Virus record (IMG/VR): IMGVR_UViG_3300010203_000021
Coordinates: 7,014 to 71,013 of that record
Reading direction: 5' to 3' (one strand)
Source: a virus
Lineage: Duplodnaviria > Caudoviricetes
DNA length: 64,000 nucleotides
Shown in pieces: positions 1-64,000 of the stretch. The position numbers and the translations under genes are program-made. Under the pieces are notes generated by a model that worked only from the letters and a program-made list of their open reading frames with translations, was not told the DNA's origin and did no database searches. The first letter of the stretch is position 1, and each line of letters begins with the position of its first letter.

Positions 1-1363
1 CGTTCAAATCATTGACGTGGGTGAAGGTGTGGACCTTCGCCTCAAAGCCGGCGAGCGTGGCGTCCCAATCCTCGGCGTCTTCGTCGCCGGGGTCCTCTGC
101 TGACGCCGACCCAGCTTCGGTTTTGGCCTCGGCCGCCGCCTCGGCGTAATGCCGCGCCGGCTTGTCTGCCGCGTTCGCCATCTTCATGAGCGCCGGCATT
201 TCAGGCTTCAGTGCATCGCTCAGCGCCGGTTCCAGCGCCAGGAACCACGCGTCGAAGTGACGGCGCCCCTGAACTGCCGCGCCGCGGGCGTTCTCAATCA
301 GCCCGGCGACGTCGATCACATCGCTCTGCTGCTGCGCCAAGGCGGCGATGGTCTCGCTCTGGAGCCGCGATGCCGCGGCGTCGGCTTCCGCGCGCTGGCT
401 GGAGATGGCCGCCTGTTCAGCCTTATTGGCGCGATTGGCGTCAACGGCTTTGGCTGCGGCGACGAATTCGGGTTCGCGCTCCTGAAAAATCGTGAAATCA
501 CCCTCGCTCAGTCCGCGCGTCCACTTATCCAGCGCCGCGAAGCCGTGCTCGGCGACGGTTACGGCCTCCACAAAAATCTTCGCGACGTGATCGGGGTCCA
601 GCTCCGTGATTGTCGTGATCTCGCCGGTCTGCGCGTCGTGTGCCGGCGCCGCGCCGCCGGAGATTTCCTTCTCGACGAACTCTTGGTTGAATCCGCGCGC
701 CGCCGGTTCTTGCGACGCCTTCAATTTCTGGATCAGCCGGCGCGCTTGATCGGTGTTGTCGGAAACCCGAAGCGGCTCGGCCTCCAACATCTCGTCGCGG
801 GAATAGACTCCGAGCAGCACGTCAGGGAAATGCCGGCGGCAGAGGCCCCGCGACGCGAAATAGAAAAACTGCTGGTCGGTATCGGAACTCCAAAGCGGCG
901 AGTTCTTGACCTTGATGTCCTTGAACATCGGGGATTCGTAATCGACAATTTCCCCAGGCTCGTCGGCGACGTCATCGCGCAAGCGCGCCCAGACGCGGCA
1001 TTTGCGCGTCGCTCCGTCGCCGCTGTACTCGACCTTGAGCCGGCCTTTGATCGGAGCCCGCTTGAGAATGACGGCGTGCATGAGCTGCGACTCGAACGCG
1101 AGCCGGTCATTGACCGAATAGGCTTTGTTGGCGACCTGGAACGGCGTCATCTGCCATTCGACGGCCTGCATGGTGACAGCGAGGCAGGCGCCAACATTCC
1201 CCCGCAGAAATTTGGGAATTGCGACCTCGGCTTTCGCCATCAACTGCGAAAACTCGATGACCTGCTGCATGCTGCCAAAGTGGACGCCGCCGGCCTCGCC
1301 GGTGATCGCGAGGCCGCGGTCGCGTGGCGTCTGGACTGTGAGGGCTGTGGACTGGTCGTTCAT
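1..1363 (-). CDS. recT: RecT-family single-strand annealing recombinase, 3' end runs off the window (absent from the ORF track)
   Basis: Manual translation from ATG at 1363: MNDQSTALTV...IPKFLRGNVGACLAVTMQAVEWQMTPFQVANKAYSVNDRLAFESQL...LCRRHFPDVLLGVYSRDE. Lies beside the exonuclease gene. Confidence 0.85.
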   Translation of the reverse strand, partial: MNDQSTALTVQTPRDRGLAITGEAGGVHFGSMQQVIEFSQLMAKAEVAIPKFLRGNVGACLAVTMQAVEWQMTPFQVANKAYSVNDRLAFESQLMHAVILKRAPIKGRLKVEYSGDGATRKCRVWARLRDDVADEPGEIVDYESPMFKDIKVKNSPLWSSDTDQQFFYFASRGLCRRHFPDVLLGVYSRDEMLEAEPLRVSDNTDQARRLIQKLKASQEPAARGFNQEFVEKEISGGAAPAHDAQTGEITTITELDPDHVAKIFVEAVTVAEHGFAALDKWTRGLSEGDFTIFQEREPEFVAAAKAVDANRANKAEQAAISSQRAEADAAASRLQSETIAALAQQQSDVIDVAGLIENARGAAVQGRRHFDAWFLALEPALSDALKPEMPALMKMANAADKPARHYAEAAAEAKTEAGSASAEDPGDEDAEDWDATLAGFEAKVHTFTHVNDLN

Positions 1364-1376
1364 GGAATTCCTCAAT

Positions 1377-1709
1377 TCAAAATGGGATTTCGGCCGTGGC
1401 GATTTCGCCTTCAGCTAGTCGAATGGCGCGTTCCAGCGCGTCGCGCAGGTCGCGGACCTGAAAGACGCCCATCGGGTGATCGTCGGCGTCAGGGCGCGCC
1501 GCGCGGAAACCAGCGGCCCAGCAAAGAATGTCCGCCATGCCAAGCGACATGCGACGGGCTTCCTCCAAATGGAGGACCATCCGCACTTTGGGGACGGGCA
1601 ACGCTCGCACTGCGGATTCACGGCGGGCGCGCATCACCGCAGCGTCACTGGCGAGCACGTGCGTTTCGCGACGATGGCGTACTCTGCGCATGTGGAGGCG
1701 CGCGCTCAT
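1377..1709 (-). CDS. Hypothetical phage protein
   Basis: ATGA-type overlap with the exonuclease gene; fits operon packing. Confidence 0.6.
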   Translation of the reverse strand: MSARLHMRRVRHRRETHVLASDAAVMRARRESAVRALPVPKVRMVLHLEEARRMSLGMADILCWAAGFRAARPDADDHPMGVFQVRDLRDALERAIRLAEGEIATAEIPF

Positions 1710-2740
1710 GCCGCGTCCGCCTCGTTCAGCAGGCCGCCCTTGATTTCAGCCTCAATCTGCTTCGCGCGCCACGGCGGCAGATAGAGTGTCCGAAGGTCTG
1801 AATCGTACGCAGGCCAATCGTCGGATTCGAACGCCGCCGCGATCTTGCGCAGCGCGCGCCGCGCCTGCATCCGTCCGATCGCCACGGCGCCAATATCGAC
1901 GGGGCGAACGACCACAGGAAACGGCCGCTTTGTCTCGCAGAAGACCAGCACATGATCATCGTTTCCCGGCGAGCGGCCGAAGTGCTGCTCGTAAACGATG
2001 CCGCCAAAACCAAACTGGAATTGGTACTCCCGATCCCCCATCGTGCGGTTAAGGCCGGCGTCGGACGCGTCGATGCAGGTCTTCAAATCGCAAAGTGTCG
2101 AAGCCGAAAGCGCCAGAACGTCGATCCGCGATTTCAGCCAAAGGCCGGTCTGGGCGTCCTTGACGATGATGCTCTGCTCGACCAATCCCGACAGCAGGCC
2201 GTCCCGCACCAGCGGATGTTTTGCGAGGTTGCTCGCGATCGCCTTGATCGTCTCCAGCTGGTCGGGGACCAGAACTTCGCGGCCGTCGGCAATTTGCGCG
2301 GCGCGCCAGGCTTTCGCGTCGTTCGTGCGCCAGTCCTTGAATTCCTTCGGGCGCACTGCGAATTTGCGCGCGAAATTTGCCTCTCCGAGCACCAGATGAT
2401 GCACGGCGCTTCCAAGCGTCATGGAGTCGGAACGATCGAAAGGCTCGCGCTCCGGGTTGACGTATTTGTCCCAGAAATGCAGCAGCGATTGCTGCTCGAC
2501 GACCAAGGCGCCAGACGACGACACGCTCGGCCCGTCGCAAAGATCCGGCGAGTGATAAAGCTCGATCGGCATGTCGTAGATGCCCGGCCGCGTGATCTTC
2601 GGCGCCCACACGGCGTCTTCGGGCAGATCAGCCGGGCGCGGTGGCGGCCACTTGATCGGGCGGGCCGCGTCGAGATTGGCGACCACGGTGCCGGCAGCGC
2701 TGCCGAGCGTGGTTTGTGGGAATGTGGCGATCTTGTTCAC
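1706..2740 (-). CDS. RecE/exonuclease VIII-like PD-(D/E)XK nuclease (DUF3799-like)
   Basis: Motifs IYDMPIELYH, SSSG, GSAVHHLVL, KSRID...DLKT, YQFQ, FCETKRPF; upstream of recT. Confidence 0.85.
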   Translation of the reverse strand: MNKIATFPQTTLGSAAGTVVANLDAARPIKWPPPRPADLPEDAVWAPKITRPGIYDMPIELYHSPDLCDGPSVSSSGALVVEQQSLLHFWDKYVNPEREPFDRSDSMTLGSAVHHLVLGEANFARKFAVRPKEFKDWRTNDAKAWRAAQIADGREVLVPDQLETIKAIASNLAKHPLVRDGLLSGLVEQSIIVKDAQTGLWLKSRIDVLALSASTLCDLKTCIDASDAGLNRTMGDREYQFQFGFGGIVYEQHFGRSPGNDDHVLVFCETKRPFPVVVRPVDIGAVAIGRMQARRALRKIAAAFESDDWPAYDSDLRTLYLPPWRAKQIEAEIKGGLLNEADAA

Positions 2741-3486
2741 AGGATTTCCTCATCGTCGGGAGTTGCGATAGGCGCAGGTGCGGGGAAGGAATTGGCAGCT
2801 CTTTCGCGCCAGAAATCGCGGCTTTCGTTCCAATGCTTTCCGCCGATTTCGTATTCTTTGAACTCGGGGTCTCTTCCGAAAAGACTCAGCGGGAATTCAG
2901 CAGCGATGGCGGTGTGCGCGTCGGGCGAAATGCGCGACAGCCTATCCATCATGTCGCGCCACAGTTGATTGACGCCAGCCATGACGTCGTACTGGTGCGC
3001 ACGGTTGCGGGCCTCGTATTCCTGCTTGTGCATGGCGTCGGCCAGCCGATCTAGCGCTTTGCTGTGGATGGCTTCCTTGACTTTTTGCAGCAGCTTGCGG
3101 CGCTCGCCATCGCCAATGCCGCCCTCGTTGTAGCGATTGGCCATGCAGTAGATAAATTCTTCCCGAACTTCCTCGCTTTCGGCCCAAAGCGATTTGGCGA
3201 GGTCCACGGGTTCAGCCCGCGCAACAATCTCGGTGACGAAATCAGAAATCGGGAGAACGAGCGCGCCGTCCCGGATCTCCATATTCGGGAGGACGCCGCG
3301 AGGGTCTGTTGACCTGCCACTCGAACCCCAGCGCGAGTCCTGCTTGATGACGGGCGTTCCAGCGGGGACCCGGACCTCAGTCGTGCCGTAAAAGCCAGAG
3401 ACGTGATAGACGTCCTCGCCTGTGTTGCCATCGGTATAATCGGGGGAAGCGACGGGGTGCTTCGTCAATGCAACAGTCTCGGTCAT
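2737..3486 (-). CDS. Hypothetical phage protein
   Basis: 249-aa ORF with natural composition, coupled to neighbours. Confidence 0.7.
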   Translation of the reverse strand: MTETVALTKHPVASPDYTDGNTGEDVYHVSGFYGTTEVRVPAGTPVIKQDSRWGSSGRSTDPRGVLPNMEIRDGALVLPISDFVTEIVARAEPVDLAKSLWAESEEVREEFIYCMANRYNEGGIGDGERRKLLQKVKEAIHSKALDRLADAMHKQEYEARNRAHQYDVMAGVNQLWRDMMDRLSRISPDAHTAIAAEFPLSLFGRDPEFKEYEIGGKHWNESRDFWRERAANSFPAPAPIATPDDEEIL

Positions 3487-3510
3487 AGCGTCCTCGTTTA
3501 TTGGCGTGAA

Positions 3511-3714
3511 CTATTCGGCGGCGGCGGACTGCGCCGGCGCGGGATCAGGAGAGAAGGCCAAGCGCCGTTTTTGCTCGTAGACGACGGCGCGGCCGGCGTT
3601 GGAAAACGGACCGGAAGTCTGAGCCGCGTAGGCGAGTTGCGCGTCGGACACCTCGCGCAGCCCGCGCGCTATGGCGCGGATTTCCTCGTCGCGGATGAGG
3701 TAGCCGGAAGTCAT
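3511..3714 (-). CDS. Small hypothetical protein
   Basis: 4-bp overlap packing in the early operon. Confidence 0.55.
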   Translation of the reverse strand: MTSGYLIRDEEIRAIARGLREVSDAQLAYAAQTSGPFSNAGRAVVYEQKRRLAFSPDPAPAQSAAAE

Positions 3715-3881
3715 TTCCGTTCATCCGCAATGATGATGCTGGTCATCAGATTGGCGTGGTTGCGGGTGTCGACCTCGACGTGCTCGATCTCGACGTCGTG
3801 CTCGCTGACGAAATCAAGCAGCAACCCTTGGATTTGCCTCTCCAACTGGAGAACGGCGATTTCGATGGCTGAACGGCCCAT
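3711..3881 (-). CDS. Small hypothetical protein (MGRSAIEIAV...)
   Basis: Start reassigned to ATG 3881, right after the upstream ORF ends; protein-like C-terminal half of the track ORF. Confidence 0.55.
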   Translation of the reverse strand: MGRSAIEIAVLQLERQIQGLLLDFVSEHDVEIEHVEVDTRNHANLMTSIIIADERK

Positions 3882-3882
3882 C

Positions 3883-4131
3883 TCAGCGGCCCTCCTCAAA
3901 CCTTGCGGCAGTCGCCCGCAGCGAGGGGTGTTGGAACCGCAGCGCGGCCGCGATTTCGAGGCCGATGATGATCGCGCCGTAGGGTGCCTCAAACGCCGTG
4001 CTGGCGTTGAGCTGGTCGCGGATCAGGCGGGCGCCGCGGAAGTCGCCGTGGTGCGCCATGTTCCTGGCGCGCTCGACTTTGGCGAGGACCGCTGCGGCCA
4101 TGTGGGAAATGGGGTGATCGGTCAATTTCAC
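3883..4131 (-). CDS. Small hypothetical protein
   Basis: Tightly packed, protein-like composition. Confidence 0.55.
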   Translation of the reverse strand: MKLTDHPISHMAAAVLAKVERARNMAHHGDFRGARLIRDQLNASTAFEAPYGAIIIGLEIAAALRFQHPSLRATAARFEEGR

Positions 4132-4346
4132 CTCCCGCTTTTCAGGTAGATGGCGAAGCGCAGGCCGATTCCGATTGACGCCGCAATCATCGCGGCGCCA
4201 GCGAGCCGTCCCGCTGCGATGATGACGTCGAGAATGGAAACCCCGGCCTCGACCGCGATCACCAGGGCGCAGAGTCCAGAGATCAGCGCGGGCCAGAGCA
4301 CCAGCGCAGAGAAGCCGATGAGGCTATCGAGGCCGGGGGCGCGCAT
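4128..4346 (-). CDS. Small two-TM membrane protein
   Basis: MRAPGLDSLIGFSALVLWPALISGLCALVIAV...AAMIAASIGIGLRF; two hydrophobic stretches. Confidence 0.55.
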   Translation of the reverse strand: MRAPGLDSLIGFSALVLWPALISGLCALVIAVEAGVSILDVIIAAGRLAGAAMIAASIGIGLRFAIYLKSGR

Positions 4347-4348
4347 GG

Positions 4349-4621
4349 TCAGCCCCTCCGAGGCCGGCACTCGCCGGGGCGCTTGAAGCCGCCGGCACGG
4401 CCGAAACGGCGCAGAGCGATGGTCGTCGTCTGCATGGCGTGGTGGATGACTCCGTTGGCGTTGCACGGCATGACGACCGCACAGGGTTCATCCTCTCCCG
4501 TCTTTGCCGACTTCTTCGTTCCGAGGCCGGAGACCTTCACAAAACGCGTCGTGTAATCGACGTCTTCCTGCCAAACCGAGCCGACGACGACCGTTGGTGG
4601 CGTGATCTTTGCGCGCGCCAT
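4349..4621 (-). CDS. Hypothetical protein
   Basis: Operon packing, protein-like composition. Confidence 0.55.
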   Translation of the reverse strand: MARAKITPPTVVVGSVWQEDVDYTTRFVKVSGLGTKKSAKTGEDEPCAVVMPCNANGVIHHAMQTTTIALRRFGRAGGFKRPGECRPRRG

Positions 4622-4623
4622 GA

Positions 4624-4893
4624 TCAGCCCTCCGCCTTGTGCGCGGAGCGGCCGCCCTTGTGCCCAGCAGCGGAGGCAAGTTCCCTGTCTCGGGCGAAGC
4701 TGCGGTTGCTGGGGTTTACGCTCTTGCCGCCCTTGCGACCGGCCGCTGCGGCGAGTTCGCGGTTCTTTGAGAAAGAGCGGTTTTCGCTCGGGATGGCCGA
4801 TCCGCCTTTGCTGGCTATGGCGCGCTGCTTCTCCGGGTCCATGCTCGCGAACCCGCGCTTGCTCTTGGGTCGGATTTCGGTGGTGACGGTCAT
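4624..4893 (-). CDS. KGG-repeat general stress protein (YciG/GsiB-like)
   Basis: RGFASMDPEKQRAIASKGG followed by two RSF.xRELA.AAG.KGG repeats. Confidence 0.9.
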   Translation of the reverse strand: MTVTTEIRPKSKRGFASMDPEKQRAIASKGGSAIPSENRSFSKNRELAAAAGRKGGKSVNPSNRSFARDRELASAAGHKGGRSAHKAEG

Positions 4894-4897
4894 CGGA

Positions 4898-5104
4898 TTA
4901 GCCTTTCTGGGCGGTGGCGTTTTTGAACTCGACGGCGAGAGCGACCAGTCGGCCCGCGATTTCGATAAGGGTGTCGGGAGTGAAAGCGGCGCTCGCGTGC
5001 ATCTCGCCGTCCTTGATCAGGATGACGGCGTGGCGCGAATTGGGTCCGATTTGCATCACCGCGCCGGACCCAAAATCGCAGCGGAATGTGTTTTCGCCGG
5101 CCAT
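4898..5104 (-). CDS. Small hypothetical protein
   Basis: Operon packing. Confidence 0.55.
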   Translation of the reverse strand: MAGENTFRCDFGSGAVMQIGPNSRHAVILIKDGEMHASAAFTPDTLIEIAGRLVALAVEFKNATAQKG

Positions 5105-5106
5105 GC

Positions 5107-5481
5107 TCAGACCTCCGCGTGGCGATCAGCCCACCGAGCGCGGAAGTCCGCTTCGGCGTGGTCGGTGAGGGCAGGAGTGTGGACAGGTGCCGGCGCAACA
5201 GGATCGGCGTCCTTGCGCGCTGTGTAGCCGGCCGGGAGAACCATCCGCGCCAGTTCCAGCCTCACTTCGTCGGGGATCGATTCACGGGCGCCGGTGTCTT
5301 CGCCCACGATCTCGCCGTCCTCGTCGCGCGTGACCACAGCAGGGGCGTGAAATTCTGTTCCGAACTCGTCTCGCCACTCGACAAATGCGAGGGCGGAAAT
5401 GGGCTTGCGGAGGCTGCTGGGCGCGGCGTCTGCGTCCCATTCGACATAGGTGACGCTGATAGGATTGCTCATGGCGCTCAC
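5107..5481 (-). CDS. Hypothetical protein
   Basis: Operon packing. Confidence 0.55.
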   Translation of the reverse strand: MSAMSNPISVTYVEWDADAAPSSLRKPISALAFVEWRDEFGTEFHAPAVVTRDEDGEIVGEDTGARESIPDEVRLELARMVLPAGYTARKDADPVAPAPVHTPALTDHAEADFRARWADRHAEV

Positions 5482-5786
5482 CCCTCCACGCGCACGTACT
5501 GGATTTCGGTCTTGGTGACCTCAACCTCGCGCTTTTCGACGCGGTAGAGAGTGTCGGGCATGTCGGATTCGCTGTTGCCGTATTCAGTGTCTCTAATCCA
5601 GCGGCCACTGATCCAAAGTCCCCAAAGCTGCGGGTAGTCGGGGTCAAATTCCTCGCTGATCGTGTGGAGCGACGTCACAAAGAAGTTGCTCCCGCGCCGA
5701 TGTTCCTCGGTGACGATGTCGTAATCGTCCATGATCTGCGGCCAGAGATCGGGGTATTCGGCCTTAGTGATCTTATTGATGGTCAT
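5478..5786 (-). CDS. Hypothetical protein (MTINKITK...)
   Basis: Start reassigned to ATG 5786; acidic/aromatic phage-like protein. Confidence 0.6.
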   Translation of the reverse strand: MTINKITKAEYPDLWPQIMDDYDIVTEEHRRGSNFFVTSLHTISEEFDPDYPQLWGLWISGRWIRDTEYGNSESDMPDTLYRVEKREVEVTKTEIQYVRVEG

Positions 5787-5793
5787 GTGGCCC

Positions 5794-6042
5794 TCATTCG
5801 GCAGCGATAAGTGCGGAAAGTTCGTCCAGCGTCGGAGCGGCTGGGAGCGGAAGCCAACAAAGCGGCTGATACGCGCGGCTGTGTTCTTCGAGATCACAGC
5901 GCCAATCGTTTTCGTGCCACCACATGACGGTCTGGACGATTTCACCGCCTTGACGGCCATATTTCCAAACGCAAGCAAGGAATTCCGAGCCATCTTCCGG
6001 CGCGGTATGTGGCGGTTTCCAAATGGTCTTCATGGCGCTCAC
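5794..6042 (-). CDS. DUF551-like phage protein
   Basis: WKPPHTAPEDGSEFL...QPLCWLPLPAAP matches the WQPIETAPKDG...PTHWMPLP pattern. Confidence 0.7.
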   Translation of the reverse strand: MSAMKTIWKPPHTAPEDGSEFLACVWKYGRQGGEIVQTVMWWHENDWRCDLEEHSRAYQPLCWLPLPAAPTLDELSALIAAE

Positions 6043-6245
6043 TCCGCAGCCAGAGCCATGGAAGCGTCGGCGTCGATCACGCGCGCCTCGTAGCCGTAAA
6101 TCTCGCCGTGCTTCTTGATGTGGGCGACCAGCGCGTCAGCGTTCGGCACGCGCTTGAAGTCTTCGCGCAGGCGGCCGACGACGCGATACGCAAACCCGGC
6201 AAAGGCGAGACGCCCGTCGAGATAGAGAAACACGATGTGCTTCAT
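6039..6245 (-). CDS. Small hypothetical protein
   Basis: Operon packing. Confidence 0.55.
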   Translation of the reverse strand: MKHIVFLYLDGRLAFAGFAYRVVGRLREDFKRVPNADALVAHIKKHGEIYGYEARVIDADASMALAAE

Positions 6246-6256
6246 GGCTTTGGTCC

Positions 6257-6535
6257 TTATTCTGCGGCTTGCTGGAAGACGGGGGCCGCGCGGCGTGCGG
6301 CGGCGAGACCGCGATTGCGCGCATTGAGCTTGTTCGTGAAATCGCGGTCCGCGATGAGCCGGCGGGCGACGATTTCCAGGGCTTCTTCGGTAAGGAGATC
6401 GAGCGTCGGGCGCCCGTCATCAAAGATGTGCATTGGGCAATTGTTGCCCGTGAAGACCCTGAACTGCGGAGCGTTCGGCCATGAAAGCGAAAGGCCAAGG
6501 ATGATGTTGGAAAGGCGATCTCGGCGTGTGAGCAT
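6257..6535 (-). CDS. Hypothetical protein (MLTRRDRLSN...)
   Basis: Start reassigned to ATG 6535. Confidence 0.5.
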   Translation of the reverse strand: MLTRRDRLSNIILGLSLSWPNAPQFRVFTGNNCPMHIFDDGRPTLDLLTEEALEIVARRLIADRDFTNKLNARNRGLAAARRAAPVFQQAAE

Positions 6536-6546
6536 GATGGCCTCAT

Positions 6547-6915
6547 TCAGACGTAAAGATCGGCGCGGCTTTCCTCGCGCACGTGCGCGTGGTCGAGCGC
6601 GGCTTCGGCGTCGTCGTCGTCCATGCTGGCGGCGATGGCGGATTGGCGGATGAGGTAGCCTGCGTTCTCGCGCCACGCGTCGAGACAGGCGGTCTTGGTG
6701 TCTTCGGTGTCGGCGCGGCGCATGTCGGTCTGCTTGCAGATTTCGGCGCAGAGGTCGGCCATCAGCGCGGCGACGAACTCGCCAAGATCGGCCAGCAGAG
6801 CGAGGCGCTGGCCTTCGGTGTCGAAGCGGCCTTGTATGGCGGCGTGCTGCAAAAGCTGCGTCACACGCAGGCCGATGCGGTGAAAGGAATATTCAAAGGC
6901 GGAATCGGGAGACAT
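6547..6915 (-). CDS. Hypothetical protein
   Basis: Operon packing, helical composition. Confidence 0.6.
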   Translation of the reverse strand: MSPDSAFEYSFHRIGLRVTQLLQHAAIQGRFDTEGQRLALLADLGEFVAALMADLCAEICKQTDMRRADTEDTKTACLDAWRENAGYLIRQSAIAASMDDDDAEAALDHAHVREESRADLYV

Positions 6916-6917
6916 GA

Positions 6918-7634
6918 TCAGCCCTCCACTTCGACAAATTCGCCGTCAGCACTCAGCGAATACCAGGTGTTCGGCTTGATGCCGTTTTCACCGACCTTGC
7001 TCGCGCGGATCGCGATGATTTTGTCATTGTCGTCGCGGTGAACGAGGCAGATGGCGCATCCTTCTGCGGCCTGTGCGCGGCCTTTCCAGCCGGTGGAAAT
7101 TGCAACGCCCTGATCGCCGGACGCCGTGGCCGCGCCCCGATTGCCGGACGCCGTGGCCGCGCCCCGATCGCCGGACGCCGTGGCCGCGCCCCGATTGCCG
7201 GACGCCGTGGCCGCGCCCCGATTGCCGGACGCCGTGGCCGCGCCCCGATTGCCGGACGCCGTGGCACCTTCGTTATCTTCGGTGGCAACCGGCCCGTCTT
7301 TCCAGTTCGCGCGTTTGAAAACCCATTCGATGGCGCGCTTGGTCAGATCGCCAATCGAAAGCTCAACGCCGATGGTGATCTTGGCCGATGCGAACTTGGT
7401 GCCGTCCTTGTCAGTGTCGCCGGATTGCTCGACCTCGCAAAAGCGCGACGACGGCGGGTAGTATTCCAGCACCGACAGCGGGTGCTCATCGACCGGGCAA
7501 GCGTGGAAACCGTTCACGCAGGCTTCGATATTTCCGCTGACCTCATAGGTCTTGCCGATTTCAAACTGAAACCCGCGACACGTCATGTCTGGGTTGAACG
7601 CTTTGATGGAAATTGTTTTTTCGTCAGCGGACAT
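6918..7634 (-). CDS. DUF7666-like phage protein with GAATASGNR repeats
   Basis: KAFNPDMTCRGFQFEIGKTY...ACVNGFHAC...PLSVLEYY N-terminus; 9-aa repeats; GIKPNTWYSL C-terminus. Confidence 0.8.
   Translation of the reverse strand: MSADEKTISIKAFNPDMTCRGFQFEIGKTYEVSGNIEACVNGFHACPVDEHPLSVLEYYPPSSRFCEVEQSGDTDKDGTKFASAKITIGVELSIGDLTKRAIEWVFKRANWKDGPVATEDNEGATASGNRGAATASGNRGAATASGNRGAATASGDRGAATASGNRGAATASGDQGVAISTGWKGRAQAAEGCAICLVHRDDNDKIIAIRASKVGENGIKPNTWYSLSADGEFVEVEG
7112..7267. repeat. In-frame 27-bp tandem repeat (~6 copies, CCGATTGCCGGACGCCGTGGCCGCGCC)
   Basis: Directly visible; encodes GAATASG(N/D)R. Confidence 0.95.
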
Positions 7635-7710
7635 GGCAACCTCATCTGCAATCAAGCGTCTAGCGCTTCCTGACGACCCCGGCGCGCGGGGCCGCTGGAA
7701 ACGTCAGGCA

Positions 7711-8226
7711 TCAATGGATTTGCCGAGGGTCGATGACCGGGAGCGCCGCGCCAGAACGCGGGGCCATGAACCGGGCGTCCAGAGCGCGCGCGCCGGCCGC
7801 AGCGAACGCCGTGACGGTCGAGAGCAGCTTGGAGACGTCGAGATCGCGCAGGGCGGCTCCAATCGTCGCCAGCGCGCCGCCATTGGTCAGGGCGAGAGCA
7901 CCGGCGCCAGAAACGGCAAGCGCGCCCTGTGTGGCCTGCTGGCGGGGATCATTGGCGCGGCGGGCGTCGGCCCATGCCTGCTTCAGAGCTCCGCCGAAAT
8001 CGACCGGCGTGGCCTTGATGATCGCAGCCAGCGTGCGCGGGTGATGCGGACGACCGGCGACGACAACCGTCTCGGCGCTGAAGATCGCGAGCGCAGCGGC
8101 TTCACGGCGTTCGCGCTTGATGATGTGAGCGGCGCGCATGATCGCGGCGCGGTCGAAATTGGTCGCCGGGCGGCGCTTGCCGCTGATGCGGTATTCGCTC
8201 CGGTCGAGGGTGATTGTCGCGGCCAT
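7711..8226 (-). CDS. First gene of the leftward (PL) operon, hypothetical
   Basis: GGAGG RBS before ATG 8226, immediately downstream of the OL operators. Confidence 0.65.
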   Translation of the reverse strand: MAATITLDRSEYRISGKRRPATNFDRAAIMRAAHIIKRERREAAALAIFSAETVVVAGRPHHPRTLAAIIKATPVDFGGALKQAWADARRANDPRQQATQGALAVSGAGALALTNGGALATIGAALRDLDVSKLLSTVTAFAAAGARALDARFMAPRSGAALPVIDPRQIH

Positions 8227-8260
8227 GGCGGCCTCCATCGGTGTTCGTCGATGGTCAGAG

Positions 8261-8311
8261 GTTCGCAGAACGCGAACTTCTCGTCAATCATAAAATTCGT
8301 GTTTTGCGAAC
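8261..8311 (-). promoter_or_regulatory. OL/PL: two 17-bp operators flanking a TTGACG -35 element
   Basis: GTTCGC-AGAAC-GCGAAC (8261-8277) and ATTCGT-GTTTT-GCGAAC (8295-8311); 17-bp spacer reads TTTATGATTGACGAGAA on the minus strand. Confidence 0.85.
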
Positions 8312-8920
8312 TTTGTTCCCGCAATCAAAAACCCGAACTGGATTTCGACGCGTCCAATGCCGCGATCTACCCCTGCGCGCTCGCGCACGCGCATACGGGC
8401 TAAAGATCGCGCGCGCGGATATAGTTATTATATATATCCTTATGGGGGCAATCTGACGGTGGTCTGCCGGAAAGGTGCCGGCGCTCCAGCAAGGTTGCAG
8501 GCCGCGCTTCGCGCTGCGATGCTAGCGCATCGCGGACTGATTCTCTTTTCACCACGGATTTGTTTGTATTTTTCAAAGGCTTCAGCGGCCGATAGGGAGG
8601 CTTATTCTTCGCAGCGTCTTTCCGTCTTCCAGAAAGCTAATCACTAGGGATTCAGCACTTTGCCGCGCGCGAGGCGGCGATTGCGGGTTGCCGCAGGTTG
8701 CGGTTGATCAAAGCGTAGCTGTGGCGCTTGGCTTAACTTTAACAATGATTTCAAGCAACGTTGCTCTCAAAGGCCGGCGTGACGTCGGCCAAGGAGCATC
8801 GCTAGCTGTCGCTCGGCGAAGGGGAGCCCGGTTTTTATTTCCGGGGTGGGGCTGCGCTCCTCGGTTCTCTTTAGCTTGGTGGCGAATTATGTCGGCGCTG
8901 CGCAAAGGGGTTCAAATAAG

Positions 8921-9238
8921 ATGACATCCGATGTTTGGGATAAGGATTTAGCAGAAATAGATTCTCTTTTAGTAGGTAAATGGATCGAGATTCCAAAGGA
9001 AAGTGTTATTTCTGTTGCGTTAACACGCGAAAACATTGATTGTATATATAACGCAATATCTAGCTTGATACTATCACAGGTCCTAAATACGTTGGGAACG
9101 TCAAGCTATATAAAAAATGAAAGGGCCGAAGCGCTAAAAAAATTGGAAAGTTCGATGGAAGCTTCAGCGGAAGCTCTGCAAAAATTAAATATTATCTATG
9201 CAGGTATTATGCAACAGGCTGTTATTCATGAGCAATAA
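8921..9238 (+). CDS. AT-rich accessory (moron) protein, unknown function
   Basis: ORF MTSDVWDKDL... in clearly lower-GC DNA, opposite to the PL operon. Confidence 0.65.
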   Translation: MTSDVWDKDLAEIDSLLVGKWIEIPKESVISVALTRENIDCIYNAISSLILSQVLNTLGTSSYIKNERAEALKKLESSMEASAEALQKLNIIYAGIMQQAVIHEQ

Positions 9239-9644
9239 GTCAATTTACGACAATTCAAAAATCGTAAGCCTGCTTATGGAAAAAGAGAAGCGCGAAAGCG
9301 CCCCGGACACGTCGGGGTTGAAAGGTGGTGGAGGCGGTGGCACATTGGATGGCATGGAAACACGCGTCGCCGCACTTGAAGTGCACATGGAATATCTGAA
9401 AAAGGATGTGGCAGACGTCAAAGCTGCTGTCCTGAAAAATTCAGAGTCTCTTGAGACCGTCAAGACGCAGGCTGCCGTTTTGACTGAGCGCGTTTCGCAT
9501 TTGCCAACGGTCGCACAAAGCGTCGCCATGCTTGGTTTGCTGCTCACGCTCATCGCCGGGTTAGTCACGTTCCAAGGGAATATCCAGAGGTTCGTTGGCG
9601 TACCAAGCGCGGTGCCTGCCGCCGCAACTCCAAGCCGATCTTAA
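9228..9644 (+). CDS. Coiled-coil plus C-terminal TM accessory protein
   Basis: LKGGGGGGTLDGMETRVAALE coiled coil, then MLGLLLTLIAGLVTF TM segment; overlaps the upstream ORF. Confidence 0.7.
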   Translation: MSNKSIYDNSKIVSLLMEKEKRESAPDTSGLKGGGGGGTLDGMETRVAALEVHMEYLKKDVADVKAAVLKNSESLETVKTQAAVLTERVSHLPTVAQSVAMLGLLLTLIAGLVTFQGNIQRFVGVPSAVPAAATPSRS

Positions 9645-9665
9645 GAGCATCACCCACCGATCGCG

Positions 9666-9692
9666 GCCCGGCCCATCGCCGGGCTTCTTCAT
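9666..9692 (+). terminator. Intrinsic terminator-like hairpin between convergent genes
   Basis: GCCCGGC-CCATC-GCCGGGC followed by TTCTTCATTT. Confidence 0.6.
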
Positions 9693-9703
9693 TTCGGGCC
9701 GGG

Positions 9704-9928
9704 TCAGTGCGACTCGCCGCCAGCCGACGCGTCATCCAGGCCCCGGATGCACTCCCATTCCTCTGGCGAAAGCGCGGCCTGCAAGACCACATCAACCTCG
9801 TCGAGGTAGCTCATCCACATCGGGCTGCCTTCAAAACTGGCATTTTCAGGGTTGCCAGCTTTGCGGCAAAGGGCGCGCGCGGCCCTCTCCCTTGGCGTTC
9901 GCGCCGCCGTGGTTTTCGAGGCTCGCAT
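9704..9928 (-). CDS. Small hypothetical protein
   Basis: Downstream of cI in the same orientation. Confidence 0.5.
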   Translation of the reverse strand: MRASKTTAARTPRERAARALCRKAGNPENASFEGSPMWMSYLDEVDVVLQAALSPEEWECIRGLDDASAGGESH

Positions 9929-9942
9929 CCGAATTGGCCCCC

Positions 9943-10257
9943 TCAGTGTGACTCGCCGCCGGGCGAGCCCAACCGCTCCTCAACCCGGCGCAAGCGTTCC
10001 TCGAACTCGCTGATGAGCACGCCGTGTCCGATGGCCGACGAGTGATATTCCATCACGGCCCGGCGAAGCCCGACGATTTGCTCGGACAAGCGCTTCTCGA
10101 TTGTCAGCAGGTCGCTGGCGACGTCGGCCCGGAGTGACTGGACTTCCGAGCGCACGTCCGCGATATCGCTCTTGGTCGCCATGGTTTCGCGCACGGTCGC
10201 CATATCGGCCCGCATGTCGCGCAGCAGTTCCAGGATCATGCTTTCGGGTTCGGGCAT
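9943..10257 (-). CDS. Coiled-coil protein co-transcribed with cI
   Basis: Heptad pattern MILELLRDMRADMATVRE...EERLRRVEERL; starts 4 bp after the cI stop. Confidence 0.75.
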   Translation of the reverse strand: MPEPESMILELLRDMRADMATVRETMATKSDIADVRSEVQSLRADVASDLLTIEKRLSEQIVGLRRAVMEYHSSAIGHGVLISEFEERLRRVEERLGSPGGESH

Positions 10258-10261
10258 AACG

Positions 10262-10618
10262 CTAACCGTCTGTTCCGTTTTTTAGAATAACCGTAACCCA
10301 CCGCAACACTTCAGCTTGTTTTTCAGGGGAAACGTCTCTCACTGCCTCAAATATTTTTCTTGGGGCTTCGCCAGCTTTTAGCAGTTCATTTCGAGACGGT
10401 GCATTCGGATTGGTCAGCAAGTCGCTAACCTCTATGCCAAACGCAAAAGCTAGTGGGCCGAGCAAGTCATCGTGGAGACGCTTTTTCCCGGACTCAATTT
10501 CTGAAATCATGCTCTTGGTCATCTCGGCGCGGTCCGCCAAGAATTCCTGCGTCCATCCACGATATTCTCGCCATTCTTTGACGAACCATCGCGGGCGCTT
10601 TGAGCCGATCCTGTCCAT
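10262..10618 (-). CDS. cI: CI-like XRE-family HTH repressor without an S24 peptidase domain
   Basis: WFVKEWREYRGWTQEFLADRAEMTKSMISEIESGKK HTH; divergent from cro across OR. Confidence 0.85.
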   Translation of the reverse strand: MDRIGSKRPRWFVKEWREYRGWTQEFLADRAEMTKSMISEIESGKKRLHDDLLGPLAFAFGIEVSDLLTNPNAPSRNELLKAGEAPRKIFEAVRDVSPEKQAEVLRWVTVILKNGTDG

Positions 10619-10651
10619 ACACCATTGTCGCAAAAGACGTTCGTGAATGCG

Positions 10652-10702
10652 TTACGCAAATTGCGAACTTTCTGATTGACAGAGTGTTCGTGAAATACGA
10701 AC
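10652..10702 (+). promoter_or_regulatory. OR/PR: two 17-bp operators flanking a TTGACA -35 element
   Basis: TTACGC-AAATT-GCGAAC (10652-10668) and GTTCGT-GAAAT-ACGAAC (10686-10702); 17-bp spacer TTTCTGATTGACAGAGT, nearly the same as at OL. Confidence 0.88.
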
Positions 10703-10711
10703 ATTGCGGCC

Positions 10712-10936
10712 ATGACACACCCCGTCCGCCAATTCCGCCGAGACGCTGGCCTTACCCTTTCGGCGCTCGCTGACAAGACCGGCTTGAGTAAGTCGTATCT
10801 CTCAGAAATTGAGACGTTTCGGCGCAAGGCTGGCCGTGATGCGATTGCTTCAATCTGCGACGCGACTGGGCTTGATCCGCGCGTGTTCTTCGCAAAATGC
10901 GCTGAAGATAGCACGCATAGCGGAGACGCAGCATGA
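10712..10936 (+). CDS. cro: Cro-like HTH protein
   Basis: VRQFRRDAGLTLSALADKTGLSKSYLSEIET HTH; first gene after OR. Confidence 0.85.
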   Translation: MTHPVRQFRRDAGLTLSALADKTGLSKSYLSEIETFRRKAGRDAIASICDATGLDPRVFFAKCAEDSTHSGDAA

Positions 10937-11489
10937 GCCGCGAGCGCACGTCATTTGCGCCGATCGGCGCCACCAGGGTTCGGCCGTTTGGCCGGACGAT
11001 TGCCCTCTTGGGCAGCATCCTCCCCGCCTGCCGGGCGCTTTGGCGTCCGGCTTTTTTCTCGCTGGGCGGGGATCGTCGGGGCGTTTTTCCGGCGCCGTCT
11101 GACGACGTTAAAATCGAGAAAAAAGCGGTCCAACATTGTGTCGTCGATTGCCGCGCGCAGTTCGCTGTTCCTGTCTGCGGAGATCGCGAACAGGCACAGA
11201 GCGCGCCAACTCTCGGCGGTGATCCGACCAGCTTCCAATTTTTTTCCTCCCGACAGCATCGCGCCGCCGCTGGTTGCCCGGCGACGGCTCGCGATTTCGT
11301 CCGAATTTGCGTGGTGTTGTGATGACCCTCTGCGCGCCTTCCACCTTTCCGACTGACTTGGCCTCATCCGCCAAGATCGATCCTCGTCAGTCTTCGATGG
11401 TGGGCCGCGCGGTGGGTGTGGCATCTGGTTCGTCTTCCGCTTCCGTCTCTCGACCTTCGATGCGTGAACAATCGCGTATCGGAGGCCAA

Positions 11490-11849
11490 ATGTCTGGTCA
11501 AAAAAGCGGGCAAACTTGCCTAAAAAACAAGGGCAACTCTGCCCATTGCACGGTGAGCGCGGCGGTTGCTTTTGTCGAAAAGCTCTATCCGCACAAGCCG
11601 GCTCAAGCCCTTCATCACGATACGAAAATCAGCCCTGAGACTTTCAGGAATTGGAAGGACGGGACCAGCGCGCCGACGTGGCGGCACACGATGGCGCTGA
11701 TCCGCGCATACGGCCTGCCTTTCGTCGCTGCCGTCATGCCTGACAACGAAGAAATCGTCGTCGCCGCCATGAGGGCGGAAATTGAAAAGCGCCGGTCTGA
11801 TCTGGACGCTCGCTTTGCGGAATTGAAGGCGCGCGAAGCTCGGGTTTGA
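11490..11849 (+). CDS. CII-like HTH regulator
   Basis: GGAGG RBS; KPAQALHHDTKISPETFRNWKDGTSAP HTH; position downstream of cro. Confidence 0.65.
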   Translation: MSGQKSGQTCLKNKGNSAHCTVSAAVAFVEKLYPHKPAQALHHDTKISPETFRNWKDGTSAPTWRHTMALIRAYGLPFVAAVMPDNEEIVVAAMRAEIEKRRSDLDARFAELKAREARV

Positions 11850-12229
11850 CCCGGTTTTTCAGCACCGCGCGCTCTATCTCACACTCGTTTTGGACGAACC
11901 CGAATGTCTATCCCACGCAAGGTCTCGCGCAAGGCGATGATCTGGACTGCCAGGATTTTCAACAAGATTGGCAGCGTCTTCGATGCGTGCGCCGAATGGA
12001 TTTTGGACAAGGTCGACGAGTTCGACGCCAGCATCGACGGGCCTCCGTGACGGCGGCGCCCCGGCTTTTTTGCCGCGCTCCGGCGAGGAGCGTCAGCCCT
12101 CCCACAACGATCAACGCCGCCTTCGGCGAACCGGTTCACCGCCAAGGCCCAACAAGATCGCGTGAGGGTGGCCAAGGTCGAGAGAAACACCGCGCGCGGC
12201 GGTCCCGCGCATCAGGAAGGACAGAGGAA

Positions 12230-12421
12230 ATGACCATCGCTCGTCTGATGCCGAAGCACATGGAGCCCATTGAGGTCGTCCGTGCTCGGAACATCCACAA
12301 TTCGGCGCCGCTCGTTCGCGCCAAGAAGCGCCGGCCCGCCGCCAGCTATCGGGCGGCGACACGCCCCGAACGGCTAGCGCGCAAGCTCGCTGAACGCGCG
12401 GCGCACCGGGCCAGCGCGTAA
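12230..12421 (+). CDS. Small basic hypothetical protein
   Basis: GAGG RBS before ATG 12230. Confidence 0.5.
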   Translation: MTIARLMPKHMEPIEVVRARNIHNSAPLVRAKKRRPAASYRAATRPERLARKLAERAAHRASA

Positions 12422-12456
12422 TCAGCCGCGCTTTTCCACGAAAGGAAGGAAATCAA

Positions 12457-12942
12457 ATGTCTGGCGACGAAAACGAAGTTGAGAAGCTGCCATCGCGGGA
12501 GGTTCTGAAATCTCTCGTCCTGCTGGCGGAGCAGACGAAGAAGAAGACGTCGGCGGCGACCGGCGAACTCGGCGCCCGCGTCAAAGCGCAGGTGGAAGAA
12601 GGCGACCTGAATGCCCACGCCTTTCGCATCCTGGCGGCGCTGCACCGCATGGACGAACTCAAGCGCAATGCCACCATCGATCATCTCTTGGCCTACATCG
12701 AGATCGCGCAGGAGACGATCTGGGACGATGGCCACGTCGGCGACCTCGACAAGCTCGCCAGGCAGGAAGCCGACGACGAGGAAGACGCTCAGGCCGCTGC
12801 TGACGCCGCTCACGTCGCCAAGAACGTGAAGGCGCTGGAAAAGGGCATCTCGGAACTTCCGCCCGAAGAAGCCGCCGCGTCCAAGAAACGGTCGCCCAAG
12901 GTCGTCGGGTTCCCCGGCGCCGAAGGGAAGGCGCTCAATTGA
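12457..12942 (+). CDS. Possible divergent GapR/DUF2312-like DNA-binding protein with acidic tail
   Basis: GELGARVKAQVEEGDLNAHAFRILAALHRMDELKRNATIDHLLAY parallels the GapR pattern DIKDVYAEAK..GFD.KALR.II.LRK.D...R.E...L..Y (by eye). Confidence 0.45.
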   Translation: MSGDENEVEKLPSREVLKSLVLLAEQTKKKTSAATGELGARVKAQVEEGDLNAHAFRILAALHRMDELKRNATIDHLLAYIEIAQETIWDDGHVGDLDKLARQEADDEEDAQAAADAAHVAKNVKALEKGISELPPEEAAASKKRSPKVVGFPGAEGKALN

Positions 12943-13511
12943 CCAAAGCCCTCGCTCTCGATCTTGCTGGCCTCACGGGCTATTGCGTCGGCGTCGCCGG
13001 CGAAACGCCGCGCGTTGGGACATGGCGCCTTCGGAAGCGGGGGCAAACCTCCGAAGACGCCGCGCGCAATCTTGGGTGCCTCCTGCGCGATATGTTCGTG
13101 CTGGACTTGCCAGACATTATTTTTGCCGAAGATTTCATGAGCCTCGCCGCCCAGCTGTCGGCGGATTCTGGCGAAATGGCGCTGCGGCTGCACGGCGCAT
13201 TGGACGCGGTTGCGGGGGCCTACGGAATCCCGGTGCGCCGCACGTCGGCTGCGACCATCAGGGTTCATTTTATCGGCAAGGCGACGGCGCATCCTCCCCG
13301 CAAGCGTGGCGATCCGCCGCGCACCGCGCGCCAGAAAGCGCAGATGCGCGAGGACACGAAGCGCCTCGTTTGGAGGCGCGCCGTCCAACTCGGCTACATC
13401 GCGCGCGGCGAGACCGAGCAGTTCGATATTTCCGACGCGATCGCAGTCTTTGACCATGGGGTCTCGACCTTCTGCAAGGTCCAGCGCTTCCAGCTTTTTG
13501 CCGAGGCCTGA
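12939..13511 (+). CDS. RuvC-like Holliday junction resolvase/nuclease
   Basis: LALDLAGLTGYC, IFAED, D.SDAIAV RNase H-fold acidic motifs. Confidence 0.7.
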   Translation: MTKALALDLAGLTGYCVGVAGETPRVGTWRLRKRGQTSEDAARNLGCLLRDMFVLDLPDIIFAEDFMSLAAQLSADSGEMALRLHGALDAVAGAYGIPVRRTSAATIRVHFIGKATAHPPRKRGDPPRTARQKAQMREDTKRLVWRRAVQLGYIARGETEQFDISDAIAVFDHGVSTFCKVQRFQLFAEA

Positions 13512-13514
13512 GCG

Positions 13515-13709
13515 ATGAAGCGCCCGCAACCCGCGCCATCGCTCGGCCTGTTCGGCACCGCGCCGCAGCCGCCGGCGGGCAATCCCGGCGATCAAATCTG
13601 CATCGTCTGCAAATCGCGCCGCGCCTGGTTCGGCCGGCGGATCAAGCGCGATGAGTACCGCTGGGCCTGCGCTCAGCACCGCGCCGAACTCGACACCCTC
13701 AACCCCTGA
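13515..13709 (+). CDS. Small Cys-containing (zinc-ribbon-like) protein
   Basis: CIVC...WACAQH. Confidence 0.6.
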   Translation: MKRPQPAPSLGLFGTAPQPPAGNPGDQICIVCKSRRAWFGRRIKRDEYRWACAQHRAELDTLNP

Positions 13710-13729
13710 CCCCGGAGCGCGCCACCCCC

Positions 13730-14986
13730 ATGGTTTACGGCACTATCACTCCACCTGGCACAACGCCGTTGACGATTGAGGTCAATGGCGTCGTCGCCGT
13801 GAAGCTCGACAATCTCGCCAAAGAGCGCGGGCAGACTCGCACGCGGTTCATCACCGACCTGTTCTTGGCTGCGTATTCGGCGCGCATCAAGCCGACTGGA
13901 GACGCGGCCCTCGACGCCGCCGTGCGCGATCTCGATGCGCCGTGCAGGAGCAGCACAAAACTGCAGGAGCTGCAGGAGCAGCACAAAACTGCAGGCGAAG
14001 CCGAGGATGGCAGGGCGGCGCTGCAGGCGATGCTCAAGACCCTACAGCAGAATTACGCCGCGAAAGAGCAAGAGTTGCGCGCCGTGCGCGCTGAACTGGC
14101 GGGTGCCAAGAAGTCGTCCGGCCCAGATCAGTCCGGCAACGTCCTCGAACTGCGTCGGAAGGCCATCGAAGCTGACGCTGTGATCGCGCGGGTGAAGCGT
14201 GAGGCCGCAGCCGAAGTCGCCGCGATGCGGAAGGAGCTGGAAGCCGCAGCGAAGGCCACGCGCGACGCCGGCAACAAGATCGGTGGGCTGACCGCCGAGA
14301 ACATGCGCCTGAAGAAGGCGAACGAGGCAGCGGCCGCAGATACGCGCGTCGTCGACGAACTGCGCCGGCAGATTGCCGAACTGACCAAGGAACGCGACAA
14401 GGCGGCTGATGCGCTTGTCGCGGCGGGGCAGGAGATCGAGCGGTGCGGGGATGCAGAGCGCGCCGCTGCTGACGAGTGCGAAAGCTTGCGGGAGCAGTTG
14501 CGCCGGGAGGCTGCGGCCGCCGCCAAGGAGATCGCCGCGCTCAAACGGCAGATTTGCGAGCACCAGGAAGCGCGGTTGGCGCTGGCCCGCAAGATTTCCG
14601 AGCAAGACGCCGCCATCCTCAGCCTGAGGGACCAGAACGCGGCGCTCCAAAAGCAGCAGCCTGTCGAAAGCCTCCCGCCGATGCTGCACGGCGCCGCCGG
14701 CGAGATCGCCAAAATCTGGTCGGCGATTAACGAGCTTCGAGCCAAGATTTTGGGGCCGGCTCCAGCGCCCGAGCCAGCGCGTCTATCCCCTCAGGAGGAG
14801 GCCGATCTTCTTTCCGCCGCCGTGGTCAAATCCATCAGGGGATTCCGCGCCGCCGGCAACGACATGGCCGCGATCTCCCGGTTCACCGGCGCCAGCGTCG
14901 AAGCGGTCAAGATCATCTGTGGCCTCGCGCCGACGAAGACCCAGCAAGACCTCGCCGCCGCGAAGGCGAAGGTGGGTGCGCGATGA
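13730..14986 (+). CDS. N-terminal ribbon-helix-helix-like domain plus long coiled coil
   Basis: LTIEVNGVVAVKLDNLAKERGQTRTRFITDL followed by ~250 aa of heptad repeats. Confidence 0.65.
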   Translation: MVYGTITPPGTTPLTIEVNGVVAVKLDNLAKERGQTRTRFITDLFLAAYSARIKPTGDAALDAAVRDLDAPCRSSTKLQELQEQHKTAGEAEDGRAALQAMLKTLQQNYAAKEQELRAVRAELAGAKKSSGPDQSGNVLELRRKAIEADAVIARVKREAAAEVAAMRKELEAAAKATRDAGNKIGGLTAENMRLKKANEAAAADTRVVDELRRQIAELTKERDKAADALVAAGQEIERCGDAERAAADECESLREQLRREAAAAAKEIAALKRQICEHQEARLALARKISEQDAAILSLRDQNAALQKQQPVESLPPMLHGAAGEIAKIWSAINELRAKILGPAPAPEPARLSPQEEADLLSAAVVKSIRGFRAAGNDMAAISRFTGASVEAVKIICGLAPTKTQQDLAAAKAKVGAR

Positions 14987-16374
14987 ATGACGCCTATCAC
15001 GCCTTTCTCGACCGCAAGCGCATGATCGACCCCGCGACAGGGATGGACCATGTTCAGGCGCTTCCTGATTTCCTCAAGCCCCACCAGCGCGACATTACGT
15101 CCTGGGCTCTCCGTAGAGGCCGCGCGGCGATCTTCGCCGGCACCGGGCTCGGGAAGACGCTTATGGAGTTGCTGTGGGCGTCGCGAGTTGCCGAACACAC
15201 GCAGAAGCCCGTCCTCACCTTTGCGCCGCTTGCCGTTTCGCAGCAGCATATTCGCGAGTCCGAAAAGTTCGGCCTGTCCGCGTTTCTCGCGCGCGTGCAG
15301 GAAGATGTTCGGAACGGCGTCCTCGTCACCAACTATCAGAAGATCGAGCATTTCGACCTTCGTGAGTTCGGCGGATGCGCCCTTGACGAATCCAGCATCC
15401 TGAAATCGACCGACGGTCACTATCGGACCCGGCTGATTGAGGAATGCTCGCAGATCCCGTTTCGGCTTGCCGCGACCGCGACGCCGGCGCCGAACGATTT
15501 CATGGAGCTTGGCAACCATGCCGAGTTCTTGGGGGTCATGTCCTATACCGACATGCTTTCCACGTTCTTTGTCCACGACGGCGGTGAGACGCAGAAATGG
15601 CGCCTCAAGGGCCATGCCGAGAACGATTTCTGGAAGTGGATGGCCTCTTGGGCGGTGATGATCCGCAAGCCGTCCGATCTTGGCTATGACGACGCCGGAT
15701 ATGACCTTCCCCCGCTGAACCAGCACCAGCATGCCGTCGGCGTCGAGTACGCGCCCAGCATGGAAACCGGGTTGCTGTTTCCGATGGAAGCCCGGTCAAT
15801 GTCCGAGCGCCTGGCGGCGCGGCGCGACACGGTCAAAGAGCGCGTCGAGATGGCCGCGAGCATCACGCCGACCGATCGACCATTTGTTTGGTGGTGCAAT
15901 CTCAATTCCGAAAGCGAACAGCTTGCTAAGGCGATCCCCGGCGCGGTCGAAGTGCGTGGATCGGATCGAGAGGAAGACAAGGAGCGCAAGCTCATTGATT
16001 TCTCGGAAGGCCGCATTCGCGTTCTGATCACAAAGCCGTCGATCTGCGGTTTTGGCATGAACTGGCAGCATTGCGCGGACACCGGGTTCGTCGGTCTGAA
16101 CGACAGCTTTGAGCAGGTCTATCAGGCGGTGCGCCGCTTTTGGCGGTTTGGCCAGACCAAGCCCGTCAACGTTCATTTCATAGCCGCAGAGACAGAAGGC
16201 GCCGTCGTCGCCAATCTCCGCCGCAAAGAGCATGACGCCGAGCGCATGGCGGCGGCCCTGGTGGCGCATATGGCCGATCTGAGCGCCGCGAATATCCGAG
16301 GCATGGTTCGCGACAAGCCGAACTATGACCCGCAACAACCCCTTGTCCTTCCATCATTCCTTGAGGTCGCGTGA
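14983..16374 (+). CDS. SNF2/DEAD-like superfamily 2 helicase
   Basis: GTGLGKT, LDESSILK, ATATP, QAVRRFWRFGQ motifs. Confidence 0.92.
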   Translation: MNDAYHAFLDRKRMIDPATGMDHVQALPDFLKPHQRDITSWALRRGRAAIFAGTGLGKTLMELLWASRVAEHTQKPVLTFAPLAVSQQHIRESEKFGLSAFLARVQEDVRNGVLVTNYQKIEHFDLREFGGCALDESSILKSTDGHYRTRLIEECSQIPFRLAATATPAPNDFMELGNHAEFLGVMSYTDMLSTFFVHDGGETQKWRLKGHAENDFWKWMASWAVMIRKPSDLGYDDAGYDLPPLNQHQHAVGVEYAPSMETGLLFPMEARSMSERLAARRDTVKERVEMAASITPTDRPFVWWCNLNSESEQLAKAIPGAVEVRGSDREEDKERKLIDFSEGRIRVLITKPSICGFGMNWQHCADTGFVGLNDSFEQVYQAVRRFWRFGQTKPVNVHFIAAETEGAVVANLRRKEHDAERMAAALVAHMADLSAANIRGMVRDKPNYDPQQPLVLPSFLEVA

Positions 16375-17393
16375 TGCTTATCAAAGCTGTTGATCAGGTC
16401 GTGGCGCCAGAATATGCGATCTACCAGGGCGATTGCTGCGAACTTATTCGCGCCATGCCGGGCGAGAGCGTCCATTTTGGGATTCATTCTCCGCCATTTG
16501 AGGGGCTCTACAAGTTTTCCAATTACGATCGCGACATCTCGAACAACGAGGGGGCGGCGTTCTGGGAGCATTATGCGTTCCTGATCCAAGAACTTTTGCG
16601 CGTCACCAAGCCCGGGCGGATCCACGCAGTTCACTGCATGCAATTGCCCATGTCCAAGATCCGGCATGGCAATATCGGCATGCGCGATTTCCGTGGAGAA
16701 ATCGTCCGCGCCTATGAAGACGCGGGTTGGGTCTTTCATAGCGAGATTTGCATTTGGAAAGACCCGGTGATCGCCCAGCAGCGCACCAAGTCCATCCGGC
16801 TTCTGCACAAGCAAATCACGAAGGACAGCGCGATCAGCGGGCAGGGGCTAGCCGACTACGTCGTGACTTTCCGCAAGCCTGGGGAAAACCCTGAGCCTGT
16901 CTCCGGCATGTTTGAGGAATTTGTCGGCACCGGCCTCGACGTCTCGCGTGAGGCGTATGAGCGCCATGCGGCCAAGACGCGCGCCGAAGGCAAGAAACCT
17001 TGGCCCTTCGACATGTGGGTGTCCGTGCTCGTCTGGCAGCGCTACGCGTCGCCGGTGTGGATGGACATTGACCAAACCCGCACTCTGCAAAACAAGCGGT
17101 TCAACCCGGCCGCGCAAGATGAGCGCGACGAGAACGACGAACAGCACATTTCGCCGCTGCAACTCGACGTGATCGAGCGCTGCATTGATTTGTGGAGCAA
17201 CCCCGGTGATGTGGTCTTAACCCCATTCCTCGGGATCGGTTCCGAAATTTGGGCCGCGGTCAACATGGGCCGCAAAGGCATTGGGTTCGAACTCAAGCCG
17301 TCATATTTTTCCCAGGCTAAGCGCAACATCGCGCATCTCGTCGAAAGCAAAAAAGGGAAGAAGCAGGGCGGTCTTTTCGAGGCTGCGGAATGA
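16371..17393 (+). CDS. N4-C/N6-A DNA methyltransferase (beta class)
   Basis: SPPF catalytic motif before VLTPFLGIGSE SAM-binding motif. Confidence 0.92.
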   Translation: MMLIKAVDQVVAPEYAIYQGDCCELIRAMPGESVHFGIHSPPFEGLYKFSNYDRDISNNEGAAFWEHYAFLIQELLRVTKPGRIHAVHCMQLPMSKIRHGNIGMRDFRGEIVRAYEDAGWVFHSEICIWKDPVIAQQRTKSIRLLHKQITKDSAISGQGLADYVVTFRKPGENPEPVSGMFEEFVGTGLDVSREAYERHAAKTRAEGKKPWPFDMWVSVLVWQRYASPVWMDIDQTRTLQNKRFNPAAQDERDENDEQHISPLQLDVIERCIDLWSNPGDVVLTPFLGIGSEIWAAVNMGRKGIGFELKPSYFSQAKRNIAHLVESKKGKKQGGLFEAAE

Positions 17394-17962
17394 TCTGGCC
17401 TTTTGGCGATCTTCGCCCGCTCTCCTACGGCTTGGGCATAATTGATCCCCCTTGGCGGCACGAGCTTCGTTCTGAAAAGGGCGTCACGCAGAAAGCTGCG
17501 GGCGGCCAATATCAAACGATGACCATGGCGGAAATCGCCGCACTGCCGGTCGCCGGCTTGTTCCGCGGCGACGCTGTGATCATCACATGGGCGACCCACG
17601 CCATGATCGACCAGCAGATTGAGGTCACGCGCAAGTGGGGGCTAAATTTCAGCACGACCGGGGTGTGGGTTAAGCGCACGAAGAACGGCAAGCTGGCGTT
17701 CGGCACCGGCCAACGCCTGCGCTGCGCCAGTGAACCGTTCATAGTTTCGACTCTCGGATCTCCGCTGACTTCCAAGAGCATTCGCACAGTCATCGAAGGC
17801 GAGGTTCGCGAGCATTCCCGTAAGCCCGACGCGGCATATGCGATGGCCGAGGCGCTCTATCCGACAGCTTTGAACCGCTGCGATATTTTCAGCCGAGAGA
17901 CGCGTCCAGGCTGGGAAAATTGGGGCTTTGAAGCGACCAAGTTCGACGGAGCCGCCGCATGA
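17390..17962 (+). CDS. MT-A70-family adenine methyltransferase
   Basis: IIDPPW, WAT, W.K.TKNG...G.G..LR..SE, HSRKPD. Confidence 0.93.
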   Translation: MIWPFGDLRPLSYGLGIIDPPWRHELRSEKGVTQKAAGGQYQTMTMAEIAALPVAGLFRGDAVIITWATHAMIDQQIEVTRKWGLNFSTTGVWVKRTKNGKLAFGTGQRLRCASEPFIVSTLGSPLTSKSIRTVIEGEVREHSRKPDAAYAMAEALYPTALNRCDIFSRETRPGWENWGFEATKFDGAAA

Positions 17963-19455
17963 ACGTGCTCGACCGGACCTATGACCAATCCGCGCCAGCG
18001 CCGGCCAATATCGAAGCGGAGCAAGCCCTTCTCGGCGCCATCTTCGTCAACAACGAAGCATTTCGGGAAGTCGAGGCGATCATCACCGCCCACGATTTTT
18101 CGGAAGAGATTCACAAGCTCATTTTCAAGGCCTGCTCTGACCTGATCGCAGCCGGGCGCGTAGCTACCCCGATCACAGTCAAAAGCGCCGTAGCCGATTT
18201 CGATTTAGGGCCAACGCTGACGCCCGCCCAATATCTGGCGCGTCTCACGTCCGAGGCCACTACGGTCATTAATGCGAGGGATTACGCGCGAACGATCCGG
18301 GATTATTCGATTTGCCGTGACGCGCTTGAAACGATCGCAGACGCCCGCGATTGCCTTCTGAACATTCGGTACGATTCCAACATCGGCGAAATCGTGTCGG
18401 ACGCGGCCGGCGAACTTCAGAAAATTATTGAGGGCGAAACCGGCGGCGCGGTGATCGAGACCGGCGCGGAGGGAACGGAGTCATTCTTCGAGCTTGCGGA
18501 GGCAAGAGCGCGCGGGGATAGCGACGCCACCTTGGTTGAGACGGGGTTCAAGTCGCTGGACCGGCTGACAGTGGGCGGCTTCAAAGCGGGCGATCTATGG
18601 GTCATTGGCGCCAGGTCCGCTGTCGGCAAGACCGCGCTGGCCTGCTGCATGAGCAAGGCGACGGCGGAAGCTGGAAATGCGGCGTTCCTCATTTCATGCG
18701 AGGTCCAGACAGCGCAGATCAAGGCGCGTCTCCTCAGTTCCATGACATTTTTTGCTGGGAAGATAATTCCTTACGGCGAGATCGAGTCTGGGCGGTTCAA
18801 CCCCAGCGACCAATCGTTGATATTCAAGCTGCGGAACGCGCAGCAGCGGCTTGCCGCGCTCCCGATTTCCTACGTGTCGGCGAACACTCCGACGATCGCC
18901 CAAATCCGGCTGATGATCCGCGCGGAAAAACGTCGGCTTCGGCGCCAGCGGCTCGGGCTGAAGGTCGTCTTTATCGACTTTCTCGAACTCATCGCACCCC
19001 CGACTGGCGTCCGCGACACGCACGACCAGTTGAACAAGATCGTCTATGCGCTCAAGGGGCTCGCGAAAGAGGAAGGGCTTTGCATTGTCCTCCTGGCGCA
19101 GATCAACCGCGACGTGGACAAGCGGGACAACAAGCGCCCGACAAAGGCCGACCTGAAAGGTTCTGCGGCAATCGAAGCAGCCGGCGACGTCGTCTTGCTG
19201 ATGCACCGCGAGGCGGCGCTGATTGAGCAAGACACCAAGTTTCAGAACTCAGACCCGGAAGCTCTGGCGAAATATGACGCCGTCAAACACACGGCTGAAT
19301 TGATCCTCGCGAAGAACAGGAGGGGAGCGACAGTGCTCCTGAAGACGGCCTGCGTGGTCGAATGTTCTGCGCTGTTCGAGGACAAGCGGTTTTATGTCAA
19401 CGGAAACAATGTCCCATGCTTCGGCGGCGACGTCGAAACATACGAGATGCTTTGA
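17959..19455 (+). CDS. DnaB-like replicative helicase
   Basis: NIEAEQALLGA, GARSAVGKT Walker A, VFIDFLELI, LAQINRDVDKRDNKRP..ADLKGS, AKNRRG. Confidence 0.93.
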   Translation: MNVLDRTYDQSAPAPANIEAEQALLGAIFVNNEAFREVEAIITAHDFSEEIHKLIFKACSDLIAAGRVATPITVKSAVADFDLGPTLTPAQYLARLTSEATTVINARDYARTIRDYSICRDALETIADARDCLLNIRYDSNIGEIVSDAAGELQKIIEGETGGAVIETGAEGTESFFELAEARARGDSDATLVETGFKSLDRLTVGGFKAGDLWVIGARSAVGKTALACCMSKATAEAGNAAFLISCEVQTAQIKARLLSSMTFFAGKIIPYGEIESGRFNPSDQSLIFKLRNAQQRLAALPISYVSANTPTIAQIRLMIRAEKRRLRRQRLGLKVVFIDFLELIAPPTGVRDTHDQLNKIVYALKGLAKEEGLCIVLLAQINRDVDKRDNKRPTKADLKGSAAIEAAGDVVLLMHREAALIEQDTKFQNSDPEALAKYDAVKHTAELILAKNRRGATVLLKTACVVECSALFEDKRFYVNGNNVPCFGGDVETYEML

Positions 19456-19466
19456 CGGAGGCGGTT

Positions 19467-20297
19467 ATGGCGGGAACGGCAGAGATACGATTCATCTGGT
19501 CGGACTGGAGCAACGACCGCCAATTGAAGATGTGCTCCATCGGCGCCAGGGGCCTTTGGATGGAGATGCTTTGCATCGCGTCCGAATGCGAGCCGGCCGG
19601 CTATGTGGCGATTGGGACGAAGGGATTGTGCGTCTCCGAGATCGCGTCCATTGCCGGGATCGACAAGACGCTGGCGGGGACGCTCATTGCCGAATTGGAG
19701 CGCAACGGCATTTTCTCCCGCACGGCGAGAGGGACGATCTTCTCGCGGCGCATGGTGCGCGAACGGCGCATGGCGGATCAGAGGGCCAAATCACAGGATC
19801 CGGCGTCGGGCGCCTTGTCGGCTGTCGCCAAGCCTGCGCGAAAGCCGAGGACGCCGAAAGCGGAAATCGCCGAGCCTGACGGTTTTGCCGAATTCTGGTC
19901 CGCCTATGGCCATAAGGTCGGCCGCAAGAACGCCGTAAAAGCCTACGTGAAGGCGGTCGCGAAGACACCCCACGCGACCATCATGGCGGGGATCGCGCCG
20001 TTCCATCGGGCGCACCCCGAGCGGGAATATTGGCCCCACCCGGCCACATGGCTCAACGGCGAGCGGTGGGCCGATGAATATCCGTCACTGGCGCCGGTTG
20101 TCCCGATCAATCCTGCCGCAGTTGATTGGGACCTGATCTGCCGCGCCTATCTCCGCACGAAAATTTGGACCTATGCCGGTTCCCCCGAGCCTGGGGAGGC
20201 CGGCTGCTTGGTCCCCGCCGACGTTCTGGCGCGTCACGGGCTCCCGCCGACGCCGGTTGCCTACCGCCCAGAACTCAAACTCGTCCAATCTGCGTGA
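19467..20297 (+). CDS. Putative replication initiation protein
   Basis: N-terminal ARGLWMEMLC helical/wHTH region; C-terminal FAEFWSAY..KVGRK.A...Y...HPATWLNGERW.DE domain. Confidence 0.75.
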   Translation: MAGTAEIRFIWSDWSNDRQLKMCSIGARGLWMEMLCIASECEPAGYVAIGTKGLCVSEIASIAGIDKTLAGTLIAELERNGIFSRTARGTIFSRRMVRERRMADQRAKSQDPASGALSAVAKPARKPRTPKAEIAEPDGFAEFWSAYGHKVGRKNAVKAYVKAVAKTPHATIMAGIAPFHRAHPEREYWPHPATWLNGERWADEYPSLAPVVPINPAAVDWDLICRAYLRTKIWTYAGSPEPGEAGCLVPADVLARHGLPPTPVAYRPELKLVQSA

Positions 20298-20307
20298 GGG
20301 AGGATCG

Positions 20308-21111
20308 ATGCCACCGCGGAAATTGAAGCCAGTATCTCTGGCGCCGGTGCGGCTGACGGATCGCCAGCCACGGAAATATCCTCGCGTCGATAAGACCGCG
20401 CTGGACGTCGCCGAAGAATTCCAGGACGAGCGCAGGAAATCGAAGCGCCAAATCGCGAAAGCCGAGCGCGCGCTGAAGGCGTTCCGCGACAAAGCCGGTG
20501 ATCGCCAGTCGTTGGGGCCGACGCCGGAACGCCTGCTCAAGGCCGCGGGCGCCGCCAGGATTGAGAAATTCGAGGAAAGCGCGGAGGTCGCCGGCAGCTT
20601 CAACGACGGCATGGTCGAGACGGTCGAAGTGACGCTGGCGCGGGTCCGACTTAGCGACGACGGGCCGATCACCCGCCTGTGCGCGCGCGGCCAGTTGGCG
20701 CCAGAGGACAAGGGGCTCAACGCCATCCTCGGCAAAGCAGCGCGCCGCCTGCGAGACGAATGGGCGCGGGCCGGGCGTGAGACGGTACAGGCGATCGACA
20801 CCACGCGCGAGCTTGTCGATGGCGGCCCCGGCCTGCTGGCGATGGAATCCGCGATTGACGCGTCGATCCACTATCGAGCGGCCCTCGCCGTAATCCCCGC
20901 TGGTTATCGGCCGTTCGTCGTCGGTGTCGTCATCGATCAGCAAGCGCCGAGGGTCGTCGGCCGAAAGATCACCGGCTATCGCAATGTGAACGCCGCGGCG
21001 GCGGTCTGCATGTGGGCGCTTCAGCGCGGGCTTCTGGCTCTGGCGAAGGACCGATACGGGCTGATCCAGGAAGACGAGGAAAACGCGGAAGCGGAAGGGG
21101 TTGAGGCATGA
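20308..21111 (+). CDS. DUF6456-like putative late transcription regulator (Q position)
   Basis: DGPITRLCARGQL...AARRLRDEW...YRAAL...VVIDQ...LQRGLLALA pattern; position after replication genes. Confidence 0.55.
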   Translation: MPPRKLKPVSLAPVRLTDRQPRKYPRVDKTALDVAEEFQDERRKSKRQIAKAERALKAFRDKAGDRQSLGPTPERLLKAAGAARIEKFEESAEVAGSFNDGMVETVEVTLARVRLSDDGPITRLCARGQLAPEDKGLNAILGKAARRLRDEWARAGRETVQAIDTTRELVDGGPGLLAMESAIDASIHYRAALAVIPAGYRPFVVGVVIDQQAPRVVGRKITGYRNVNAAAAVCMWALQRGLLALAKDRYGLIQEDEENAEAEGVEA

Positions 21112-22139
21112 CCGCTCGCGCCTATTACAACGAATTTGAGCCCGCTGCGGCCCATGTGCTGCGCCAACTGATCCGCGACGGCGTGATCGCGCCGGGCGAA
21201 GTCGATTCCCGTTCAATCAAGGAAGTGCAACCCGATGACCTTCGCGGCTTCACCCAAGCGCATTTCTTCGCCGGCGGCGGTCTCTGGTCCGTTGCAGCTC
21301 GACTTGCTGGATGGCCTGACGACAAACCCATCTGGACCGGCTCGTGTCCGTGCCAGCCGTTCAGCGTCGCAGGCAAAGGCGCCGGCGAAGACGACCCAAG
21401 GCATTTGTGGCCTGACTTCTTTCGCCTCATCCGCGCCGGTAGGCCCCCTGTCGTCATGGGAGAGCAGGTTAGCGGAAAGGCTGGCTATGGTTGGCTCGAC
21501 GGAATTCGATCTGATCTGGAGACAGAAGGTTACGCCAGCCGGGGCGTCGATATCCCGGCTTGCGCCGTCGACGCGCCGCACATCCGACAGCGGCTCTACT
21601 GGATCGCAGCCGGAGAGCAAGGCGTTGGCCTGGCCAACGCCTACGAGTTTGGCGCCGGCGAAGAACGGCAACAACGAGGCCGGGAATTCGTGTGGCTTGG
21701 TGGCGATCAGAACGCACGCCCTGGCGATGGAAGCGGCATGGCCGACGCCGGCGGTTGCGGACATCGAGGGTGGCCGGAAATCCAGGAGCGGGGCGCGCAA
21801 CGGGGAACTGTTGCTGAACGGCCTGGCGGCTGGAGAGGCGCGGCCATGGAGCGCGCCTCGCGCGACGGACGGCGAGAAGGGGGGCCCGAACATGGCATTT
21901 GGAGCGGGCGGCACGCCTCTGCCGGCCCAGGCATTTCAAACGGCACATTCTGGAGCGGCCACGAATGGCGCGTCGGCGCCGACGGCAAAGCGCGGCGCGT
22001 TAAACCCGGTCTTCGTCTTCTGGTTGATGGGATGGCCGGACGCGTGGGTCTCCTCCGCATTGGAGGCAATGGCATCGTGGTGCCCCTCGCGGCGGAAGTG
22101 ATCGCTGCGTTCATGGATGTCGAGGGGATGCGCCAATGA
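21108..22139 (+). CDS. C5-cytosine DNA methyltransferase, alpha polypeptide (motifs I-VIII and X)
   Basis: FFAGGG, GSCPCQPFS, EQV, HIRQRLYW, LRIGGNGIVVPLA; no motif IX in this frame. Confidence 0.88.
   Translation: MTARAYYNEFEPAAAHVLRQLIRDGVIAPGEVDSRSIKEVQPDDLRGFTQAHFFAGGGLWSVAARLAGWPDDKPIWTGSCPCQPFSVAGKGAGEDDPRHLWPDFFRLIRAGRPPVVMGEQVSGKAGYGWLDGIRSDLETEGYASRGVDIPACAVDAPHIRQRLYWIAAGEQGVGLANAYEFGAGEERQQRGREFVWLGGDQNARPGDGSGMADAGGCGHRGWPEIQERGAQRGTVAERPGGWRGAAMERASRDGRREGGPEHGIWSGRHASAGPGISNGTFWSGHEWRVGADGKARRVKPGLRLLVDGMAGRVGLLRIGGNGIVVPLAAEVIAAFMDVEGMRQ
21235..22101 (+). CDS. Nested +1-frame beta polypeptide of the C5 methyltransferase (motif IX, WPTP repeats)
   Basis: Open for 288 codons inside the alpha gene; WPTP, WPTP, WSAP repeats; LNPVFVFWLMGWPDAW resembles motif IX. 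Confidence 0.72.
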   Translation: MTFAASPKRISSPAAVSGPLQLDLLDGLTTNPSGPARVRASRSASQAKAPAKTTQGICGLTSFASSAPVGPLSSWESRLAERLAMVGSTEFDLIWRQKVTPAGASISRLAPSTRRTSDSGSTGSQPESKALAWPTPTSLAPAKNGNNEAGNSCGLVAIRTHALAMEAAWPTPAVADIEGGRKSRSGARNGELLLNGLAAGEARPWSAPRATDGEKGGPNMAFGAGGTPLPAQAFQTAHSGAATNGASAPTAKRGALNPVFVFWLMGWPDAWVSSALEAMASWCPSRRK

Positions 22140-22822
22140 CCCCCGATCTCTTTGCAGTCCGCCACGCCGCGGCGCCGATGCGAATCCTTGTTGGTTGCGA
22201 GACGAGCGGGATCGTGCGCCGCGCGTTCTCGGCCCGCGGGCATGATGTCTGGTCGGTCGATCTCCTTCCGGCCGAGGACGGCTCAAACCGCCACATCGTG
22301 GGCGACGTCCGCGATTATCTCAATGATAGCTGGGATTTGCTCGCGGTCATGCACCCGCCTTGCACCCGTCTGTGCAACAGCGGTGTCCGCTGGCTCTCCG
22401 TCCCGCCGCCCGGGCGCACGCGAGAAGAAATGTGGGCCGAGTTGGATGAGGGCGCCGCTCTGTTCTCGGATTGCTGGAACGCGCCGATCGAGCGTGTCTG
22501 CGTCGAAAACCCCGTCATGCACCGGCATGGCCGCGAGCGCATCCGCAACTACCAGCGCCCGCAGATCGTGCAACCGTGGTGGTTCGGTGAGCCATTTTTC
22601 AAGGCGACGGGCCTCTATCTGCGGGGACTTGCGCCGTTGCAGCCAACGCATTGCCTGACGCCGCCGGGGCAGGGGACGCCAGAACACAAGCGCTGGTCAG
22701 CCGTTCATCGCGCGCCGCCGAGCCCGGATCGTTGGAAGGACCGGAGCCGGTTCTTCCCCGGCATTGCCGCCGCCATGGCCGCGCAATGGTCGCCCCTCGT
22801 CGAGGATGAGGCCAGCGCATGA
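22136..22822 (+). CDS. Short C5-methyltransferase-like phage protein
   Basis: ILVGCETSGIVRRAF, HPPCT, ENP, PWWFG...K.T.L.L.GL, RS..FPGIA.AMA.QW. Confidence 0.8.
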   Translation: MTPDLFAVRHAAAPMRILVGCETSGIVRRAFSARGHDVWSVDLLPAEDGSNRHIVGDVRDYLNDSWDLLAVMHPPCTRLCNSGVRWLSVPPPGRTREEMWAELDEGAALFSDCWNAPIERVCVENPVMHRHGRERIRNYQRPQIVQPWWFGEPFFKATGLYLRGLAPLQPTHCLTPPGQGTPEHKRWSAVHRAPPSPDRWKDRSRFFPGIAAAMAAQWSPLVEDEASA

Positions 22823-23010
22823 CAAACACCCCAAAACCAGTCGCTTGCCCAGCCTGCAACGGGATTCGTGGCCATCATGTCGAGGGATGCCGTGTCTTCC
22901 TAGAAACCAAGGAGATGGGCCGGCTCGAAAAGGAAACCTACGAACAATGGCTGGACCGGCAGTTCGCGCGCTGGGCGGCTGAGGATGAAAAACGAAAGGG
23001 CGTAAAGTGA
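22819..23010 (+). CDS. Small hypothetical protein
   Basis: ATGA coupling; CPAC...H...C. Confidence 0.55.
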   Translation: MTNTPKPVACPACNGIRGHHVEGCRVFLETKEMGRLEKETYEQWLDRQFARWAAEDEKRKGVK

Positions 23011-23219
23011 TCGACAAGCAACAAGAACTCATCGCCCGGATGACCGGCGGCGAGCCATTCACATGCGGCGCTCTGTGCTCGTTGGCGCGCGGCAAAAGCG
23101 AGCGCTTTGCAATCATCATCACGATCTTGAAGCTCTGGTGCTTCGGCAAAATCGCGTTCACGCGCGAGGCCGGTCGCGTTGTGTGGCGCGCCGTGGCGCG
23201 GGAGGGCGGGAGGGCATGA
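23007..23219 (+). CDS. Small hypothetical protein
   Basis: GTGA coupling. Confidence 0.5.
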   Translation: MIDKQQELIARMTGGEPFTCGALCSLARGKSERFAIIITILKLWCFGKIAFTREAGRVVWRAVAREGGRA

Positions 23220-23699
23220 GCCGCCGGCTGATGAAATCCCACGATCGCTGGATCAAGTGCGGGCATGGCTCTCGGCGCCGCGTTCGACGGGTGCAGGTTT
23301 GGCTTGGGCGCTTGGACCCATGCCGAACGATCCGGCCTCGATCATCGGCGCCGTCGGACCTCTGGGCGACGATTTGCGCTGCTGCGATGGCCGAAATCAG
23401 CGCATCGGGGCAAATCAACGGGATAAAAAATTAATGCTTTTAATATCAATAAGATAGGTTGAAAAATCGGCCAATATTCCACATTGGAATAGAAAACGAT
23501 ATTGACATAGCTATCTGGAATGATTCGAATAGGCACATCAAGAATTGCGAATCGATTCAAGCGGTTCGCTTTAGACGCCGCCAGCTTCATCGGGCCGCCC
23601 TTATCGTCCAACACCGACCCACCCGGGTCGAGATATTGGGAGGTCGCGGGGCTGGCGGCGGCAGTTTCGCTCGACATGGGCCACAGGATCCAAGAGGGG

Positions 23700-24260
23700 A
23701 GCGTCGCGCGGATTTGGGTTTGACCCAATGCCCTCCGGAAGCCGCCGATGTCAAAGGATATCGGGCCAACGGCCAAGGGAACAGCGACCAGCCGGCCGAG
23801 CATAGAAGCGCCGACCTCCAGCTTTATGTTGGGGGGCGGATCGGGTGAAAGTCCCGAGGGCCGCGAGTTTCGCCCGAATGGGCACGAGTTTCATGCGGCA
23901 GCGCGGAAGGACGCGCAACGGCTTGTCGGAGTGAAGGCGGCCTAATCGACCCGCCGGCGAAAGCGACAAGGGCAAGCTGTCGAGGGTGAACCTCCAAGCC
24001 GGTTTCAAGCCCGACCCGCATGAACATCTTTCAGGCCGCCTCGCAAATTCCTCAGTCCCAAAGACTTTTGAATTTTTTAGGGAGCGGGGCGGCCTGAAGC
24101 AGTTTCGAGCGGAAGCGCGGTGCGTAGAGACAACCCGCGCCACACGGCGAAAGCCTTCAGTAAGTGGCTGGTACGCCCCGCAAGCTTCGGCTGGGTGCGG
24201 GCAACGTTGCAAACCAGATAGGACAGCCCGGCAGGGCCCGCCGCGTTGTCTGCCGCTCGA
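23700..24260 (+). ncRNA. Candidate large structured ncRNA (multi-domain, GNRA/UUCG loops, pseudoknot)
   Basis: Many nested perfect helices (see findings); no convincing ORF. Boundaries are approximate. Confidence 0.65.
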
Positions 24261-24298
24261 TTACCACGCGTTAATCCTCGACATGAGAGGCTAGGCAA

Positions 24299-24430
24299 AT
24301 GGACGATGCTACTATCCGGCTTAACGCTTTGAGCTTGGCTGTCCAGATTGGGCGCGATCTCCCTCCCGATGAGGTTTTGGCCCTGGCAAAGAAGATCGCG
24401 GATTTCATCGCAAAGGGCGCTTCCGTCTAA
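24299..24430 (+). CDS. 43-aa protein missed by the ORF track (MDDATIRLNALSLAVQIGRDLPPDEVLALAKKIADFIAKGASV)
   Basis: GAGAGG RBS, ATG 24299, TAA 24428-24430; amphipathic two-helix pattern. Confidence 0.65.
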   Translation: MDDATIRLNALSLAVQIGRDLPPDEVLALAKKIADFIAKGASV

Positions 24431-24437
24431 TTCAGTT

Positions 24438-24513
24438 TCGAGCGGCGCACGCCAGCGGGACGCTGCTGGACTTAGCTGGGTTTGCCGGGTTCGATTCCTC
24501 GGGGGCCGCTCGA
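24438..24513 (+). ncRNA. 76-nt tRNA-like element (non-canonical)
   Basis: Terminal stem TCGAGCGGC/GCCGCTCGA, hairpin CAGCG-GGA-CGCTG, T-arm GGTTCGATTCC; no proper anticodon arm. Confidence 0.45.
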
Positions 24514-24656
24514 ATCTTCATCGTGGATTTGCATCCGATAATGCAATTTTATCGGTCCTCGCCATTTCCCGACATGCGCGGCGTATTCGCGCCCACAACC
24601 CCATCAAAAGCGCCGCGAGCAATCGTCCGCCGAGCGCACATGTTGGACCCAAAATC

Positions 24657-24842
24657 ATGACCGACGACGTTTCCGCCCTTCGCCCAGCCGAAAGGCTGAT
24701 CGACGCCGCGCAAGAAATGCGCCGCATGGTCGGCGCAGATCGCGGGGAGATAGAGCGCGCGGCCGAGCGCGAGCGCCAGGCGAGGGCGAACGCCAAGACG
24801 TTCCCGACGTCCGAAAACCTCTGCGCTTCGGCACCGTTCTGA
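24657..24842 (+). CDS. Small hypothetical protein
   Basis: ATG 24657; TGA overlaps the next ATG. Confidence 0.5.
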   Translation: MTDDVSALRPAERLIDAAQEMRRMVGADRGEIERAAERERQARANAKTFPTSENLCASAPF

Positions 24843-25204
24843 TGGCTGACGAAGTCCTGAAGGGCGTCGTCGCGCCGAAATGCAAGCTATGCAGCCTGCG
24901 GCATTGGCGAACGCAGCCCGAGAAGTGTGGGCTTTACGAGAAGCCAGCGCGCCATGCCGAACCGCCTGCGCCCGTTGTGAGGCGTGAACCGCCGATCCGT
25001 GAGGCACAAGCGCCCTTGTCTGGCGCCGGTGAGACACAAAAGACCGCGCCCGGTATCGAGAAAACCGGGGGTGAGACCCGAGCGTCTTCCGCCAAAAACC
25101 CATCTGAACACACTGTTCAGAAAAAGAAAAACGCCGAAAAACCTCGGATAGGCGGCCGCCCCAAGAAGCGCGCTTTAGCGCCCAAGGCGAAGAAGACCGC
25201 CTGA
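24842..25204 (+). CDS. Hypothetical basic protein with CxxC...H
   Basis: CKLCSLRHW; Lys/Arg-rich tail. Confidence 0.55.
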   Translation: MADEVLKGVVAPKCKLCSLRHWRTQPEKCGLYEKPARHAEPPAPVVRREPPIREAQAPLSGAGETQKTAPGIEKTGGETRASSAKNPSEHTVQKKKNAEKPRIGGRPKKRALAPKAKKTA

Positions 25205-25343
25205 GCCCTTCCAAATTCACCCTTCTGCCAAGAGGGGCTGATGAGTGCGACCGTTTCCCAGCTTCTCCGGCCGGGGCGGTCGCTTTGCTGTGACCACCCG
25301 TGCGCACTCCGGGCCTTGGCAGGCCCCGGCTGGAGAAGAACCG

Positions 25344-26156
25344 ATGAAACTTGTCCCGTTCGCGTTTGAGAATGTGCCTGTCCGCGTCGCCGACCAGAAT
25401 GGCGAGCCGTGGTTCGTGGCCAAGGATGCCGTTTCTGCACTTGGCAAGACGTGGGATGGTCATTCTCTCGATACGATTCCAGACGCTTGGAAAGGGGTGG
25501 TAAAACTTACCACCCCCGGCGGCGACCAGGAATTGGTCACGATCAACGAGGCAGCGGTCTACAAACTGGCCTTTCGGTCGAACAAGCCCCAAGCTGACCG
25601 CTTCACAAATTGGGTCGCCGGCGACGTCCTTCCGACAATTCGCAAGACCGGAGGATATGGCCTCCCGGCCGACGATGCCGAGCGCGAGTTCGGTATGGTC
25701 AAGAGCCTTGTCCGCGATCTGAAGAAGGCGCGCGACGAGGCCGCAGAATATTGCGCTGAGTTGCGGCGCGGCGTTGAGGATTTGCGCGAGCAAAACCTTC
25801 TCGCCGCGCGCCGCCCCGCCGGCTTTTCCAGTTCGCGCGACTACAAGCTCGCCATCACTGTCGCCGACGAGCAACGCATCCCCGTCGAAGGGCGCGGGCG
25901 TCTCGTCCATTCGATGAAGGCCGCGCTGATCAGGTTCACGGCAGAGCGTAATTTTCCGCAGCCCCGCGAAGAACAGCGAGACGACGGCAGGAAGCCGCGC
26001 CCCATGTTCCATGTTGACGCCATCGCGGCGTGGTTGGTCGCGGAAGGTTATGCCATGATCGCCGCGCATCTCGCCAAGCGTCCGTTCGCACGCCAGCAAA
26101 ATTCGGCGCAGAACGTGTTCAGCTTTGACCAAAAGCGCAAGGCTGGAAAGGCATGA
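25344..26156 (+). CDS. BRO-N family antirepressor-like protein
   Basis: FAFENVPVRV...GEPWFVAKD...INEAAVYKLAFRSNKPQA.RF..WV..DVLPTIRKTGGY. Confidence 0.92.
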   Translation: MKLVPFAFENVPVRVADQNGEPWFVAKDAVSALGKTWDGHSLDTIPDAWKGVVKLTTPGGDQELVTINEAAVYKLAFRSNKPQADRFTNWVAGDVLPTIRKTGGYGLPADDAEREFGMVKSLVRDLKKARDEAAEYCAELRRGVEDLREQNLLAARRPAGFSSSRDYKLAITVADEQRIPVEGRGRLVHSMKAALIRFTAERNFPQPREEQRDDGRKPRPMFHVDAIAAWLVAEGYAMIAAHLAKRPFARQQNSAQNVFSFDQKRKAGKA

Positions 26157-26407
26157 CCGACATTCGTAAGGAAGTCATGGCCACCCTGATCGATGATGCC
26201 GTTCGCCTCGATGAGGCGGGCTTGGATTGTTGGAAAGACCTTCAGAGGCTGCACCCGGCCGTCCCCGCCACAGTTATCGCCCAAGCGTGCGCCGAAGCGA
26301 TGCACGCCGAGGAAGAAGCCTGGTGGCGAACCCTCGAAAAGACCATCGGCGGCGAAATCATTAAGAACGCGCTCGCCAGCGCGCCCACCAACAAGCATAA
26401 GGCCTGA
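26153..26407 (+). CDS. Hypothetical protein
   Basis: ATGA coupling. Confidence 0.6.
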   Translation: MTDIRKEVMATLIDDAVRLDEAGLDCWKDLQRLHPAVPATVIAQACAEAMHAEEEAWWRTLEKTIGGEIIKNALASAPTNKHKA

Positions 26408-26417
26408 TAAGTGACCC

Positions 26418-26891
26418 ATGCCGCGCCCATCTGAATTCACCGCTGAAAAGGCCGATGAAATCGTCTCACGCCTCTTGAGCGGCGAAAGCATGCGGAAGAT
26501 TTGCCGCGATGACCACATGCCAAACCGGCAGACGGTCATTAGATGGCAGTTGGCGAATGCTGATTTCGCGGCCAAGTGTGCGCGCGCGAGGGAGCAGCGG
26601 GCCGACGACGACTTCGACCGCATGAGCGAGATCGAGGACGACACGCTTTCAGGCGCGATTGATCCACAAGTCGCCAGGGTGGTGCTCTCGTCCATGCAGT
26701 GGCGCACGGCGAAGCTCGCCCCGAAGAAGTACGGCGACAAGCAGCAGATCGAGCACTCTGGCCCCGGGGGTGGTCCGATCCAGACCGAGGAAATCAGCGC
26801 GCGTGACCGCATCGCTAGCCGCCTCGCTCGCATCGCTTCCAGAAGACGAGAGGGCGGCGATCCTGGCAAGCCTGACGGACCAGGAAATTGA
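26418..26891 (+). CDS. terS: Terminase small subunit
   Basis: RPSEFT.E.ADEI..RL.SGESMRKIC...MP...T..RW; RVVLSSMQWR.AKL.PKKYGDK. Confidence 0.92.
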   Translation: MPRPSEFTAEKADEIVSRLLSGESMRKICRDDHMPNRQTVIRWQLANADFAAKCARAREQRADDDFDRMSEIEDDTLSGAIDPQVARVVLSSMQWRTAKLAPKKYGDKQQIEHSGPGGGPIQTEEISARDRIASRLARIASRRREGGDPGKPDGPGN

Positions 26892-28335
26892 AAAACTCGA
26901 ATATGACTGGCTGTTCTGGGCGCGTCCTGATCAACTGCTTCCTCCGCCGCGGGCGGATGACGATCCCCGGGGCGATTGGGTTTACTGGCTTCCGCTTGCC
27001 GGACGTGGCTGGGGTAAAACTCGCACAGGGGCTGAGACGGTTCGGGCATGGGTCAATGCGGGGTTCGATTATGTGAACCTGATCGGCGCGACGACCGACG
27101 ACGTGATTTCGGTCATGATTGAGGGCGAGTCTGGCATTCTCGCGATTTGTCCCAACGGAGAGCGCCCGCGGTTCAATTCGAACAAGCGCCGGCTCGAATG
27201 GCCCAACGGGGCCAAGTCGATGTATTTCTCGGCCGAGGAACCGGAGCGCCTTCGAGGCAAACAGCATTCAAAGCTATGGGCCGATGAGCTTGCATCGTGG
27301 CGTTATTCGGCGGCATGGGATCAAGCGCAATTTGGTCTGCGCCTCGGATCGAAGCCCCAGGCGATAATCACGACGACGCCGCGCCCGACACAGATCATGC
27401 GCGACTTGGTCGAAGATCCTTTGACCCATCTCACGCGCGGCCGTACTTACGACAATATCGGCAATTTGGCCGAGACCTTCCTGAATAAGGTCATCAAGAA
27501 ATACGAAGGAACCCGCCTCGGTCGACAGGAGCTTGAAGCTCACCTGTTGATGGACGTCCCTGGCGCGCTATGGAACCGGGCTATTCTGGACGCCGCCCGG
27601 GTCGTCAAAGTTCCGGCGTTTAAGCGGGTTGTGGTCGGGCTCGACCCCCCAGCGACAAGCGGCGAGGGCGCCGACGAGTGCGGAATTATCGTCGCCGGGC
27701 TTGGCGAAGACGATCACGGCTATGTGCTTGAGGATTGTTCAAGCCAGGGCGAGACGCCCAACGAATGGGCAAAGCGCGCTATTGCAGCCTATCACCGACA
27801 CGAAGCCTCTTGCATCGTCGCTGAGGTCAATAATGGCGGTGAAATGATCGCCACCATCATGCGCGCGATCGACGCGAATATCCCGGTGCGAGAGGTACGC
27901 GCCAGCCAAGGCAAGTTCACCCGGGCCGAGCCTGTATCAATGCTTTACGCGCAAGGGCGCGTCCACCATCAAGGGTCCTTCGCGACCCTTGAGGACCAAA
28001 TGTGCATTATGACTCCTGATTTCGATCGGAAAGCCATGAAGCTTTCGCCGGATCGTGTGGACGCGCTGGTCTGGGCGTTCAAGGAACTGATGCTCAAGGA
28101 CGCCGATGCTTCGGCCATTATTGAACACTACCGCCGCGAGGCCGCCAGCCGAACTAAACCGAAAGAATCAAACAAGAGCGAAATCGCGATTGCGCTGATT
28201 GCGCCCCCCCAAATTTCAACCGCCTACAGCATCACCGGCAAAATGTACCAAGTCGGCGCGAATGGGCGCGTTCTGGTTGAACCAGAGGACGTGGATGGGT
28301 TTGTCGCGTCAGGGTTTAGAAAGGAAAATGGATGA
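26803..28335 (+). CDS. terL: Terminase large subunit (start reassigned to GTG 26803)
   Basis: AGRGWGKT, LRGKQHSKLWADE, VGLDPP, DRVDALVWA; GAGG RBS before GTG. Confidence 0.95.
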   Translation: MTASLAASLASLPEDERAAILASLTDQEIEKLEYDWLFWARPDQLLPPPRADDDPRGDWVYWLPLAGRGWGKTRTGAETVRAWVNAGFDYVNLIGATTDDVISVMIEGESGILAICPNGERPRFNSNKRRLEWPNGAKSMYFSAEEPERLRGKQHSKLWADELASWRYSAAWDQAQFGLRLGSKPQAIITTTPRPTQIMRDLVEDPLTHLTRGRTYDNIGNLAETFLNKVIKKYEGTRLGRQELEAHLLMDVPGALWNRAILDAARVVKVPAFKRVVVGLDPPATSGEGADECGIIVAGLGEDDHGYVLEDCSSQGETPNEWAKRAIAAYHRHEASCIVAEVNNGGEMIATIMRAIDANIPVREVRASQGKFTRAEPVSMLYAQGRVHHQGSFATLEDQMCIMTPDFDRKAMKLSPDRVDALVWAFKELMLKDADASAIIEHYRREAASRTKPKESNKSEIAIALIAPPQISTAYSITGKMYQVGANGRVLVEPEDVDGFVASGFRKENG

Positions 28336-28805
28336 GCATTTCGCTGAAAGCCCGTGACGGGCTGACCGGTCAAATCAACGCCAGCCGGTCAGGCAAAGTC
28401 TATCAGATCGCCGAGAACGGGCGTGTGGACATTGATCCTGCGGATCTGCTGGACCTGCTCAACGCCGGGTTCACCTATTGGCAGAAACCTGCACTCGTGG
28501 CGCCTGTTTTCACTACTGCGGCGATCGAGGCTGCAGTTGCGGCTGCTTCCGCTTCAATAAGCAATTCAGCTGCGAGTAAAGCGGCCAACCCCACCGTCGA
28601 AGCCACCATCGCGACCACCGCCCCGGTCGAGAGCGTCGCCGCCGCGCAGACGCAGGAAAGCCCCGTCGCCGCTGCGGCGCCGACCGACGCCATCACGCCG
28701 GCAACTGCTGATCCTGCTCCTACGGCGATCGCCACCGAAGTCGCCGCGCCGGGCCCCGAAGCTCAACCCGCGTCGGCTGGCGCCACCCTCGTCGGAGGAC
28801 AGTAA
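28332..28805 (+). CDS. Virion-associated protein: small beta domain plus Ala/Thr/Pro-rich tail
   Basis: Between terL and portal; shares a domain with the TerL C-terminus. Confidence 0.7.
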   Translation: MSISLKARDGLTGQINASRSGKVYQIAENGRVDIDPADLLDLLNAGFTYWQKPALVAPVFTTAAIEAAVAAASASISNSAASKAANPTVEATIATTAPVESVAAAQTQESPVAAAAPTDAITPATADPAPTAIATEVAAPGPEAQPASAGATLVGGQ

Positions 28806-28807
28806 CC

Positions 28808-29089
28808 ATGACGCATCAGATGATGCCGCCGCCCGGCGGCGCGACCACGAGAGTCAGTGGGCGCGCCTATACAGCCGCATCGGGAACCGCCATCACGGTT
28901 CAGGACTCGGATGTCACCGCGCTCGAAGCGAATGGCTGGATCGACGTCGCCACCGGCGGCGCCAACACCACGGCGAACCGCCCGATCAATCCGCCCAAGA
29001 ACACAATGTTTCACGACCAAACGCTTGGCTACAACGTGATTTGGGACGGCCGCACCTGGCGGAACCCCGCTACAGGCGCCGCAGTGTGA
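28808..29089 (+). CDS. Small virion-associated protein
   Basis: Same small domain plus RPINPP..TMFHDQTLGYNVIWDG.TW tail. Confidence 0.7.
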   Translation: MTHQMMPPPGGATTRVSGRAYTAASGTAITVQDSDVTALEANGWIDVATGGANTTANRPINPPKNTMFHDQTLGYNVIWDGRTWRNPATGAAV

Positions 29090-29147
29090 AAGGCGCCATC
29101 GAGCGCGTTGGCGAAGAAAAGCAATCTGAGCAATTGAGGACGAACTG

Positions 29148-32048
29148 ATGGCGGAGCGTGGCGAAGGTTTGCCCCAATGGTCGCTGTCGCCCGCCACGGT
29201 GAACATCTCTTATGGCCAGCAGCCTGGAAACCAGGCCGCTGGCGTTGGAACGGGAGCCGGGTGGTTTGACCCGCTCACGCCCCTTGCGCCGCTCGCTCCC
29301 AACAGTGTGGCCGGGCGCCAGTTCGATTTCCCGGCTGGCTACAATATCCAGACACAGCCGCGCGCTTACGAGGGAATCACCTTCGTCAATTTGCGCATGT
29401 TGGCCGATGCCTACGATTTGCTGCGCCTTGTGATTGAAACGCGCAAGGATCAGGTCGAGCGCATGGAGTGGACGATCAAGGCCAAAAGCGGCGCCAAGGT
29501 CGACCAGGGCGAGATCGGCCGGATCACTGATTTTTTCAATTCCCCAGACGGCCCGGACGGCGAACACGATTTCGCGTCTTGGATGCGCGCGCTTCTGGAA
29601 GACCTGTTTGTGATCGACGCACCAGCGATTTGGTGCGAGCGCACCCGCGGCGGCCAGTTGATCGGCCTGCACCCGCTTGATGGCGCGACGATCAAGCCCG
29701 TCATCGACGCATGGGGCCGCCGGCCGCGCCCGGTCCAGTCATTTGGTCGGGTGATCTATCCGGTCGCCTATCAGCAGATTTTGAAGGGCCTCCCCGCCGT
29801 CGACTATACGGCGCGTGACCTGATTTATGCCCCGCGCAACCGCCGCGCCAATCGTGTTTACGGATTGGGGCCGGTCGAGCAAATCATCATGACGGTGTCG
29901 ATTGCCCTGCGCCGGCAGCAGCACCAGCTTAACTACTACACCGAGGGAAATATTCCCGAGTCCCTGATAGGCGTCCCGGACACATGGACGCCCGACCAGA
30001 TCAAGACGTTTCAAGATTACTGGGATATGTACTTCACCGGGGACAGCGCCAGACGCCGGCGCGCCAAGTTTGTGCCCGGCGGCGTGGCGAAAACGTTCAT
30101 TCAAACCCGCGAGCCTGAGCTCAAGAACGTCTTCGACGAATGGCTTGCTCGTGTGGTCTGCTACGCCTTCTCAGTTTCATCGCAACCCCTGATTAACCAG
30201 GTGAACCGCGCCACTGCTGAAACGCAGAAGGAAAGCGCGGAGGAAGAAGGGCTCTGGCCAGTCCTGAATTGGATCAAACGTCTCTGTGACCGCGTGATCC
30301 GGGATGAATTGAACCAGCCGAACGTTGAATTCGCGTGGGGCGGCGAGGACAAGACCGACCCGACCGTCCAGCGAGAAAATCTCGTATCTTATGTCAACGC
30401 CGGCATGATGACCCGCCGCCGCGCCGCCCAGATTATGGGTGAAGAACTGCCGCAGGACCCGGCCGTGGACACACTCATGGTTATGACGAGTTCTGGGCCT
30501 GTCCCTCTGGATCAATATCAACAGGCGCGGGAACAAGCTCAAGCCCTTGCGGAGACGCAAGCAAAGGCAGCACAAGCCCATGTGCAGGCGCAGCAGGCGG
30601 CGCCACAGGGGCAAGAAGGCAGCGCTGGGGGGGATGAGCCAGCCAAAAGCGAAACCGCCACCGGCGCGCCGCTGCGGACCACAGAGGACCCGGCGAAGCC
30701 GGAGCCGAAGCTTGAGGCCAAAAAGTTGGCCAAGGCTGACACCCGCACGCTCTACGTCAATCGTGCTTTGGAGAATGCTGATGATTTAATCGCTTGGGCG
30801 AAAGGGCAGGGGTTCGAAACCACACTTCAAGCCCAGGACATGCACGCTACCATCGTCTATTCCAAGACCCCGCTGGAGTGGCCGGAACCCAGCGAAGCCA
30901 GCAAGGTCACCGCGGGGAACGCGCAGGGGCGCTCAATCGAACGGTTCGGCGAAGACGCCGTTGTGCTGACCTTCAGTTCCGCACAACTCGCGGCTGACCA
31001 TGCGCGACTGCGCGCTGCGGGGGCATCAAGCGATTACCCCGAGTTCCGCCCCCATATCACCCTGACCTATGACGCCGGCGACATCGATCTGAATCAGGTC
31101 GAGCCCTACGCCGGTCCGCTGCATTTCGGCCCTGAGGTCTATCAGGAAATCAAGAAGGGCTGGGCTGACGGCATTGGCGAGAAGATGGCTTTTGCCCCAG
31201 CCGGAACTTTCACCAAGGCGGCGCCGAGCCCGAAAGCGCGCCGCGCGCATCGCGCCATCAAGGCGGTAATGCTCGACGTGTTCAAGACCGCGTCGGCCAA
31301 GGTCGCGAAGACGGTGCGGGATGAACTGTCCGAGAAAATCGGGAAGTTGGCCAAGGCCGAGGACGGTGACGACGATGGCCAAGGCTTGCCAAAGTCTCAG
31401 GCGTCCGATTTGGCCAAGTCAATTTCGGCCAAGGTGGACCTGTCAGCGTTCGATGATGCGGCTGGTGCCGTGGGGGACGCGCTGGCTGACTTCGCCGCCG
31501 ATGCCGCTGAGCAGGCAATCTTGCGCATAGGGCCGGACGTCGCCGACGGTTTGGTCGATCAGGTGAACGCCGGCGCCGTGGCGTGGGCGCGCGATCGGGC
31601 GGCGGAACTTGTCGGCAAACGCATCCTGCCGAATGGGGACATTATCGACAATCCGCGCGCTGAAATGGCGATCACGGGCTCAACGCGAGACATGATCCGT
31701 AACGCGGTGGCCGAGGGCCTTGAGCAGAACACAGGCATCGATGCCATTGTCGAAAAGATTGAGAGCCTGGCGTTCTCACCCGAGCGTGCGGACCTAATCG
31801 CCGAGGTCGAGGTTGGCAATGCGAACAGCAACGCGGCACTGATCGGGTTCAAGGGCGCGCGGGAGGGCGGGGTGAAAGTGAAAAAAGCCTGGTCCACAGC
31901 CCAGGACGAAAAGGTCGAGGAAGAATGCCGCAAAAACGAGGAGGCCGGCGCCATCGACCTTGACGATGTTTTCCCATCGGGGCACGCTGCTCCTCTATGC
32001 CACCCGCGCTGTCGGTGCGCGCTGATTCCGGTTGTTGAGGACGATTGA
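29148..32048 (+). CDS. Portal protein fused to an Acb1-like 2H phosphodiesterase and a Mu gpF (MuF) head-morphogenesis domain
   Basis: N-terminal portal motifs (LLEDLFVIDA, LHPLDGATI, YGLGPVEQ); HATI and HITL 2H motifs at aa 566 and 636; C-terminal MuF ending PLCHPRCRC. Confidence 0.9.
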   Translation: MAERGEGLPQWSLSPATVNISYGQQPGNQAAGVGTGAGWFDPLTPLAPLAPNSVAGRQFDFPAGYNIQTQPRAYEGITFVNLRMLADAYDLLRLVIETRKDQVERMEWTIKAKSGAKVDQGEIGRITDFFNSPDGPDGEHDFASWMRALLEDLFVIDAPAIWCERTRGGQLIGLHPLDGATIKPVIDAWGRRPRPVQSFGRVIYPVAYQQILKGLPAVDYTARDLIYAPRNRRANRVYGLGPVEQIIMTVSIALRRQQHQLNYYTEGNIPESLIGVPDTWTPDQIKTFQDYWDMYFTGDSARRRRAKFVPGGVAKTFIQTREPELKNVFDEWLARVVCYAFSVSSQPLINQVNRATAETQKESAEEEGLWPVLNWIKRLCDRVIRDELNQPNVEFAWGGEDKTDPTVQRENLVSYVNAGMMTRRRAAQIMGEELPQDPAVDTLMVMTSSGPVPLDQYQQAREQAQALAETQAKAAQAHVQAQQAAPQGQEGSAGGDEPAKSETATGAPLRTTEDPAKPEPKLEAKKLAKADTRTLYVNRALENADDLIAWAKGQGFETTLQAQDMHATIVYSKTPLEWPEPSEASKVTAGNAQGRSIERFGEDAVVLTFSSAQLAADHARLRAAGASSDYPEFRPHITLTYDAGDIDLNQVEPYAGPLHFGPEVYQEIKKGWADGIGEKMAFAPAGTFTKAAPSPKARRAHRAIKAVMLDVFKTASAKVAKTVRDELSEKIGKLAKAEDGDDDGQGLPKSQASDLAKSISAKVDLSAFDDAAGAVGDALADFAADAAEQAILRIGPDVADGLVDQVNAGAVAWARDRAAELVGKRILPNGDIIDNPRAEMAITGSTRDMIRNAVAEGLEQNTGIDAIVEKIESLAFSPERADLIAEVEVGNANSNAALIGFKGAREGGVKVKKAWSTAQDEKVEEECRKNEEAGAIDLDDVFPSGHAAPLCHPRCRCALIPVVEDD

Positions 32049-32266
32049 CAAACCTTCGCCCTGTCTTCGTGGTGATGAAGGCCCCCGTCGGGATCGACGG
32101 GGCGGAGGAATTCGTTGGCGCCTTCTGGACCCATGAGGAAGCCAAGGCGGTTTGCCGCAAAGGGGGAACCTTTCGCATCGCCAGGATGGAGATCGGGCGC
32201 GTCTATCGCTCCGGTGAAATGCTGGATGTGCAGATCCTCCGATCGCTGAGCATCAAAGAACTTTAA
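32045..32266 (+). CDS. Small hypothetical protein
   Basis: TTGA coupling with the portal stop. Confidence 0.55.
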   Translation: MTNLRPVFVVMKAPVGIDGAEEFVGAFWTHEEAKAVCRKGGTFRIARMEIGRVYRSGEMLDVQILRSLSIKEL

Positions 32267-32333
32267 TCTTCGAACAAAGCTGAAACCTGACGGGCTCGCA
32301 TGTTGCGGGCCTTGTTGCATTGGAGAACCGCCG

Positions 32334-34019
32334 ATGTCCGGCCTGAACGTCTTTGTCCCGATCACGAAAATCGACGCGGCGAAGCGTCTGGTTTATGGCG
32401 TCGCTACCGCTGAACAGCCCGACCGGGCCGGCGAAGTCTGCGATTACGAGTCCACCAAGCCGCATTACCAGAAATGGAGCGGCGATATCGCCAAGGCTTC
32501 GGACGGCAAGAGCCTGGGCAATCTTCGCGCCATGCACGGCAAGGTCGCCGCCGGGAAGGTGACTGATATCGCCTTCAATGACAGCGCCAAGCAGGTCGAG
32601 ATTTGCGCAAAGGTAGTCGACGACACCGAATGGAAGAAGGTCGAGGAGGGAGTCTACACCGGCTTCAGCCAGGGCGGCGCGTACGAAAAGCGTTGGACGG
32701 ACCCGGAAAACCCTGGATTGACGCGCTACACCGCTATTCCCTCGGAAATCTCGCTGGTGGATCTTCCTTGCCTCCCGGGCGCGACGTTCTCGTTCGTCAA
32801 AACTGATGGTTCGACCGAACTGCGCAAGTTCCATGAGCCGGCGCCGGCCGCGGCCAAGGAACCGACAAACGCCGAAATTGCTGAAAAGGCCACGGAATTG
32901 GCGAAAGCGGCGGGGAACGAAACAAAATGGGTTGAGCATCTGGACGCCGCGCGCGCTGAGCTGATGAAAGCGGCGGCGCCGGTTGACAAAGGCCCCAATA
33001 CGAACGCCGAGCCGGTCGCGGAGGCGGTCAAAACGGCTGGATCGGGGGACATGGCTGACCTGGGAGCCAAGCCCGAGACCCCTGTCAACAGCGACGGTGT
33101 CGAACAGGTCTGGAAGGCCAAGGACGGCTCCACGTTCGCCAAGAAGGCTGACGCCATCGCGCACAATGCGCATTTGGATGCTCAAGCCGCCGCGAAGGCG
33201 GTCGCCGGCCCAGCCGAAGCCGCGCTCGCCGCATTGGAGGCAAAATTCGGCAAGGGTACCGAACAGGACGCCAAGGCCATTACCGCCGCCAATGAGGGTG
33301 AGAAGATCGCCGAGGCGCTAAAAGCTGCGCGCGGTGAGTTCCAAAAGGCGCTCGCCGGTGCGTTTGAAGGCGACGACCTTGCGAAATACATCGGGGAAGA
33401 AGCTTGGGACGCCGCACAGGCGATCCAGGCGGTGAATTCGATTTTCTCGCTGCTCGTTGGGGAAATGGGAGAAGCCGAAGATCATCCGGAACAGATCGCT
33501 GCGTTGCGCGCCGCCATCGCGAGCCTCAAGGATTTCATCGTCTCGGAGATCCAGGAGGACAACGACCCCGACGCCGCGATGGAGCGCGCCGTTGCCGCTC
33601 TCGATCTCGCCAAGAAGGGCGCGCGCAACAGTGCTAAGGACGCCAGTCGCATCCAGGCTGTCCACGATCACTCGTGCGGGCTCGGCGCCAAGTGCAACAA
33701 GGACAATTGCGGCGATGACGCCGAAAAGGCCATGGCGGCGGATCAGATGGCCAAGGTGGTCGCTGAAAAGGACGCCCTCAAGGCGCAGATCGAGGCACTC
33801 ACTAAGCGCGTCGAGGAAATCGCGGCCATGCCGATGCGCCCTTATTGGGCGCCGGGAACGCAGCCGATCGACAAGGCGGCCGATAATGGCCAAGGCCAGC
33901 TGAGCCCGGTCGAACAGGATTTCGTCAAGCTCCCCCCCGACGAACAGGCCAAGGTGCTCTTCAAGCTCGCCCAGCAGCAGGGCAAACCCATTCTCGCCCG
34001 CGGCACCAGCCAGGGGTGA
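32334..34019 (+). CDS. Prohead protease/scaffold fusion
   Basis: KIDAAKRLVYG, MHG, GVYTGFSQGG, EISLVDLPC protease-like N-terminus; Ala/Glu/Lys-rich coiled-coil C-terminus; precedes the capsid gene. Confidence 0.85.
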   Translation: MSGLNVFVPITKIDAAKRLVYGVATAEQPDRAGEVCDYESTKPHYQKWSGDIAKASDGKSLGNLRAMHGKVAAGKVTDIAFNDSAKQVEICAKVVDDTEWKKVEEGVYTGFSQGGAYEKRWTDPENPGLTRYTAIPSEISLVDLPCLPGATFSFVKTDGSTELRKFHEPAPAAAKEPTNAEIAEKATELAKAAGNETKWVEHLDAARAELMKAAAPVDKGPNTNAEPVAEAVKTAGSGDMADLGAKPETPVNSDGVEQVWKAKDGSTFAKKADAIAHNAHLDAQAAAKAVAGPAEAALAALEAKFGKGTEQDAKAITAANEGEKIAEALKAARGEFQKALAGAFEGDDLAKYIGEEAWDAAQAIQAVNSIFSLLVGEMGEAEDHPEQIAALRAAIASLKDFIVSEIQEDNDPDAAMERAVAALDLAKKGARNSAKDASRIQAVHDHSCGLGAKCNKDNCGDDAEKAMAADQMAKVVAEKDALKAQIEALTKRVEEIAAMPMRPYWAPGTQPIDKAADNGQGQLSPVEQDFVKLPPDEQAKVLFKLAQQQGKPILARGTSQG

Positions 34020-34147
34020 ATTCCAGTGCGCCAGAACCGGGGACGGGAACGGCGCACCTACCAAACCAACATGAAACCATCAGCGATTGAACGGCGTGCC
34101 GGAGACGGCGGCGGCGAACGGTTGGCTGCAACTTTCTGGACAGGAAA

Positions 34148-35662
34148 ATGAACGACCACGTCAACGTCCTCGCCGCCATGAAGAAAGCGCACGAGGCGCC
34201 CATCACCGACCCGCGCCTTGCCGCGATCGCTGGGCTCGAAAAGTCCACCTTTGCGCAGGCGGTCTCCGCCACCTCCGGCCTCACCTATTACGACCTCGAG
34301 ACCGGCGCGAAGCTCCTCTACCCGGTTTTGACCCCCCTTCGCAATGAAACGCCCCGCGTTTCGGGCAAGGGCGGCATTCAGGCCGCTTGGCGCGGCGTGA
34401 CCGCGATCAATACCTCGGGCCTGCGCGTCGGCGTCTCCGGCGGCAACCGTGGCGGCGTGATGGCCGTCACCACCAAAGACTACAGCGCCTCCTATAAGGG
34501 GATCGGCATCGAGTCCAACGTCGACTTCGAAGCGCAGTATGCCGGCCAGGGCTTTGACGACATCCGCGCGCTCGCGGCGCGCCAAGGTCTCGAAGCCCTC
34601 ATGCTCGGGGAGGAAGCCCTGATCCTCGGCGGCAACAGTGGCGCGAATCTCGCGCTAGGCACGACCCCGACCCCGACTCTCACCGGCTCGACCTCCGGCG
34701 GCGCGCTCGCAGCGCAGACTTGGTCCGTGATCTGCGTCGCCCTGACGCTTGACGGCGTGATCAACGGCTCGGTCGCCGGCGGCATTCAGGCCTCCATCAC
34801 CCGCACCAACGCCGACGGCTCGTCGGACACCTATGGTGGCGGCGCGGCGCGCAAATCCTCCAGCGCCACCGTGGCGACCACCGGATCGACCTCATCGATC
34901 TCGGCCTCCGTCGCCGCAGTCAACGGCGCTCTCGGCTACGCCTGGTTCTGGGGTGCGGCGGGCTCCGAACTGCTCGGCGCCATCACCACGATCAACTCCG
35001 TGGTCGTCACCGCCGCCGCGACGGGAACCCAGACGGCCGCCTCGCTCCCGGCCACCGACTATTCGGGCAATTCGCTCGTTTTCGACGGTCTTCTGACCCT
35101 GGCGCAGTCCTCGGGCTCGGGCGCCTATGTGCTGACACAGCCGACCGGCACGGCTGGCGCGGGCACGCCGCTGACTGCGGACGGCGCCGGCGGCATCGTG
35201 GAAATTGATCAGGTCCTGAAATACCAGTGGGACTATTACCGCCTGTCGCCCGACACGATCTGGGTCTCCTCGCAGGAAGCCCAGAACATCGGCAAGAAGA
35301 TTCTCGCCGGCGGCACGTCGGCGGCCCAGCGGTTTGTGATCCAGACCACGCCGGACGCCCTGGCGGGCGGCATCATGGCCGTCGCCTATCGAAACAAGTT
35401 CTCGATGGCCGGCGCCAAGACGCTGGACATCAAGATCCACCCGAACCTGCCGAACGGCACGACGCTGTTCACGTCGAAGTCGCTGCCCTATCCGCTGGCG
35501 AATGTCGCCAACGTGTTCCAGATTCGGACGCGCCAGGACTATTACCAGATCGAATGGCCGCTGCGCTCGCGCAAGTACGAATACGGCGTCTATGCCGACG
35601 AGGTGCTTCAGCACTTCTTCCCGCCGTCCATGGCCGTTATCACCAACATCGGCAACGGCTGA
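34148..35662 (+). CDS. Major capsid protein
   Basis: Position and size; LTYYDLE, PVLTPLRN.TPRV, KIHPNLP.GT; internal Thr/Ser/Gly-rich insertion. Confidence 0.88.
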   Translation: MNDHVNVLAAMKKAHEAPITDPRLAAIAGLEKSTFAQAVSATSGLTYYDLETGAKLLYPVLTPLRNETPRVSGKGGIQAAWRGVTAINTSGLRVGVSGGNRGGVMAVTTKDYSASYKGIGIESNVDFEAQYAGQGFDDIRALAARQGLEALMLGEEALILGGNSGANLALGTTPTPTLTGSTSGGALAAQTWSVICVALTLDGVINGSVAGGIQASITRTNADGSSDTYGGGAARKSSSATVATTGSTSSISASVAAVNGALGYAWFWGAAGSELLGAITTINSVVVTAAATGTQTAASLPATDYSGNSLVFDGLLTLAQSSGSGAYVLTQPTGTAGAGTPLTADGAGGIVEIDQVLKYQWDYYRLSPDTIWVSSQEAQNIGKKILAGGTSAAQRFVIQTTPDALAGGIMAVAYRNKFSMAGAKTLDIKIHPNLPNGTTLFTSKSLPYPLANVANVFQIRTRQDYYQIEWPLRSRKYEYGVYADEVLQHFFPPSMAVITNIGNG

Positions 35663-35768
35663 CCGCGAGTTGCGCCGGGGAGCTCTTTTCCTCGGCGCCC
35701 GGCGCGACAAAGGGGCGGTGTGTCGGTGCGCGCCGCCCCGGATCGCGCAAACAGCAAGAGGGAAATCC

Positions 35769-36359
35769 ATGTCTCAAATTCGTATGCGGCCGCCAGAAGG
35801 CGTGTCTGGGTTCAGTTTTCGCGGTTCGAATATCGACCTGTCGCGTGGATATATTGATGTGTTCCCCGATCAGGTGGACGAGCTCCGCTCGCACAGTTTC
35901 ACGGTCGACGGCGGCGACGAAGCTCTGGACCGCGCGGGGCTGCTGGCGAAATTCGCCATTGCGGCCCGCAACTGTGCGGAAACGTGGCCCGACGAGGGGC
36001 TGCGCCTGGTTATGGGCCTGAATTTCGAGGCGCACCGCGCGCTGTTCGACGGCTTGCTTAAGGTGGCGGCCTTGGGCGCCGCGCCTCCCACCGTGGTCGG
36101 ACCGGCCGATGGAGCAGCGGAAGAACCTGCCGCAGTCGTCGAGCCCACGCCGCCGGCCGCCGTCGGGCCTGTTCCCGATGACTCCACCGCGCCGGCTGGT
36201 GCAGGCCCTGCGTCTGCGCCCGACACCTTTTCGACCATGGAGCGCGCCGAACTGTTTGCCTTCCTAAAAGAGCGGGGCGTTTCCGCGCACAGTGCTACCG
36301 GGACTGAAACATTGCGCGCCATTGCGCGGGAACACGCCGCTCAGGTCGGCGGGGGCTAA
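35769..36359 (+). CDS. Post-capsid protein (small beta domain, linker, C-terminal HeH-like helices)
   Basis: GAGGG RBS; MERAELFAFLKERGVS...TETLRAIA C-terminus. Confidence 0.65.
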   Translation: MSQIRMRPPEGVSGFSFRGSNIDLSRGYIDVFPDQVDELRSHSFTVDGGDEALDRAGLLAKFAIAARNCAETWPDEGLRLVMGLNFEAHRALFDGLLKVAALGAAPPTVVGPADGAAEEPAAVVEPTPPAAVGPVPDDSTAPAGAGPASAPDTFSTMERAELFAFLKERGVSAHSATGTETLRAIAREHAAQVGGG

Positions 36360-36368
36360 GAGGGGCAA

Positions 36369-37199
36369 ATGGCCGCGCCGAATGATCTTGTCTCGCTGCA
36401 GGACGTCAAAGCCTTCCTCGGCGTGCAAAGCGGAAACGACGACGCCCTGCTCACCGGCATGATAGCGGGCGTCAGCCAGGCGATCCGAAATTATCTGAAC
36501 CGCCCCTTTTTTCTGCCGAAAGTCGTCACCGAGAACTATGACGGGATCGGCGGCGATGCGCTCCTGCTGCGAAATTGGCCGGTGACGTCGGTTCAATCGG
36601 TTTCGGTAAATGGTCAGATTGTCCCGCCGGCGCCGACACCTGGTCCCAATGTCGCACCGGGCGCAGGCTGGCAATTGGAGGATGACGGCGGCATCCCTCC
36701 AGGCGCAATGCAACGCATCTTCTTGACAGGTTACAGCTTTGCCAAGGGGCGTCGCAATGTGACGGTGACTTACCGCGCCGGATATCAGCTCATCGGCGAG
36801 CACGCCACAATTCCGGCCGGCGGCGGCCAGATCGCACCGGAACAGCCTCATGGAGCTTGGGCCAGCGATCAGGGGGTCGCTTTCGCTGACGGAACTGTGT
36901 TGACTGCAGTGAGTGGGGCGCCGAACGCGGGCCAATATTCGGTCAACGCCGCCATCATCAGGTACACTTTCGCTGCCGCGGACGCCGGTAAGGCCGTGTT
37001 GCTTTCCTACGGCTATATCCCGTCGGCGCTTGCTGACGCGGCGAAAGAGTGGATCGCGGACCGGTACAGGCACAAAGACCGTATCGCTCAGGTCAGCAAG
37101 TCTTTGGGTGGCCAGGAAACAACGGCATTCCGCATCACAGACATGCCTGGCTATGTGAAACTGCTGCTCGTCAATTTCAACTGCATCCTGTCGGTGTGA
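36369..37199 (+). CDS. Head-tail connector (gp6-like adaptor) with inserted beta domain
   Basis: LVSLQDVKAFLG...DDALL..MI..VS..I.NYLNR; VTVTYRAGY; YGYIPSALADA. Confidence 0.85.
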   Translation: MAAPNDLVSLQDVKAFLGVQSGNDDALLTGMIAGVSQAIRNYLNRPFFLPKVVTENYDGIGGDALLLRNWPVTSVQSVSVNGQIVPPAPTPGPNVAPGAGWQLEDDGGIPPGAMQRIFLTGYSFAKGRRNVTVTYRAGYQLIGEHATIPAGGGQIAPEQPHGAWASDQGVAFADGTVLTAVSGAPNAGQYSVNAAIIRYTFAAADAGKAVLLSYGYIPSALADAAKEWIADRYRHKDRIAQVSKSLGGQETTAFRITDMPGYVKLLLVNFNCILSV

Positions 37200-37203
37200 C
37201 GCC

Positions 37204-37698
37204 ATGGCGTTCAACATCCAAATCGTGGGAGACCGCGAGGTCATCGCCCGGTTTGCCGCTATGCCGGAAGGGGTTCGGCAGGCATTGAAAAACAAGGTGA
37301 CGGTTCTCGCCTACAAATTGCAGGCGAAAGTTGTCTCCGAAAAGCTTTCAGGGCAGGTCCTGAATCGTGTGACCGGAAAGTTAGCTCGGTCGATCCATAA
37401 CGTGATCGATGATGAAGGGCTCAAGGTCACCGGGAAAGTCGCATCCTCCGGCGATGTGAAGTATGCCGCCCGCCATGAGTTCGGATTCACCGGGACCGAG
37501 AGCATCAAGGCGCACACCCGCACGATCACGCAGGCCTTCGGCGAGCAATTGAGTGAGGCCAAGCAAGTCGCCGTGCGCGCCTATAGTCGTCAGGCGAAGA
37601 CGCCCGAGCGGTCATTCTTGCGATCCAGTCTCGACGATATGCGGGAGGAGATCATCAAAGGGCTCACCGACGCCGTGCAGAAAGCCATCAAGGAATGA
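37204..37698 (+). CDS. Neck/tail-completion protein (HK97 gp10-like)
   Basis: TGKLARSI, YAARHEFG, PERSFLRSSL. Confidence 0.8.
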   Translation: MAFNIQIVGDREVIARFAAMPEGVRQALKNKVTVLAYKLQAKVVSEKLSGQVLNRVTGKLARSIHNVIDDEGLKVTGKVASSGDVKYAARHEFGFTGTESIKAHTRTITQAFGEQLSEAKQVAVRAYSRQAKTPERSFLRSSLDDMREEIIKGLTDAVQKAIKE

Positions 37699-38153
37699 TC
37701 AGCAGTCGCGATTCCATCCTCGCCGCGCTGTTCGGCCGCCTGTGCGCGGCGCAGTTGCCTGGCGTTGGGCCTAATGGCTCAACCATGTGGGAAACGACCG
37801 GGCGCCGCCTGAAACTATGGTCCGATGTCCCGGCCGGCGAGCGCCCAGCTATGTTCATGGCCGACCACCTCGAAAACGTGGCGGAAGTCGTTCGCACCAT
37901 GCCAGGCGTTGCAACCATGGAGGTCGAAGTCTTCGTTTACATCGACGCCTCGGACCGCACGGCTATTCCGTCCACCGATTTGAACAACTGCATCGACGCC
38001 ATTGCCGCTGTGCTGGAGCCAACCGCAGCTGGCCCGCAAACCCTGGGGGGCTTGGTCACGTCCTGCCGCATCGAGGGACGCATCCTGAAAGACCCCGGCG
38101 ATCTCGACGGGGAAGGCCTGGCGGTCATCCCGATTAAAATCCTGGCACCCTGA
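37695..38153 (+). CDS. Tail terminator protein
   Basis: Position before the tail tube gene; QTLGGLV..C.IEG motif. Confidence 0.75.
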   Translation: MISSRDSILAALFGRLCAAQLPGVGPNGSTMWETTGRRLKLWSDVPAGERPAMFMADHLENVAEVVRTMPGVATMEVEVFVYIDASDRTAIPSTDLNNCIDAIAAVLEPTAAGPQTLGGLVTSCRIEGRILKDPGDLDGEGLAVIPIKILAP

Positions 38154-38163
38154 AGGACCAAAA

Positions 38164-38415
38164 ATGATCGACGAAACCGCAACCGCGCAGGAAGCCCCTG
38201 CCGCGACCGCTGACGCCGTTTCCTCTTTCTCCGCTCCCATCGCAGAGGTGGCTACTGAGGCACCGCCTGCGGTTGCGCCTCCCGCGACTGACGCTGCCGT
38301 CGACGCCTGGTTCGTCGAGAGCTTCTACAATTCGCCGGTCAGCCGCGACACGGCGGTTTTCAACTGCGTCCGCTCGGCCGTGGACGATCTCAAGACGCGG
38401 CTCGCCAAACTCTGA
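38164..38415 (+). CDS. Small hypothetical virion protein
   Basis: GAAGGA RBS; between terminator and tube genes. Confidence 0.6.
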   Translation: MIDETATAQEAPAATADAVSSFSAPIAEVATEAPPAVAPPATDAAVDAWFVESFYNSPVSRDTAVFNCVRSAVDDLKTRLAKL

Positions 38416-38433
38416 TCCACGGAGAACCTGAAA

Positions 38434-39189
38434 ATGTCGTCCAAGAATTCCATTGCCTTCGGCTCGGGCGTCCTGATCGCCACACCTTCCGGCGCAACGC
38501 CGACGCCGGTACAATTCGGCACACTGCAGGATGTCTCGATCGACATCGACGCGGAATCCAAGAAGCTTTTTGGTCAATATCAGTTCCCGGTCGCTGTCGG
38601 GCGGGGACAGGCCAAGATCACGGGCAAGGCCAAATTCGCTAATATAGACGGCGGTGTCTACAATTCGATCTTCTTCGGCACCACTCAGGCCGCTGGCCAG
38701 AAGCTTTGGTCTTACAACGAGGCCGGAACGGTCGGTTCGTCGCCCTACACCGTCACCGTGGCCAACAGCGCGGCTTTCGATGCCGATCTCGGCGTCAATT
38801 ACGCATCAACGGGGACTCCCCTTACCAGGGTCGCCAGTGCTCCGACTACGGGCCAATATTCGGTTGCCGCCGGCGTCTACACCTTCGCCGCCGCCGACAC
38901 AGGCAAGGCAGTGCTGGTCTCTTACAGCTATACGCAGACGGCGTCCGGTTCGGGCTTCAAGTCGACCATCTCAAACAATTTGATGGGCGTCGCGCCGACT
39001 TTCCAGATCGACTTCTACCAGACCAACCCGAATGTTTCGGGCGCCCAGTGGTCGCTCCGTCTCTATGCCTGCATGGCGTCGAAGCTTTCGATGGCGTCGA
39101 AAAACTCGGATTTCATTATTCCAGAGCTTGATTTCGAAGCCTTCGCCAATTCGTCGAACATGGTCGGCGAACTGAACACGGCCGGCTAA
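38434..39189 (+). CDS. Major tail tube protein
   Basis: FGSG.L...P..ATP..FGTLQDVSID; DF.IPELDFEAFA. Confidence 0.88.
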   Translation: MSSKNSIAFGSGVLIATPSGATPTPVQFGTLQDVSIDIDAESKKLFGQYQFPVAVGRGQAKITGKAKFANIDGGVYNSIFFGTTQAAGQKLWSYNEAGTVGSSPYTVTVANSAAFDADLGVNYASTGTPLTRVASAPTTGQYSVAAGVYTFAAADTGKAVLVSYSYTQTASGSGFKSTISNNLMGVAPTFQIDFYQTNPNVSGAQWSLRLYACMASKLSMASKNSDFIIPELDFEAFANSSNMVGELNTAG

Positions 39190-39236
39190 CGCATAGGCCG
39201 CGCCGATCGCGCCGCTCCCACAACAAGAGGAACCCC

Positions 39237-39701
39237 ATGTTTCAGATCGACCCGAAAATCGACTGCGCGAAGGCGCCCGTCATCACGCTTGCAGGCGTGG
39301 AGTATTTCATACCGGCTCTGTCCCTCCGCCAATCGCGGGTTGTTGTGCCTGGGTTGCTGAAAATGCTACCGCGGCTCAACGCGATCCAGGCGCGCCTTGC
39401 TGCGGGCGATGTGCTCGCGGCCATAGCGATTGACGAGAGCGACGTCGAATTGATGATCGACATCATTCATGCGGGATTGAGCCGCGCCTATCCGTCGGCC
39501 TCGCGCGATGATTTGCTGGACACGTGCGCCAGTTTTCCGGAGATGGCGGCGGCTTTGGCGATCATCGCGAAGCAGACCGGCCTTTTTTCCCAGAACGCAC
39601 AGAACGCGGGGGAACCGAAGGGGGAGGCGACGCCCCCGACTTCGATTACATCGTCGCCCGATACTGCCAATTCGCCGGAGAAGCGTGGACCGACGATTTA
39701 G
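39237..39701 (+). CDS. Tail assembly chaperone (G-like)
   Basis: Position between the tube and tape measure genes. Confidence 0.8.
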   Translation: MFQIDPKIDCAKAPVITLAGVEYFIPALSLRQSRVVVPGLLKMLPRLNAIQARLAAGDVLAAIAIDESDVELMIDIIHAGLSRAYPSASRDDLLDTCASFPEMAAALAIIAKQTGLFSQNAQNAGEPKGEATPPTSITSSPDTANSPEKRGPTI

Positions 39702-39883
39702 AAAGCGAGTTGACCATGCAGCGCGTTCTTGCGCGGTTTCGCTATTGGGAGGACGAACCTCCCCCCGCCGTCATGTTGCAGGTCTTGGCCTGCATGTGGG
39801 GATGGAAACCGAAAGACAAAGCGGCCGCGCCTGAGGACGCGATGGACGCGCTGCGGGCGATGTTCCCGAGCGGAAAAATTTAG
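39600..39883 (+). CDS. Tail assembly chaperone C-terminal (T-like) segment in the -1 frame
   Basis: Overlapping -1 frame ORF ...DFDYIVARYC...AMDALRAMFPSG with no good own start; 5' boundary approximate. Confidence 0.65.
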
Positions 39884-39930
39884 CCCTCGGGTCGCGACGA
39901 AAAAGACAGCGATAGATCAATTGGCGATTT

Positions 39931-40260
39931 TCAGGCGCCGCTCAACGGGCGCGGGGGCGCGGCGTTCTCCAATTCGGCGATGCGATCTTCGAGTTGGGCC
40001 AGTCTCTTGTTGTAGGAGGACTCGAACTTGGTGAAGTGGCCGATCGCTTCAAGGCGAGTGGTCATGTCAAAATCGCCGCGGATATTACGGAGATGGCCTT
40101 CAAAATCGTCAAACCGACGGTTGATGGCGTCAAATCGTTGCTCCATGAGGCGTATCGCATCGTTGTTCGACTGGACGGACCTCCGCATGTCCCGCAAGTC
40201 GGCGACAATGTCCCTGAGGGTGGAGAGGATCAAAGCGGTATCGGTGTCGGTCATGATCAA
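39931..40260 (-). CDS. Coiled-coil accessory protein
   Basis: LILSTLRDIVADLRDMRR...RLAQLEDRIAELE heptads. Confidence 0.7.
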   Translation of the reverse strand: MIMTDTDTALILSTLRDIVADLRDMRRSVQSNNDAIRLMEQRFDAINRRFDDFEGHLRNIRGDFDMTTRLEAIGHFTKFESSYNKRLAQLEDRIAELENAAPPRPLSGA

Positions 40261-40302
40261 CGTTCCCTCTACGGCGGTCCCTGGCCTTCAGTAATCGACG
40301 GC

Positions 40303-40527
40303 TTAACCAAAATGGGGGAAGAAAGCCTTCAAGAGAAGCGCGGTCACGCCGGCGATGACAACACCGAGCATCCACTTCACAATGGCGATTTCTTTATCGA
40401 GTTTGGCTATATCGCCTTTCGTGGCGCTCTGGTCGTCGGCCATCGCCTTTGCTGCGGCTCGGGCCTTATCTTCCGGGACGCCGGCCGACAAGAACGCCTC
40501 ATAGACTTCAATGATCAGCGTGCTCAT
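40303..40527 (-). CDS. DUF1640/CCDC90-like small membrane-anchored protein
   Basis: YEAFLSAGVPEDKARAAA...ATKGDIAKL...KWMLGVVIAG. Confidence 0.8.
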   Translation of the reverse strand: MSTLIIEVYEAFLSAGVPEDKARAAAKAMADDQSATKGDIAKLDKEIAIVKWMLGVVIAGVTALLLKAFFPHFG

Positions 40528-40577
40528 TCGTCCTCTCCTTTGAGTGTCTTCTCAACAAGCCGGCGGACGGCCTACCA

Positions 40578-40979
40578 TTATATCTTGATGTCTCGCATTT
40601 TCTTCGCAAATCCGCCCTGCATGACCTTGGATGAAAGATCCTCGGCCTCTGGCTCGGGGAGGGCCGGCCCAGGGGAAGACGCACTTGGCGGGTTTGGGCT
40701 TCTTGATGGGGGCGGCTGCTTTCGGATCGTATTTGCAAACTGACCCATCAAGCTTTCGATCGCGTCATATCTGGCTTCCAGCGCATCGATCCGCGCTTGC
40801 AGTGATGCGGCGGATTGCGGGTCGCTGGAAGCGTCAAAGCTACATTCGAGCCGCGCGATGATCTCGGCGTTCACCGACCGATCGCCAGCCGCAGCCTGCA
40901 CACGTTGGTACAGGCTCGCCGGGACTCGGATCGTGTAGCGGACGTAGTCGTCTTGTTTTGCCATGCGCCAATTATGCAC
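40578..40979 (-). CDS. Arc/Mnt-family ribbon-helix-helix repressor
   Basis: YVRYTIRVPASLYQRVQAAAGDRSVNAEIIARLE. Confidence 0.88.
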   Translation of the reverse strand: MHNWRMAKQDDYVRYTIRVPASLYQRVQAAAGDRSVNAEIIARLECSFDASSDPQSAASLQARIDALEARYDAIESLMGQFANTIRKQPPPSRSPNPPSASSPGPALPEPEAEDLSSKVMQGGFAKKMRDIKI

Positions 40980-41013
40980 GAATTTGGTGAAAGTTTCAAA
41001 GTCGCCACTTGCG

Positions 41014-41050
41014 CACCAATTTAGTGAGTGATACGTTCACTAAATTGGTG
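41014..41050. promoter_or_regulatory. Perfect 14-bp inverted repeat, probable Arc/Mnt operator
   Basis: CACCAATTTAGTGA-N9-TCACTAAATTGGTG between divergent RHH genes; related half-site AATTTGGTG at 40981. Confidence 0.75.
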
Positions 41051-41063
41051 AACGGAGGGCGTT

Positions 41064-41291
41064 TTGAAGCCGGAAAAAGTTCGCATGACTGTTTCGCTCC
41101 CGGTTGATGCAACCGAGTTCTTGGACCGGGAGGCTGAAAAAGACTGCACATCGCGCAATGCGCAGATCGTCCGCTCTATTCGTGAGCGGATGGAAAAGGT
41201 GACGGCGGGGGAAGCTTTGGTCGGCGAAGCCCCGCCGTCACTGAACGAAACCACCGCCCTGGCAAGCGGTGTCCCTAACCACCACGGTTGA
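41064..41291 (+). CDS. Arc-like ribbon-helix-helix protein
   Basis: VRMTVSLPVDATEFLDREAEKDCTSRNAQIVRSIRE. Confidence 0.82.
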   Translation: MKPEKVRMTVSLPVDATEFLDREAEKDCTSRNAQIVRSIRERMEKVTAGEALVGEAPPSLNETTALASGVPNHHG

Positions 41292-41304
41292 TGAAGGAAC
41301 CGAA

Positions 41305-42048
41305 ATGGCTGACTTGATGAATACAGGCGAACCAGCCGCCATGTCGAGCCGCGAAATTGCGACTTTGACCGGCAAACAGCACAAGAACGTGTTGCGCGAC
41401 ATTCGCGACATGGTGACGGCAGTTTACGGTGCTGAAATCGATGGCTCAGATTTGAGCCATGAACAAATTCAAGGGGTTGCGTGGGAGCGCGATGACCGAG
41501 GCTATCTCGCCGTCGTTCATCTGGACAAATCGAACACGCTCACGCTCTTGACCGGCTATGACGCCAAGGCGCGCAAACGCGTCATTGATCGTTGGCAGCA
41601 GCTTGAAGAACAGGTTCGCGCCCCGGCTTTCGACCCCGCAAAGTTTTTGGAAAGCCCCGCCGCCATGCGCGGCCTGCTCCTGACCTACACCGAGAAGGTT
41701 ATTGCCCTTCAGGGAGAAGTCGAAGAGATGCGGCCCGCTGTGCAGGCCCTTGATCTGATCGCCGGGACGGATGGCAGTATGTCCATTACGGAAGCCGCCA
41801 AAAACCTTCAGGTGCAGCCCAAGCAGCTTTTCGGATGGATGCGCTCCAACGAGTGGATCTATCGCCGCCCCGGCGCCGCCGCCGACCTCGCATATCAGGC
41901 CCGGCTTCTGACCGGCTATCTCGAACACAAGATGACGACGGTCACGCGGAGCGACGGCAGCGAGAAATCCGTGACGCAAGTCCGCGTGACCCCCAAAGGG
42001 CTGGCGCGGCTGGCTAAGGAATTCTCGCAGGAACGTGCGCTGGCCTGA
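41305..42048 (+). CDS. Rha-N / KilAC (ANT) antirepressor
   Basis: MSSREIATLTGKQHKNVLRDI; LTGYDAK.R.RVIDRWQQLE; SITEAAK.L...PK.LF.WM; QVRVTPKGLARL. Confidence 0.93.
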   Translation: MADLMNTGEPAAMSSREIATLTGKQHKNVLRDIRDMVTAVYGAEIDGSDLSHEQIQGVAWERDDRGYLAVVHLDKSNTLTLLTGYDAKARKRVIDRWQQLEEQVRAPAFDPAKFLESPAAMRGLLLTYTEKVIALQGEVEEMRPAVQALDLIAGTDGSMSITEAAKNLQVQPKQLFGWMRSNEWIYRRPGAAADLAYQARLLTGYLEHKMTTVTRSDGSEKSVTQVRVTPKGLARLAKEFSQERALA

Positions 42049-42128
42049 ACGCCAGCGCACATGATCAGCCCGCCAAGGCGCTACCAACACCAAGGCGGGC
42101 CTAACCTCCAACAAGGGACCAGACTCCC

Positions 42129-42308
42129 ATGTCACAAGCTATCGCATTTATATCACGGGTCCGCCTGTCGCGTCTCACCTCTGATCCGGTGTTGCGCGCG
42201 TTCTTTGGGCGCGGCGAAGACTTCACGGGCGACATGTTCGCTGTGCCTTCGCCTCGGAAGCCCGGCCCGAAGGCTGGCGCGTCCGTCCGCATCCCTGAAT
42301 TTGCGTGA
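42129..42308 (+). CDS. Small hypothetical protein (MSQAIAFISR...)
   Basis: Manual 59-aa ORF; stop adjacent to the RBS of the next gene. Confidence 0.4.
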   Translation: MSQAIAFISRVRLSRLTSDPVLRAFFGRGEDFTGDMFAVPSPRKPGPKAGASVRIPEFA

Positions 42309-42318
42309 GGGGGCGGAC

Positions 42319-42711
42319 ATGGACGAACAAGACAACGGCGCCGGCCCGAGCCGGCGCGAATTCGGGTCGCTGTTTTTCGGTTCTGCTGTGGCAACTGGCG
42401 CGCTGATTGGTGCCGCTGAAGTCGTCGGGAAGGCCCACCCGGATCAGCATATCTTCGACATGATCGCGGAAATGCAGGCGTGGATCGCCAAGGCAAACGC
42501 GCCGGAATCTGATGAGGAAATGACAAGTTTCTGCTGCGGCAAGCAGGAGGATCTTTTTGACAGGTTCCTCCAACAATCTCCGCAGACGAAAGCGGGCATT
42601 CGCGCTTCGCTCGAATATCTCGTCGAAGCAAAAGAACATTTTTCCTACGACACCGACGAAATCCGCCCGCTGATCGAGGGGATTCTCGCAAGCCCCGTTC
42701 TCGCGGCCTGA
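42319..42711 (+). CDS. Hypothetical protein with a Tat-like SRREF N-terminus
   Basis: GAGGGG RBS; PSRREFGSLFFGSAVATGALIGAA. Confidence 0.65.
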   Translation: MDEQDNGAGPSRREFGSLFFGSAVATGALIGAAEVVGKAHPDQHIFDMIAEMQAWIAKANAPESDEEMTSFCCGKQEDLFDRFLQQSPQTKAGIRASLEYLVEAKEHFSYDTDEIRPLIEGILASPVLAA

Positions 42712-42843
42712 ACACCCGAACAACCGAATTCCCCACCGCCATGGGGATATGCACGACCGAGCGAGCTTCATCGGCCCGGCGGTCGTAACGCGACCACCTG
42801 ACGTGCACAGGTCTTGGCGGGCCGGTGCCGATGGAGACAGATC

Positions 42844-43599
42844 ATGGCAAAGAAAGATGAAGGACAGGCTGAAATCACGATTCAGCCGTTGAAACGCGCG
42901 ACCGTGAAGCTTCGGATTATTGGCACGACGCCGTTGTTTCAAAACCGAATGGCCGAAAAAGCGCGCCAGCAATTGCTGGTCGGTGGCGGCAAGAAGACCA
43001 GGGCGGACAAGGCTGGGATCAAGCACGATCCGTTTACCGAATTCCGCGCCAGCGCTGAGACGCTTCCGTCCGGTCCGACCGCGCTCGGGCTGCGCGTCGT
43101 CGCCGTCAAGGCGGCTATGTGCACAGCGGCATTGGAAACGCCCGGGCTGACGAAGACGTCGGCGCAACGCCTGCTTTATCTGGCCGGCGATCACTTTCCG
43201 CTCTACGGAACGCCGCAACTTCGATGCGACGTGGTGCGCAGCGCCGACATCAACAAGACCCCTGACATCAGGACGCGCGCGTTCCTGCCGCGGTGGGGCG
43301 CCGAGATCGAGGTTTCATTCATCACGCCGCAACTCAGTCTGTCGTCGGTCATCGCTCTGCTTTGCAACGCGGGCGTTCTGGTCGGCGTCGGTGATTTTCG
43401 CCAAGAAAAAGGAAAAGGCGCGTTCGGCAGCTTCCGCGTTCTTGGAGACGGGGAGGAAGACGACGAATGGGACGATCTCGTCGCCAACCACGGGCGAGAG
43501 GCACAACTCGCGGCGCTCAAGAACCCGGAATTCGCCAACGATGAAACCGAAGAACTGATGCACTTCTTTGCGTCCGAAGTGAAGCGGAGGGCTGCGTGA
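42844..43599 (+). CDS. RAMP/Cas7-like (Vipr-type) RNA-binding protein, 251 aa
   Basis: N-terminal strand KLRIIGTTPLF; AVKAAMCTAA helix; RTRAFLPRWGAEIEVSF; C-terminal Gly-rich loop AGVLVGVGDFRQEKGKGAFGSFRV; adjacent to the GGY-NN array. Confidence 0.78.
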   Translation: MAKKDEGQAEITIQPLKRATVKLRIIGTTPLFQNRMAEKARQQLLVGGGKKTRADKAGIKHDPFTEFRASAETLPSGPTALGLRVVAVKAAMCTAALETPGLTKTSAQRLLYLAGDHFPLYGTPQLRCDVVRSADINKTPDIRTRAFLPRWGAEIEVSFITPQLSLSSVIALLCNAGVLVGVGDFRQEKGKGAFGSFRVLGDGEEDDEWDDLVANHGREAQLAALKNPEFANDETEELMHFFASEVKRRAA

Positions 43600-44102
43600 T
43601 GGCTACGTTCACCAAAGAGCTTCGGCAGCAGATCGTCGAGGATTTCGCCCGGCGCCATAACGGGCTCTACGACCCGGCGCTGTTCCTTCAGGAGGTCAAG
43701 GACGCCGGAAAGGAGCATCCTGCGCATTCATGGTTCACATGGAATGACATCGACGCGGCGGCGGCTCACCGGCTGGATCAAGCGCGTGATTTCGCGCGCG
43801 GTCTGAAAGTCGTTTTCCGCATCGAACAGGTTACCGGCCCGAGTCAGGTGCGCGTGCATCAGGTTGAGGCGCCGTTGGTCCACAGTCCGCGAGAAGGGCG
43901 CAAGGATGGCGGCGGTTACCGATTGACCGTCCCGACGCTGGACGATCATCTGCACGAACTCGCTGGCCAAGCGGCCGACGATCTTCGCGCGTGGGCTGCG
44001 CGCTACAAGGCGCCGCTGACAGCCGCCGGTATTGCTGACGGGAAAATCGAGGCGATCATCGCAAAACTCGAACTGCTTGCTGAAGACCGTAAATCGGCCT
44101 GA
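43596..44102 (+). CDS. Accessory protein coupled to the RAMP-like gene
   Basis: GTGA overlap; YDPALFLQEV...HPAHSWFTWND.DAAAAHRLDQARDFARGLKV. Confidence 0.8.
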   Translation: MMATFTKELRQQIVEDFARRHNGLYDPALFLQEVKDAGKEHPAHSWFTWNDIDAAAAHRLDQARDFARGLKVVFRIEQVTGPSQVRVHQVEAPLVHSPREGRKDGGGYRLTVPTLDDHLHELAGQAADDLRAWAARYKAPLTAAGIADGKIEAIIAKLELLAEDRKSA

Positions 44103-44136
44103 GCAAGAATAGCCAGCGCTCTGCCGCAAGGGCGCT

Positions 44137-44504
44137 GGTTTGGCACGGAGCGGCATGCGTGGCGAGGCTGGGTTTGGTCAGGCTGGGCGAGATGAGGCGC
44201 GGCAGGGCAGGCGTGGCTAGGATAGGCGATGCAGGGCATGGCGCGTCTCGGTCAGGCAGGCAAGGCAAGGAATGACCCGGCGCGGCAAGTCATGGCGTGG
44301 CACGGCGAGGCAGGCGAGGTCTGGATTGGCGTGGAAGCGCGTGGATCGGTTAGGCGTGGCAGGCGCGGCGTCGCGAGGCGTGGCTAGGCTAGGCAAGGCC
44401 CGGATAGGCGTGGCGAGCCAAGGCAGGCGAGGCTTGGCGCGGCTGGGCAAGCCAAGGCACGGTAGGGCTTGGTTCGGAGGGGCGAGACCCGGTTGGGCAG
44501 GTAA
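44137..44504 (+). repeat. GGY-NN pentamer array (candidate guide RNA locus): 68 pentamers plus 7 GGCA tetramers
   Basis: Exact parse with no leftover bases (68x5 + 7x4 = 368 bp); bracketed by hairpins at 44111-44140 and 44514-44536. Confidence 0.93.
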
Positions 44505-44706
44505 CCCTTTTACGGGGAGCGCCACTGGCGTTCCCCATCCCCCCATAAGCAGCAGGAACACGCCATAAACGGTTTTTCTCAAGTGTAATAAATGACCAAA
44601 ATAATGTGCTCCGCAAGGCAGTAGGTGTATCCAGCGGGCCGCATCTGATTGACGGGTTCCGTCAGACCGTGCATGTGATCATTATTTGCTTGCACGGAGA
44701 TTTCAG

Positions 44707-45171
44707 ATGAAAACCAGCGCGAAAGTTTTGCTGATCGCTGTCGCAACCGTGGCGTTTTGGGGTGTGGCCGCGCCGTTTATCGCCAAGATACCGGCCTCCG
44801 AGCCGCACCCGTCAAATGTAAAAATCTATCAAATTACCGCAGATCACCCGCAATTTGGATCGCTCGACCTCGACGGCTGGCTCGATGTTTCCGCATGGGG
44901 TTCATCGACGAAGGCAGCTGTTTTGGCTCAGTTGAGAGACCCCGATTCCGCGAAGTTCTCAGAGATCTTTGCTGTTGGGGACAGAAAAGTCGGCAAAGCG
45001 TTCCCAGTAATTATTTGCGGTAAAGTCAATGCAAAAAATGGATTTGGCGGCTTCACTGGGGATCAACCATTTGTTCGCTTCATGGCGACCGGGGCTGTAA
45101 CGCTCGAAAAGCAGACAGCGATTAAAGAATGGAACGCTTATTGCGCTGGTGGGCACAAAGATCCAGCGTAA
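44707..45171 (+). CDS. Exported/membrane-anchored accessory protein
   Basis: N-terminal hydrophobic signal; QLRDPDSAKF...CGKVNAKNGFGGFTG.QPF; lower GC. Confidence 0.8.
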   Translation: MKTSAKVLLIAVATVAFWGVAAPFIAKIPASEPHPSNVKIYQITADHPQFGSLDLDGWLDVSAWGSSTKAAVLAQLRDPDSAKFSEIFAVGDRKVGKAFPVIICGKVNAKNGFGGFTGDQPFVRFMATGAVTLEKQTAIKEWNAYCAGGHKDPA

Positions 45172-45194
45172 TAGCGAGCGCCATTCACGACACC

Positions 45195-45220
45195 AAGCCG
45201 CCCGGAGGCGGCTTTTTCTT
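45195..45220 (+). terminator. Rho-independent terminator
   Basis: AAGCCGCC-CGGA-GGCGGCTT followed by a T-run. Confidence 0.88.
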
Positions 45221-47844
45221 TGGCCTTGGGAGCGTGGCACTTGGACAATGACGTCTCGGTCAAATTTACCGCTGATGCAAGCGACCTGAGCCGCGGCGCG
45301 CAGCAGGCGCAACAGGCGGTCGAAAATGTGGGGCGCAGCGCTAGCGACGTCGCCAAGCAGTTCGGAAAGCTTACGCCTGAAATCAAGGCGAGCATCGACA
45401 AGGTCGGTGACGCCGCTTGGAATTTCGGTCCTTGGTCGGGCAGCCAAGTCCAGATGGCGCAATTCGGCGTTCAGGGGCTCGTTGCCGCCTTCGGCGCCGT
45501 GGGCGCTTCTGGCGTCGCCGCCGCTACGCTTATTGGTGCCGCGTTCACCGCCATACTCCACCATGTCACCTCGTCCGTGGTCGATCTTGGCGTCGAAATG
45601 GACAAGTTGGCGAACAATTTTAATCAATCGCTGGGCGGAATGGGAGGCCTTGCTTCGTTCTCCGTCCGTGCCGGTGCCGACACCAAGGACGTCGCCACAG
45701 CATTCGGAAAGCTGCAGAAGAACGCCAACGACGGCGATGACGATACAGAAAAAGCCCTCAAGGCCATTGGCCTGCGGATGGACGAGATCAAGGGCAAAAA
45801 CTTCAACCAATTGCTTGAAACTTTCGCCCGAACTTTTTCGGGCACTGCTGACTCCGCAAACAAATTGGCGGCGGCGAACGCCCTGCTTGGCGAGGATCTG
45901 GCTTCAAAGCTGTTGCCCGAACTGAACCGAGGCGTGGACCATGTCCGCGATATGGAGGCCGCAGCCACGCGCGCAGGGGTCTCGCTCGACCAGGGAATGC
46001 GGGTTAAGATCCTTGGGACGAACGAGAGCATCCAAAGGGTCAAGGACGCCACTCATGAACTGAGCATGGCGTTTTCCGGGGTTTCCGTCACCATTTACAG
46101 CATATTCAAGCCGGCCATCGACGGCGTGATTGAAGGCTTTGGCGACCTGATCCGCAATATCGCCAGCGGCGTCGAATGGCTTAATCAGGCCGCGCGCACA
46201 AGCGGCGCTTTTCATGAGGCCATGAACCTCCTGGCGGGGGCAGTCAAAGTCGTCGTGACCGCGATCGGATTGCTGATCGATGCGATTGAGGCGTTGGTCG
46301 CGCTTGGGGTAGGCTCGGCGTCTATTATATCAGACGCATTTCACGGCATGGCCAATGTGATCGCCGCCGTGTTCCTCGATATAGCGGTCAACGGGCAAGC
46401 CGCTTTCACCGGATTGGCGAATGCTGCATCGGCAGTGACCACGTCAATCGGCAAAATGTTTGACGATGTCGGGGGCGTGATCAAAAACGCGCTGAGCGGC
46501 GACGTGAGCGGCGCCTCAGCGGCTTATGGGCAATTGAAGGATCATGCTGCCTCGGCGGCCGCTGGCATTAGTTCGGCATTTTCCGACATGCCTGGCATGA
46601 AGAACACTGACCGCGCCGTGCAAGACATGGGCGCGCGGCTCAAGAAAGACTATGCCGACACAGCATCAGGGGTCGTAGAGGTCGCGAAGCAGACCGTCGC
46701 ACAACTCAAGACAATCTGGGGTGACGGCGCGTCCAAGCCCCAGGCGTCCGGGCTTAAGAACGCGAGCGCAATCCCTAAGGACGGCAGCGGCGGCAAGGCT
46801 GACACTGCCCAGCAGCAGGCCGACATTAAGGCGATCGAGGATCAAATCCGAGCGGTGCAAACCACCGAACGCGCGAAAGCGGCGCTCTATGCCGATGCAG
46901 TCCGCATCTACCAGATGACGGAAGAACAGAAAGTCGCCGCGACCCGCGTCGCCGCGAACGAGGCCTATCAGGCGCAGAGGGCGCTTCTCGAAAAAGAGGC
47001 TCAGATCGCCGGCTTATCCCTGGCGCAGAAACAATCGGTCGAGGACAAGAAAAAGGCCCTCGACATCAAATATGCTGCCGAAAGCCAGCGTCTCGCGATT
47101 CAGGCCGCAGAGGCCTCCATGCGGCCTTGGACGCAAATGGTAGACGCCATGTCATCTTCCATGAGCAGCGGCATCATGGGGATGATCCGTGGCACGCAAA
47201 ATTTCCGCCAAGTCCTTGGAAGTTTGACCAGCGCCATCATTCAGTCGTTCGTCAACATGGGCGTTCAGATGGTCGCTAATTGGGCGAAGCAGGAGTTATT
47301 CAGCCTAGCGCTTCACCAGACCACCGAAGGGGCGAAGACTGCAGCTTCGATCACTGGTGCGGCGGCGCGGAGCGGGGTTGCCGCCGGTGAGGCGTCGGCG
47401 GTTTCTCTTCCGGTTATCGGGGCCGCGATCAGAAGCATTACGGCGTCGGCGGCCGAGACCTTTGCCGGCGTGTTTGGCTTCCTCTCGCCTGTCATGGGGC
47501 CGGCGGCGGCGGCGCCCGCTGCAGCGGCGCAAAGCACGGTTGCGGCAGTCGCCGCTTTCGACGTCGGGGCCTGGAGCATCAATCAGGATCAGCTCGCAAT
47601 GGTCCACAAAGGCGAAATGGTGATGACCGCTGGACAATCCAAAGGGCTGCGAAGTGTCATCAACGCGGCACAGAGCGCCTACGGCGGCGCTGGCGGGAGC
47701 GCCAGGAGCGGCGACACTTACAACGGTGACATTCACGTGCACGCCACCACGGCGGGGATCGAGGACCTTGTGAACGCAAACCCGAAAGGCTTTGTCAATG
47801 CGATGCGGCGTCTGCAGCGCCATGGCCATTTGAAATTTGCATGA
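45220..47844 (+). CDS. Tail tape measure protein
   Basis: 874 aa, Ala/Gly-rich helical; precedes the distal tail gene. Exact start uncertain (TTG ~45220-45241). Confidence 0.9.
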   Translation: MALGAWHLDNDVSVKFTADASDLSRGAQQAQQAVENVGRSASDVAKQFGKLTPEIKASIDKVGDAAWNFGPWSGSQVQMAQFGVQGLVAAFGAVGASGVAAATLIGAAFTAILHHVTSSVVDLGVEMDKLANNFNQSLGGMGGLASFSVRAGADTKDVATAFGKLQKNANDGDDDTEKALKAIGLRMDEIKGKNFNQLLETFARTFSGTADSANKLAAANALLGEDLASKLLPELNRGVDHVRDMEAAATRAGVSLDQGMRVKILGTNESIQRVKDATHELSMAFSGVSVTIYSIFKPAIDGVIEGFGDLIRNIASGVEWLNQAARTSGAFHEAMNLLAGAVKVVVTAIGLLIDAIEALVALGVGSASIISDAFHGMANVIAAVFLDIAVNGQAAFTGLANAASAVTTSIGKMFDDVGGVIKNALSGDVSGASAAYGQLKDHAASAAAGISSAFSDMPGMKNTDRAVQDMGARLKKDYADTASGVVEVAKQTVAQLKTIWGDGASKPQASGLKNASAIPKDGSGGKADTAQQQADIKAIEDQIRAVQTTERAKAALYADAVRIYQMTEEQKVAATRVAANEAYQAQRALLEKEAQIAGLSLAQKQSVEDKKKALDIKYAAESQRLAIQAAEASMRPWTQMVDAMSSSMSSGIMGMIRGTQNFRQVLGSLTSAIIQSFVNMGVQMVANWAKQELFSLALHQTTEGAKTAASITGAAARSGVAAGEASAVSLPVIGAAIRSITASAAETFAGVFGFLSPVMGPAAAAPAAAAQSTVAAVAAFDVGAWSINQDQLAMVHKGEMVMTAGQSKGLRSVINAAQSAYGGAGGSARSGDTYNGDIHVHATTAGIEDLVNANPKGFVNAMRRLQRHGHLKFA

Positions 47845-48440
47845 CCCTCGCGACCTTTCCCACGTTGCCGGGCCAGGGTTGGAGCCTCAAGAAGACGCCG
47901 ACCTTCTCGACGCGGGTCGCCCAGCATGTGTCCGGGCGCGAGGTGCGGGCGCAGAATTACGCCCACGCGCTCTATCACTTCGAACTGACCTTCGAGGGCC
48001 TGGACAGCCTCGGGCTTTATCCGGGGCTGCAGGCGCAAAGCGAGCAGGCGCTGCGCGGGTTTTATCTCGCTTGCGCAGGCCAATACGGGACGTTCCTCTA
48101 TGTCGATCCAAACGACAATGCGGTGACCAACTGCACTTTCGGGCAGGGCGACGGCGCGTCGACGCAATTCACGCTCTATCGGTCGGTGAACGGGTTCTAT
48201 GAGCCGGCCAGCTATGTGACCAACGTTGCAAACGCTTATGTCAACGGCGTTTCGCAACCATTCGTGCTGCTGGCGCCGAACACGATCCAGTTCGCTTCGC
48301 CGCCGGCGGCAGGCCTATCGTTGGCTTGGACCGGCTCTTTCGGCTGGCAATGCCGGTTCTCTGACGATTCGGCCGAGTTCGAGAACGCCATGAAGGGACT
48401 TTGGTCCCTGTCTTCGCTCAAATTTCAACAGGTCCGATGA
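47841..48440 (+). CDS. Distal tail protein (DUF2460-like)
   Basis: P.FSTRV...VSGREVR...Y; FGQGDG.STQFTL.R. Confidence 0.88.
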   Translation: MTLATFPTLPGQGWSLKKTPTFSTRVAQHVSGREVRAQNYAHALYHFELTFEGLDSLGLYPGLQAQSEQALRGFYLACAGQYGTFLYVDPNDNAVTNCTFGQGDGASTQFTLYRSVNGFYEPASYVTNVANAYVNGVSQPFVLLAPNTIQFASPPAAGLSLAWTGSFGWQCRFSDDSAEFENAMKGLWSLSSLKFQQVR

Positions 48441-49360
48441 AATCCATCACGCCGGCGCTCCTGACGTATCTCAACGCGTTCAGGCCGACCCTCGACACGC
48501 CGTTGGCCAAGGCGAATCTGTTCACGATCACGCTCATGAACGGCGCTGTTTGGACGTTCTGCGATTTCGAACTGCCGTTTTCGTGGAATTCCCTCACCTA
48601 TTCTGTGACCGGCCTGCGCGTCTCCGGCCTGAAATACAAGGCCAGCATCGGGCTCAACGTGGACAAGCAGGATATCAGCGTCGTCGCGGCGCCCACCGAC
48701 ACTTACGGCGGAATCCCGTTTCTGCAGGCGCTCCAGCAGGGCGTCTTCGACGCCGCCCATATCCAGCGCGATCTGGCGTTTTTCACCCCGGCGGCCAATG
48801 GCCTCTATCCGCCGGTCATCACGCCGATCGGCACGATCACCATGTTCAAAGGGCGCGTCGCCGACGTTAAAAGCATCGGCCGCACCACGGCGACGATCGA
48901 AGTCGCGTCGGACACCGTGCTGCTCGACATCGACATGCCCCGGAACCTCTATAAGGCGAACTGCTGCAACATTTTCTGCGATTCCGGCTGTGGCCTGAAT
49001 AAGGCGAGCTTCCAGACCGCCGGGAACGTCGGGCTCAACTCGACCTTTTCGGCCATTCGATGGGTTGGCGCCGCGATGGCGCATCAACAGGGCACTATCG
49101 CGTTCACCAGCGGCGCGAACGCGGGCTACGAGGCGACCATCAAGAGTGTGGCGGCGGGATTTGAGCTCCAGCTCATGTATTCGCTGCCGAACGCGCCAGG
49201 GGTAGGCGACAGCTTTATCGTGACGAAGGGCTGCGCGCACACCAAGGACGCCTGCGCGGCTTATGGAAACCTCGGAAACTTCCGCGGCTTCCCCTATGTG
49301 CCGCCGCCGCAGATCATGACCGGGCCGATGGCCACGCAATTCACGACGGGCGGGAAATGA
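48437..49360 (+). CDS. Tail hub protein (DUF2163/BR0599-like)
   Basis: C.NIFCD.GCGL, GD.F.VTKGC.HT...C...GNL.NFRGFPYVP. Confidence 0.9.
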   Translation: MKSITPALLTYLNAFRPTLDTPLAKANLFTITLMNGAVWTFCDFELPFSWNSLTYSVTGLRVSGLKYKASIGLNVDKQDISVVAAPTDTYGGIPFLQALQQGVFDAAHIQRDLAFFTPAANGLYPPVITPIGTITMFKGRVADVKSIGRTTATIEVASDTVLLDIDMPRNLYKANCCNIFCDSGCGLNKASFQTAGNVGLNSTFSAIRWVGAAMAHQQGTIAFTSGANAGYEATIKSVAAGFELQLMYSLPNAPGVGDSFIVTKGCAHTKDACAAYGNLGNFRGFPYVPPPQIMTGPMATQFTTGGK

Positions 49361-49428
49361 CCTAAGCGCGGGCCGCGCCGCCTGACGTGCCCGCGCCCGT
49401 CAAGTTGGCGTAGCCAAGGCCTGGGCGC

Positions 49429-49713
49429 TCAAGCAACCTTTGCAACCGTCAATCGGAGACCTAACGCCGTCGCGGCTTTCGTCAGCGTCTCCAGCGTCGG
49501 GTTCCCGCCCGGGACCAACCCTTTATAGATCGCTTCGCGGCTCAAGCCGGTTTGTCGGGCAAACTCGGTGACGCCGATGGCTCTGGCGATCTCTCCAAGC
49601 CCCGACGCGATGAAGGAAGGGTCGCCTTCTTCAAGAAGAACCTCGAAATAGGCGGCCCGCTCCTCCGGGGTGTTGAGATAATTCCGAATGTCGAATTCCC
49701 GAGTCTCGACCAT
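49429..49713 (-). CDS. Addiction-module antidote, HTH (HI1420-like)
   Basis: FD...YL...EE...Y....LEEGDP..I...LG.IARA.G.T..AR.TGLSRE.IYK.L...GNPT. Confidence 0.92.
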   Translation of the reverse strand: MVETREFDIRNYLNTPEERAAYFEVLLEEGDPSFIASGLGEIARAIGVTEFARQTGLSREAIYKGLVPGGNPTLETLTKAATALGLRLTVAKVA

Positions 49714-49716
49714 AGA

Positions 49717-50010
49717 TTAGACCTCCTTTGCGAGCGCCTTCGCGGCGCGAATGTCGCGCGCTTGCGATCCCTTGTCGCCGCCGCCCAGCAGAATGATGAT
49801 TTCGGTCCCGCGGCGGCAGAAATAAATGCGGTAGCCGGGGCCGAAATGGAAACGCAGCTCGCCCACGCCGTCGCCTACATCCTTGTGATCCCCGAGCGAG
49901 CCAGTTTCTTGAACCCGGCGCAACCGCTCCGCGATCCGAAGGCGCGTCTTCAAATCTTTCTGGCTGCTCAGCCAGTGCTGAAAGGGGAGCGTTTCCAAGA
50001 GCTTCAACAT
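49717..50010 (-). CDS. Addiction-module killer, RelE/ParE fold (HI1419-like)
   Basis: F..WL...KD...R.RI..RL.R....G.LGD.K.VG.GV.ELR...GPGYRIYF...LLGGGDK.SQ.RDI. Confidence 0.93.
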   Translation of the reverse strand: MLKLLETLPFQHWLSSQKDLKTRLRIAERLRRVQETGSLGDHKDVGDGVGELRFHFGPGYRIYFCRRGTEIIILLGGGDKGSQARDIRAAKALAKEV

Positions 50011-50161
50011 GAGTAATTTAATACACACTCTGGCGCTGATCGTCAACTATAATACACACATGCTTTCGGCATGAAGCCGCGCCCGGTTCCGCGATTCCTC
50101 GCCAATTGCCTTGGCGCAGCGCCGGTCTGCGGCGTTCCCCTCAACAGCAGGATCAGATGAC

Positions 50162-50617
50162 ATGACCGAACAGGAGCAACGCGCCGCCGTGGTCGCAGAG
50201 GCCCGGTCCTGGCTGGCGACGCCCTATCACAATTGCGCCGACATCAAGGGCGCCGGTTGCGATTGCGGAATGCTGCTGGTCCGCGTGTTCTGCGACCTCG
50301 GGCTCGTCGCGCCGTTCGACCCGCGGCCCTATGCGCCGGACTGGCATCTTCACCGCGACGCGGAGCGCTATCTCGGTTGGGTGCGCTCCTGGTGCGCGGA
50401 GGTCGAGACGCCGGCGCCCGGCGACCTCGTCGTGTTCAAATACGGCCGCTGCTACAGCCACGGCGGCATTGTGACCGAAGCCGACCCTTTGACCATCGTT
50501 CACGCCTTCATGGACGCAGGGCAGGTGGTCGAGGAGGCCGTTCACCGTAATCCCCGCCTGAAAGACCCGGCGCGCGCGCGGCTGTTCTTCTCATTCTGGG
50601 CCAAGGATAAGGCGTAA
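50162..50617 (+). CDS. Tail-associated NlpC/P60 peptidase
   Basis: ARSWL.TPYH...GCDC.MLL, PGDL..F..GRC..HGGI. Confidence 0.92.
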   Translation: MTEQEQRAAVVAEARSWLATPYHNCADIKGAGCDCGMLLVRVFCDLGLVAPFDPRPYAPDWHLHRDAERYLGWVRSWCAEVETPAPGDLVVFKYGRCYSHGGIVTEADPLTIVHAFMDAGQVVEEAVHRNPRLKDPARARLFFSFWAKDKA

Positions 50618-53592
50618 TGGCGGGCTTTCTTGGCGGCGGCGCCCCGAAGACGCAGGTCACGGTCTATTCCGGCCTGCAAATCCAAAGCACGTCGTCCGCG
50701 CTGCCGATCCCGGTGGGATGGGGCAAGAACATCCTCACGCCGAACTGCGTCTATTATGACGACTTCCAGGCGCACGCGAACAGCAGCAAGTCGGCCGGCG
50801 GCAAGGGTGGCGGCGGCCGCGCGACCAGCTACACCTATTCGGCGACGCTCGTCCTCGCGCTGTGCGAAGGGCCTGTCTCCGGCATTGAGAATGTCTGGCA
50901 GGCGTCCCCGACGCCGGTCACGCTGGCGACGACCGGTCTCACGCTGTTCGAGGGCGCGGCCGGGCAGGGCGCCTGGTCCTATCTGGCCACGAACCATCCC
51001 GACAAGGCGCTCGCCTATCCGCACACGGCCTATCTCTGCGCGGCCAATTACAATCTGGGTTCGTCGGCCTCGATCAATTCGAACACCTATGAGGTCGAAT
51101 TCCCCCTGATGGGGACGGGCTGCAACGGCGTCGACGCCGATCCTGCCCAGATCGTCTATGATTTCCTGACCAACCCGCGCTATGGCGTCGGTTTTCCCGC
51201 CGGCTCGATCGATCTCGGATCGCTTTACGGAGGGACGAACACGAGCTCGTACCAGTGCTATTGCTGGGCGGCCGGGATCGCGCTGTCGCCGGTGCTGAAC
51301 AACCAGGAAAGCGCCTCGTCGATCCTGGCGCGCTGGCTGCAACTGACCAATTCCACCGCAGTCTGGTCCGGCGGCCTGCTCAAGTTCATCCCGCTCGGCG
51401 ACATGGACCTGACGGGGAACAGCAAGACGTGGCTGGCCAACGACGCCCCGCTCTATGATCTGACCGACGACGATTTCCTCGCCGCCGATGGCGAAGACCC
51501 CGTCAAGATCACGCGGTCCGATCCCTTCGCCGCCTATAATCGCCAGAGCGTCGAAATTCAGTCGCGCGATGACGATTACAACACCGGCCCGGTCGAGGCG
51601 TTCGACCAGGCGGCCATTGATCGTTTCGGATCGCGCATCGGGTCCAGCGTCACCGCGCACGAAATCTGCGACCTCTCGATCGCGCAGACCGTCGCGCAGC
51701 TGATCCTGCAGCGCGGTCTCTATGTCCGAAACACTTACACTTTCAGCCTGTCGCTCGAATTTTCGCATCTCGACCCGATGGATTTGGTCACGCTGACGGA
51801 CCCCGCCATCGGGCTGAACAAGACCGTGGTTCGGATCACGGACATCGAGGAGGATGACGACGGCAATCTGACGGTCACGGCTGAGGAGTTCCCGCAGGGC
51901 GTCCAGACCGCGAGCAAATATGCGGTGCAATCGAAGGTTTCGACGGCGCCCAACAATCAGGTCGCGCCCGGCTCAATCAATCCGCCGATCATTTTCGAGC
52001 CGCCGGGATCGCTCGCCGGCGCGCTGGAGGTGTGGGTGGTCGGCTCCGGCGTCGAGCCGCAGAATTGGGGCGGCGCGCACGTCTGGGCGTCCTACGACGG
52101 CGCGACCTATTCGCAGATCGGGACGATCCAGCCTGGCGCCCAGGGCGTTTTGACGGCGCCGCTGGCGGCGGTTGCGACGACGGCGGGCGGCCCGACGATC
52201 GACACCGCGAACACCCTTTCGGTCAGCCTCGCGGAATCGGGCGGCGCGTTGCAATCGACCTCGCAGACCGGCGCGCAGCAGGGCGCGACCCTCTGCTTCG
52301 TCGGGGGCGAGCTGCTCGCCTATGAGAACGCGGCCCTCACGGGGACGAACGCCTACAATCTCAGCTATCTGGTGCGCGGCCTTTACGGGACGCAGGCCAG
52401 CGTCGGCGCTCACGCCACCGGCGCGCAGTTCGGCCGGGTGGACGGGAACGTCTTCAAATACGGCTATTCGAACTACCAGATCGGCGCGACCGTCTATCTG
52501 AAGTTCACGTCGTTCAACATTTATGGCGCTGCCGAGGAATCGCTTGCGGACGTGGCGGTTTACACCCACACGCTCGGGGGCTCGCCGACGCCGTCGGCGG
52601 TGACGATCCTGACCGGCGCGCTGACGCAGGCGCCGGGCGGCGTCTCGCTCACGCTGGACGCGACGTGGACGGCGGATCCTTTGGCGGTCACCTATATCGC
52701 CGAAATTTCCACCGATACCGGCGTGACCTGGCGCACGATCTATAACGCCGCGGACACGGCGCTTGATGTCGGCGGCCTTGGGCAGCAGAACCTTGTTTTC
52801 CGGGTGGCTGGCGTCAACGCCAACGGCATCCGTGGAGCTTGGGCGACCATTGGGATTGTCTCGCCGGTCATCAACTATGCGGCGGCGCACACGGCGGCCT
52901 ATATCGGCTATGACCAGCTCGCGACGCTGCCGGCGCAGTTGATCGCGTTTTCGCAGTTCGACTCGCTGGACGATACGACCCTTGCGCAGATCGGGACGAT
53001 CCTCGACCAGAGCAAGAAGACTGCGACCCTGCAGGCTCAGGCGGCGGCGGCGCAGGCTGGCGTGACGCAAACGAGCCAAGCGGTCGCGGCGCTGACCGGC
53101 TCGTTCGCGAGCTACCAGACAACGGTGTCGGCGTCGTTCAGCAATGTGAACGCGCAGATTTCGAACGAGGCGACGACGCGGGCAAGCGCGGATCAGGCGC
53201 TGGCCAACCAGATTTTAGCGGTCTCGGCTTCGACTTCGGTCGGCACGGCGCAAGGCAAGTTGGAGATCACGGCGGCGTCCGGCCTGTCCGGCGTATCGGC
53301 GGCGATCCAGTTAGGCGTTTCGGCGACGGCGAATGGTGTGGGGGCGTCCTACGCAGGGGCGTACATCCTCGCGATGAGCGACGGGACGAGCCGGTTCGTT
53401 ATCAACGCCACGAACTTCTACGTCCTTGGCGCCAACACCACCGTCTTCGGCACGAATGCAGACGGCTCGCTCTCGCTCAACGGCGTGACGAGGGTCAACA
53501 GCACAATCGAGAGCGCGGCGACCACTGCAAGTGGAACGCCGAAAATGCGGCTCGATTTCGTTAATGGAATTCTCCAGATCGCGCGGTCCTGA
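50617..53592 (+). CDS. Tail tip / central fibre (host-specificity J-like) protein
   Basis: 991 aa; LDPMDLVTLTD, W.GA.VWAS.DG.TY, YLVRGLYGT, LKFTSFN; C-terminal coiled coil and DG.SRF.INA.NF. Confidence 0.9.
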   Translation: MAGFLGGGAPKTQVTVYSGLQIQSTSSALPIPVGWGKNILTPNCVYYDDFQAHANSSKSAGGKGGGGRATSYTYSATLVLALCEGPVSGIENVWQASPTPVTLATTGLTLFEGAAGQGAWSYLATNHPDKALAYPHTAYLCAANYNLGSSASINSNTYEVEFPLMGTGCNGVDADPAQIVYDFLTNPRYGVGFPAGSIDLGSLYGGTNTSSYQCYCWAAGIALSPVLNNQESASSILARWLQLTNSTAVWSGGLLKFIPLGDMDLTGNSKTWLANDAPLYDLTDDDFLAADGEDPVKITRSDPFAAYNRQSVEIQSRDDDYNTGPVEAFDQAAIDRFGSRIGSSVTAHEICDLSIAQTVAQLILQRGLYVRNTYTFSLSLEFSHLDPMDLVTLTDPAIGLNKTVVRITDIEEDDDGNLTVTAEEFPQGVQTASKYAVQSKVSTAPNNQVAPGSINPPIIFEPPGSLAGALEVWVVGSGVEPQNWGGAHVWASYDGATYSQIGTIQPGAQGVLTAPLAAVATTAGGPTIDTANTLSVSLAESGGALQSTSQTGAQQGATLCFVGGELLAYENAALTGTNAYNLSYLVRGLYGTQASVGAHATGAQFGRVDGNVFKYGYSNYQIGATVYLKFTSFNIYGAAEESLADVAVYTHTLGGSPTPSAVTILTGALTQAPGGVSLTLDATWTADPLAVTYIAEISTDTGVTWRTIYNAADTALDVGGLGQQNLVFRVAGVNANGIRGAWATIGIVSPVINYAAAHTAAYIGYDQLATLPAQLIAFSQFDSLDDTTLAQIGTILDQSKKTATLQAQAAAAQAGVTQTSQAVAALTGSFASYQTTVSASFSNVNAQISNEATTRASADQALANQILAVSASTSVGTAQGKLEITAASGLSGVSAAIQLGVSATANGVGASYAGAYILAMSDGTSRFVINATNFYVLGANTTVFGTNADGSLSLNGVTRVNSTIESAATTASGTPKMRLDFVNGILQIARS

Positions 53593-54047
53593 TGGTCGAT
53601 GGCGTCAATATCGGGCAATTCCATGATGGAAGCGCCGGCATCCGCGTCTCTGTGCCTGGGTACGATGGCGATCCGCCAACAGGGACAGTCGATCCCACGC
53701 ATCTGCAATTCTCGACGGGCTGGTCGTCGTCTCTGCCAATTTGGTGGGTCAGCGGCAATATCGCGTTCTCTGCCGGGTCAACCATAACGATCAATTTTCC
53801 CGGCGCGTTGCCTTATACGCCGTTCATATCGACAATGATTACTTCCGAAGGCATCACGCATTCTCCCGCCTACACAGATTGGTCCGGTGTTGGCGGATAT
53901 TATGCGCAAGCTCTGACGATAGAGACGTTTCCTGACCGCGTCACACTGACGGTAGGGTCCGGGTGGACATCTGCAGCGCCGGGCGGCGCGGGCACTGCGA
54001 CAAATGGAACTATAAAGATCATCGTCTACCGCATAGGCATGTTCTGA
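53592..54047 (+). CDS. Tail-tip accessory protein 1
   Basis: TGATG coupling; N-terminal DGV.I...IRVSVPGYD. Confidence 0.75.
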   Translation: MVDGVNIGQFHDGSAGIRVSVPGYDGDPPTGTVDPTHLQFSTGWSSSLPIWWVSGNIAFSAGSTITINFPGALPYTPFISTMITSEGITHSPAYTDWSGVGGYYAQALTIETFPDRVTLTVGSGWTSAAPGGAGTATNGTIKIIVYRIGMF

Positions 54048-54394
54048 TGGTTGATGGCGTTTATCTGTCGGCAGAAAAACTGCGTATCACCAAGCCAGGG
54101 AAGGACACGGAATCAACAAACCTGGATGATTTCATTTTGCATGAATCGTTCTCGGCGTTGGAATTGGTTATCGGCGGCGTACAGACGATTTACACGTTGC
54201 CGGCGACAATTGCTCATAACCTCGGTTACCCGCCCGTGGTCATCCCTTGCGGAGGCCCCGCAACCTCAATCGGAGGCGTCGAGCCCATTTCTGTTCGAGT
54301 GGACGCGACCAATGTTTATGTCACTGCCGCAGATGGGGCGTCGACGTACCCGACGCCAATGTCTTTGCTGATCCTTGGGGCTCCCGCCACATGA
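54047..54394 (+). CDS. Tail-tip accessory protein 2
   Basis: TGATG coupling; MVDGVYL...LRITKPGKD; HNLGYPP. Confidence 0.75.
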   Translation: MVDGVYLSAEKLRITKPGKDTESTNLDDFILHESFSALELVIGGVQTIYTLPATIAHNLGYPPVVIPCGGPATSIGGVEPISVRVDATNVYVTAADGASTYPTPMSLLILGAPAT

Positions 54395-54876
54395 GCGAGG
54401 TCCATATCAATGAGGCCGCGATCAAGATCGCGAAACTCGGATTTAACGGCGCGACGGAGACCGACCTGCGCAATATGATACTCGACACGTCTCGCGGGAG
54501 ATACGTGGGGATTTATCAACCGCCGACCGCTCTTAATATGTCGAATTTCGTATTAACGTCGACAATAAGTAACTCAAGCACAACAACAAAAAAGTATACA
54601 AATACCGTAAGTCTTGGGAAAACATTCGACGTTCCGCCAGCCGTTTTCGTTATGTACAAAAGCCAAAGATTTTCAGGGGCGCTTCCATATTTTTCCGAAT
54701 CGAATGCGAGCCTCGTCAACGATGGCGCATTGACAATCGCACAAGGCGGTGTGGTTCGTGCGGGCTACAGTGTGACGACAAAAAGTATAATATTCGTATA
54801 TTTTCAAACCTACTACGCGCGTAACCCGTCAATTCTTCCGGGGCCGTCTGCAATAACCTATTTCGTTGCGTACTGA
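54391..54876 (+). CDS. Tail-tip accessory protein 3 (AT-rich)
   Basis: ATGA coupling; IKIAKLGFN; lower GC. Confidence 0.7.
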   Translation: MSEVHINEAAIKIAKLGFNGATETDLRNMILDTSRGRYVGIYQPPTALNMSNFVLTSTISNSSTTTKKYTNTVSLGKTFDVPPAVFVMYKSQRFSGALPYFSESNASLVNDGALTIAQGGVVRAGYSVTTKSIIFVYFQTYYARNPSILPGPSAITYFVAY

Positions 54877-54913
54877 CGGCTGCTCGACCGAAACAATCTG
54901 AGGCCTCCTCATC

Positions 54914-56368
54914 ATGACTGCATCCCTGCAAATCCCGGCCTATTCGGTCGGGACGATCTCCATTGGCGCGCAATCGGGCGGCGTCTGGCCCGTCGTGGGC
55001 TCAGGCACGTCATGGCTTTCGACGGATGGCACGCCCTATTGGCCGATATCGCCGGGCGAATGGCTGATTTGCGGCGGCAATTTTGGCATCGTTGGCTCGA
55101 TCGTGGACACGACGCATCTCAACTTGTCCTATTGGTCGGGCGGCGCGGTTGCGGCCGGCGCCAGTTATCAGATTTTCCGCTTCGTCCCGACCACGGCGAA
55201 CAATGTCTCCGGCCTCGTCCAGAGCCTCCTTGCCATGCTCGGCAACAACGGCGTGCGCTTCACCCCGGATGGCTCGGGCAACATGCTGCTTCAGACGCTC
55301 AACGCGTCGAGCTCGTGGGTGACCGTGGCGACGATCAACACGGCGACAGGGCTTTTCGCTTTCGCCAATCCGCAAGTGGCGTCGCCCACCACGCTCGGGC
55401 TGGTCAAAACCGGCGCAGGTTTTTCCGCCGCCGCTGACGGGACGCTGTCGGCGCAGATCGCGACAACGTCGCAAGTCGGCGTGGTCAAAGCTGGGCCGGG
55501 CGTCTCGGTTGCGGGAGACGGCGCGCTTACGGTTAACGCGGCCACGTCGAGCGTTCTCGGCGCGGTCAAGGCGGGGGCGACCGCCAATATTGCCGCCGAC
55601 GGAACGCTCGCTGACGCCGTGGGCTTCCGCAACCGGCTTCGGAACGCGTCTTTCGCCATCAATCAGCGAAGCGTTTCCGGGGCCGTCACGCTCGCCGCTG
55701 GCGCATATGGCCACGACGGCGTCAAAGCGGGATCGGCGGGTGCAACCTACACTTTCGCGGCCAGTGGTATCGACACGACGATCACGGTCACGGCAGGCTC
55801 GATCATTCTGCCCGTCGAAGCCGGCATGATCGAGGGCGGGACGTTCGTGCTGTCGCATGACGGCACGGCGCAAGTGCGCGTTTGGCAAGGAACTGGCGCG
55901 AGCGGATCAGGCTCCTATGCTGCTGACCCTGTTGTGGTTTCGCTCACGGCCAACACGCAAGCCAACGTGGAGTTTGGAACCGGCACCATCCTGCGCCCGC
56001 AGCTTGAGCCGGGGGCGACCCCGACTGTGTTCGAGCGCCGCCCTCCACATCTCGAACTGATGTACTGTCAGCGATATTATGAAGTTGGCGGAATGGTTGG
56101 TCATTATATTGGAACAAATGCAAGCACATCTGGGTACGTTTCGATTATAGCGCAATTTAAAACAGTAAAACGCACCGGCTCCGTCGTTGTTTCCATAAGT
56201 GCTGACGGTGTTGCCGGAAGAATTAGAATTAGCGACGGTCCGGCATATTCAACCAGCTACGGCATCAATCAAGCTGATGCGTTGAACGGGTTTGACGTCG
56301 TTTCTACTGGCGACGTCGCCACGCGAACGATGATCGGCTTCGGCTGGACCGCCAGCGCCGAAATCTGA
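54914..56368 (+). CDS. Tail fibre / receptor-binding protein
   Basis: A.T..LG.VK.G fibre repeats; FRNRLRNASF.INQR; PQLE.G..PT.FERRP...EL..CQRYY. Confidence 0.85.
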   Translation: MTASLQIPAYSVGTISIGAQSGGVWPVVGSGTSWLSTDGTPYWPISPGEWLICGGNFGIVGSIVDTTHLNLSYWSGGAVAAGASYQIFRFVPTTANNVSGLVQSLLAMLGNNGVRFTPDGSGNMLLQTLNASSSWVTVATINTATGLFAFANPQVASPTTLGLVKTGAGFSAAADGTLSAQIATTSQVGVVKAGPGVSVAGDGALTVNAATSSVLGAVKAGATANIAADGTLADAVGFRNRLRNASFAINQRSVSGAVTLAAGAYGHDGVKAGSAGATYTFAASGIDTTITVTAGSIILPVEAGMIEGGTFVLSHDGTAQVRVWQGTGASGSGSYAADPVVVSLTANTQANVEFGTGTILRPQLEPGATPTVFERRPPHLELMYCQRYYEVGGMVGHYIGTNASTSGYVSIIAQFKTVKRTGSVVVSISADGVAGRIRISDGPAYSTSYGINQADALNGFDVVSTGDVATRTMIGFGWTASAEI

Positions 56369-56406
56369 CCCGGCGCGTCGCGCCACCTCACCAAGGACAA
56401 TCCAAC

Positions 56407-56826
56407 ATGTTGAAACGTCTGCTCATCGCGGGCGCGCTCGCCCTCGGCTGCGCGTCGCTTGCCGTCGCCGGCCAGCATAAAAATGCCGCTGACGGGTCTG
56501 TGGTCAACGGCAATTACGACGAGTCCTATTCGACCATTGTCCCGACCTATGCGGCGATCAGCGTCGCGACCACGGCTCAGACGCTGGCGCAGATGGGCGC
56601 GACGCCTCCGGCCGGCGCGACGCTGGCCTTTGTCGTCCCCACCGCCTCCGGCTCTGGGGTGACCGTCCGCTACCGGTGCGACGGCACAGCGCCAACGGCC
56701 TCTGTCGGCATGCCGATCCAGGCGGGTCAGGCCTGGCCGATCCAGGGCGCGGCGGCGCTCGCCGCCTGCCAGTTCATCTCGGCCACGGGATCGGCCGTGA
56801 CTGCTGACGTCGAATTCCGGGGCTGA
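56407..56826 (+). CDS. Signal-peptide-bearing protein
   Basis: MLKRLLIAGALALGCASLAVA; VRYRCDGTAPTASVGMPI. Confidence 0.75.
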   Translation: MLKRLLIAGALALGCASLAVAGQHKNAADGSVVNGNYDESYSTIVPTYAAISVATTAQTLAQMGATPPAGATLAFVVPTASGSGVTVRYRCDGTAPTASVGMPIQAGQAWPIQGAAALAACQFISATGSAVTADVEFRG

Positions 56827-56831
56827 CCGCC

Positions 56832-58049
56832 ATGACGATCGTGCGCAACCTCCTCAAAGCTGCGGCCTTCGGCCTTGCGCTGCTGCTTGCGGCGCAAATC
56901 CCCTCCGGCGCCGGTCTGGTCATGCCGCCAGCGCCCGCCGGCGTGACTTCGCCCGCGAACGCCATCCCCGGCGTTTACAATTTCGACCCGATCCTTCTGC
57001 CTCGAGCGCGCGCCGCTTTCGCGCGGGTGAGGTCCGGGACTGGTCGCGCCGTGGTCGCCACGCTCGGCGATTCGACCTGGGCGGGCATCGGCGCCGGAGC
57101 GACCAGCGATCACAATCTGCAGGGCGCGCGGCAGCACACGGTCGCGTGGATCACGTCCAACATCCTAAACGGGCGTGGCATCCCGTCGACGCCCGACGCT
57201 GTTTTCAGCACCGGCGCTGTCTCGACCACGGCGGCCTCCTGGCAAATGTACAACCCGGCCGTCGTCGTGGGTTCGGGCTGGGTGATATCGAGCCAGACGA
57301 CCGCTGGCGGCTATCTCTGGCAGAATGGCACGACCACCGGGACGGCTCTGTCCGTCACGACCACGCAGCCCGCCAACACCTGCGACGTCTATTACGCCAA
57401 TACCAATGTGGCGCAATTTACGCTCGATCTGGATGGCGGCGCGGCGGTCACTGTCAATGTGACCTCGTCCGGCGCCAGCCTGCTCAAGGCGACGGTCACC
57501 GGGACCGACGCCATCCACACCCTCAACATCAAGCGGACGGGGGCGTCGGGGAATGTCTTCATTGGCGCCATCGATTGCTACAGCACGGCGACGTACCGGG
57601 CCGCGATATGGAACATGGGCATCGGCGGCAGCCAGACCAGCACATGGATCAACGCCACGGCATCGTGGTCGCCACTCAACGCGCTCGGGACCTATGCGCC
57701 CGATCTCACTATCATCAATCTCGGCATCAATGATGAGGGCTACAGCGTCGCGCCGGCCGTCTATGCCGCCAATCTCCAAACCATCATCAACACCGCCAAA
57801 ATCTCCGGCGATGTCATCCTGATCATGCACCACAGCTGCTCGGGGCATGAAACGCAGGAGCCGGCGACCTATGCGGCGCTGCGGCAACTCGCGGCCAACA
57901 ACAATGTCCCGCTGGTCGATTTCCGTGCGCGGCTCGGGTCCTATACGGCGGCGTCCGGCAATGGACAGATGTTCGACGGCCTGCACGCGACCGGCCTGGG
58001 CTATGCCGACGAGGGCGCCATGGTCGCTGACCTCCTCGCGCGGCTGTAA
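56832..58049 (+). CDS. SGNH/GDSL esterase with signal peptide
   Basis: LGDSTWAG, NMGIGG, INLGIND, FDGLHATGLG. Confidence 0.88.
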   Translation: MTIVRNLLKAAAFGLALLLAAQIPSGAGLVMPPAPAGVTSPANAIPGVYNFDPILLPRARAAFARVRSGTGRAVVATLGDSTWAGIGAGATSDHNLQGARQHTVAWITSNILNGRGIPSTPDAVFSTGAVSTTAASWQMYNPAVVVGSGWVISSQTTAGGYLWQNGTTTGTALSVTTTQPANTCDVYYANTNVAQFTLDLDGGAAVTVNVTSSGASLLKATVTGTDAIHTLNIKRTGASGNVFIGAIDCYSTATYRAAIWNMGIGGSQTSTWINATASWSPLNALGTYAPDLTIINLGINDEGYSVAPAVYAANLQTIINTAKISGDVILIMHHSCSGHETQEPATYAALRQLAANNNVPLVDFRARLGSYTAASGNGQMFDGLHATGLGYADEGAMVADLLARL

Positions 58050-58054
58050 TCGCC

Positions 58055-58618
58055 ATGACCACAACTTACAATCTCCGCGCGCGGACCAATTGCACGTTCC
58101 GGCTGACCCGAGACCTGTCTCAGGTCGCGTCGGTCTATAATGTGCCCGCCGCCATCATCCGTATGCAGGCGCGCGTCACGGCGGCGTCTGGCTCTGTGGT
58201 CTATGGGTGGGCGTCGGATGGCTCTGAGCAGGGGGGCGTCTCATTCGACGCGGCCACTGGCCTCTGCGTCTTCTCCGCGCCCCAAGCCGACATGGCGACC
58301 ATGCAACCCAGCCTTGTCTATGACGCGCGGCTTGAGCTTCCGGGCGGCGTCCGCGTCCCGCTGTTCGTCGGGCGCATGTCTTTTACGGCTGGCGTCACAC
58401 GCACAACCGCCGACACCTCCGCAGCCGGAGCAGGGCTGACCGGCGACACGGTGACCGTGGACGGCGAGGCGTCGTCTTTGCCCGGGACCGTGCCCGTATC
58501 GCTGACGGCGGCTATCGCGGCGGCGCAGGCCGCCGCCGCGCAGGCCGAAGCCATCATGACCCCCGTCACCCTCACGCTTGATCTCTCGACCCCGGGCGAC
58601 GCCCTGCTCGATTTCTAG
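58055..58618 (+). CDS. BppU-like baseplate/fibre-adaptor protein
   Basis: IRMQAR...YDARLE.P.G....LF.G..SF..GVT. Confidence 0.6.
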   Translation: MTTTYNLRARTNCTFRLTRDLSQVASVYNVPAAIIRMQARVTAASGSVVYGWASDGSEQGGVSFDAATGLCVFSAPQADMATMQPSLVYDARLELPGGVRVPLFVGRMSFTAGVTRTTADTSAAGAGLTGDTVTVDGEASSLPGTVPVSLTAAIAAAQAAAAQAEAIMTPVTLTLDLSTPGDALLDF

Positions 58619-58630
58619 GAGCGCTCATTT

Positions 58631-59281
58631 ATGGCACTGCAAAAAACATCTCTCCAAGCGCGGACGGCTGATCCGCGCGGGGTGGGAGTCGCCACCTTTA
58701 CGGATGGAGCATCGACGCCGACCTATTATCGCGGCGATGTGATCCTCGACGAAAATGGCAACCCGTTCGACGCGAGTAATCCTCTGCCCGTCGCGCCGCC
58801 GGCAGGCCTCGCATCCGACGCCAATCTGACGAGCATCGCGGGCGCGGCCATCTCCGGCGCGTCCATGCCTGCGGGCGGCTCTGGGCTGACGGGGTGGCTG
58901 TCTGCCATCTGGTCGAAGCTTTCGGGCACGCTGGCCGTTTCCGCTGCGTCTCTCCCGCTGCCGACTGGCGCTGCGACCAGTGCAAAACAAGACGCGATCC
59001 TCGCCGCCCTCGGCTCGCCGCTCCAGGTGGGCGGGACCGTCAATGACGCGCAGAGCGCGCCATTTCAGGGCGCAGTCGCCATGACTGTGGGCACGACCTA
59101 TGCGGCGCAGCGCAGCGTCGGCGTGCTCTGCACGGTCGCCGGCAATGTGCAAATGACGCTGGCGGACGGGTCCTCGATCATGCTGCCGGTAACGCCGGGA
59201 TGGCAGACGTTCCCCTTCGCGGCGACCCAGATAGTCGGTGCCGGCACGACCGCGACCGCGACCTTCTACAACCTGAAATAA
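58631..59281 (+). CDS. Virion-associated hypothetical protein
   Basis: C-terminal V.C...GNV..T.ADGS.....V..G...FP....QI...GTTAT motif typical of small spike-base domains. Confidence 0.65.
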   Translation: MALQKTSLQARTADPRGVGVATFTDGASTPTYYRGDVILDENGNPFDASNPLPVAPPAGLASDANLTSIAGAAISGASMPAGGSGLTGWLSAIWSKLSGTLAVSAASLPLPTGAATSAKQDAILAALGSPLQVGGTVNDAQSAPFQGAVAMTVGTTYAAQRSVGVLCTVAGNVQMTLADGSSIMLPVTPGWQTFPFAATQIVGAGTTATATFYNLK

Positions 59282-59297
59282 CTCAGGATTTCCTCAC

Positions 59298-61436
59298 ATG
59301 ATAAAGCGTTTCACCGCCGCGCTCGCGGCGATTGCGATCCTATGTCTGCCTGCCGGCGCTGTGCCGGGCGGCACCGTTGCGCCGTATAGCGCGCCCGTAG
59401 CCAAAATTTCGCGCTCGACGCCAACCGTGACCGACGACGCGAGCAAGGGCTATGCTGCGGGGGCGATCTGGACCACGCGGCGCACCGGCGCTCCCACCGA
59501 CGCCTACGTGCTGACTGACGCCACCGCAGGACGAGCGGTCTGGCAAAAAATGCAATCGGGCTTACTGCCGGGCGATGCCATCAATAATTCGGCAGGCGGC
59601 GTCGTTGGTCTTTATGGATCCGCGCTGCTCAATTCGAGCTACACCGGCCCGCTGATGCAGGTGCGGCGTCTGGTTGACGGCGCGACCCAGGACATTGGCG
59701 CTGTCGTCAATGGCAATGGCCAGCGTGTGCTGGACACTGCCGCTGCACTGGCGTTCGCTGCGGCCGCCCCTGCCCAGGGCGCGGTCATGTTCTCGTCTAA
59801 CGCCTCCGCGAACGACACGATCACGCTCAACGGGTTCACGGTCACGTTCGTAGCGTCCGGGGCAACTGGTCAGCAAGTCAACATCGGCGCCAACGGGGCG
59901 GCCACCGCCGCCAATCTAGCCACCTATCTCAGCGCGCAGTCGGACACGCGGCTGACGGCCGCCACGTATGCCAGCCAGACATTTGGATCAACGCCTGCGG
60001 TAGCGATCACGTCAAAAATTGGCGGAGCGGCGATTGTCGGCAACTATCCGATGTCTCAAACCGGGTCTGGCGGGTTTTTCAGGATTTCCCCGACCAATAT
60101 AATCCAATCGACGGCGCTATATCAGCAAGCAAATAAGGCGCTCACGGTCTCAAAAATCTATGATCAATCCGGGGCCGGAAACCATGCCGTATCTGCTGGC
60201 GTAGGGTATGAGCCTGTTATCGTTTATCAAAACCAGCAAGGCGGGTTTGTCTTCGCGCAAATCAACGGTCTCCCTGCCGTATCTTTTGACAGTCAGGTTG
60301 CGTCGTCTTTGGGCGCCCAAACCACGAAATTCTTGACGCTGCCCAGCAGCTTGTCTGTCCCTGGATCGACATGGTCATTTTGGGGCGCTATCCGGCCGGC
60401 GACAACTCGCCGCAGCAATGGGTTTGCCTATTTCGGGTCATATGGGTCCGGTGTGGCCATATCCAGCGCCAGCGGCGTCCCGTCGATAAACGGGTACACT
60501 ACGGTCACAAACACAAACCTGACAATGCCGGCGTCCCCTGTCATATTTGGGGCGTATGCTTCGAGCCAATCGGTCCATTCCGTCTACATCGACAATTGGA
60601 CATCGACCATAGGCGGCGCAACGGCCGTTCCCACAGCGACCCAAACGGGCGGATATCTTGGCATCCCGAACTCAATTTCGGGGTCTGGCGAGACAAATTC
60701 AAGCGGGCTTGTCTCATCCCCGTCGATGTTTGACGCGTGCGCTATGATCATCGTCAACCGCCCCTTGGGGTCGGGTGAGATGACGGCGCTAAAGGCGTCT
60801 CTGGCTGCTACGTGCAATATCGCCCCGCAAATCCGTGACGTGTACGTTCTTGGCGGCGATAGTATCGATCAAGGATATGGGGCGAGCATAAACCGAAACT
60901 ATTCGACTATTCTGCAAGAGACCTTGAACAGAGATTATCGTTTTTACAATCTGTCATTTTACGGGACAAACACATCTACGCAGCTTTCAGAACTGTCAAC
61001 GTCTGGCGCCCCCGTTTTTGCGCAGAACTCATATGCGAATTATGTTGTCTATCACTCAATGATAGGGACAAACGATCTAACTGCTGGAACGGCGGCGGCC
61101 ACAATTTCAAGCAATGTCGCGTCAATATTCTCATCCGTCAAATCTATCTCGCCTGCCGCGATTACGATTGTGGAGACGATACCGGCACAGAACGGATTCT
61201 CTGGGGCGTCGCTCACAAACTGGCCGTTGGTCAACGCGTCGATCTTGGCCTTGCCTGTCAGCGCAGTTGTTGACGTCGCAGGCGTGACGCCTCTTGGCGT
61301 CATGAGCAACGCCACGGCCACGACGCCATATTTCTATGACCACGTTCACCCGACGACGCTCGGGCATGAAATCCGCGCCTCAGTCGCCAAGCCTATCATT
61401 GACGGGCTGACGCCTGCGGTCGCGCCGGCGCAATAA
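59298..61436 (+). CDS. Large multidomain protein: lectin-like region plus C-terminal SGNH hydrolase
   Basis: Signal peptide; YTGPL.QVRR..D, KIYDQSG.GNH; GGDSIDQG, GTND, DHVHPTTLGH. Confidence 0.82.
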   Translation: MIKRFTAALAAIAILCLPAGAVPGGTVAPYSAPVAKISRSTPTVTDDASKGYAAGAIWTTRRTGAPTDAYVLTDATAGRAVWQKMQSGLLPGDAINNSAGGVVGLYGSALLNSSYTGPLMQVRRLVDGATQDIGAVVNGNGQRVLDTAAALAFAAAAPAQGAVMFSSNASANDTITLNGFTVTFVASGATGQQVNIGANGAATAANLATYLSAQSDTRLTAATYASQTFGSTPAVAITSKIGGAAIVGNYPMSQTGSGGFFRISPTNIIQSTALYQQANKALTVSKIYDQSGAGNHAVSAGVGYEPVIVYQNQQGGFVFAQINGLPAVSFDSQVASSLGAQTTKFLTLPSSLSVPGSTWSFWGAIRPATTRRSNGFAYFGSYGSGVAISSASGVPSINGYTTVTNTNLTMPASPVIFGAYASSQSVHSVYIDNWTSTIGGATAVPTATQTGGYLGIPNSISGSGETNSSGLVSSPSMFDACAMIIVNRPLGSGEMTALKASLAATCNIAPQIRDVYVLGGDSIDQGYGASINRNYSTILQETLNRDYRFYNLSFYGTNTSTQLSELSTSGAPVFAQNSYANYVVYHSMIGTNDLTAGTAAATISSNVASIFSSVKSISPAAITIVETIPAQNGFSGASLTNWPLVNASILALPVSAVVDVAGVTPLGVMSNATATTPYFYDHVHPTTLGHEIRASVAKPIIDGLTPAVAPAQ

Positions 61437-61450
61437 CCCAAGGACAATTC

Positions 61451-62008
61451 ATGCTCAAACGAACGCTCATCGCGGGCGCGCTGCTGTGCGCCTGCTCTCC
61501 CGCCATGGCTGGAGGATTCTGGGATGATGTTTTCGGGGCTGCTCCGTCGCCTGCGCACCATTTTGTTGGCGTCACCAAAAAGGTCAGGCCCGCGCGTGGT
61601 CATCACGCTCGGGTATCGTGGGCGCGTGGCGCGGCTGTGAACGCGAGCGAAGATGAAGACGCCCCGACTGGATTCTCTCCGCTCCTGAGCGTCGCTAGGC
61701 GGTTCTTGGGCGTGGGCAACATTTTCGGTCATCGTGGCCCCTGGTGTCGCGATTTCGTTAACACGGTCGCCGCGCAAGCTGGCTACCGGCTCAACGATCA
61801 TTCGCGCCGCGCGATTGATGCGCTGCGGCTCGGTCATCGCGTCGCGTCGCCGCGCCCCGGCGATCTCGTAGTCATGAAGCACCACGTCACGATCTACGCC
61901 GGTCAGCGGGGCGGACGCGTCCTCGGCCTCGGCGGCAATCAGGGGCATGGGCGCGTGAAGGTCTCAGCCTATCCGCTCGGACGCGTGCTCGCCTTCGTGC
62001 GACTCTGA
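61451..62008 (+). CDS. TIGR02594-like CHAP/NlpC cell-wall peptidase with signal peptide
   Basis: PWCRDFVN, PGDLVVM..HVT.Y, LGGNQG..V..S.YP..RVL.F. Confidence 0.82.
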   Translation: MLKRTLIAGALLCACSPAMAGGFWDDVFGAAPSPAHHFVGVTKKVRPARGHHARVSWARGAAVNASEDEDAPTGFSPLLSVARRFLGVGNIFGHRGPWCRDFVNTVAAQAGYRLNDHSRRAIDALRLGHRVASPRPGDLVVMKHHVTIYAGQRGGRVLGLGGNQGHGRVKVSAYPLGRVLAFVRL

Positions 62009-62107
62009 CATGCGCCAGTTCCGCCGCTTGCTGACCTTCGCGGCCCTTCTCGGCCTCTACGTCGGCGCGCTCTGGCTCGGCGCTCATCTCTCCTGAAAGG
62101 AAAATCC

Positions 62108-62563
62108 ATGAACGCGACCTTCCGCGCGAAGGCCCCGGCTGTGATCGGCTGGCTGATGCGCGATTTCGGCTTGGCCGATTATCAAGCGGCCGGCATCGTC
62201 GGCAACCTCGGGCGCGAATCCTCCGGCTTCACACTCCTGCGCGAGATCGGCGCGAAGTGCGACAGAGGCGGGTGGGGATGGGCTCAATGGACGGCGGCCC
62301 GCGCCCGCACATTCTTGGCGTGGTGCCGCGCCAAGGGCCTACTTTGGCAGTCCGATGCCGCGAACTATGGCTATCTCAAGCACGACCTGAGCGGCGAATA
62401 CGCCTCCGTCATCGTGGCCATGCGCAAGACGCAATCGGTTGATCAGGCCAGCGACACGTTCGAGCGCCTTTTTGAACGCGCGGGCGTCCCGGCGCTGGCT
62501 GACCGCCGCGCATGGTCGCGCGACGCTCTGGCCGCCTATCGAGCCACGAAGAAATCCGCATGA
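62108..62563 (+). CDS. Phage tail lysozyme-like endolysin
   Basis: AAGIVGNLGRESSG, G.GWAQWT..R...F. Confidence 0.88.
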   Translation: MNATFRAKAPAVIGWLMRDFGLADYQAAGIVGNLGRESSGFTLLREIGAKCDRGGWGWAQWTAARARTFLAWCRAKGLLWQSDAANYGYLKHDLSGEYASVIVAMRKTQSVDQASDTFERLFERAGVPALADRRAWSRDALAAYRATKKSA

Positions 62564-62635
62564 CGAGCGCCGGCAGCATCGCCGTTCTCGTGCGCCGCCT
62601 TTTCGGCACTCCCGCCGGAAATGAAGGGGACCAGA

Positions 62636-62929
62636 TGAACACGTCCCTGAGACTGAAAATCCTCGAACGAAAGGTAAGCACCATCATGAGCGCCATCGAA
62701 GACCTCAACGCCGCTGTCTCCAACATCGGCGTCGCCGTGTCCGCCGCCGTGGCGGATATTCAGGAGCAGGCTGCGAAAATTGCCGCCGTCGCCGCGCAGC
62801 CGTCCGTCGTGCCGGAAGACACCGCCGCCATCGAGGACGCCGTCGCCAAGCTCAACGCCAGCGCCGCCGCGCTCACCGCCGCCGTGGCGCCCGTCGCCGC
62901 GCCGGCCGCCGAAGTTCCGGCCGCTTCCT
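62636..62929 (+). CDS. Small Ala-rich coiled-coil protein
   Basis: IMSAIEDLNAAV..I...V...V..I. Confidence 0.65.
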
Positions 62930-63014
62930 AAACCAGGGACAACGCGCGGGAGGATTGCCCGGCCGGCCCGCGCGGCCTTTCCCCGGCCGGGCGCAATCCT
63001 GAAAGGAAAACACA

Positions 63015-63197
63015 ATGCTCTCCACCATCATCGCCCGTCTGCGCGAACCGTCCACCTATGCCGGCATCGCTGGCGTCGTCGCTGGCCTGTCGTTCATTCC
63101 GCACGCCGCCGACATCGCACAGACCGTGACCGCCGTGGGCGCTGCCGCCGTCAGCCTGCTGGCGATCTGGCTCCCCGAAACCAAGACCGGCGCCTAA
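63015..63197 (+). CDS. Holin-like two-TM protein
   Basis: LREPSTYAGIAGVVAGL...AVGAAAVSLLAIWLPE; located in the lysis cluster. Confidence 0.7.
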   Translation: MLSTIIARLREPSTYAGIAGVVAGLSFIPHAADIAQTVTAVGAAAVSLLAIWLPETKTGA

Positions 63198-63415
63198 TGC
63201 CGACCTGGGCGACGGCGCTCGCTGCCGCCATCAAGGCTATCGCAACTCTGCTCGGGCTGATCCAGTCCGGGCAGGAGCGACAAGCCGGCCGCGACGAAAT
63301 CAGAGCCGCCGACGCGGAAGCCGAAGCCGCCGCGCAGCGCAAAATCAGCGAGATCGCCACGCAGGGGCAGACAAATGACCAGACGCAAGCCGATCTTGAT
63401 CGTGGCGAGTTTTAG
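63197..63415 (+). CDS. i-spanin (Rz-like) candidate
   Basis: N-terminal TM followed by a short helical periplasmic part; ...DLDRGEF end. Confidence 0.6.
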   Translation: MPTWATALAAAIKAIATLLGLIQSGQERQAGRDEIRAADAEAEAAAQRKISEIATQGQTNDQTQADLDRGEF

Positions 63416-63605
63416 CGTCGCGCTGGCGCTCGCCGGGTGCGACCCCAGCAAGCAGACCGCGTGCCCGCCTCTGAAACGGTATTCGGCGGCGAAGATCAAC
63501 GAAGTCGCCAAGCAGTACAAGCTCTTGCCGGAAGTGGTGAGAGACTGGCTTTCCGATTATCGGCTGCTTCGTCGCCAATGTGACAGCCTCGCGAAAACCG
63601 CGTGA
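63375..63605 (+). CDS. o-spanin (Rz1-like) lipoprotein candidate
   Basis: Lipobox LALAGC, CPPL, overlaps the Rz-like gene; start uncertain. Confidence 0.65.
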   Translation: MTRRKPILIVASFSVALALAGCDPSKQTACPPLKRYSAAKINEVAKQYKLLPEVVRDWLSDYRLLRRQCDSLAKTA

Positions 63606-63679
63606 CCACGCCGGGACGCTTGCCCCGGCTCTCTCTTGCATCGGAAGACCCGCCGCGCCGTGCGGGCGAAGGATTAGAT

Positions 63680-64000
63680 ATGGCGGATTGGTCCCCATCG
63701 GATTGGGCAGGCATCGGGGCGCTCGGGGCGACATTCGCCAGTTGGTTGCATCTTCGAGGGCGAAAAGACGCGGACGCCGCCGCCGCAAAGGAAAAGGCCG
63801 AGGAGGCGACGCGCCGCGCTGAACAGGTCGCCGCCGATCTCGCGGCGCACAAGCTTTATGCAGCCGAACGGTTCGTCCCGCGCGGGGAACTGGCCGCGAT
63901 GGAATCCCGGCTTGCAGACCGGATCGACGGCCTCGGCGCTCGCCTGGAGGCCTCTGTCTCAAAGCTCGGGGAACGAGTCGACCGGATTTCGGAGAAATAG
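63680..64000 (+). CDS. TM plus coiled-coil lysis-region protein
   Basis: GAAGGA RBS; DWAGIGALGATFASWL; H(K)LYAAERFV...LE.RL..RID.L..RL; stop at 63998-64000. Confidence 0.7.
   Translation: MADWSPSDWAGIGALGATFASWLHLRGRKDADAAAAKEKAEEATRRAEQVAADLAAHKLYAAERFVPRGELAAMESRLADRIDGLGARLEASVSKLGERVDRISEK

Follow-up and report, generated by a model that had tools for sequence, protein, structure and literature searches.

A tRNA-framed family of phage RNAs and a probable array of small RNA units upstream of phage terminase genes

Non-tRNA RNAs can embed a tRNA-like elbow, as do the Y RNAs of the YrlA type (RF02553) and tmRNA in its tRNA-like domain. In phages, RNAC and RNAD of T4 (species 1 and 2) fold and mature in a tRNA-like manner, GOLLD RNA often has tRNA-like elements adjacent to it, and the c4 antisense RNA of P1 and P7 (RF01695) is a small, structured RNA released by cleavage from a longer transcript, ahead of an anti-repressor gene. 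RNAC and RNAD are small RNAs from the T4 tRNA region, and their roles are unknown (PMC3014915). The family described here, which we call family A1, may be included in a 2023 catalogue of ~10,000 viral RNA candidates, some of them described as tRNA-like (PMC10690425).

We analyzed a window of 64,000 nucleotides (64 kb) taken from a provirus record in IMG/VR, of freshwater metagenome origin (~61% G+C). Early genes and terminase genes are separated in this window by an ORF-poor gap (~23435-24298), in which a preliminary description had read a single ornate RNA of ~550 nt (23700-24260) resembling GOLLD and ROOL. In our reading, to which we give a probability of about three in four, the gap holds a cluster of small non-coding RNA units, on the plus strand like the flanking genes and each folding alone, one of which (23884-24030) belongs to a family built on a tRNA-like frame.

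Genes around the gap and database searches

The RNA region lies 2.1 kb upstream of terS, among the following features:

21108-22139 and 22136-22822, plus strand: DNA methyltransferase genes (phrog_757)
Up to 23434, plus strand: small ORFs 5' of the gap
23007-23219 and 23216-23434, plus strand: two small ORFs joined by an ATGA overlap
23342-23803, minus strand: 153-codon ORF from the source's gene caller, a singleton cluster, overlapping the AT-rich spacer and the first RNA units
23435-23560, no strand assigned: AT-rich spacer after the stop of ORF 23216-23434, with the palindrome TTCCACATTGGAA at 23477-23489 and TTGACA at 23502-23507
24299-24430, plus strand: 43-codon ORF flanked on either side by an RNA unit and listed as a gene in the source collection
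3' of 24430 and before the Bro-N/Ant gene, plus strand: further small ORFs
25245-26156, plus strand: Bro-N/Ant (anti-repressor) gene, ~1 kb downstream of the RNA region
26418-26891, plus strand: terS of the Sf6 type, followed by terL

A related contig from a drinking-water metagenome, hereafter X2, informs on the coding status of these segments. Its differences from the window in ORFs 23007-23219 and 23216-23434 fall mostly at third codon positions, so that both are probably real genes; exact copies of their translations were not found in the protein collection. The region of the 43-codon ORF differs from X2 by one change in 198 nt, and the sole Pfam match of this ORF is below threshold. Within the gap, X2 substitutions are without codon periodicity and are accompanied by a one-nucleotide insertion, no protein family is matched by 23435-24298 in any frame, and the 153-codon minus-strand ORF called across part of it is a singleton and probably spurious. 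On these grounds we treat ~23435-24298 as non-coding. The preliminary description had likewise seen non-coding, structured RNA-type sequence on the plus strand, a view further borne out by the same-strand tRNA genes and the covariation described below. The AT-rich spacer may be a promoter or operator of the RNA array, with a putative start site; consensus scans for promoters and terminators around the RNA region found nothing, and no RNA run was listed among the sequencing runs that contain the sequence.

Known RNA families are not recognized here. Rfam 15 at gathering scores gave no match in the whole window, and at E values up to 10 the segment 23300-24700 gave chance-level matches only (microRNA models, RT-17 and similar). 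Comparison by cmscan with GOLLD, ROOL, OLE, HEARO and introns had been proposed in the preliminary description; none of these matched, nor did any window sequence match the Rfam models for group I and group II introns considered individually, C4 antisense RNA or YrlA. ARAGORN called no tRNA or tmRNA gene over the window. Locus searches based on TerL in viral and genome collections returned nothing, no similar RNA was seen in three of the contigs carrying TerS homologues, and blastn against GenBank phages and plasmids found no match, either for the window region or for the L125 island discussed below.

Several sequence probes were also tried and discarded. The 14-mer GCAGTTTCGAGCGG gave chance matches only; the pattern CGAATGGG..AGTTTC..AAAGCGACAA gave two chance matches in AT-rich coding DNA of metagenome contigs; the pattern AGTTTCGAGCGG..CCGCTCGR gave, among the matches listed for genome contigs, chance matches only; and a three-block pattern had no match in viral contigs.

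Family A1

On the basis of closing helices, lead-ins and hairpins, we distinguish the following units, of which the fourth is the member of family A1:

23572-23664, plus strand: long hairpin closed by CGCCGCCAGC/GCTGGCGGCG, a perfect 10-bp inverted repeat, with GC and the first AGTTTC after it
23663-23833, plus strand: structured segment starting with AGTTTC (23663), within the block replaced in X2
23869-23884, plus strand: 16-nt punctuation hairpin TTCGCCCGAATGGGCA (GCCC-GAAU-GGGC), with AG(U) before and CGAG-UUUC after it
23884-24030, plus strand: tRNA-shaped small RNA of 147 nt, matched by the family A1 covariance model
24028-24100, plus strand: stand-alone hairpin of ~16 bp, UUUCAGGCCGCC.../...GGCGGCCUGAAG, with an A/U-rich apex and GC plus AGTTTC directly after it
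24101-24262, plus strand: stem-closed multibranch unit, AGTTTC plus TCGAGCGG ... CCGCTCGA, recognized by inverted repeats
24433-24517, plus strand: tRNA-like unit with an AGTTTC lead-in, the closing helix TTCGAGCGGC/GCCGCTCGAA, a 7-bp hairpin and the canonical T-loop GGTTCGATTCC

Two patterns gave access to homologous loci. One, made from an AGTTTC-led closing helix, found locus L125; the other, the 16-mer TTCGCCCGAATGGGCA, common to the window and L129, led to loci with clear relatives of 23887-24027. The frame of the family was first seen by aligning the window unit with three such loci, L274, L270 and L296. In these four sequences the closing helix is different in each, and is followed by two linker nucleotides, a 5-bp D-like hairpin with the loop GA-N-GGA, a variable middle of ~50-130 nt, and a 5-bp T-like hairpin with the 8-nt loop UAUCAAGC, immediately after which comes the 3' strand of the closing helix. 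This order is that of the acceptor stem, D arm and T arm of tRNA, with the anticodon arm replaced by a phage-specific insert.

We collected the family by scanning IMG/VR for the pattern of the T-like hairpin, which yielded at least 119 loci, nearly all of them real. A seed model, R1, gave 99 matches in 100 sources, and the frame is kept in at least ~95 homologues, on unrelated IMG/VR phage contigs where the unit stands alone. The preliminary description had named covariation among homologues as a check on its helices, and for the A1 unit of the window such covariation was found. In the R1 alignment, which is itself fitted to the model, 97.1% of the cells at frame positions are paired, versus 72% in shuffled and 25-38% in slid-partner controls; changes on both sides are seen at 17 of the 19 frame pairs (422 cells), and none of 500 shuffles attains the observed values on any of five measures. 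Most of the covariation comes from the closing helix and the D-like stem, neither of which was selected for by the collecting pattern. The near-invariance of the T-like hairpin stems in part from the collecting pattern, and the conservation of its loop is overestimated, because the loci were collected by their T-loop pattern. GU/UG cells outnumber AC/CA cells (27 versus 15), in favor of the plus strand. Closing helices are mostly 7-10 bp long (mode 8, with a tail to 24 bp), and unit lengths range from 104 to 240 nt. A second subtype, with the D-loop GAAAGCAGA and a UUAGCGC-like T-loop, is present in L125, L129, L271 and L301 and scores 25-39 bits.

A second model, R2, was rebuilt from 41 loci with the window excluded. 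The unit 23884-24030 scores 74.2 bits with R2 (E 2.8e-16) and is the sole significant match in the 64-kb window with filters off. Its acceptor-like closing helix, TTCATGCGG/CCGCATGAA, pairs 23890-23898 with 24016-24024; the D-like hairpin occupies 23901-23916 (stem GCGCG/CGCGC, loop GAAGGA); a variable cargo (23917-23997) takes the place of the anticodon arm; and the T-like hairpin, at 23998-24015 with the loop UUUCAAGC, stacks directly on the closing helix. The unit holds 18 of the 19 family pairs, the exception being a C-A mismatch in the T-like stem. Both loops fit the family consensus GA-N-GGA and UAUCAAGC, the second with one change (U for A). Against shuffles, 23887-24027 has an MFE z of -1.7. 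We therefore place the window copy, slightly diverged, in a phage RNA family that is large and unannotated.

This membership also sorts the helices proposed earlier. All of them are present in the sequence at the coordinates given; the extent to which they exceed chance varies, covariation being strong for TTCATGCGG/CCGCATGAA and GCGCG/CGCGC, while the whole block reaches a z of only -2.1. Two mutually exclusive pairings had been listed in the interior of the unit. CGGCTTG/CAAGCCG is not supported, because CAAGCCGG belongs to the family-conserved T-like hairpin at 23998-24015; the other, CTTGTCG/CGACAAG, is compatible with the family fold and lies, like GGCGG/CCGCC and GAGG/CCTC, within the variable cargo. 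Pieces of this cargo (TTGTC ... AAAGCGACAA ... GG-GUGAA-CC) are found again in an L125 unit that has another frame, where the cargo hairpin has its strands exchanged (CCGCC/GGCGG). That parts of the cargo recur in another frame hints that the cargo is portable.

Rfam finds only tRNAs, suhB and int-alpA in 20 family loci, from which we conclude that family A1 is absent from Rfam 15. The earlier suggestion of a possible new class therefore holds for at least one part of the region. A full-text literature search on the conserved motifs retrieved no relevant paper and no function proposed for the family.

Unannotated copies are present in two named phages: Caulobacter phage DMCA (L423, PQ480021.1 25549-25692; R2 67 bits) and Komagataeibacter phage phiKX1 (R2 68 bits), in the latter ~110 nt after a tRNA-Met gene. 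The DMCA copy is located within a 546-nt gap between a transposase gene and an integrase gene, where attP is expected. Among the alphaproteobacterial genomes sampled, at least 1 of 151 carries a copy (72.8 bits), and R2 had no match in five named alphaproteobacterial genomes, few candidates being scored per genome in either survey.

The neighborhoods of family members are diverse, and include genes for a replication initiator, RecT, HNH endonucleases, an exonuclease, thymidylate synthase, a Q-like antiterminator, integrase and terL; in one cluster of relatives, the member lies 161 nt after the Q-like antiterminator gene. The position upstream of terminase genes, emphasized in the preliminary description, is thus incidental, since the family adjoins replication, recombination, HNH, antiterminator, integrase and terminase genes alike. 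Clustering of the ORFs that neighbor family members revealed no protein family tied to the RNA. A tRNA gene is found within 500 nt of 13 of the 96 copies, on the same strand every time, and nowhere in the locus examined for 79 of the 96. A T-run follows the closing helix in only 11 of 94 members, which argues against this helix being a terminator in general.

Locus L274 offers two further observations. The near-identical phages L256 (L256:1930-2200) and L274 (reverse complement, 935-1055) share a unit closed by TTCATGCAG/CTGCATGAA, the interior of which is a structured RNA in L274 and, in L256, a 63-codon ORF (L256:1981-2172) with no Pfam match. Because the two interiors differ, one closing helix can bracket either a small gene or an RNA. 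In L274 itself, 3070-3154 on the minus strand, immediately downstream of the RNA array, matches Rfam suhB/mmgR at 43 bits (gathering score 41); from this match in a phage contig, the alphaproteobacterial sRNA family may be phage-carried.

Other units, spacer hairpin and block exchange

Comparative support is available for one of about six units, and the rest are predicted from thermodynamics, with z values of -1.4 to -5.0. Thermodynamics alone decides little at this G+C content. The comparison with dinucleotide shuffles that had been proposed for the region shows 23820-24270 as a whole to be modestly more stable than its shuffles, with z -2.1 on the plus strand and -1.85 on the minus strand.

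The long hairpin 23572-23664 has an MFE z of -3.7 and the stand-alone hairpin 24028-24100 one of -5.0; in either case none of 200 shuffles is as stable. The second of these contains the 11-bp stem 24030/24088 of the preliminary description, which extends to ~16 bp. In the multibranch unit 24101-24262, the loop of the first hairpin contains AGACAAC, which could pair with GTTGTCT, located immediately 5' of the closing 3' strand, in the putative pseudoknot of the preliminary description. The closing helix TCGAGCGG/CCGCTCGA, also listed earlier, is present here and, together with its AGTTTC lead-in, in L125/L129 with one wobble-compatible change; however, the unit that it encloses has as a whole a z of -1.4 and only 9 bits with R2, and no significant relative. 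The tRNA-like unit 24433-24517 (MFE z -2.55; R2 10.8 bits, not significant) received no tRNA call from ARAGORN or the Rfam tRNA model. The segment 23663-23833 is weakly similar to L258 and L286 (nhmmer E 0.004). In an nhmmer comparison with 172 phage loci, the window units other than A1 had no significant relatives.

The 16-nt hairpin at 23869-23884 directly precedes the tRNA-shaped unit. The preliminary description had proposed a helix GGGCGGA/TTCGCCC at this place; its two strands are present, but they compete with this conserved hairpin. Exact copies of TTCGCCCGAATGGGCA occur in 52 IMG/VR loci, five of which have two copies 110-260 nt apart, and elsewhere the motif has 53 distinct phage contexts, with conserved flanks and usually ACGAG after it. 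A tRNA gene lies within 300 nt in 19 of the 53 contexts, always on the same strand. A frequent place for the motif is 2-3 nt 3' of the CCA end of a tRNA gene, or immediately ahead of a following RNA unit. When the search was loosened to admit covarying variants, mostly noise came back; TTCGCCCGAATGGGCA is without covariation support and conserved as sequence only. It is not an obligatory partner of family A1, as it is near only 4 of 96 members. It may be viewed in its own right as a recurrent motif of phage non-coding regions (window 23869-23884; L253-L303), of which we found no published description.

A second recurrent sequence, AGTTTC, occurs five times on the plus strand between 23663 and 24439, when ~8 copies per strand are expected over the whole 64 kb. 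Each copy is directly 5' of a closing helix, and the units 24028-24100, 24101-24262 and 24433-24517 all follow AGTTTC or a near variant. The X2 contig has 23671-24028 (358 nt) exchanged for 87 other nucleotides, between flanks that are 93-99% identical. The borders of this exchange are exact: the replaced block opens just past one AGTTTC lead-in and closes where the tRNA-shaped unit ends.

A comparable extended island was found at L125:3830-4910 (minus strand) and in L129 (G001:C1:25819-26881). It is a non-coding island of 1065 nt, 87% identical between its two copies, which are sharply bordered and differ in gene context; the L125 copy lies between a lambda-type terL and head genes. The island contains two AGTTTC-led units and has no Rfam match. 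Its L129 copy shows many one-nucleotide indels and an internal segment that has been replaced. A series of short blocks, in collinear order, is common to the island and the window. The fold of the L125 island has a z of -0.3, and L128/L129 have no match to the Rfam GOLLD and ROOL models.

No conserved pairing was seen between units of the window array. Together with the separate closing helices, the occurrence of the A1 unit alone elsewhere and the X2 exchange, this argues for an array of separate units and not one 550-nt fold. The single ornate RNA of GOLLD/ROOL type proposed initially is therefore abandoned, in view of its separate units, exchanged blocks and lack of an Rfam match.

The case for such a single RNA should nevertheless be set out. 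An integrated RNA of at least 550 nt, with the helices as domains of one particle, would account for the dense helices, the GNRA and UUCG loops, a stretch of more than 0.7 kb without a convincing ORF and the adjacent tRNA-like elements, and the comparable 1065-nt island of L125/L129 moves as one block. We nonetheless consider it very improbable: GOLLD and ROOL go unmatched even at E up to 10, the best-defined unit stands alone in at least ~95 other phage contigs, X2 replaces 358 nt at unit borders, no conserved inter-unit pairing is seen, and z is only -2.1 for the whole block and -0.3 for the L125 island. We may also ask whether the region acts in cis as a leader, either as an antitermination RNA similar to put of HK022 or as an immI-type antisense control of 25245-26156 similar to P1 c4. 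The RNA region is on the same strand as, and upstream of, small ORFs, the Bro-N/Ant gene and terS/terL, it is preceded by the AT-rich segment with its palindrome, and the relatives placed 161 nt after a Q-like antiterminator gene would suit such a role. However, neither C4 nor any other cis-regulatory model of Rfam matches, and other members have unrelated surroundings, near an integrase gene or after tRNA-Met. Because the neighborhoods of the family are many and unrelated, a trans-acting or autonomous RNA fits better, and we regard a leader as improbable.

Two other explanations do without a functional RNA. Decayed, functionless remains of a phage tRNA gene cluster could explain why 24433-24517 has a canonical T-loop yet receives no tRNA call, and why, in the tRNA-shaped unit of the window, one pair of the T-like stem is mismatched and the loop reads U instead of A. 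Against this, very diverse phages have kept the loops GA-N-GGA and UAUCAAGC, which are not tRNA sequences, with stems that covary; this argues for selection on the family A1 RNA itself and leaves decay a slim chance, below that of the single large RNA. The segment could also act as DNA, as a pac or cos site, origin repeats or recombination sites, its hairpins being bound by proteins or formed in single-stranded DNA. Its location 2.1 kb upstream of terS, its repeated short motifs, a 16-mer conserved by sequence and not by covariation, and block exchange at the motifs are all in line with this, but compensatory change that keeps pairing as sequences diverge would not be expected of protein sites in double-stranded DNA, the tRNA genes nearby all share the strand of the RNA, and family members lie far from packaging genes. 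To a DNA element we give the lowest credence of all.

Possible processing and comparison with known RNAs

Taking the gap as an array of separate RNA units, we may hypothesize how these are made. The array could be co-transcribed with the flanking plus-strand genes, or transcribed from the AT-rich spacer 23435-23560. Its units would then be cut apart from one precursor at the repeated AGUUUC junctions, between G and U, and at the spacer hairpin. RNase E favors single-stranded, U-rich sites in which a uridine stands two nucleotides 3' of the cleavage position (PMC5222698); because the AGUUUC junctions resemble such sites, they are candidate release sites. A cut between G and U would leave the helix closed by UUC...GAA as a protected end. 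The spacer hairpins found after tRNA 3' ends in other phages might be the same kind of punctuation mark, and maturation of the array would parallel that of phage tRNA clusters. As to function, we can only speculate that the tRNA-like frame confers stability, or recruits tRNA-handling factors or mimics their substrates, and that the variable insert does a specific job by protein binding or RNA pairing.

A broader view, which we put forward as doubtful, is that phages of Alphaproteobacteria, and perhaps others, possess a cassette system for non-coding RNAs, in which a constant frame and punctuation would serve both as processing signals and as recombination joints, in the manner of an integron-like market. 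Cargo arms, whole RNA units and small ORFs would then be swapped between phages, and the cargo would be aimed at functions of the host or of rival phages.

Family A1 has at least ~100 confirmed copies in IMG/VR without an Rfam entry or annotation, and the copies in cultured Caulobacter and Komagataeibacter phages make it testable at the bench. The combination of a constant tRNA-like frame and a hypervariable insert suggests a common phage scaffold for many small RNAs. Such a scaffold, if real, would make accessible a large, unexplored layer of the interactions of phages with hosts or with one another, and could possibly serve as a natural scaffold for designed RNAs. For annotation, the array would explain one ORF-free, GC-rich gap of the sort that gene callers fill with spurious ORFs, probably including 23342-23803.

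Among known RNAs, tRNA itself (RF00005) resembles family A1 in its acceptor-like helix, in the linker of two nucleotides, in a D-like hairpin containing GG and in a T-like hairpin set directly against the 3' strand of the closing helix. The family differs from tRNA in being without an anticodon arm, a CCA end or a fixed 7-bp acceptor, and in its 8-nt T-like loop of other sequence. YrlA and tmRNA keep a canonical T-loop and D-loop, whereas the loops of family A1 differ, and no Ro60-like gene was seen nearby. Like GOLLD (RF01998) and ROOL (RF03087), the window region is phage-borne, non-coding, rich in structure and near tRNA-like elements; however, it is composed of independent units of 70-170 nt and not of one 500-800 nt fold. 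As with c4 of P1 and P7, an Ant/Bro-N gene lies downstream, here at 1 kb, although family neighborhoods are not tied to ant genes. The nearest documented analogues, likened by description only, are RNAC and RNAD of T4, which are also small phage non-coding RNAs beside tRNA genes. Family A1 is set apart from them by its own loops, GA-N-GGA and UAUCAAGC, by its hypervariable insert, and by the 79 of 96 copies that have no tRNA gene in the locus.

Follow-up and report, generated by a model that had tools for sequence, protein, structure and literature searches.

A portal–MuF fusion protein of a freshwater provirus carries an Acb1-family phosphodiesterase domain with a predicted anti-CBASS role

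A 71-kb IMG/VR provirus from a freshwater metagenome encodes a 966-aa protein (P0001) in which a portal domain (PF04860), a Gln/Ala/Pro linker, an Acb1 domain (PF23474), and a MuF domain (PF04233) follow one another in a single stop-free reading frame. We analyzed a 64,000-nucleotide stretch of this record (the window), to which all coordinates below refer. The central 2H phosphodiesterase domain clearly belongs to the Acb1 family, and we consider it probable that P0001 is a head-interior anti-CBASS protein that is built into the capsid and possibly injected. Both this class of architecture and the role proposed for it have been described before, in papers of 2017 and 2022; P0001 adds to them a clean case whose active site is intact. 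The relevant features of the window are as follows:

26659..28335, + strand: large terminase subunit (Pfam Terminase_6N, E 4e-22; Terminase_6C, E 5e-19; PHROG TerL)
29136..29139, + strand: Shine-Dalgarno sequence GAGG, 8 nt 5′ of the P0001 ATG (read from the sequence)
29148..32048, + strand: P0001, with portal, linker, Acb1, and MuF in a single ORF (ORF list, translation, Logan contig)
29148..30512, + strand: portal domain, aa 1–455 (Pfam Phage_portal, phrog_2662, relatives)
30513..30737, + strand: Gln/Ala/Pro/Glu-rich low-complexity linker, aa 456–530 (translation)
30738..31178, + strand: Acb1-type 2H phosphodiesterase domain, aa 531–677 (Pfam, phmmer, AF2, Foldseek)
30843, 30849, 31053, and 31059, + strand: catalytic residues H566, T568, H636, and T638, respectively (two HxT motifs)
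31161, + strand: putative lid Trp W672 (alignment with the C-terminal tail of 7t26_A)
31188..31667, + strand: conserved N-terminal region of a MuF-type protein, aa 681–840 (BLAST against relatives)
31692..32027, + strand: MuF (SPP1 gp7-like) head domain, aa 849–960 (Pfam, PHROG)
32334..34019, + strand: next gene, probable prohead protease (aa 1–175) with an Ala/Lys/Glu-rich scaffold-like tail (weak evidence)
34148..35662, + strand: probable major capsid protein (phrog_13692, E 1e-134; this family carries no functional annotation)

The initial annotation had placed an Acb1-like domain at 30738–31180 inside the 966-aa ORF, and the translation gives exactly the peptide quoted there. The two HxT motifs, whose His codons it had located at 30843 and 31053, correspond to H566-A-T568 (HAT) and H636-I-T638 (HIT). 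We ran the HMM and structure searches that it had proposed. The Acb1 family PF23474 matched aa 533–674 of P0001 over model positions 1–143 of 144 (E 2.6e-38; 131.4 bits, with the gathering threshold at 27). A phmmer comparison with the solved Acb1 of phage FBB1 (7t26_A; E 6e-13) brought the two HxT motifs and the C-terminal Trp into register. The HxT/HxT tetrad was intact in 19 of 20 aligned homologues; the equivalent of W672 was kept in 16 of the 20, and conserved aromatic residues were likewise retained. An AF2 model of aa 521–686 (pLDDT 87.8, pTM 0.80) was used for a Foldseek search, in which the top matches were 7T26 (E 5e-10, TM 0.78 by target) and 7T27 (E 1.6e-9), followed by the BCSR5 phosphodiesterase structures 9Q2Y and 9Q2G. 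Together, the Acb1 and BCSR5 matches ranged from E 5e-10 to 5e-7, and the match to LigT was far weaker (E ~1e-3). Identity to characterized Acb1 in the fold alignment was only ~26%. The Pfam score, the Foldseek ranking, and the retention of the tetrad, the aromatic residues, and the putative lid Trp place the domain in the Acb1 family, nearer to Acb1 than to LigT.

These searches also bear on the alternative that the target is RNA, with the domain acting as a Usb1-like RNase or as a LigT-like healer of 2′,3′-cyclic phosphate ends from host anticodon nucleases. The matched PHROG 755 is labelled "RNA ligase", and an RNase role was left open by Iyer et al. (2017, PMC5512222). LigT_PEase (13.7–18.6 bits; cut-off 23.3) and 2_5_RNA_ligase2 (19.9–24.1 bits; cut-off 27) also matched P0001 in Pfam, both below threshold. 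However, the Acb1 HMM scored ~110 bits above the LigT-type models, Acb1 folds matched better than LigT by 6–7 orders of magnitude, and neither RNA ligase (PF09414) nor RtcB (PF01139) had a match in the provirus record. A closer match to a LigT-type RNA ligase, which the initial annotation had named as grounds for dropping its assignment, was therefore not found, and we regard an RNA target as quite improbable.

In the mechanistic study of Acb1, the substrates were adenosine-containing CBASS cyclic di- and trinucleotides (Hobbs 2022, PMC9117128). The CBASS signals listed as Acb1 substrates in the initial annotation agree with that study, whereas the Thoeris-type signals that it had added are absent from the substrates given there. 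By homology, the Acb1 domain of P0001 would hydrolyze CBASS cyclic di- and trinucleotides at the 3′–5′ bond beside adenosine, through acid-base catalysis that needs no metal, so that the CBASS effector would never be switched on. The residue opposite the adenine-reading Glu of FBB1 Acb1 is Q666 or E667, depending on the alignment register, and this position varies in homologues. Given a possible Gln666 at this position, the substrate range of P0001 could differ from that of FBB1 Acb1. Additionally, the putative lid of the P0001 domain is not a free C-terminus and is followed by ~290 further residues.

The carrier parts of P0001 were supported by domain matches as well. Phage_portal PF04860 matched aa 136–423 (E 5e-17; 62.4 bits against a cut-off of 39.1), the portal family phrog_2662 matched at E 1e-91, and the portal part was 39–52% identical to the portal parts of portal–MuF relatives in BLAST. 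Phage_Mu_F PF04233 matched the MuF domain (E 3.5e-12; 47.5 bits, cut-off 29.6), which also matched PHROG families for head morphogenesis and minor head proteins. The region between Acb1 and MuF (aa 681–840) showed 26–53% identity to the same region of portal–MuF relatives with or without Acb1. The portal upstream and the MuF domain downstream of Acb1, as initially described, were thus both above the Pfam cut-offs in one polypeptide of a late head module, which places P0001, by its architecture, among the carriers in the sense of Iyer 2017 and Jamet 2017. The linker (aa 456–530) had no BLAST match in any relative compared; it is a candidate region for a putative cleavage. At aa 440, 479, 708, and 711, the ORF also contains start codons accompanied by SD-like sequences, whose use would be hypothetical.

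The setting of P0001 consists of TerL upstream and protease-like, capsid-like, and adaptor genes downstream. The product of the next gene (32334..34019) gave a weak match to the head maturation protease family phrog_9427 (E 9e-4), and no Pfam or PDB sequence match. Its ESM Atlas features scored 0.94 with Peptidase_S78 clusters, and our own model of it, compared with S78/XkdF clusters, gave a TM of up to 0.83 by query and 0.18–0.60 by target. It is probably a prohead protease fused to a scaffold-like tail, an assignment that we take as a lead rather than as proof. The gene at 34148..35662 probably encodes the major capsid protein, judging only from its size and position. No SMODS/CD-NTase gene was found in the provirus record, a result that is silent on the host genome.

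We examined whether the fusion is genuine, since the initial annotation had raised an assembly artefact as a possible objection. In an independent Logan assembly, one 27.8-kb contig covered 29100–32100 with 0 differences at a word depth of 169. The portal–Acb1–MuF order was common to four relatives (P0003, P0004, P0005, and P0006; 44–49% identity) from samples other than that of P0001; in P0006, which is interrupted by an intein, portal and Acb1 were detected by Pfam, and the MuF region by BLAST only. Because the re-assembly agrees and the same order occurs in these four proteins, the three-domain fusion is real and not an artefact. The alternative would be a chimera created in assembly, or separate portal–Acb1 and MuF genes joined by a sequencing error. 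Such an origin might be argued from the Sinorhizobium phage HMSP1-Susan, in which portal–Acb1 and MuF genes are separate and adjacent with an 8-nt overlap, and from the sequencing-run search, in which only one run, probably the source sample, held the stretch, so that the Logan re-assembly represents the same run. However, the Logan contig spans the whole ORF without substitution or indel, P0003–P0006 are one-chain fusions found elsewhere, and more than 20 portal–MuF fusions without Acb1 share the P0001 backbone; we consider this origin extremely improbable. BLAST similarity between HMSP1-Susan and P0001 is confined to the Acb1 part; this phage shows the same gene order and not direct ancestry.

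In the sibling portal–MuF proteins, the slot of the Acb1 domain holds an ADP-ribosyltransferase or nothing. The RDxxGRW junction motif of the cargo-bearing relatives was not found in P0001. A whole-protein scan of genome contigs gave one relative only, matching the Acb1 part only, in a metagenome chromosome. P0001 itself also occurs on a longer contig of 199,986 bases. No RNA run holding the stretch was listed in the sequencing-run search.

Acb1-domain clusters number 2,182 in all. To survey the carriers of the domain, the 149 best representative Acb1-domain clusters were compared by length, and 87 clusters were scanned with Pfam. Just 5 of the 149 were shorter than 200 aa; stand-alone copies are therefore rare among the closest domains. 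Across the 87 scanned clusters, the Pfam hits numbered 27 for portal families, 22 for prohead protease domains (S78/S78_2/DUF2213), 6 for ADP-ribosyltransferase families, and 5 for MuF. Individual fusion architectures were verified, including genuine protease fusions in metagenomic proteins. Acb1-type domains also co-occurred with ADP-ribosyltransferases, topoisomerase IB, and zeta toxin. Two phage matches carried "prohead protease" annotations suggestive of protease fusions; gp129 of DSS3P8 was rejected as such, because it is a 150-aa stand-alone gene amid non-structural genes and thus a misannotated Acb1.

Among cultured phages, the domain lies within portal genes of Rhizobium RHEph/RHph, Pseudomonas phiPSA1, and Synechococcus phages and of Pam3. 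We found no discussion of the portal Acb1-like domain in the Pam3 cryo-EM paper, and the deposited Pam3 model 8HDS was not among the Foldseek matches of the aa 521–686 model. Portal fusions are not mentioned in the main text of Hobbs 2022 or of the 2025 viral 2H-PDE preprint.

The repeated carriers (portal, prohead protease, and MuF) are all parts of the procapsid interior. Because the closest domains sit mostly in such proteins, the survey suggests that the Acb1 domain may be encapsidated, and that virion delivery could be the commonest deployment in the clade nearest to the P0001 domain. Portal C-termini point into the capsid interior. For this reason, the portal part is predicted to nucleate the procapsid, with the Acb1–MuF part incorporated on the inward side of the portal vertex, at up to 12 copies per particle. 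T4 Alt, an ADP-ribosyltransferase, is packaged in the head and enters the host with the DNA. By analogy with Alt, SPP1 gp7, and the MuF toxins, the enzyme would act at a late stage in the cell that makes the phage, at the time when CBASS is triggered by head proteins. Cleavage of the linker by the neighboring protease-like product, were it to occur, may further allow Acb1 to leave the capsid along with the DNA and to work in the newly infected cell ahead of any phage gene expression. MuF is known to bind the portal, and injection of MuF cargo has been proposed (Jamet et al. 2017, PMC5576092).

The full form of this reading, in which Acb1 is loaded via portal and MuF, freed by the prohead protease, and injected with the leading DNA end so that the phage is pre-armed against CBASS and possibly against other cyclic di-/trinucleotide signalling, is one that we hold tentatively, at somewhat less than even chances. 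Acb1 may be released from the portal, although P0001 does not have the RDxxGRW motif, and this step is putative.

Alternatively, Acb1 could be active only in the producing cell, with the portal fusion serving only to have it made along with the late head proteins that trigger CBASS; the copies built into capsids would then stay tethered and take no part in the next infection. The late timing of CBASS activation and its connection with head assembly proteins and with the prohead protease, the latter in T4 (bioRxiv 10.64898/2026.03.04.709575), would suit such a role, as would the supply of enzyme, since more than 12 portal copies are made per progeny particle. A portal-tethered enzyme can exit the capsid only if cut, and no recognizable cleavage or junction motif was seen in the ORF. 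On the other hand, co-expression needs no covalent fusion, repeated fusion to three classes of procapsid-interior proteins is a packaged-cargo pattern, and the association of the domain with ADP-ribosyltransferases, topoisomerase IB, and zeta toxin is as expected for delivered cargo. Activity confined to the producing cell therefore appears rather unlikely.

Work on Acb1 has dealt with a small, soluble protein of T4, and the nearest relatives of the P0001 domain are mostly in capsid-interior parts. Should such copies enter the cell together with the DNA, CBASS could be silenced ahead of any phage gene expression. To our knowledge, delivery of a cyclic-nucleotide nuclease by virions would be without experimental precedent. 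Prohead protease–Acb1 fusions would couple the antidote to the CBASS trigger, a role assigned to the protease by the 2026 preprint. The cultured phages phiPSA1, RHEph04/06, and Pam3 were identified as test cases for the prediction.

P0001 is close in concept to the "polyvalent" or head-packaged effectors of Iyer, Burroughs, Anand, de Souza, and Aravind (Iyer et al. 2017, J Bacteriol, PMC5512222; 2022, Viruses, PMC9503650), which share the 2H, portal, and MuF domains and the late head context. Those authors predicted that 2H–MuF/portal fusions are packaged, injected, and degrade immune nucleotides, namely SMODS (CBASS) and related signals. Their papers are computational and list architectures generally, without this exact protein, and the 2H domain of P0001 can now be assigned to the defined Acb1 family. 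With T4 gene 57B, the Acb1 of Erwinia phage FBB1 (7T26/7T27), and the Burkholderia phage BCSR5 2H PDE-9 (9Q2Y/9Q2G), P0001 shares PF23474, the HxT/HxT motifs, and the 2H fold, and its C-terminal segment with W672 may correspond to the lid of FBB1 Acb1. In contrast to these stand-alone enzymes of ~150 aa, the ~26% identical domain of P0001 is internal to 966 aa, its putative lid runs on into further protein, the adenine-reading Glu position is perhaps Gln, and its activity is predicted. In the portals of cultured phages (Pseudanabaena Pam3 gp3 [8HDS], Rhizobium RHEph/RHph, Pseudomonas phiPSA1, and MR15), Acb1 likewise follows the portal domain (32–47% identity), but these proteins have two domains, and some are followed immediately by a MuF gene of its own, as in HMSP1-Susan, whereas MuF is fused in P0001. 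P0001 also resembles T4 Alt, for which host entry is known, and the MuF polymorphic toxins, for which it is proposed (PMC5576092), in joining an enzymatic cargo to a head-associated carrier. The MuF toxins carry their cargo C-terminal to MuF, as a toxin paired with an immunity gene; in P0001, the cargo is a predicted counter-defence enzyme on the N-terminal side of MuF and is joined to the portal as well.

The 966-aa protein of the window (P0001) contains three domains detected by Pfam. The features of its gene and the gene that follows are as follows:

29148..32048, + strand: P0001 ORF, 966 codons, uninterrupted
8 nt upstream of the P0001 ATG, + strand: GAGG Shine-Dalgarno, read from the sequence
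P0001 aa 136-423: Phage_portal domain (62 bits; cut-off, 39.1)
P0001 aa 456-530: Gln/Ala/Pro/Glu-rich linker between portal and Acb1
P0001 aa 533-674: Acb1 domain (PF23474; 131 bits; cut-off, 27; E 2.6e-38)
P0001 aa 849-960: Phage_Mu_F domain (47.5 bits; cut-off, 29.6)
32334-34019, + strand: next gene downstream, 561 aa

The PF23474 match spans 143 of the 144 model positions. Translation of 30738-31180 gave exactly the peptide quoted in the initial annotation, including one His codon in each of the two HxT motifs, at 30843 (H566) and 31053 (H636). The portal and head-morphogenesis families assigned by PHROGs agreed with Pfam. No counterpart of the linker was found among the relatives of P0001.

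The initial annotation had named a LigT-type RNA ligase as the competing assignment of the middle domain. LigT-type Pfam models scored 13.7-24.1 bits on P0001, all under their cut-offs. The best PDB sequence match of the domain was to the Pam3 portal, in its C-terminal part (8hds_A, residues 470-614; E 7.6e-20), followed by the Acb1 encoded by Erwinia phage FBB1 (7t26_A; E 6e-13) and the phosphodiesterase of Burkholderia phage BCSR5; the C-terminal Trp and the two HxT motifs are paired in the alignment. For aa 521-686, AlphaFold2 run with an alignment of 20 homologues gave a model with a pLDDT of 87.8 and a pTM of 0.80. When this model was compared with the PDB using Foldseek, 7T26 (E 5e-10) and 7T27 (E 1.6e-9) ranked top with a TM by target of 0.78, 9Q2Y and 9Q2G (BCSR5) came next, and LigT and other 2H enzymes appeared only at E ~1e-3 or weaker. 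Because the LigT models fell below their cut-offs and Foldseek placed Acb1 first, the domain is closer to Acb1 than to LigT. The middle part of P0001 also matched phrog_755; this family is labelled "RNA ligase", an old name given to 2H proteins. No gene for a CD-NTase, an RNA ligase, or RtcB was found in the 71-kb IMG/VR provirus record. It is very unlikely that this 2H domain acts on RNA.

Acb1 uses metal-independent acid-base catalysis by an HxT/HxT tetrad, aromatic stacking, and a C-terminal lid, and cuts cyclic di- and trinucleotides 3' of adenosine, leaving cA4 uncut (Hobbs et al., PMC9117128). The tetrad of P0001 (H566/T568/H636/T638) was conserved in 19 of 20 aligned homologues, the sole exception being P0024, which no longer has the domain's second half. 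Y536, R539, and W550 were conserved in 18-19 and W672 in 16 of the 20. Identity to solved Acb1 was ~26% in the fold alignment, and the lid of the P0001 domain differs in not being a free terminus. Gln666 may be the counterpart of the adenine-reading Glu of Acb1. Thoeris-type signals, which the initial annotation had called established Acb1 targets, find no support as such in Hobbs et al. (PMC9117128), who do not mention them.

Only one public run contains the stretch; it is a freshwater metagenome and probably the source sample. In Logan's separate assembly of that run, 29100-32100 lies within one 27.8-kb contig (word depth, 169) with 0 differences. Three proteins from other samples (P0003, P0004, and P0005) contain portal, Acb1, and MuF by Pfam in the order of P0001. 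P0006, also from another sample, keeps this order with an intein-interrupted MuF region seen by BLAST only. Identity of these four to P0001 was 44-49%; P0024, at 31% identity, also keeps the order but with a decayed Acb1. The identical contig and these relatives indicate that the fusion is not an assembly artefact, and an artefactual three-domain ORF is extremely improbable. The backbone of P0001 is shared by more than 20 other portal-MuF fusion proteins that lack Acb1, and in one of them, P0018, an ADP-ribosyltransferase occupies the Acb1 slot. In Sinorhizobium phage HMSP1-Susan, a separate MuF gene directly follows the portal-Acb1 gene with an 8-nt overlap; therefore, the domain order of P0001 mirrors a common gene order. 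Jamet et al. 2017 (PMC5576092) likewise reported muf genes directly downstream of portal genes.

The intein splicing domain of P0006 (aa 1207-1513) interrupts its MuF domain, at the C-terminal Cys motif that is conserved there. In P0003 (aa 430-857), P0004 (aa 430-794), and P0006 (aa 450-786), portal and Acb1 are separated by 340-430 additional aa that include long hydrophobic stretches, rich in Ala, Gly, and Val and resembling membrane segments; no Pfam family matched these modules. A short motif, [D/E]xxRDxxGR[W/F]xxGG, sits at the edges of additional cargo modules in portal-MuF and MuF relatives and may be a junction used in processing or recombination. It is missing from P0001 and from relatives without extra cargo.

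Positions of the junction motif
P0003: aa 517, 540, 774
P0004: aa 543, 569
P0005: aa 990
P0017: aa 44, 310
P0018: aa 554
P0029: aa 238, 518, 684

HMMER, run in full against 1.84 billion representative proteins (E <= 0.001), found 2,182 Acb1-domain clusters. Among the best 149 of these (query excluded), only 5 matches were shorter than 200 aa. Pfam partners were scanned in 87 of the 149.

Pfam partners of Acb1 in the 87 scanned clusters
Portal: 27 hits (Phage_portal_3, 17; Phage_portal, 7; Portal_Mu, 2; Phage_portal_2, 1); two related portal models can hit the same protein
Prohead protease: 22 hits (S78_2/XkdF, 13; DUF2213, 6; S78, 3)
ADP-ribosyltransferase family: 6 hits (3+2+1)
MuF: 5 members
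ChaB: 4 members
Topoisomerase IB: 2 members
Zeta toxin: 1 member

Individually checked architectures were Acb1-DUF2213, Acb1-S78, Acb1-XkdF, and ChaB-Acb1-XkdF-ART. The last is a chain of ChaB, Acb1, XkdF protease, and ADP-ribosyltransferase in P0044 (624 aa), and Acb1-NUDIX chains were seen in P0025 (by scan) and P0040 (by precomputed Pfam listing); the partners in these multi-enzyme chains are domains of counter-defence type. In cultured phages, the closest domain copies sit within portal genes (Rhizobium RHEph and RHph, Pseudomonas phiPSA1 and MR15, Synechococcus phages, Pam3, and Aminobacter Erebus), and stand-alone T4-like Acb1 copies are further off (26-38% identity to the P0001 domain). 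The Acb1-like domain of Pam3 portal gp3, with both HxT/S motifs, was found in the deposited sequence (PDB 8HDS chain A); fold hits to the deposited cryo-EM model did not include it, and the structure paper does not mention it. Roseobacter phage DSS3P8 gp129, considered as a prohead-protease fusion, was rejected. It is a stand-alone 150-aa Acb1-like gene (KT870145.1, 3989-4441) with non-structural neighbours (poly(A) polymerase and thioredoxin), and its annotation "prohead protease, HK97 family" looks wrong. A match in Ruegeria phage vB_RpoS-V10 has the size, identity, and annotation of gp129, and probably the same error.

Iyer et al. 2017 (PMC5512222) predicted that 2H domains fused to portal or MuF are packaged in the head and degrade immune nucleotides. 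Iyer et al. 2022 (PMC9503650) repeated this prediction and explicitly named SMODS (CBASS), cyclic-mononucleotide, and CRISPR signalling. The fusion class is thus already known as a computational prediction, and P0001 is of modest interest as one more case. Portal fusions are not discussed in the main text of Hobbs 2022 (PMC9117128) or the 2025 viral 2H-PDE preprint.

Upstream of the P0001 gene is that of the large terminase subunit, and an Ant-type anti-repressor gene (25245-26156, + strand; phrog_130, E 3e-38) lies just upstream of the terminase gene. The N-terminal 175 aa of the 32334-34019 product resembled S78/XkdF prohead proteases by language-model features (0.94); its Atlas model gave a TM of up to 0.83 by query and 0.18-0.60 by target against S78/XkdF clusters, and its PHROG match was weak (E 9e-4). 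Behind this region comes a long tail that is helical, rich in Ala, Lys, and Glu, and scaffold-like. Because no match was found in Pfam or PDB sequence searches, an S78/XkdF-type protease identity is only a lead. A capsid-sized gene and then a head-tail adaptor gene lie beyond.

P0001 is a single polypeptide with an intact active site, encoded in the late head module, and the reading of the fusion in the initial annotation holds overall. Since portal C-termini, prohead proteases, and MuF, the partners of Acb1, are all located inside the procapsid, we infer encapsidation; on balance, P0001 is probably an encapsidated anti-signal enzyme. Because head proteins trigger CBASS late, as the prohead protease does in T4, a late role in the producer cell is also plausible. 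A role purely in that cell is rather unlikely. As an encapsidated enzyme, P0001 would have its Acb1-MuF part positioned by the portal domain on the interior side of the portal vertex, and the predicted Acb1 activity would hydrolyse CBASS signals. By analogy, the linker may be cut by the neighbouring protease-like product, and the cargo may leave the capsid along with the DNA. The portal gpH of phage Mu is trimmed in maturation. For cargo release, the analogy draws on T4 Alt, which is injected, on SPP1 gp7, which is bound to the portal, and on the MuF toxin hypothesis.

Follow-up and report, generated by a model that had tools for sequence, protein, structure and literature searches.

A prophage locus with a Cas7-like gene, an accessory gene and a staggered GGY-NN repeat array that very probably encodes a VIPR system

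Results

A two-gene unit followed by a pentamer array in an alphaproteobacterial prophage

The locus described here lies between an antirepressor gene and a tape-measure gene in a stretch of 64,000 nucleotides taken from a virus record (the whole stretch is called the window below). In its flanks, out to ∼10 kb each way, the called genes are those of a phage, both structural and regulatory, and the setting is an alphaproteobacterial prophage. The features of the locus all lie on the plus strand and are listed in Table 1. The first gene, vipr, begins with an ATG codon that has a GGAGA ribosome-binding site ahead of it, and the second gene, whose stop codon occupies 44100–44102, is separated by 34 bp from the repeat array, a spacing for which our coordinates and those of an earlier note on this DNA agree. 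Upstream of vipr and of the array, no σ70-like promoter was found. PADLOC returned no match for either of the two proteins, and the region 42600–44900 had no match to Rfam families, including the hammerhead ribozymes. The window contains no CRISPR-like repeat array, as the earlier note had claimed; the sole other tandem repeat in it (27 nt, 7106–7265) is not CRISPR-like.

Table 1. Features of the locus, with positions counted from the first nucleotide of the window
Feature	Positions	Strand	Description	Basis
vipr	42844–43599	+	251-aa Cas7-like RAMP protein	Fold and profile homology
vap-like accessory gene	43599–44102	+	167 aa; its ATG overlaps the vipr stop codon by one base, at 43599	
Leader hairpin	44111–44140	+	12-bp stem, 6-nt loop	Secondary-structure folding
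Leader motif	44141–44155	+	Conserved, not a guide; ends in the first GGCA junction	
Guide 1	44156–44205	+	10 pentamers	Array parse
Guide 2	44210–44254	+	9 pentamers	Array parse
Guide 3	44259–44308	+	10 pentamers	Array parse
Guide 4	44313–44357	+	9 pentamers	Array parse
Guide 5	44362–44421	+	12 pentamers	Array parse
Guide 6	44426–44495	+	14 pentamers; followed by the last GGCA (44496–44499) and one more unit (44500–44504)	Array parse
Terminal hairpin	44514–44536	+	10-bp stem, 3-nt loop, without a T-run	Secondary-structure folding

The vipr product is predicted to be a Cas7-type RAMP protein

Structure prediction and profile comparison support the assignment of the vipr product as a single-RRM Cas7/Csm3-type RAMP that is homologous to the Vipr protein of phage SUSP1. 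In an AlphaFold2 model made from a 117-sequence alignment (pLDDT 96, pTM 0.89), residues 14–205 form an RRM core with a thumb hairpin (strands 125–132 and 140–148) and a glycine-rich G-loop, and residues 206–251 form an added C-terminal part of three helices. The earlier note had described a RAMP-like glycine-rich loop at the C terminus of this protein; the loop is indeed present, and its place is residues 175–195 of 251, with the three helices after it. When the model was used as a Foldseek query, 54 of 54 matches at E ≤ 1e-3 among the matches listed were Cas7-type RAMPs, and alignment of the model to Csm3 (9g9g_I) with VIA-align gave a Z score of 10.9 and an rmsd of 4.2 over 153 aligned residues within the stretch 14–205. 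The RAMP identity for which the earlier note had proposed this kind of structural check was thus borne out. The fold matches were confined to CRISPR RAMPs because the PDB set used by Foldseek ends at 2026-04-08 and does not contain entry 36pp.

A profile of the 117 homologues, compared with the sequences of solved structures, matched PDB 36pp_D ("SUSP1 Vipr protein") with an E value of 1.6e-8, and the next match had an E value of 0.45. This alignment is short, beginning at the thumb arginine and ending with the G-loop, and it covers only ∼50 residues. Within it, R145, D184, F185, and R186 of the window's protein align with R138, D177, W178, and R179 of SUSP1 Vipr, the GGY-holding residues that make up this comparison, outside which H17, K33, E71, and M72 of SUSP1 Vipr lie. 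R145, D184, and R186 are kept in at least 90% of the family, and F185 stands in the place of SUSP1 W178, so that the aromatic position is retained.

The accessory protein belongs to a family of viral hypothetical proteins

The accessory protein had no match in Pfam, NCBIfam, PADLOC, or the PDB sequences, and searches by sequence, by profile, and by structure in the ESM Atlas returned nothing informative. It corresponds to PHROG 15946, which is annotated as being of unknown function, and its relatives in the ESM Atlas are viral hypothetical proteins. Compared with its relatives it is 30–53% identical, and these proteins share the invariant motif S-P-x-x-G-R-x-x-G-G-G-Y. Of the 30 genome loci that were compared, 21 have an accessory gene of this family immediately after vipr and in the same orientation. 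The text of the preprints on VIPR systems names six accessory families, vap1 to vap6 (bioRxiv VIPR preprints).

The array consists of pentamers interrupted by GGCA tetramers

The earlier note had divided positions 44137–44504 into 68 pentamers and seven GGCA tetramers, and an independently written dynamic-programming parse reproduced this division, with no remainder, and its triplet counts exactly. The tetramers start at positions 44152, 44206, 44255, 44309, 44358, 44422, and 44496. Among the pentamers, 49 carry the triplet GGY (39 GGC and 10 GGT), eight carry GGA, and 11 carry a triplet with one mismatch (TGC, CGC, GTC, GAC, and GCC twice each and GAT once). The identity of the array with itself is 0.55 at a lag of 5 nt and 0.20–0.28 at lags of 1–3 and 6–8 nt; the value of 0.33 at a lag of 4 nt is caused by the tetramers. 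Under a stricter scoring the array reached 129.5, compared with at most 15 in 30 first-order Markov surrogates of the whole window, at most 20.5 in 300 surrogates of the array's own composition, and 8.75 on the minus strand of the window. No second array of this kind was called on either strand of the 64-kb window.

All seven of the 4-nt units read GGCA, and six of them are followed by GGC or GGT. If a GGCA unit and the next triplet are taken as two pentamers with one G in common, the pentamers overlap by 1 nt. The segments between these junctions are 9–14 units long, a range that fits the 9–16 repeats per vrRNA given in the text of the VIPR preprints. The hairpins that the earlier note had placed on the two sides of the array both fold as claimed, and the array transcript probably has its 3′ end at the downstream one.

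The module recurs in related loci

The combination of vipr, an accessory gene, and an array on the same strand recurs in ∼70 related loci. A same-strand array adjoins vipr in 26 of the 30 genome loci (one of them, L001, by eye only) and in 38 of the 39 viral loci, and three of the four genome loci that have no array break off at or near vipr. The earlier note had named homologues that usually lack the array as an observation that would speak against its reading; the homologues keep it. When the unique arrays were pooled, the first three pentamer positions were G, G, and Y at frequencies of 0.92, 0.76, and 0.87, and positions 4 and 5 were near random, with at most 0.1 bit of information. The consensus of 296 unique junctions in the relatives is GGC[A/G] followed by G[G/T]C, and the relatives' arrays directly precede GC-rich hairpins with T-runs, which are intrinsic terminators.

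The stretch ahead of the first guide is also conserved. In the relatives a leader hairpin lies in the same place with other stem sequences, and compensatory changes were found at nine of its 11 predicted pairs in an alignment of 11 sequences in which the window's own row aligns poorly at this hairpin. Relatives of the Bradyrhizobium type have the leader motif, a CACGG core and then GGCA, ahead of their first guide, and in one relative (L048) almost every base before the first guide is identical to the window's leader. The position of the whole module varies among phages: it lies in the tail region in the present phage, behind the portal gene in locus L073, and in the immunity region in Mycobacterium phage Donkeykong.

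Searches for targets of the guides

Targets were searched for as gapped patterns in which the two variable bases of each unit are paired and one base is skipped (other skips are given where they were used). In the 71 kb of the phage itself, no guide had a match at skips of 0, 1, or 2, and the absence of self-matching guides is also reported for published VIPR systems (VIPR preprints). The exact one-skip patterns of guides 2–6 had no match in IMG/VR. Across all six guides, IMG/VR yielded a single exact gapped match, which guide 1 makes to a phage gene. We judged it to be a chance match because the phage is AT-rich and the skipped base falls at codon position 2. No exact gapped match to guide 5 or to units 2–12 of guide 6 was present in JGI metagenome contigs, and neither the 401 genomes searched from the order that includes Microvirga zambiensis nor five relative-carrying genomes contained a match to guide 6 with up to three mismatches. 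A 15-unit guide of a Hoeflea relative (L006) had no match in four relative-carrying genomes, its own included, or in 81 genomes of its family. In the reverse comparison, 160 guides of the relatives showed no excess over shuffled guides in the window's phage. A weak excess was seen when 238 guides of the clade were pooled: ten reached at least 85% at a skip of 1, compared with three shuffled guides, and at the same level there were six, three, and five at skips of 0, 2, and 3, respectively. Overall, the gapped-target searches with the window's own guides did not convincingly beat the shuffled controls.

One lead came from reading guide 1 as codon positions 1 and 2, which spells V-E-W-F-Q-W-[DE]-[DE]-A-[SR]. 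In 22 of 25 cases among the matches listed, guide 1 had its best site in the vap genes of the relatives at the conserved W-F-x-W motif or at the F-F form of that motif. At this site the guide keeps the reading frame, the base that it skips being the wobble base of each codon, and it matches at 16 of 20 bases in L007, L008, and L073; the vap gene of the window itself matches at nine of 20. In a shuffle test confined to vipr and vap genes, guide 1 reached p = 0.055 and guides 2–6 gave nothing, and none of the 16 IMG/VR stretches with an exact match to the core of guide 1 lies in a vap gene. We therefore treat the direction of guide 1 against rival accessory genes as a weak lead only.

Discussion

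Comparison with published VIPR systems

[quoted passage not shown] The earlier note had likened its reading to VIPR-type phage systems that target competing phages, and the two April preprints show that VIPR systems exist. We consider it very probable that the locus in the window is such a system, carried by a prophage and made up of vipr, a vap-type gene, and a staggered vrRNA array at 44141–44504. In the account given in the text of the April preprints (bioRxiv 10.64898/2026.04.26.720920,.720927), one Vipr protomer binds each 5-nt unit of the RNA, buries GGY, and displays NN, and the target is gapped, with one base skipped. The earlier note had proposed the same arrangement for this array, with one subunit per unit and the dinucleotides jointly spelling a gapped target, and its proposal agrees with this published mechanism.

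The closest published counterpart appears to be the architecture that the text and the legend to figure S18 of preprint 720920 (bioRxiv 10.64898/2026.04.26.720920) describe as staggered arrays with overlapping vrRNAs, identified from positions that overlap by 1 nt. The window's locus shares with the systems described there a lone Vipr RAMP gene, a vap gene, a GGY/NN array, the absence of a CRISPR array, and a location in a provirus. As far as the legend allows the comparison, it also shares abutting vrRNAs with a 1-nt overlap, seen here as a 4-nt GGCA followed by GGC. It differs in having a conserved leader, with a hairpin and a CACGG motif, and a strict junction consensus, of which the text of the preprint makes no mention. 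That text lists the ribozyme-interspersed and the single-vrRNA architectures as confirmed by small-RNA sequencing, a list in which the staggered one does not appear, and it numbers the VIPR types from I to VII.

The Type II VIPR of Escherichia phage SUSP1 and of a Pseudomonas fulva prophage (PDB 36pp) has a homologous protein, as the profile match above indicates, and resembles the window's locus in the GGY-contact residues, the pentamer code, the two-gene operon, the phage setting, and a similar guide length. Four differences stand against these likenesses. At the 3′ end of each SUSP1 vrRNA stands an invariant tail that contains a pseudoknot, whereas the guides in the window have no tail between them, only the 4-nt GGCA, and a single hairpin follows the last guide. 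SUSP1 Vipr has 202 residues, compared with 251 here, and of these two proteins only the window's has the 46-residue C-terminal extension with its three extra helices. The window's accessory protein also has no detectable winged-helix or helix-turn-helix signature.

With Cas7 and Csm3 of type III and type VII CRISPR-Cas systems, Vipr shares the RRM core, the thumb hairpin, and the glycine-rich loop (Z scores of 10–11), and it would share with them polymerization on a guide RNA at a fixed step with bases flipped out regularly. The CRISPR proteins advance by 6 nt and flip one base per step, whereas Vipr would advance by 5 nt and bury three. Class 1 CRISPR-Cas loci combine a repeat-spacer array with a multi-subunit operon of cas5, cas6, and cas10 or cas8, usually with cas1 and cas2, whereas the window's vipr has no cas10, cas5, cas6, or cas11 gene beside it and the window has no repeat-spacer array. 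[quoted passage not shown]

A proposed mechanism

From the work on SUSP1 we infer how the array of the window's locus may be transcribed, how filaments may assemble, what skip rule may apply, and how silencing may follow. The plus strand of the array would be transcribed, jointly with vipr and the accessory gene or directly after these, into an RNA that ends at the terminal hairpin. Vipr protomers would then assemble on this RNA, one per pentamer, with R145 and the D-F-R residues of the G-loop (184–186) holding GGY and the variable bases exposed. Each 4-nt GGCA would break the 5-nt register, so that the array would give six separate guide filaments of 10, 9, 10, 9, 12, and 14 units; the role of the GGCA junction as a guide delimiter is one that we infer from the present analysis. 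The filaments may read double-stranded DNA by pairing two bases and skipping one, and transcription of the bound gene would be silenced. The guides are likely to be directed at rivals within the same host, whether phages, prophages, or satellites.

Several observations count against the VIPR reading. The homology of Vipr to the SUSP1 protein extends over only ∼50 residues, and Vipr has a C-terminal extension. The hairpin after the array lacks a T-run, and the accessory protein has no family match. No convincing natural target was found, and the pooled excess of good matches at a skip of 1 is weak.

An extension of this proposal is offered tentatively, as one that may well prove wrong in one or more of its parts. 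It holds that one missing base at a conserved junction delimits the guides, in the place of tails, ribozymes, or repeat handles; that the array takes its start from the conserved structured leader; and that some guides, for example guide 1, are aimed at the vap or vipr genes of rivals, with the owner's own genes recoded.

Alternative explanations

A related and rather unlikely alternative is that the locus is a VIPR system whose guides mainly fight other VIPR systems through their vipr and vap genes, with its own genes recoded to escape. The in-frame match of guide 1, read as codons, to the most conserved motif of the rival vap genes in three lineages and its lower score against the window's own vap gene would be expected if this were the case. 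A second example comes from a prophage of Microvirga zambiensis (L004), in which a guide matches rival vipr genes at 17 of 20 bases over their last seven codons and the stop, and the window's vipr, at 43576–43604, at 16 of 20. The vipr gene of L004 itself matches this guide at only 14 of 20 because its two arginine codons are from the other codon family. For phages of the SUSP1 family, vrRNAs aimed at the end of vipr, with lower scores for the self-match, have been published. Against this alternative, 16 of 20 is the level that the best chance match reaches in large sequence sets, the shuffle test for guide 1 gave the p value stated above with nothing for the other guides, and the IMG/VR stretches that match the core of guide 1 exactly all lie outside vap genes.

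The locus might instead be a decayed or idle relic, in which the genes and repeats persist and the array no longer encodes working guides. The searches of IMG/VR and of metagenome contigs, which found no targets, the departure of 11 of the 68 triplets from GGN together with the eight GGA triplets, and the lack of a T-run after the terminal hairpin are consistent with such decay. We consider it improbable, as both genes are intact and every family-invariant residue is present in the window's copies. The window's array, counted by hand, has G, G, and Y at frequencies of 0.94, 0.90, and 0.88, which are about equal to or above the pooled values of the family, and the text of the VIPR preprints reports internal degeneracy of vrRNAs as usual.

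We give very little weight to a role of the repeat as DNA or as a structured nucleic acid, such as an iteron-like array of binding sites or a G-quadruplex tract that regulates the tail genes. GG dinucleotides at a 5-nt spacing are able in principle to form two-tetrad quadruplexes, and the tail genes follow closely on the array. The neighboring gene, in contrast, encodes a predicted RNA-binding RAMP with the GGY-contact residues of a protein that was solved on such RNA, and the arrays are always on the strand of vipr, with terminators after them. The position of the module varies among phages and, therefore, a role tied to the tail genes is disfavored. The near-random NN between fixed triplets also suits a guide and not a binding site.

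That the region codes for protein can be all but dismissed despite its open frames of 98 and 121 codons (44272–44568 on the plus strand and 44217–44582 on the minus strand) and the annotation of the equivalent array in phage Donkeykong as a gene, since a 5-nt period with 4-nt breaks cannot hold a codon frame, the identity of the array with itself has no peak at the codon period (0.208 at a lag of 3 nt, compared with 0.548 at a lag of 5 nt), and G-rich sequence is poor in stop codons from its composition alone.

What the locus adds to the VIPR family

The preferred reading of the locus as a VIPR system does not make it the first of a class, because the 2026 preprints already describe VIPR. What it adds is a clean example of a staggered array from an alphaproteobacterial prophage, together with a family-wide account of the guide junction and of the leader ahead of the first guide. 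Related arrays are present beside a Vipr homologue in cultured Mycobacterium phages, Donkeykong among them, which makes the processing of staggered arrays testable at the bench. If it is true that one missing base parts the guides, then this would be a very compact way of encoding multiple guides, and it may be useful for multiplexed silencing tools.

Assignment of the locus to VIPR

The window carries a further member of an already described kind of system, VIPR (Viral Interference Programmable Repeat). In bioRxiv 10.64898/2026.04.26.720920, VIPR comprises Vipr, vap genes, and vrRNAs of 9-16 GGY/NN repeats, falls into seven types with mostly viral or proviral hosts, and causes transcriptional silencing. 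A fourth preprint recovered 99 VIPR-like clusters from intergenic DNA. On every VIPR membership test that could be computed, the window locus belongs with these systems; it lacks the vrRNA tails of type II VIPR and fits the staggered-array variant. For the locus itself, transcription, RNP formation, and targets are what we infer.

Coordinates of features in the window and in relative loci
Feature	Location	Strand	Remarks
Tandem repeat	window 7106-7265		27 nt, 5.9 copies, 96% matches (near-perfect)
Antirepressor gene	window 41269-42048		Phage_pRha and ANT domains; ~800 bp upstream of the VIPR module
vipr	window 42844-43599	plus	251 aa
L004-guide match site	window 43576-43604		vipr 3' end and vap start
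Accessory (vap-like) gene	window 43599-44102	plus
Guide 1	window 44156-44205
Pair of small genes	window 49429-50010 (relative locus L031:16586-17167)	minus	Amid tail genes; Pfam dnstrm_HI1420 and Gp49 (weak)
Intergenic guide, Microvirga zambiensis prophage	L004:4768-4826
Extra pentamer arrays, two viral contigs	L035:8578-8680; L037:8166-8244	minus
Mycobacterium phage Donkeykong gene 48, "hypothetical protein"	L072:1980-2366 (NC_051648.1 36870-37256)		GGC-NN pentamer array with GGCA junctions

The pentamer array, its junctions, and its leader

The repeat was parsed over the 42600-44800 region with an independently written dynamic programme that rewarded G, G, and a pyrimidine at positions 1-3 of a 5-nt unit and penalised 4- and 6-nt units. 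This parse confirmed the array described in the earlier note, recovering its 68 pentamers and seven GGCA tetramers in 44137-44504 and its triplet counts (49 GGY, 8 GGA, and 11 single-mismatch variants); the best path begins at 44131, one 6-nt unit before the 44137 start read previously. Base identity within the array was 0.55 at lag 5 versus 0.20-0.28 at lags 1-3 and 6-8, and the value of 0.33 at lag 4 is due to the GGCA tetramers. Under stricter scoring the array reached 129.5, compared with ≤15 in 30 Markov surrogates of the window and ≤20.5 in 300 surrogates with the array's own composition, and the pentamer signal is far from chance. No further pentamer arrays were called on either strand of the window. 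The predicted fold of the two hairpins flanking the array agrees with their earlier description.

The seven GGCA units are spaced 54, 49, 54, 49, 64, and 74 nt apart, and the segments they delimit contain 3, 10, 9, 10, 9, 12, 14, and 1 pentamers. A reading of the first three pentamers as a guide was rejected: these units comprise the hairpin's 3' arm and a leader motif, a CACGG core ahead of GGCA, that is kept almost base for base in Bradyrhizobium-type relatives, and six guides therefore remain. Each tetramer is a 1-nt overlap if it is read as GGCAG whose last G is common to the next GGC. This agrees with the "staggered arrays with overlapping vrRNAs", whose source positions overlap by 1 nt, in bioRxiv 10.64898/2026.04.26.720920, where small-RNA sequencing is stated to have confirmed the two alternative architectures other than staggered.

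A common leader lies ~60 nt before each array in nine relative loci (L003, L004, L006, L011, L036, L041, L047, L053, and L069), running from a short fixed motif through a hairpin to a fixed motif that closes with the first junction. In one subfamily the hairpin stem differs in sequence among loci but stays paired, 9 of the 11 pairs carrying compensatory changes. The accessible text of the VIPR preprints contained no mention of a conserved leader.

Predicted fold and homology of the Vipr protein

The window Vipr protein had no match in Pfam, NCBIfam, or PADLOC, and its PHROGs match is a family of unknown function. Its protein family is a large one, with 2100 representative clusters at E ≤0.001. 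An alignment of 117 diverse homologues gave a usable fold prediction (pLDDT 96, pTM 0.89), whereas 21 close homologues gave none. All Foldseek matches listed for this predicted structure at E ≤0.001 were Cas7-type RAMPs (Csm3, type VII Cas7, and type III-D and Cas10-Csm effector-complex chains). VIA-align, whose list additionally holds Cmr and Cas7-11 entries, gave Z 10.9 across residues 14-205 (rmsd 4.2, 153 residues aligned); residues 206-251 form three extra helices beyond the matched region.

Among all PDB chain sequences, the sole match of the 117-sequence profile was 36pp_D, "SUSP1 Vipr protein" (E 1.6e-8). In the alignment to this chain, R145, D184, F185, and R186 pair with SUSP1 R138, D177, W178, and R179, which the cryo-EM structures in bioRxiv.720927 assign to recognition of G1, G2, and Y3 in each GGY; R145, D184, and R186 are each kept by ≥90% of family members.

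Relatives and the accessory gene

Thirty relative loci were fetched from genomes (Bradyrhizobium, Microvirga, Methylobacterium, Hoeflea, Aureimonas, Rhodobacteraceae, Sphingobium, Binatia, planctomycete MAGs, and a Bifidobacterium MAG) and 39 from IMG/VR. Of the 30 genome loci, 26 have a same-strand array next to vipr, one of them recognised by eye only; of the 39 viral loci, 38 do. The arrays are placed 3' of the accessory gene, between both genes, or both, and hairpin and T-run terminators lie directly 3' of the relatives' arrays. When every unique array is counted, the first three pentamer positions are occupied by G (0.92), G (0.76), and Y (0.87), and positions 4-5 are near random. The 296 unique junctions have the consensus GGC[A/G] then G[G/T]C, stricter than ordinary units. 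The earlier proposal of an RNA-guided system is thus supported by the RAMP fold, the homology to 36pp_D, and this linkage of arrays in relatives.

Two viral contigs also carry short extra arrays, ~1.5 kb upstream of vipr on the opposite strand, that may be orphan guides.

Synteny of the accessory gene with vipr holds in 21 of the 30 genome loci. Judged by identity to the nearest relative (53% versus 79% for Vipr), it evolves faster than vipr. A glycine-rich motif is invariant in its protein family, and sequence, profile, and ESM Atlas structure searches returned no recognisable family.

Target searches

VIPR pairs two bases and skips one on double-stranded DNA, according to bioRxiv 10.64898/2026.04.26.720920. 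Within the phage's own sequence, the guides had no match with 0, 1, or 2 skipped bases, as published for other VIPR systems. Exact one-skip patterns gave one chance-like match in IMG/VR; in metagenome contigs, those of guide 5 and of guide 6 units 2-12 gave none. Mismatch-tolerant searches were negative for guide 6 in 401 genomes and for a guide of relative locus L006 in 81 genomes. When 238 unique clade guides were compared with related phage DNA totalling 815 kb, ten matched at ≥85% with skip 1, versus three shuffled guides and 6, 3, and 5 at other skips, an excess that is weak although in the right direction.

Two leads concern rival VIPR genes. Read as codons, guide 1 spells a peptide around W-F-Q-W, and its best site is the same conserved motif of relatives' accessory genes in 22 of the 25 rows listed, in frame and with the wobble position skipped; it scored 16/20 in three lineages versus 9/20 in the phage's own accessory gene (shuffle p = 0.055). 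The Microvirga zambiensis prophage guide matches, in frame, the last seven codons and stop codon of rival vipr genes, with 17/20 in L001 and L006 (Hoeflea) and 16/20 in the window vipr. On its own vipr it scored 14/20, because its two arginine codons come from the other codon family. Neither lead is statistically secure; both fit the published pattern of mutual attack among VIPR systems, and a phage-satellite contest with vrRNAs directed at rival vipr genes was shown in preprint 2026.10.15.759431.

Genomic context and mycobacteriophage relatives

The window belongs to a 71-kb virus record, and the same genes occur on a 200-kb metagenome contig, so this is a prophage. The VIPR module is flanked here by the antirepressor gene and a tail tape-measure gene, follows the portal gene in relative locus L073, and lies in the immunity region of Donkeykong; from these differing positions, it behaves as a mobile cassette. 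Elsewhere in the window, the tandem repeat may code for a repeated peptide, since its period is a multiple of three, and the pair of small genes looks like a HigB/HigA-type toxin-antitoxin module.

In Donkeykong, gene 48 is probably mis-annotated. Immediately downstream of it is gp49, a homologue of Vipr that shares 32% identity with the window protein across residues 11-199, and the module sits beside repressor, antirepressor, and excisionase genes. There, too, the antirepressor precedes the VIPR module. Similar matches were seen in 27 Mycobacterium and 5 Gordonia phage records. The value of the window locus lies in its description of the junction and leader and in these tractable mycobacteriophage relatives, which provide a cultured system for testing staggered arrays.
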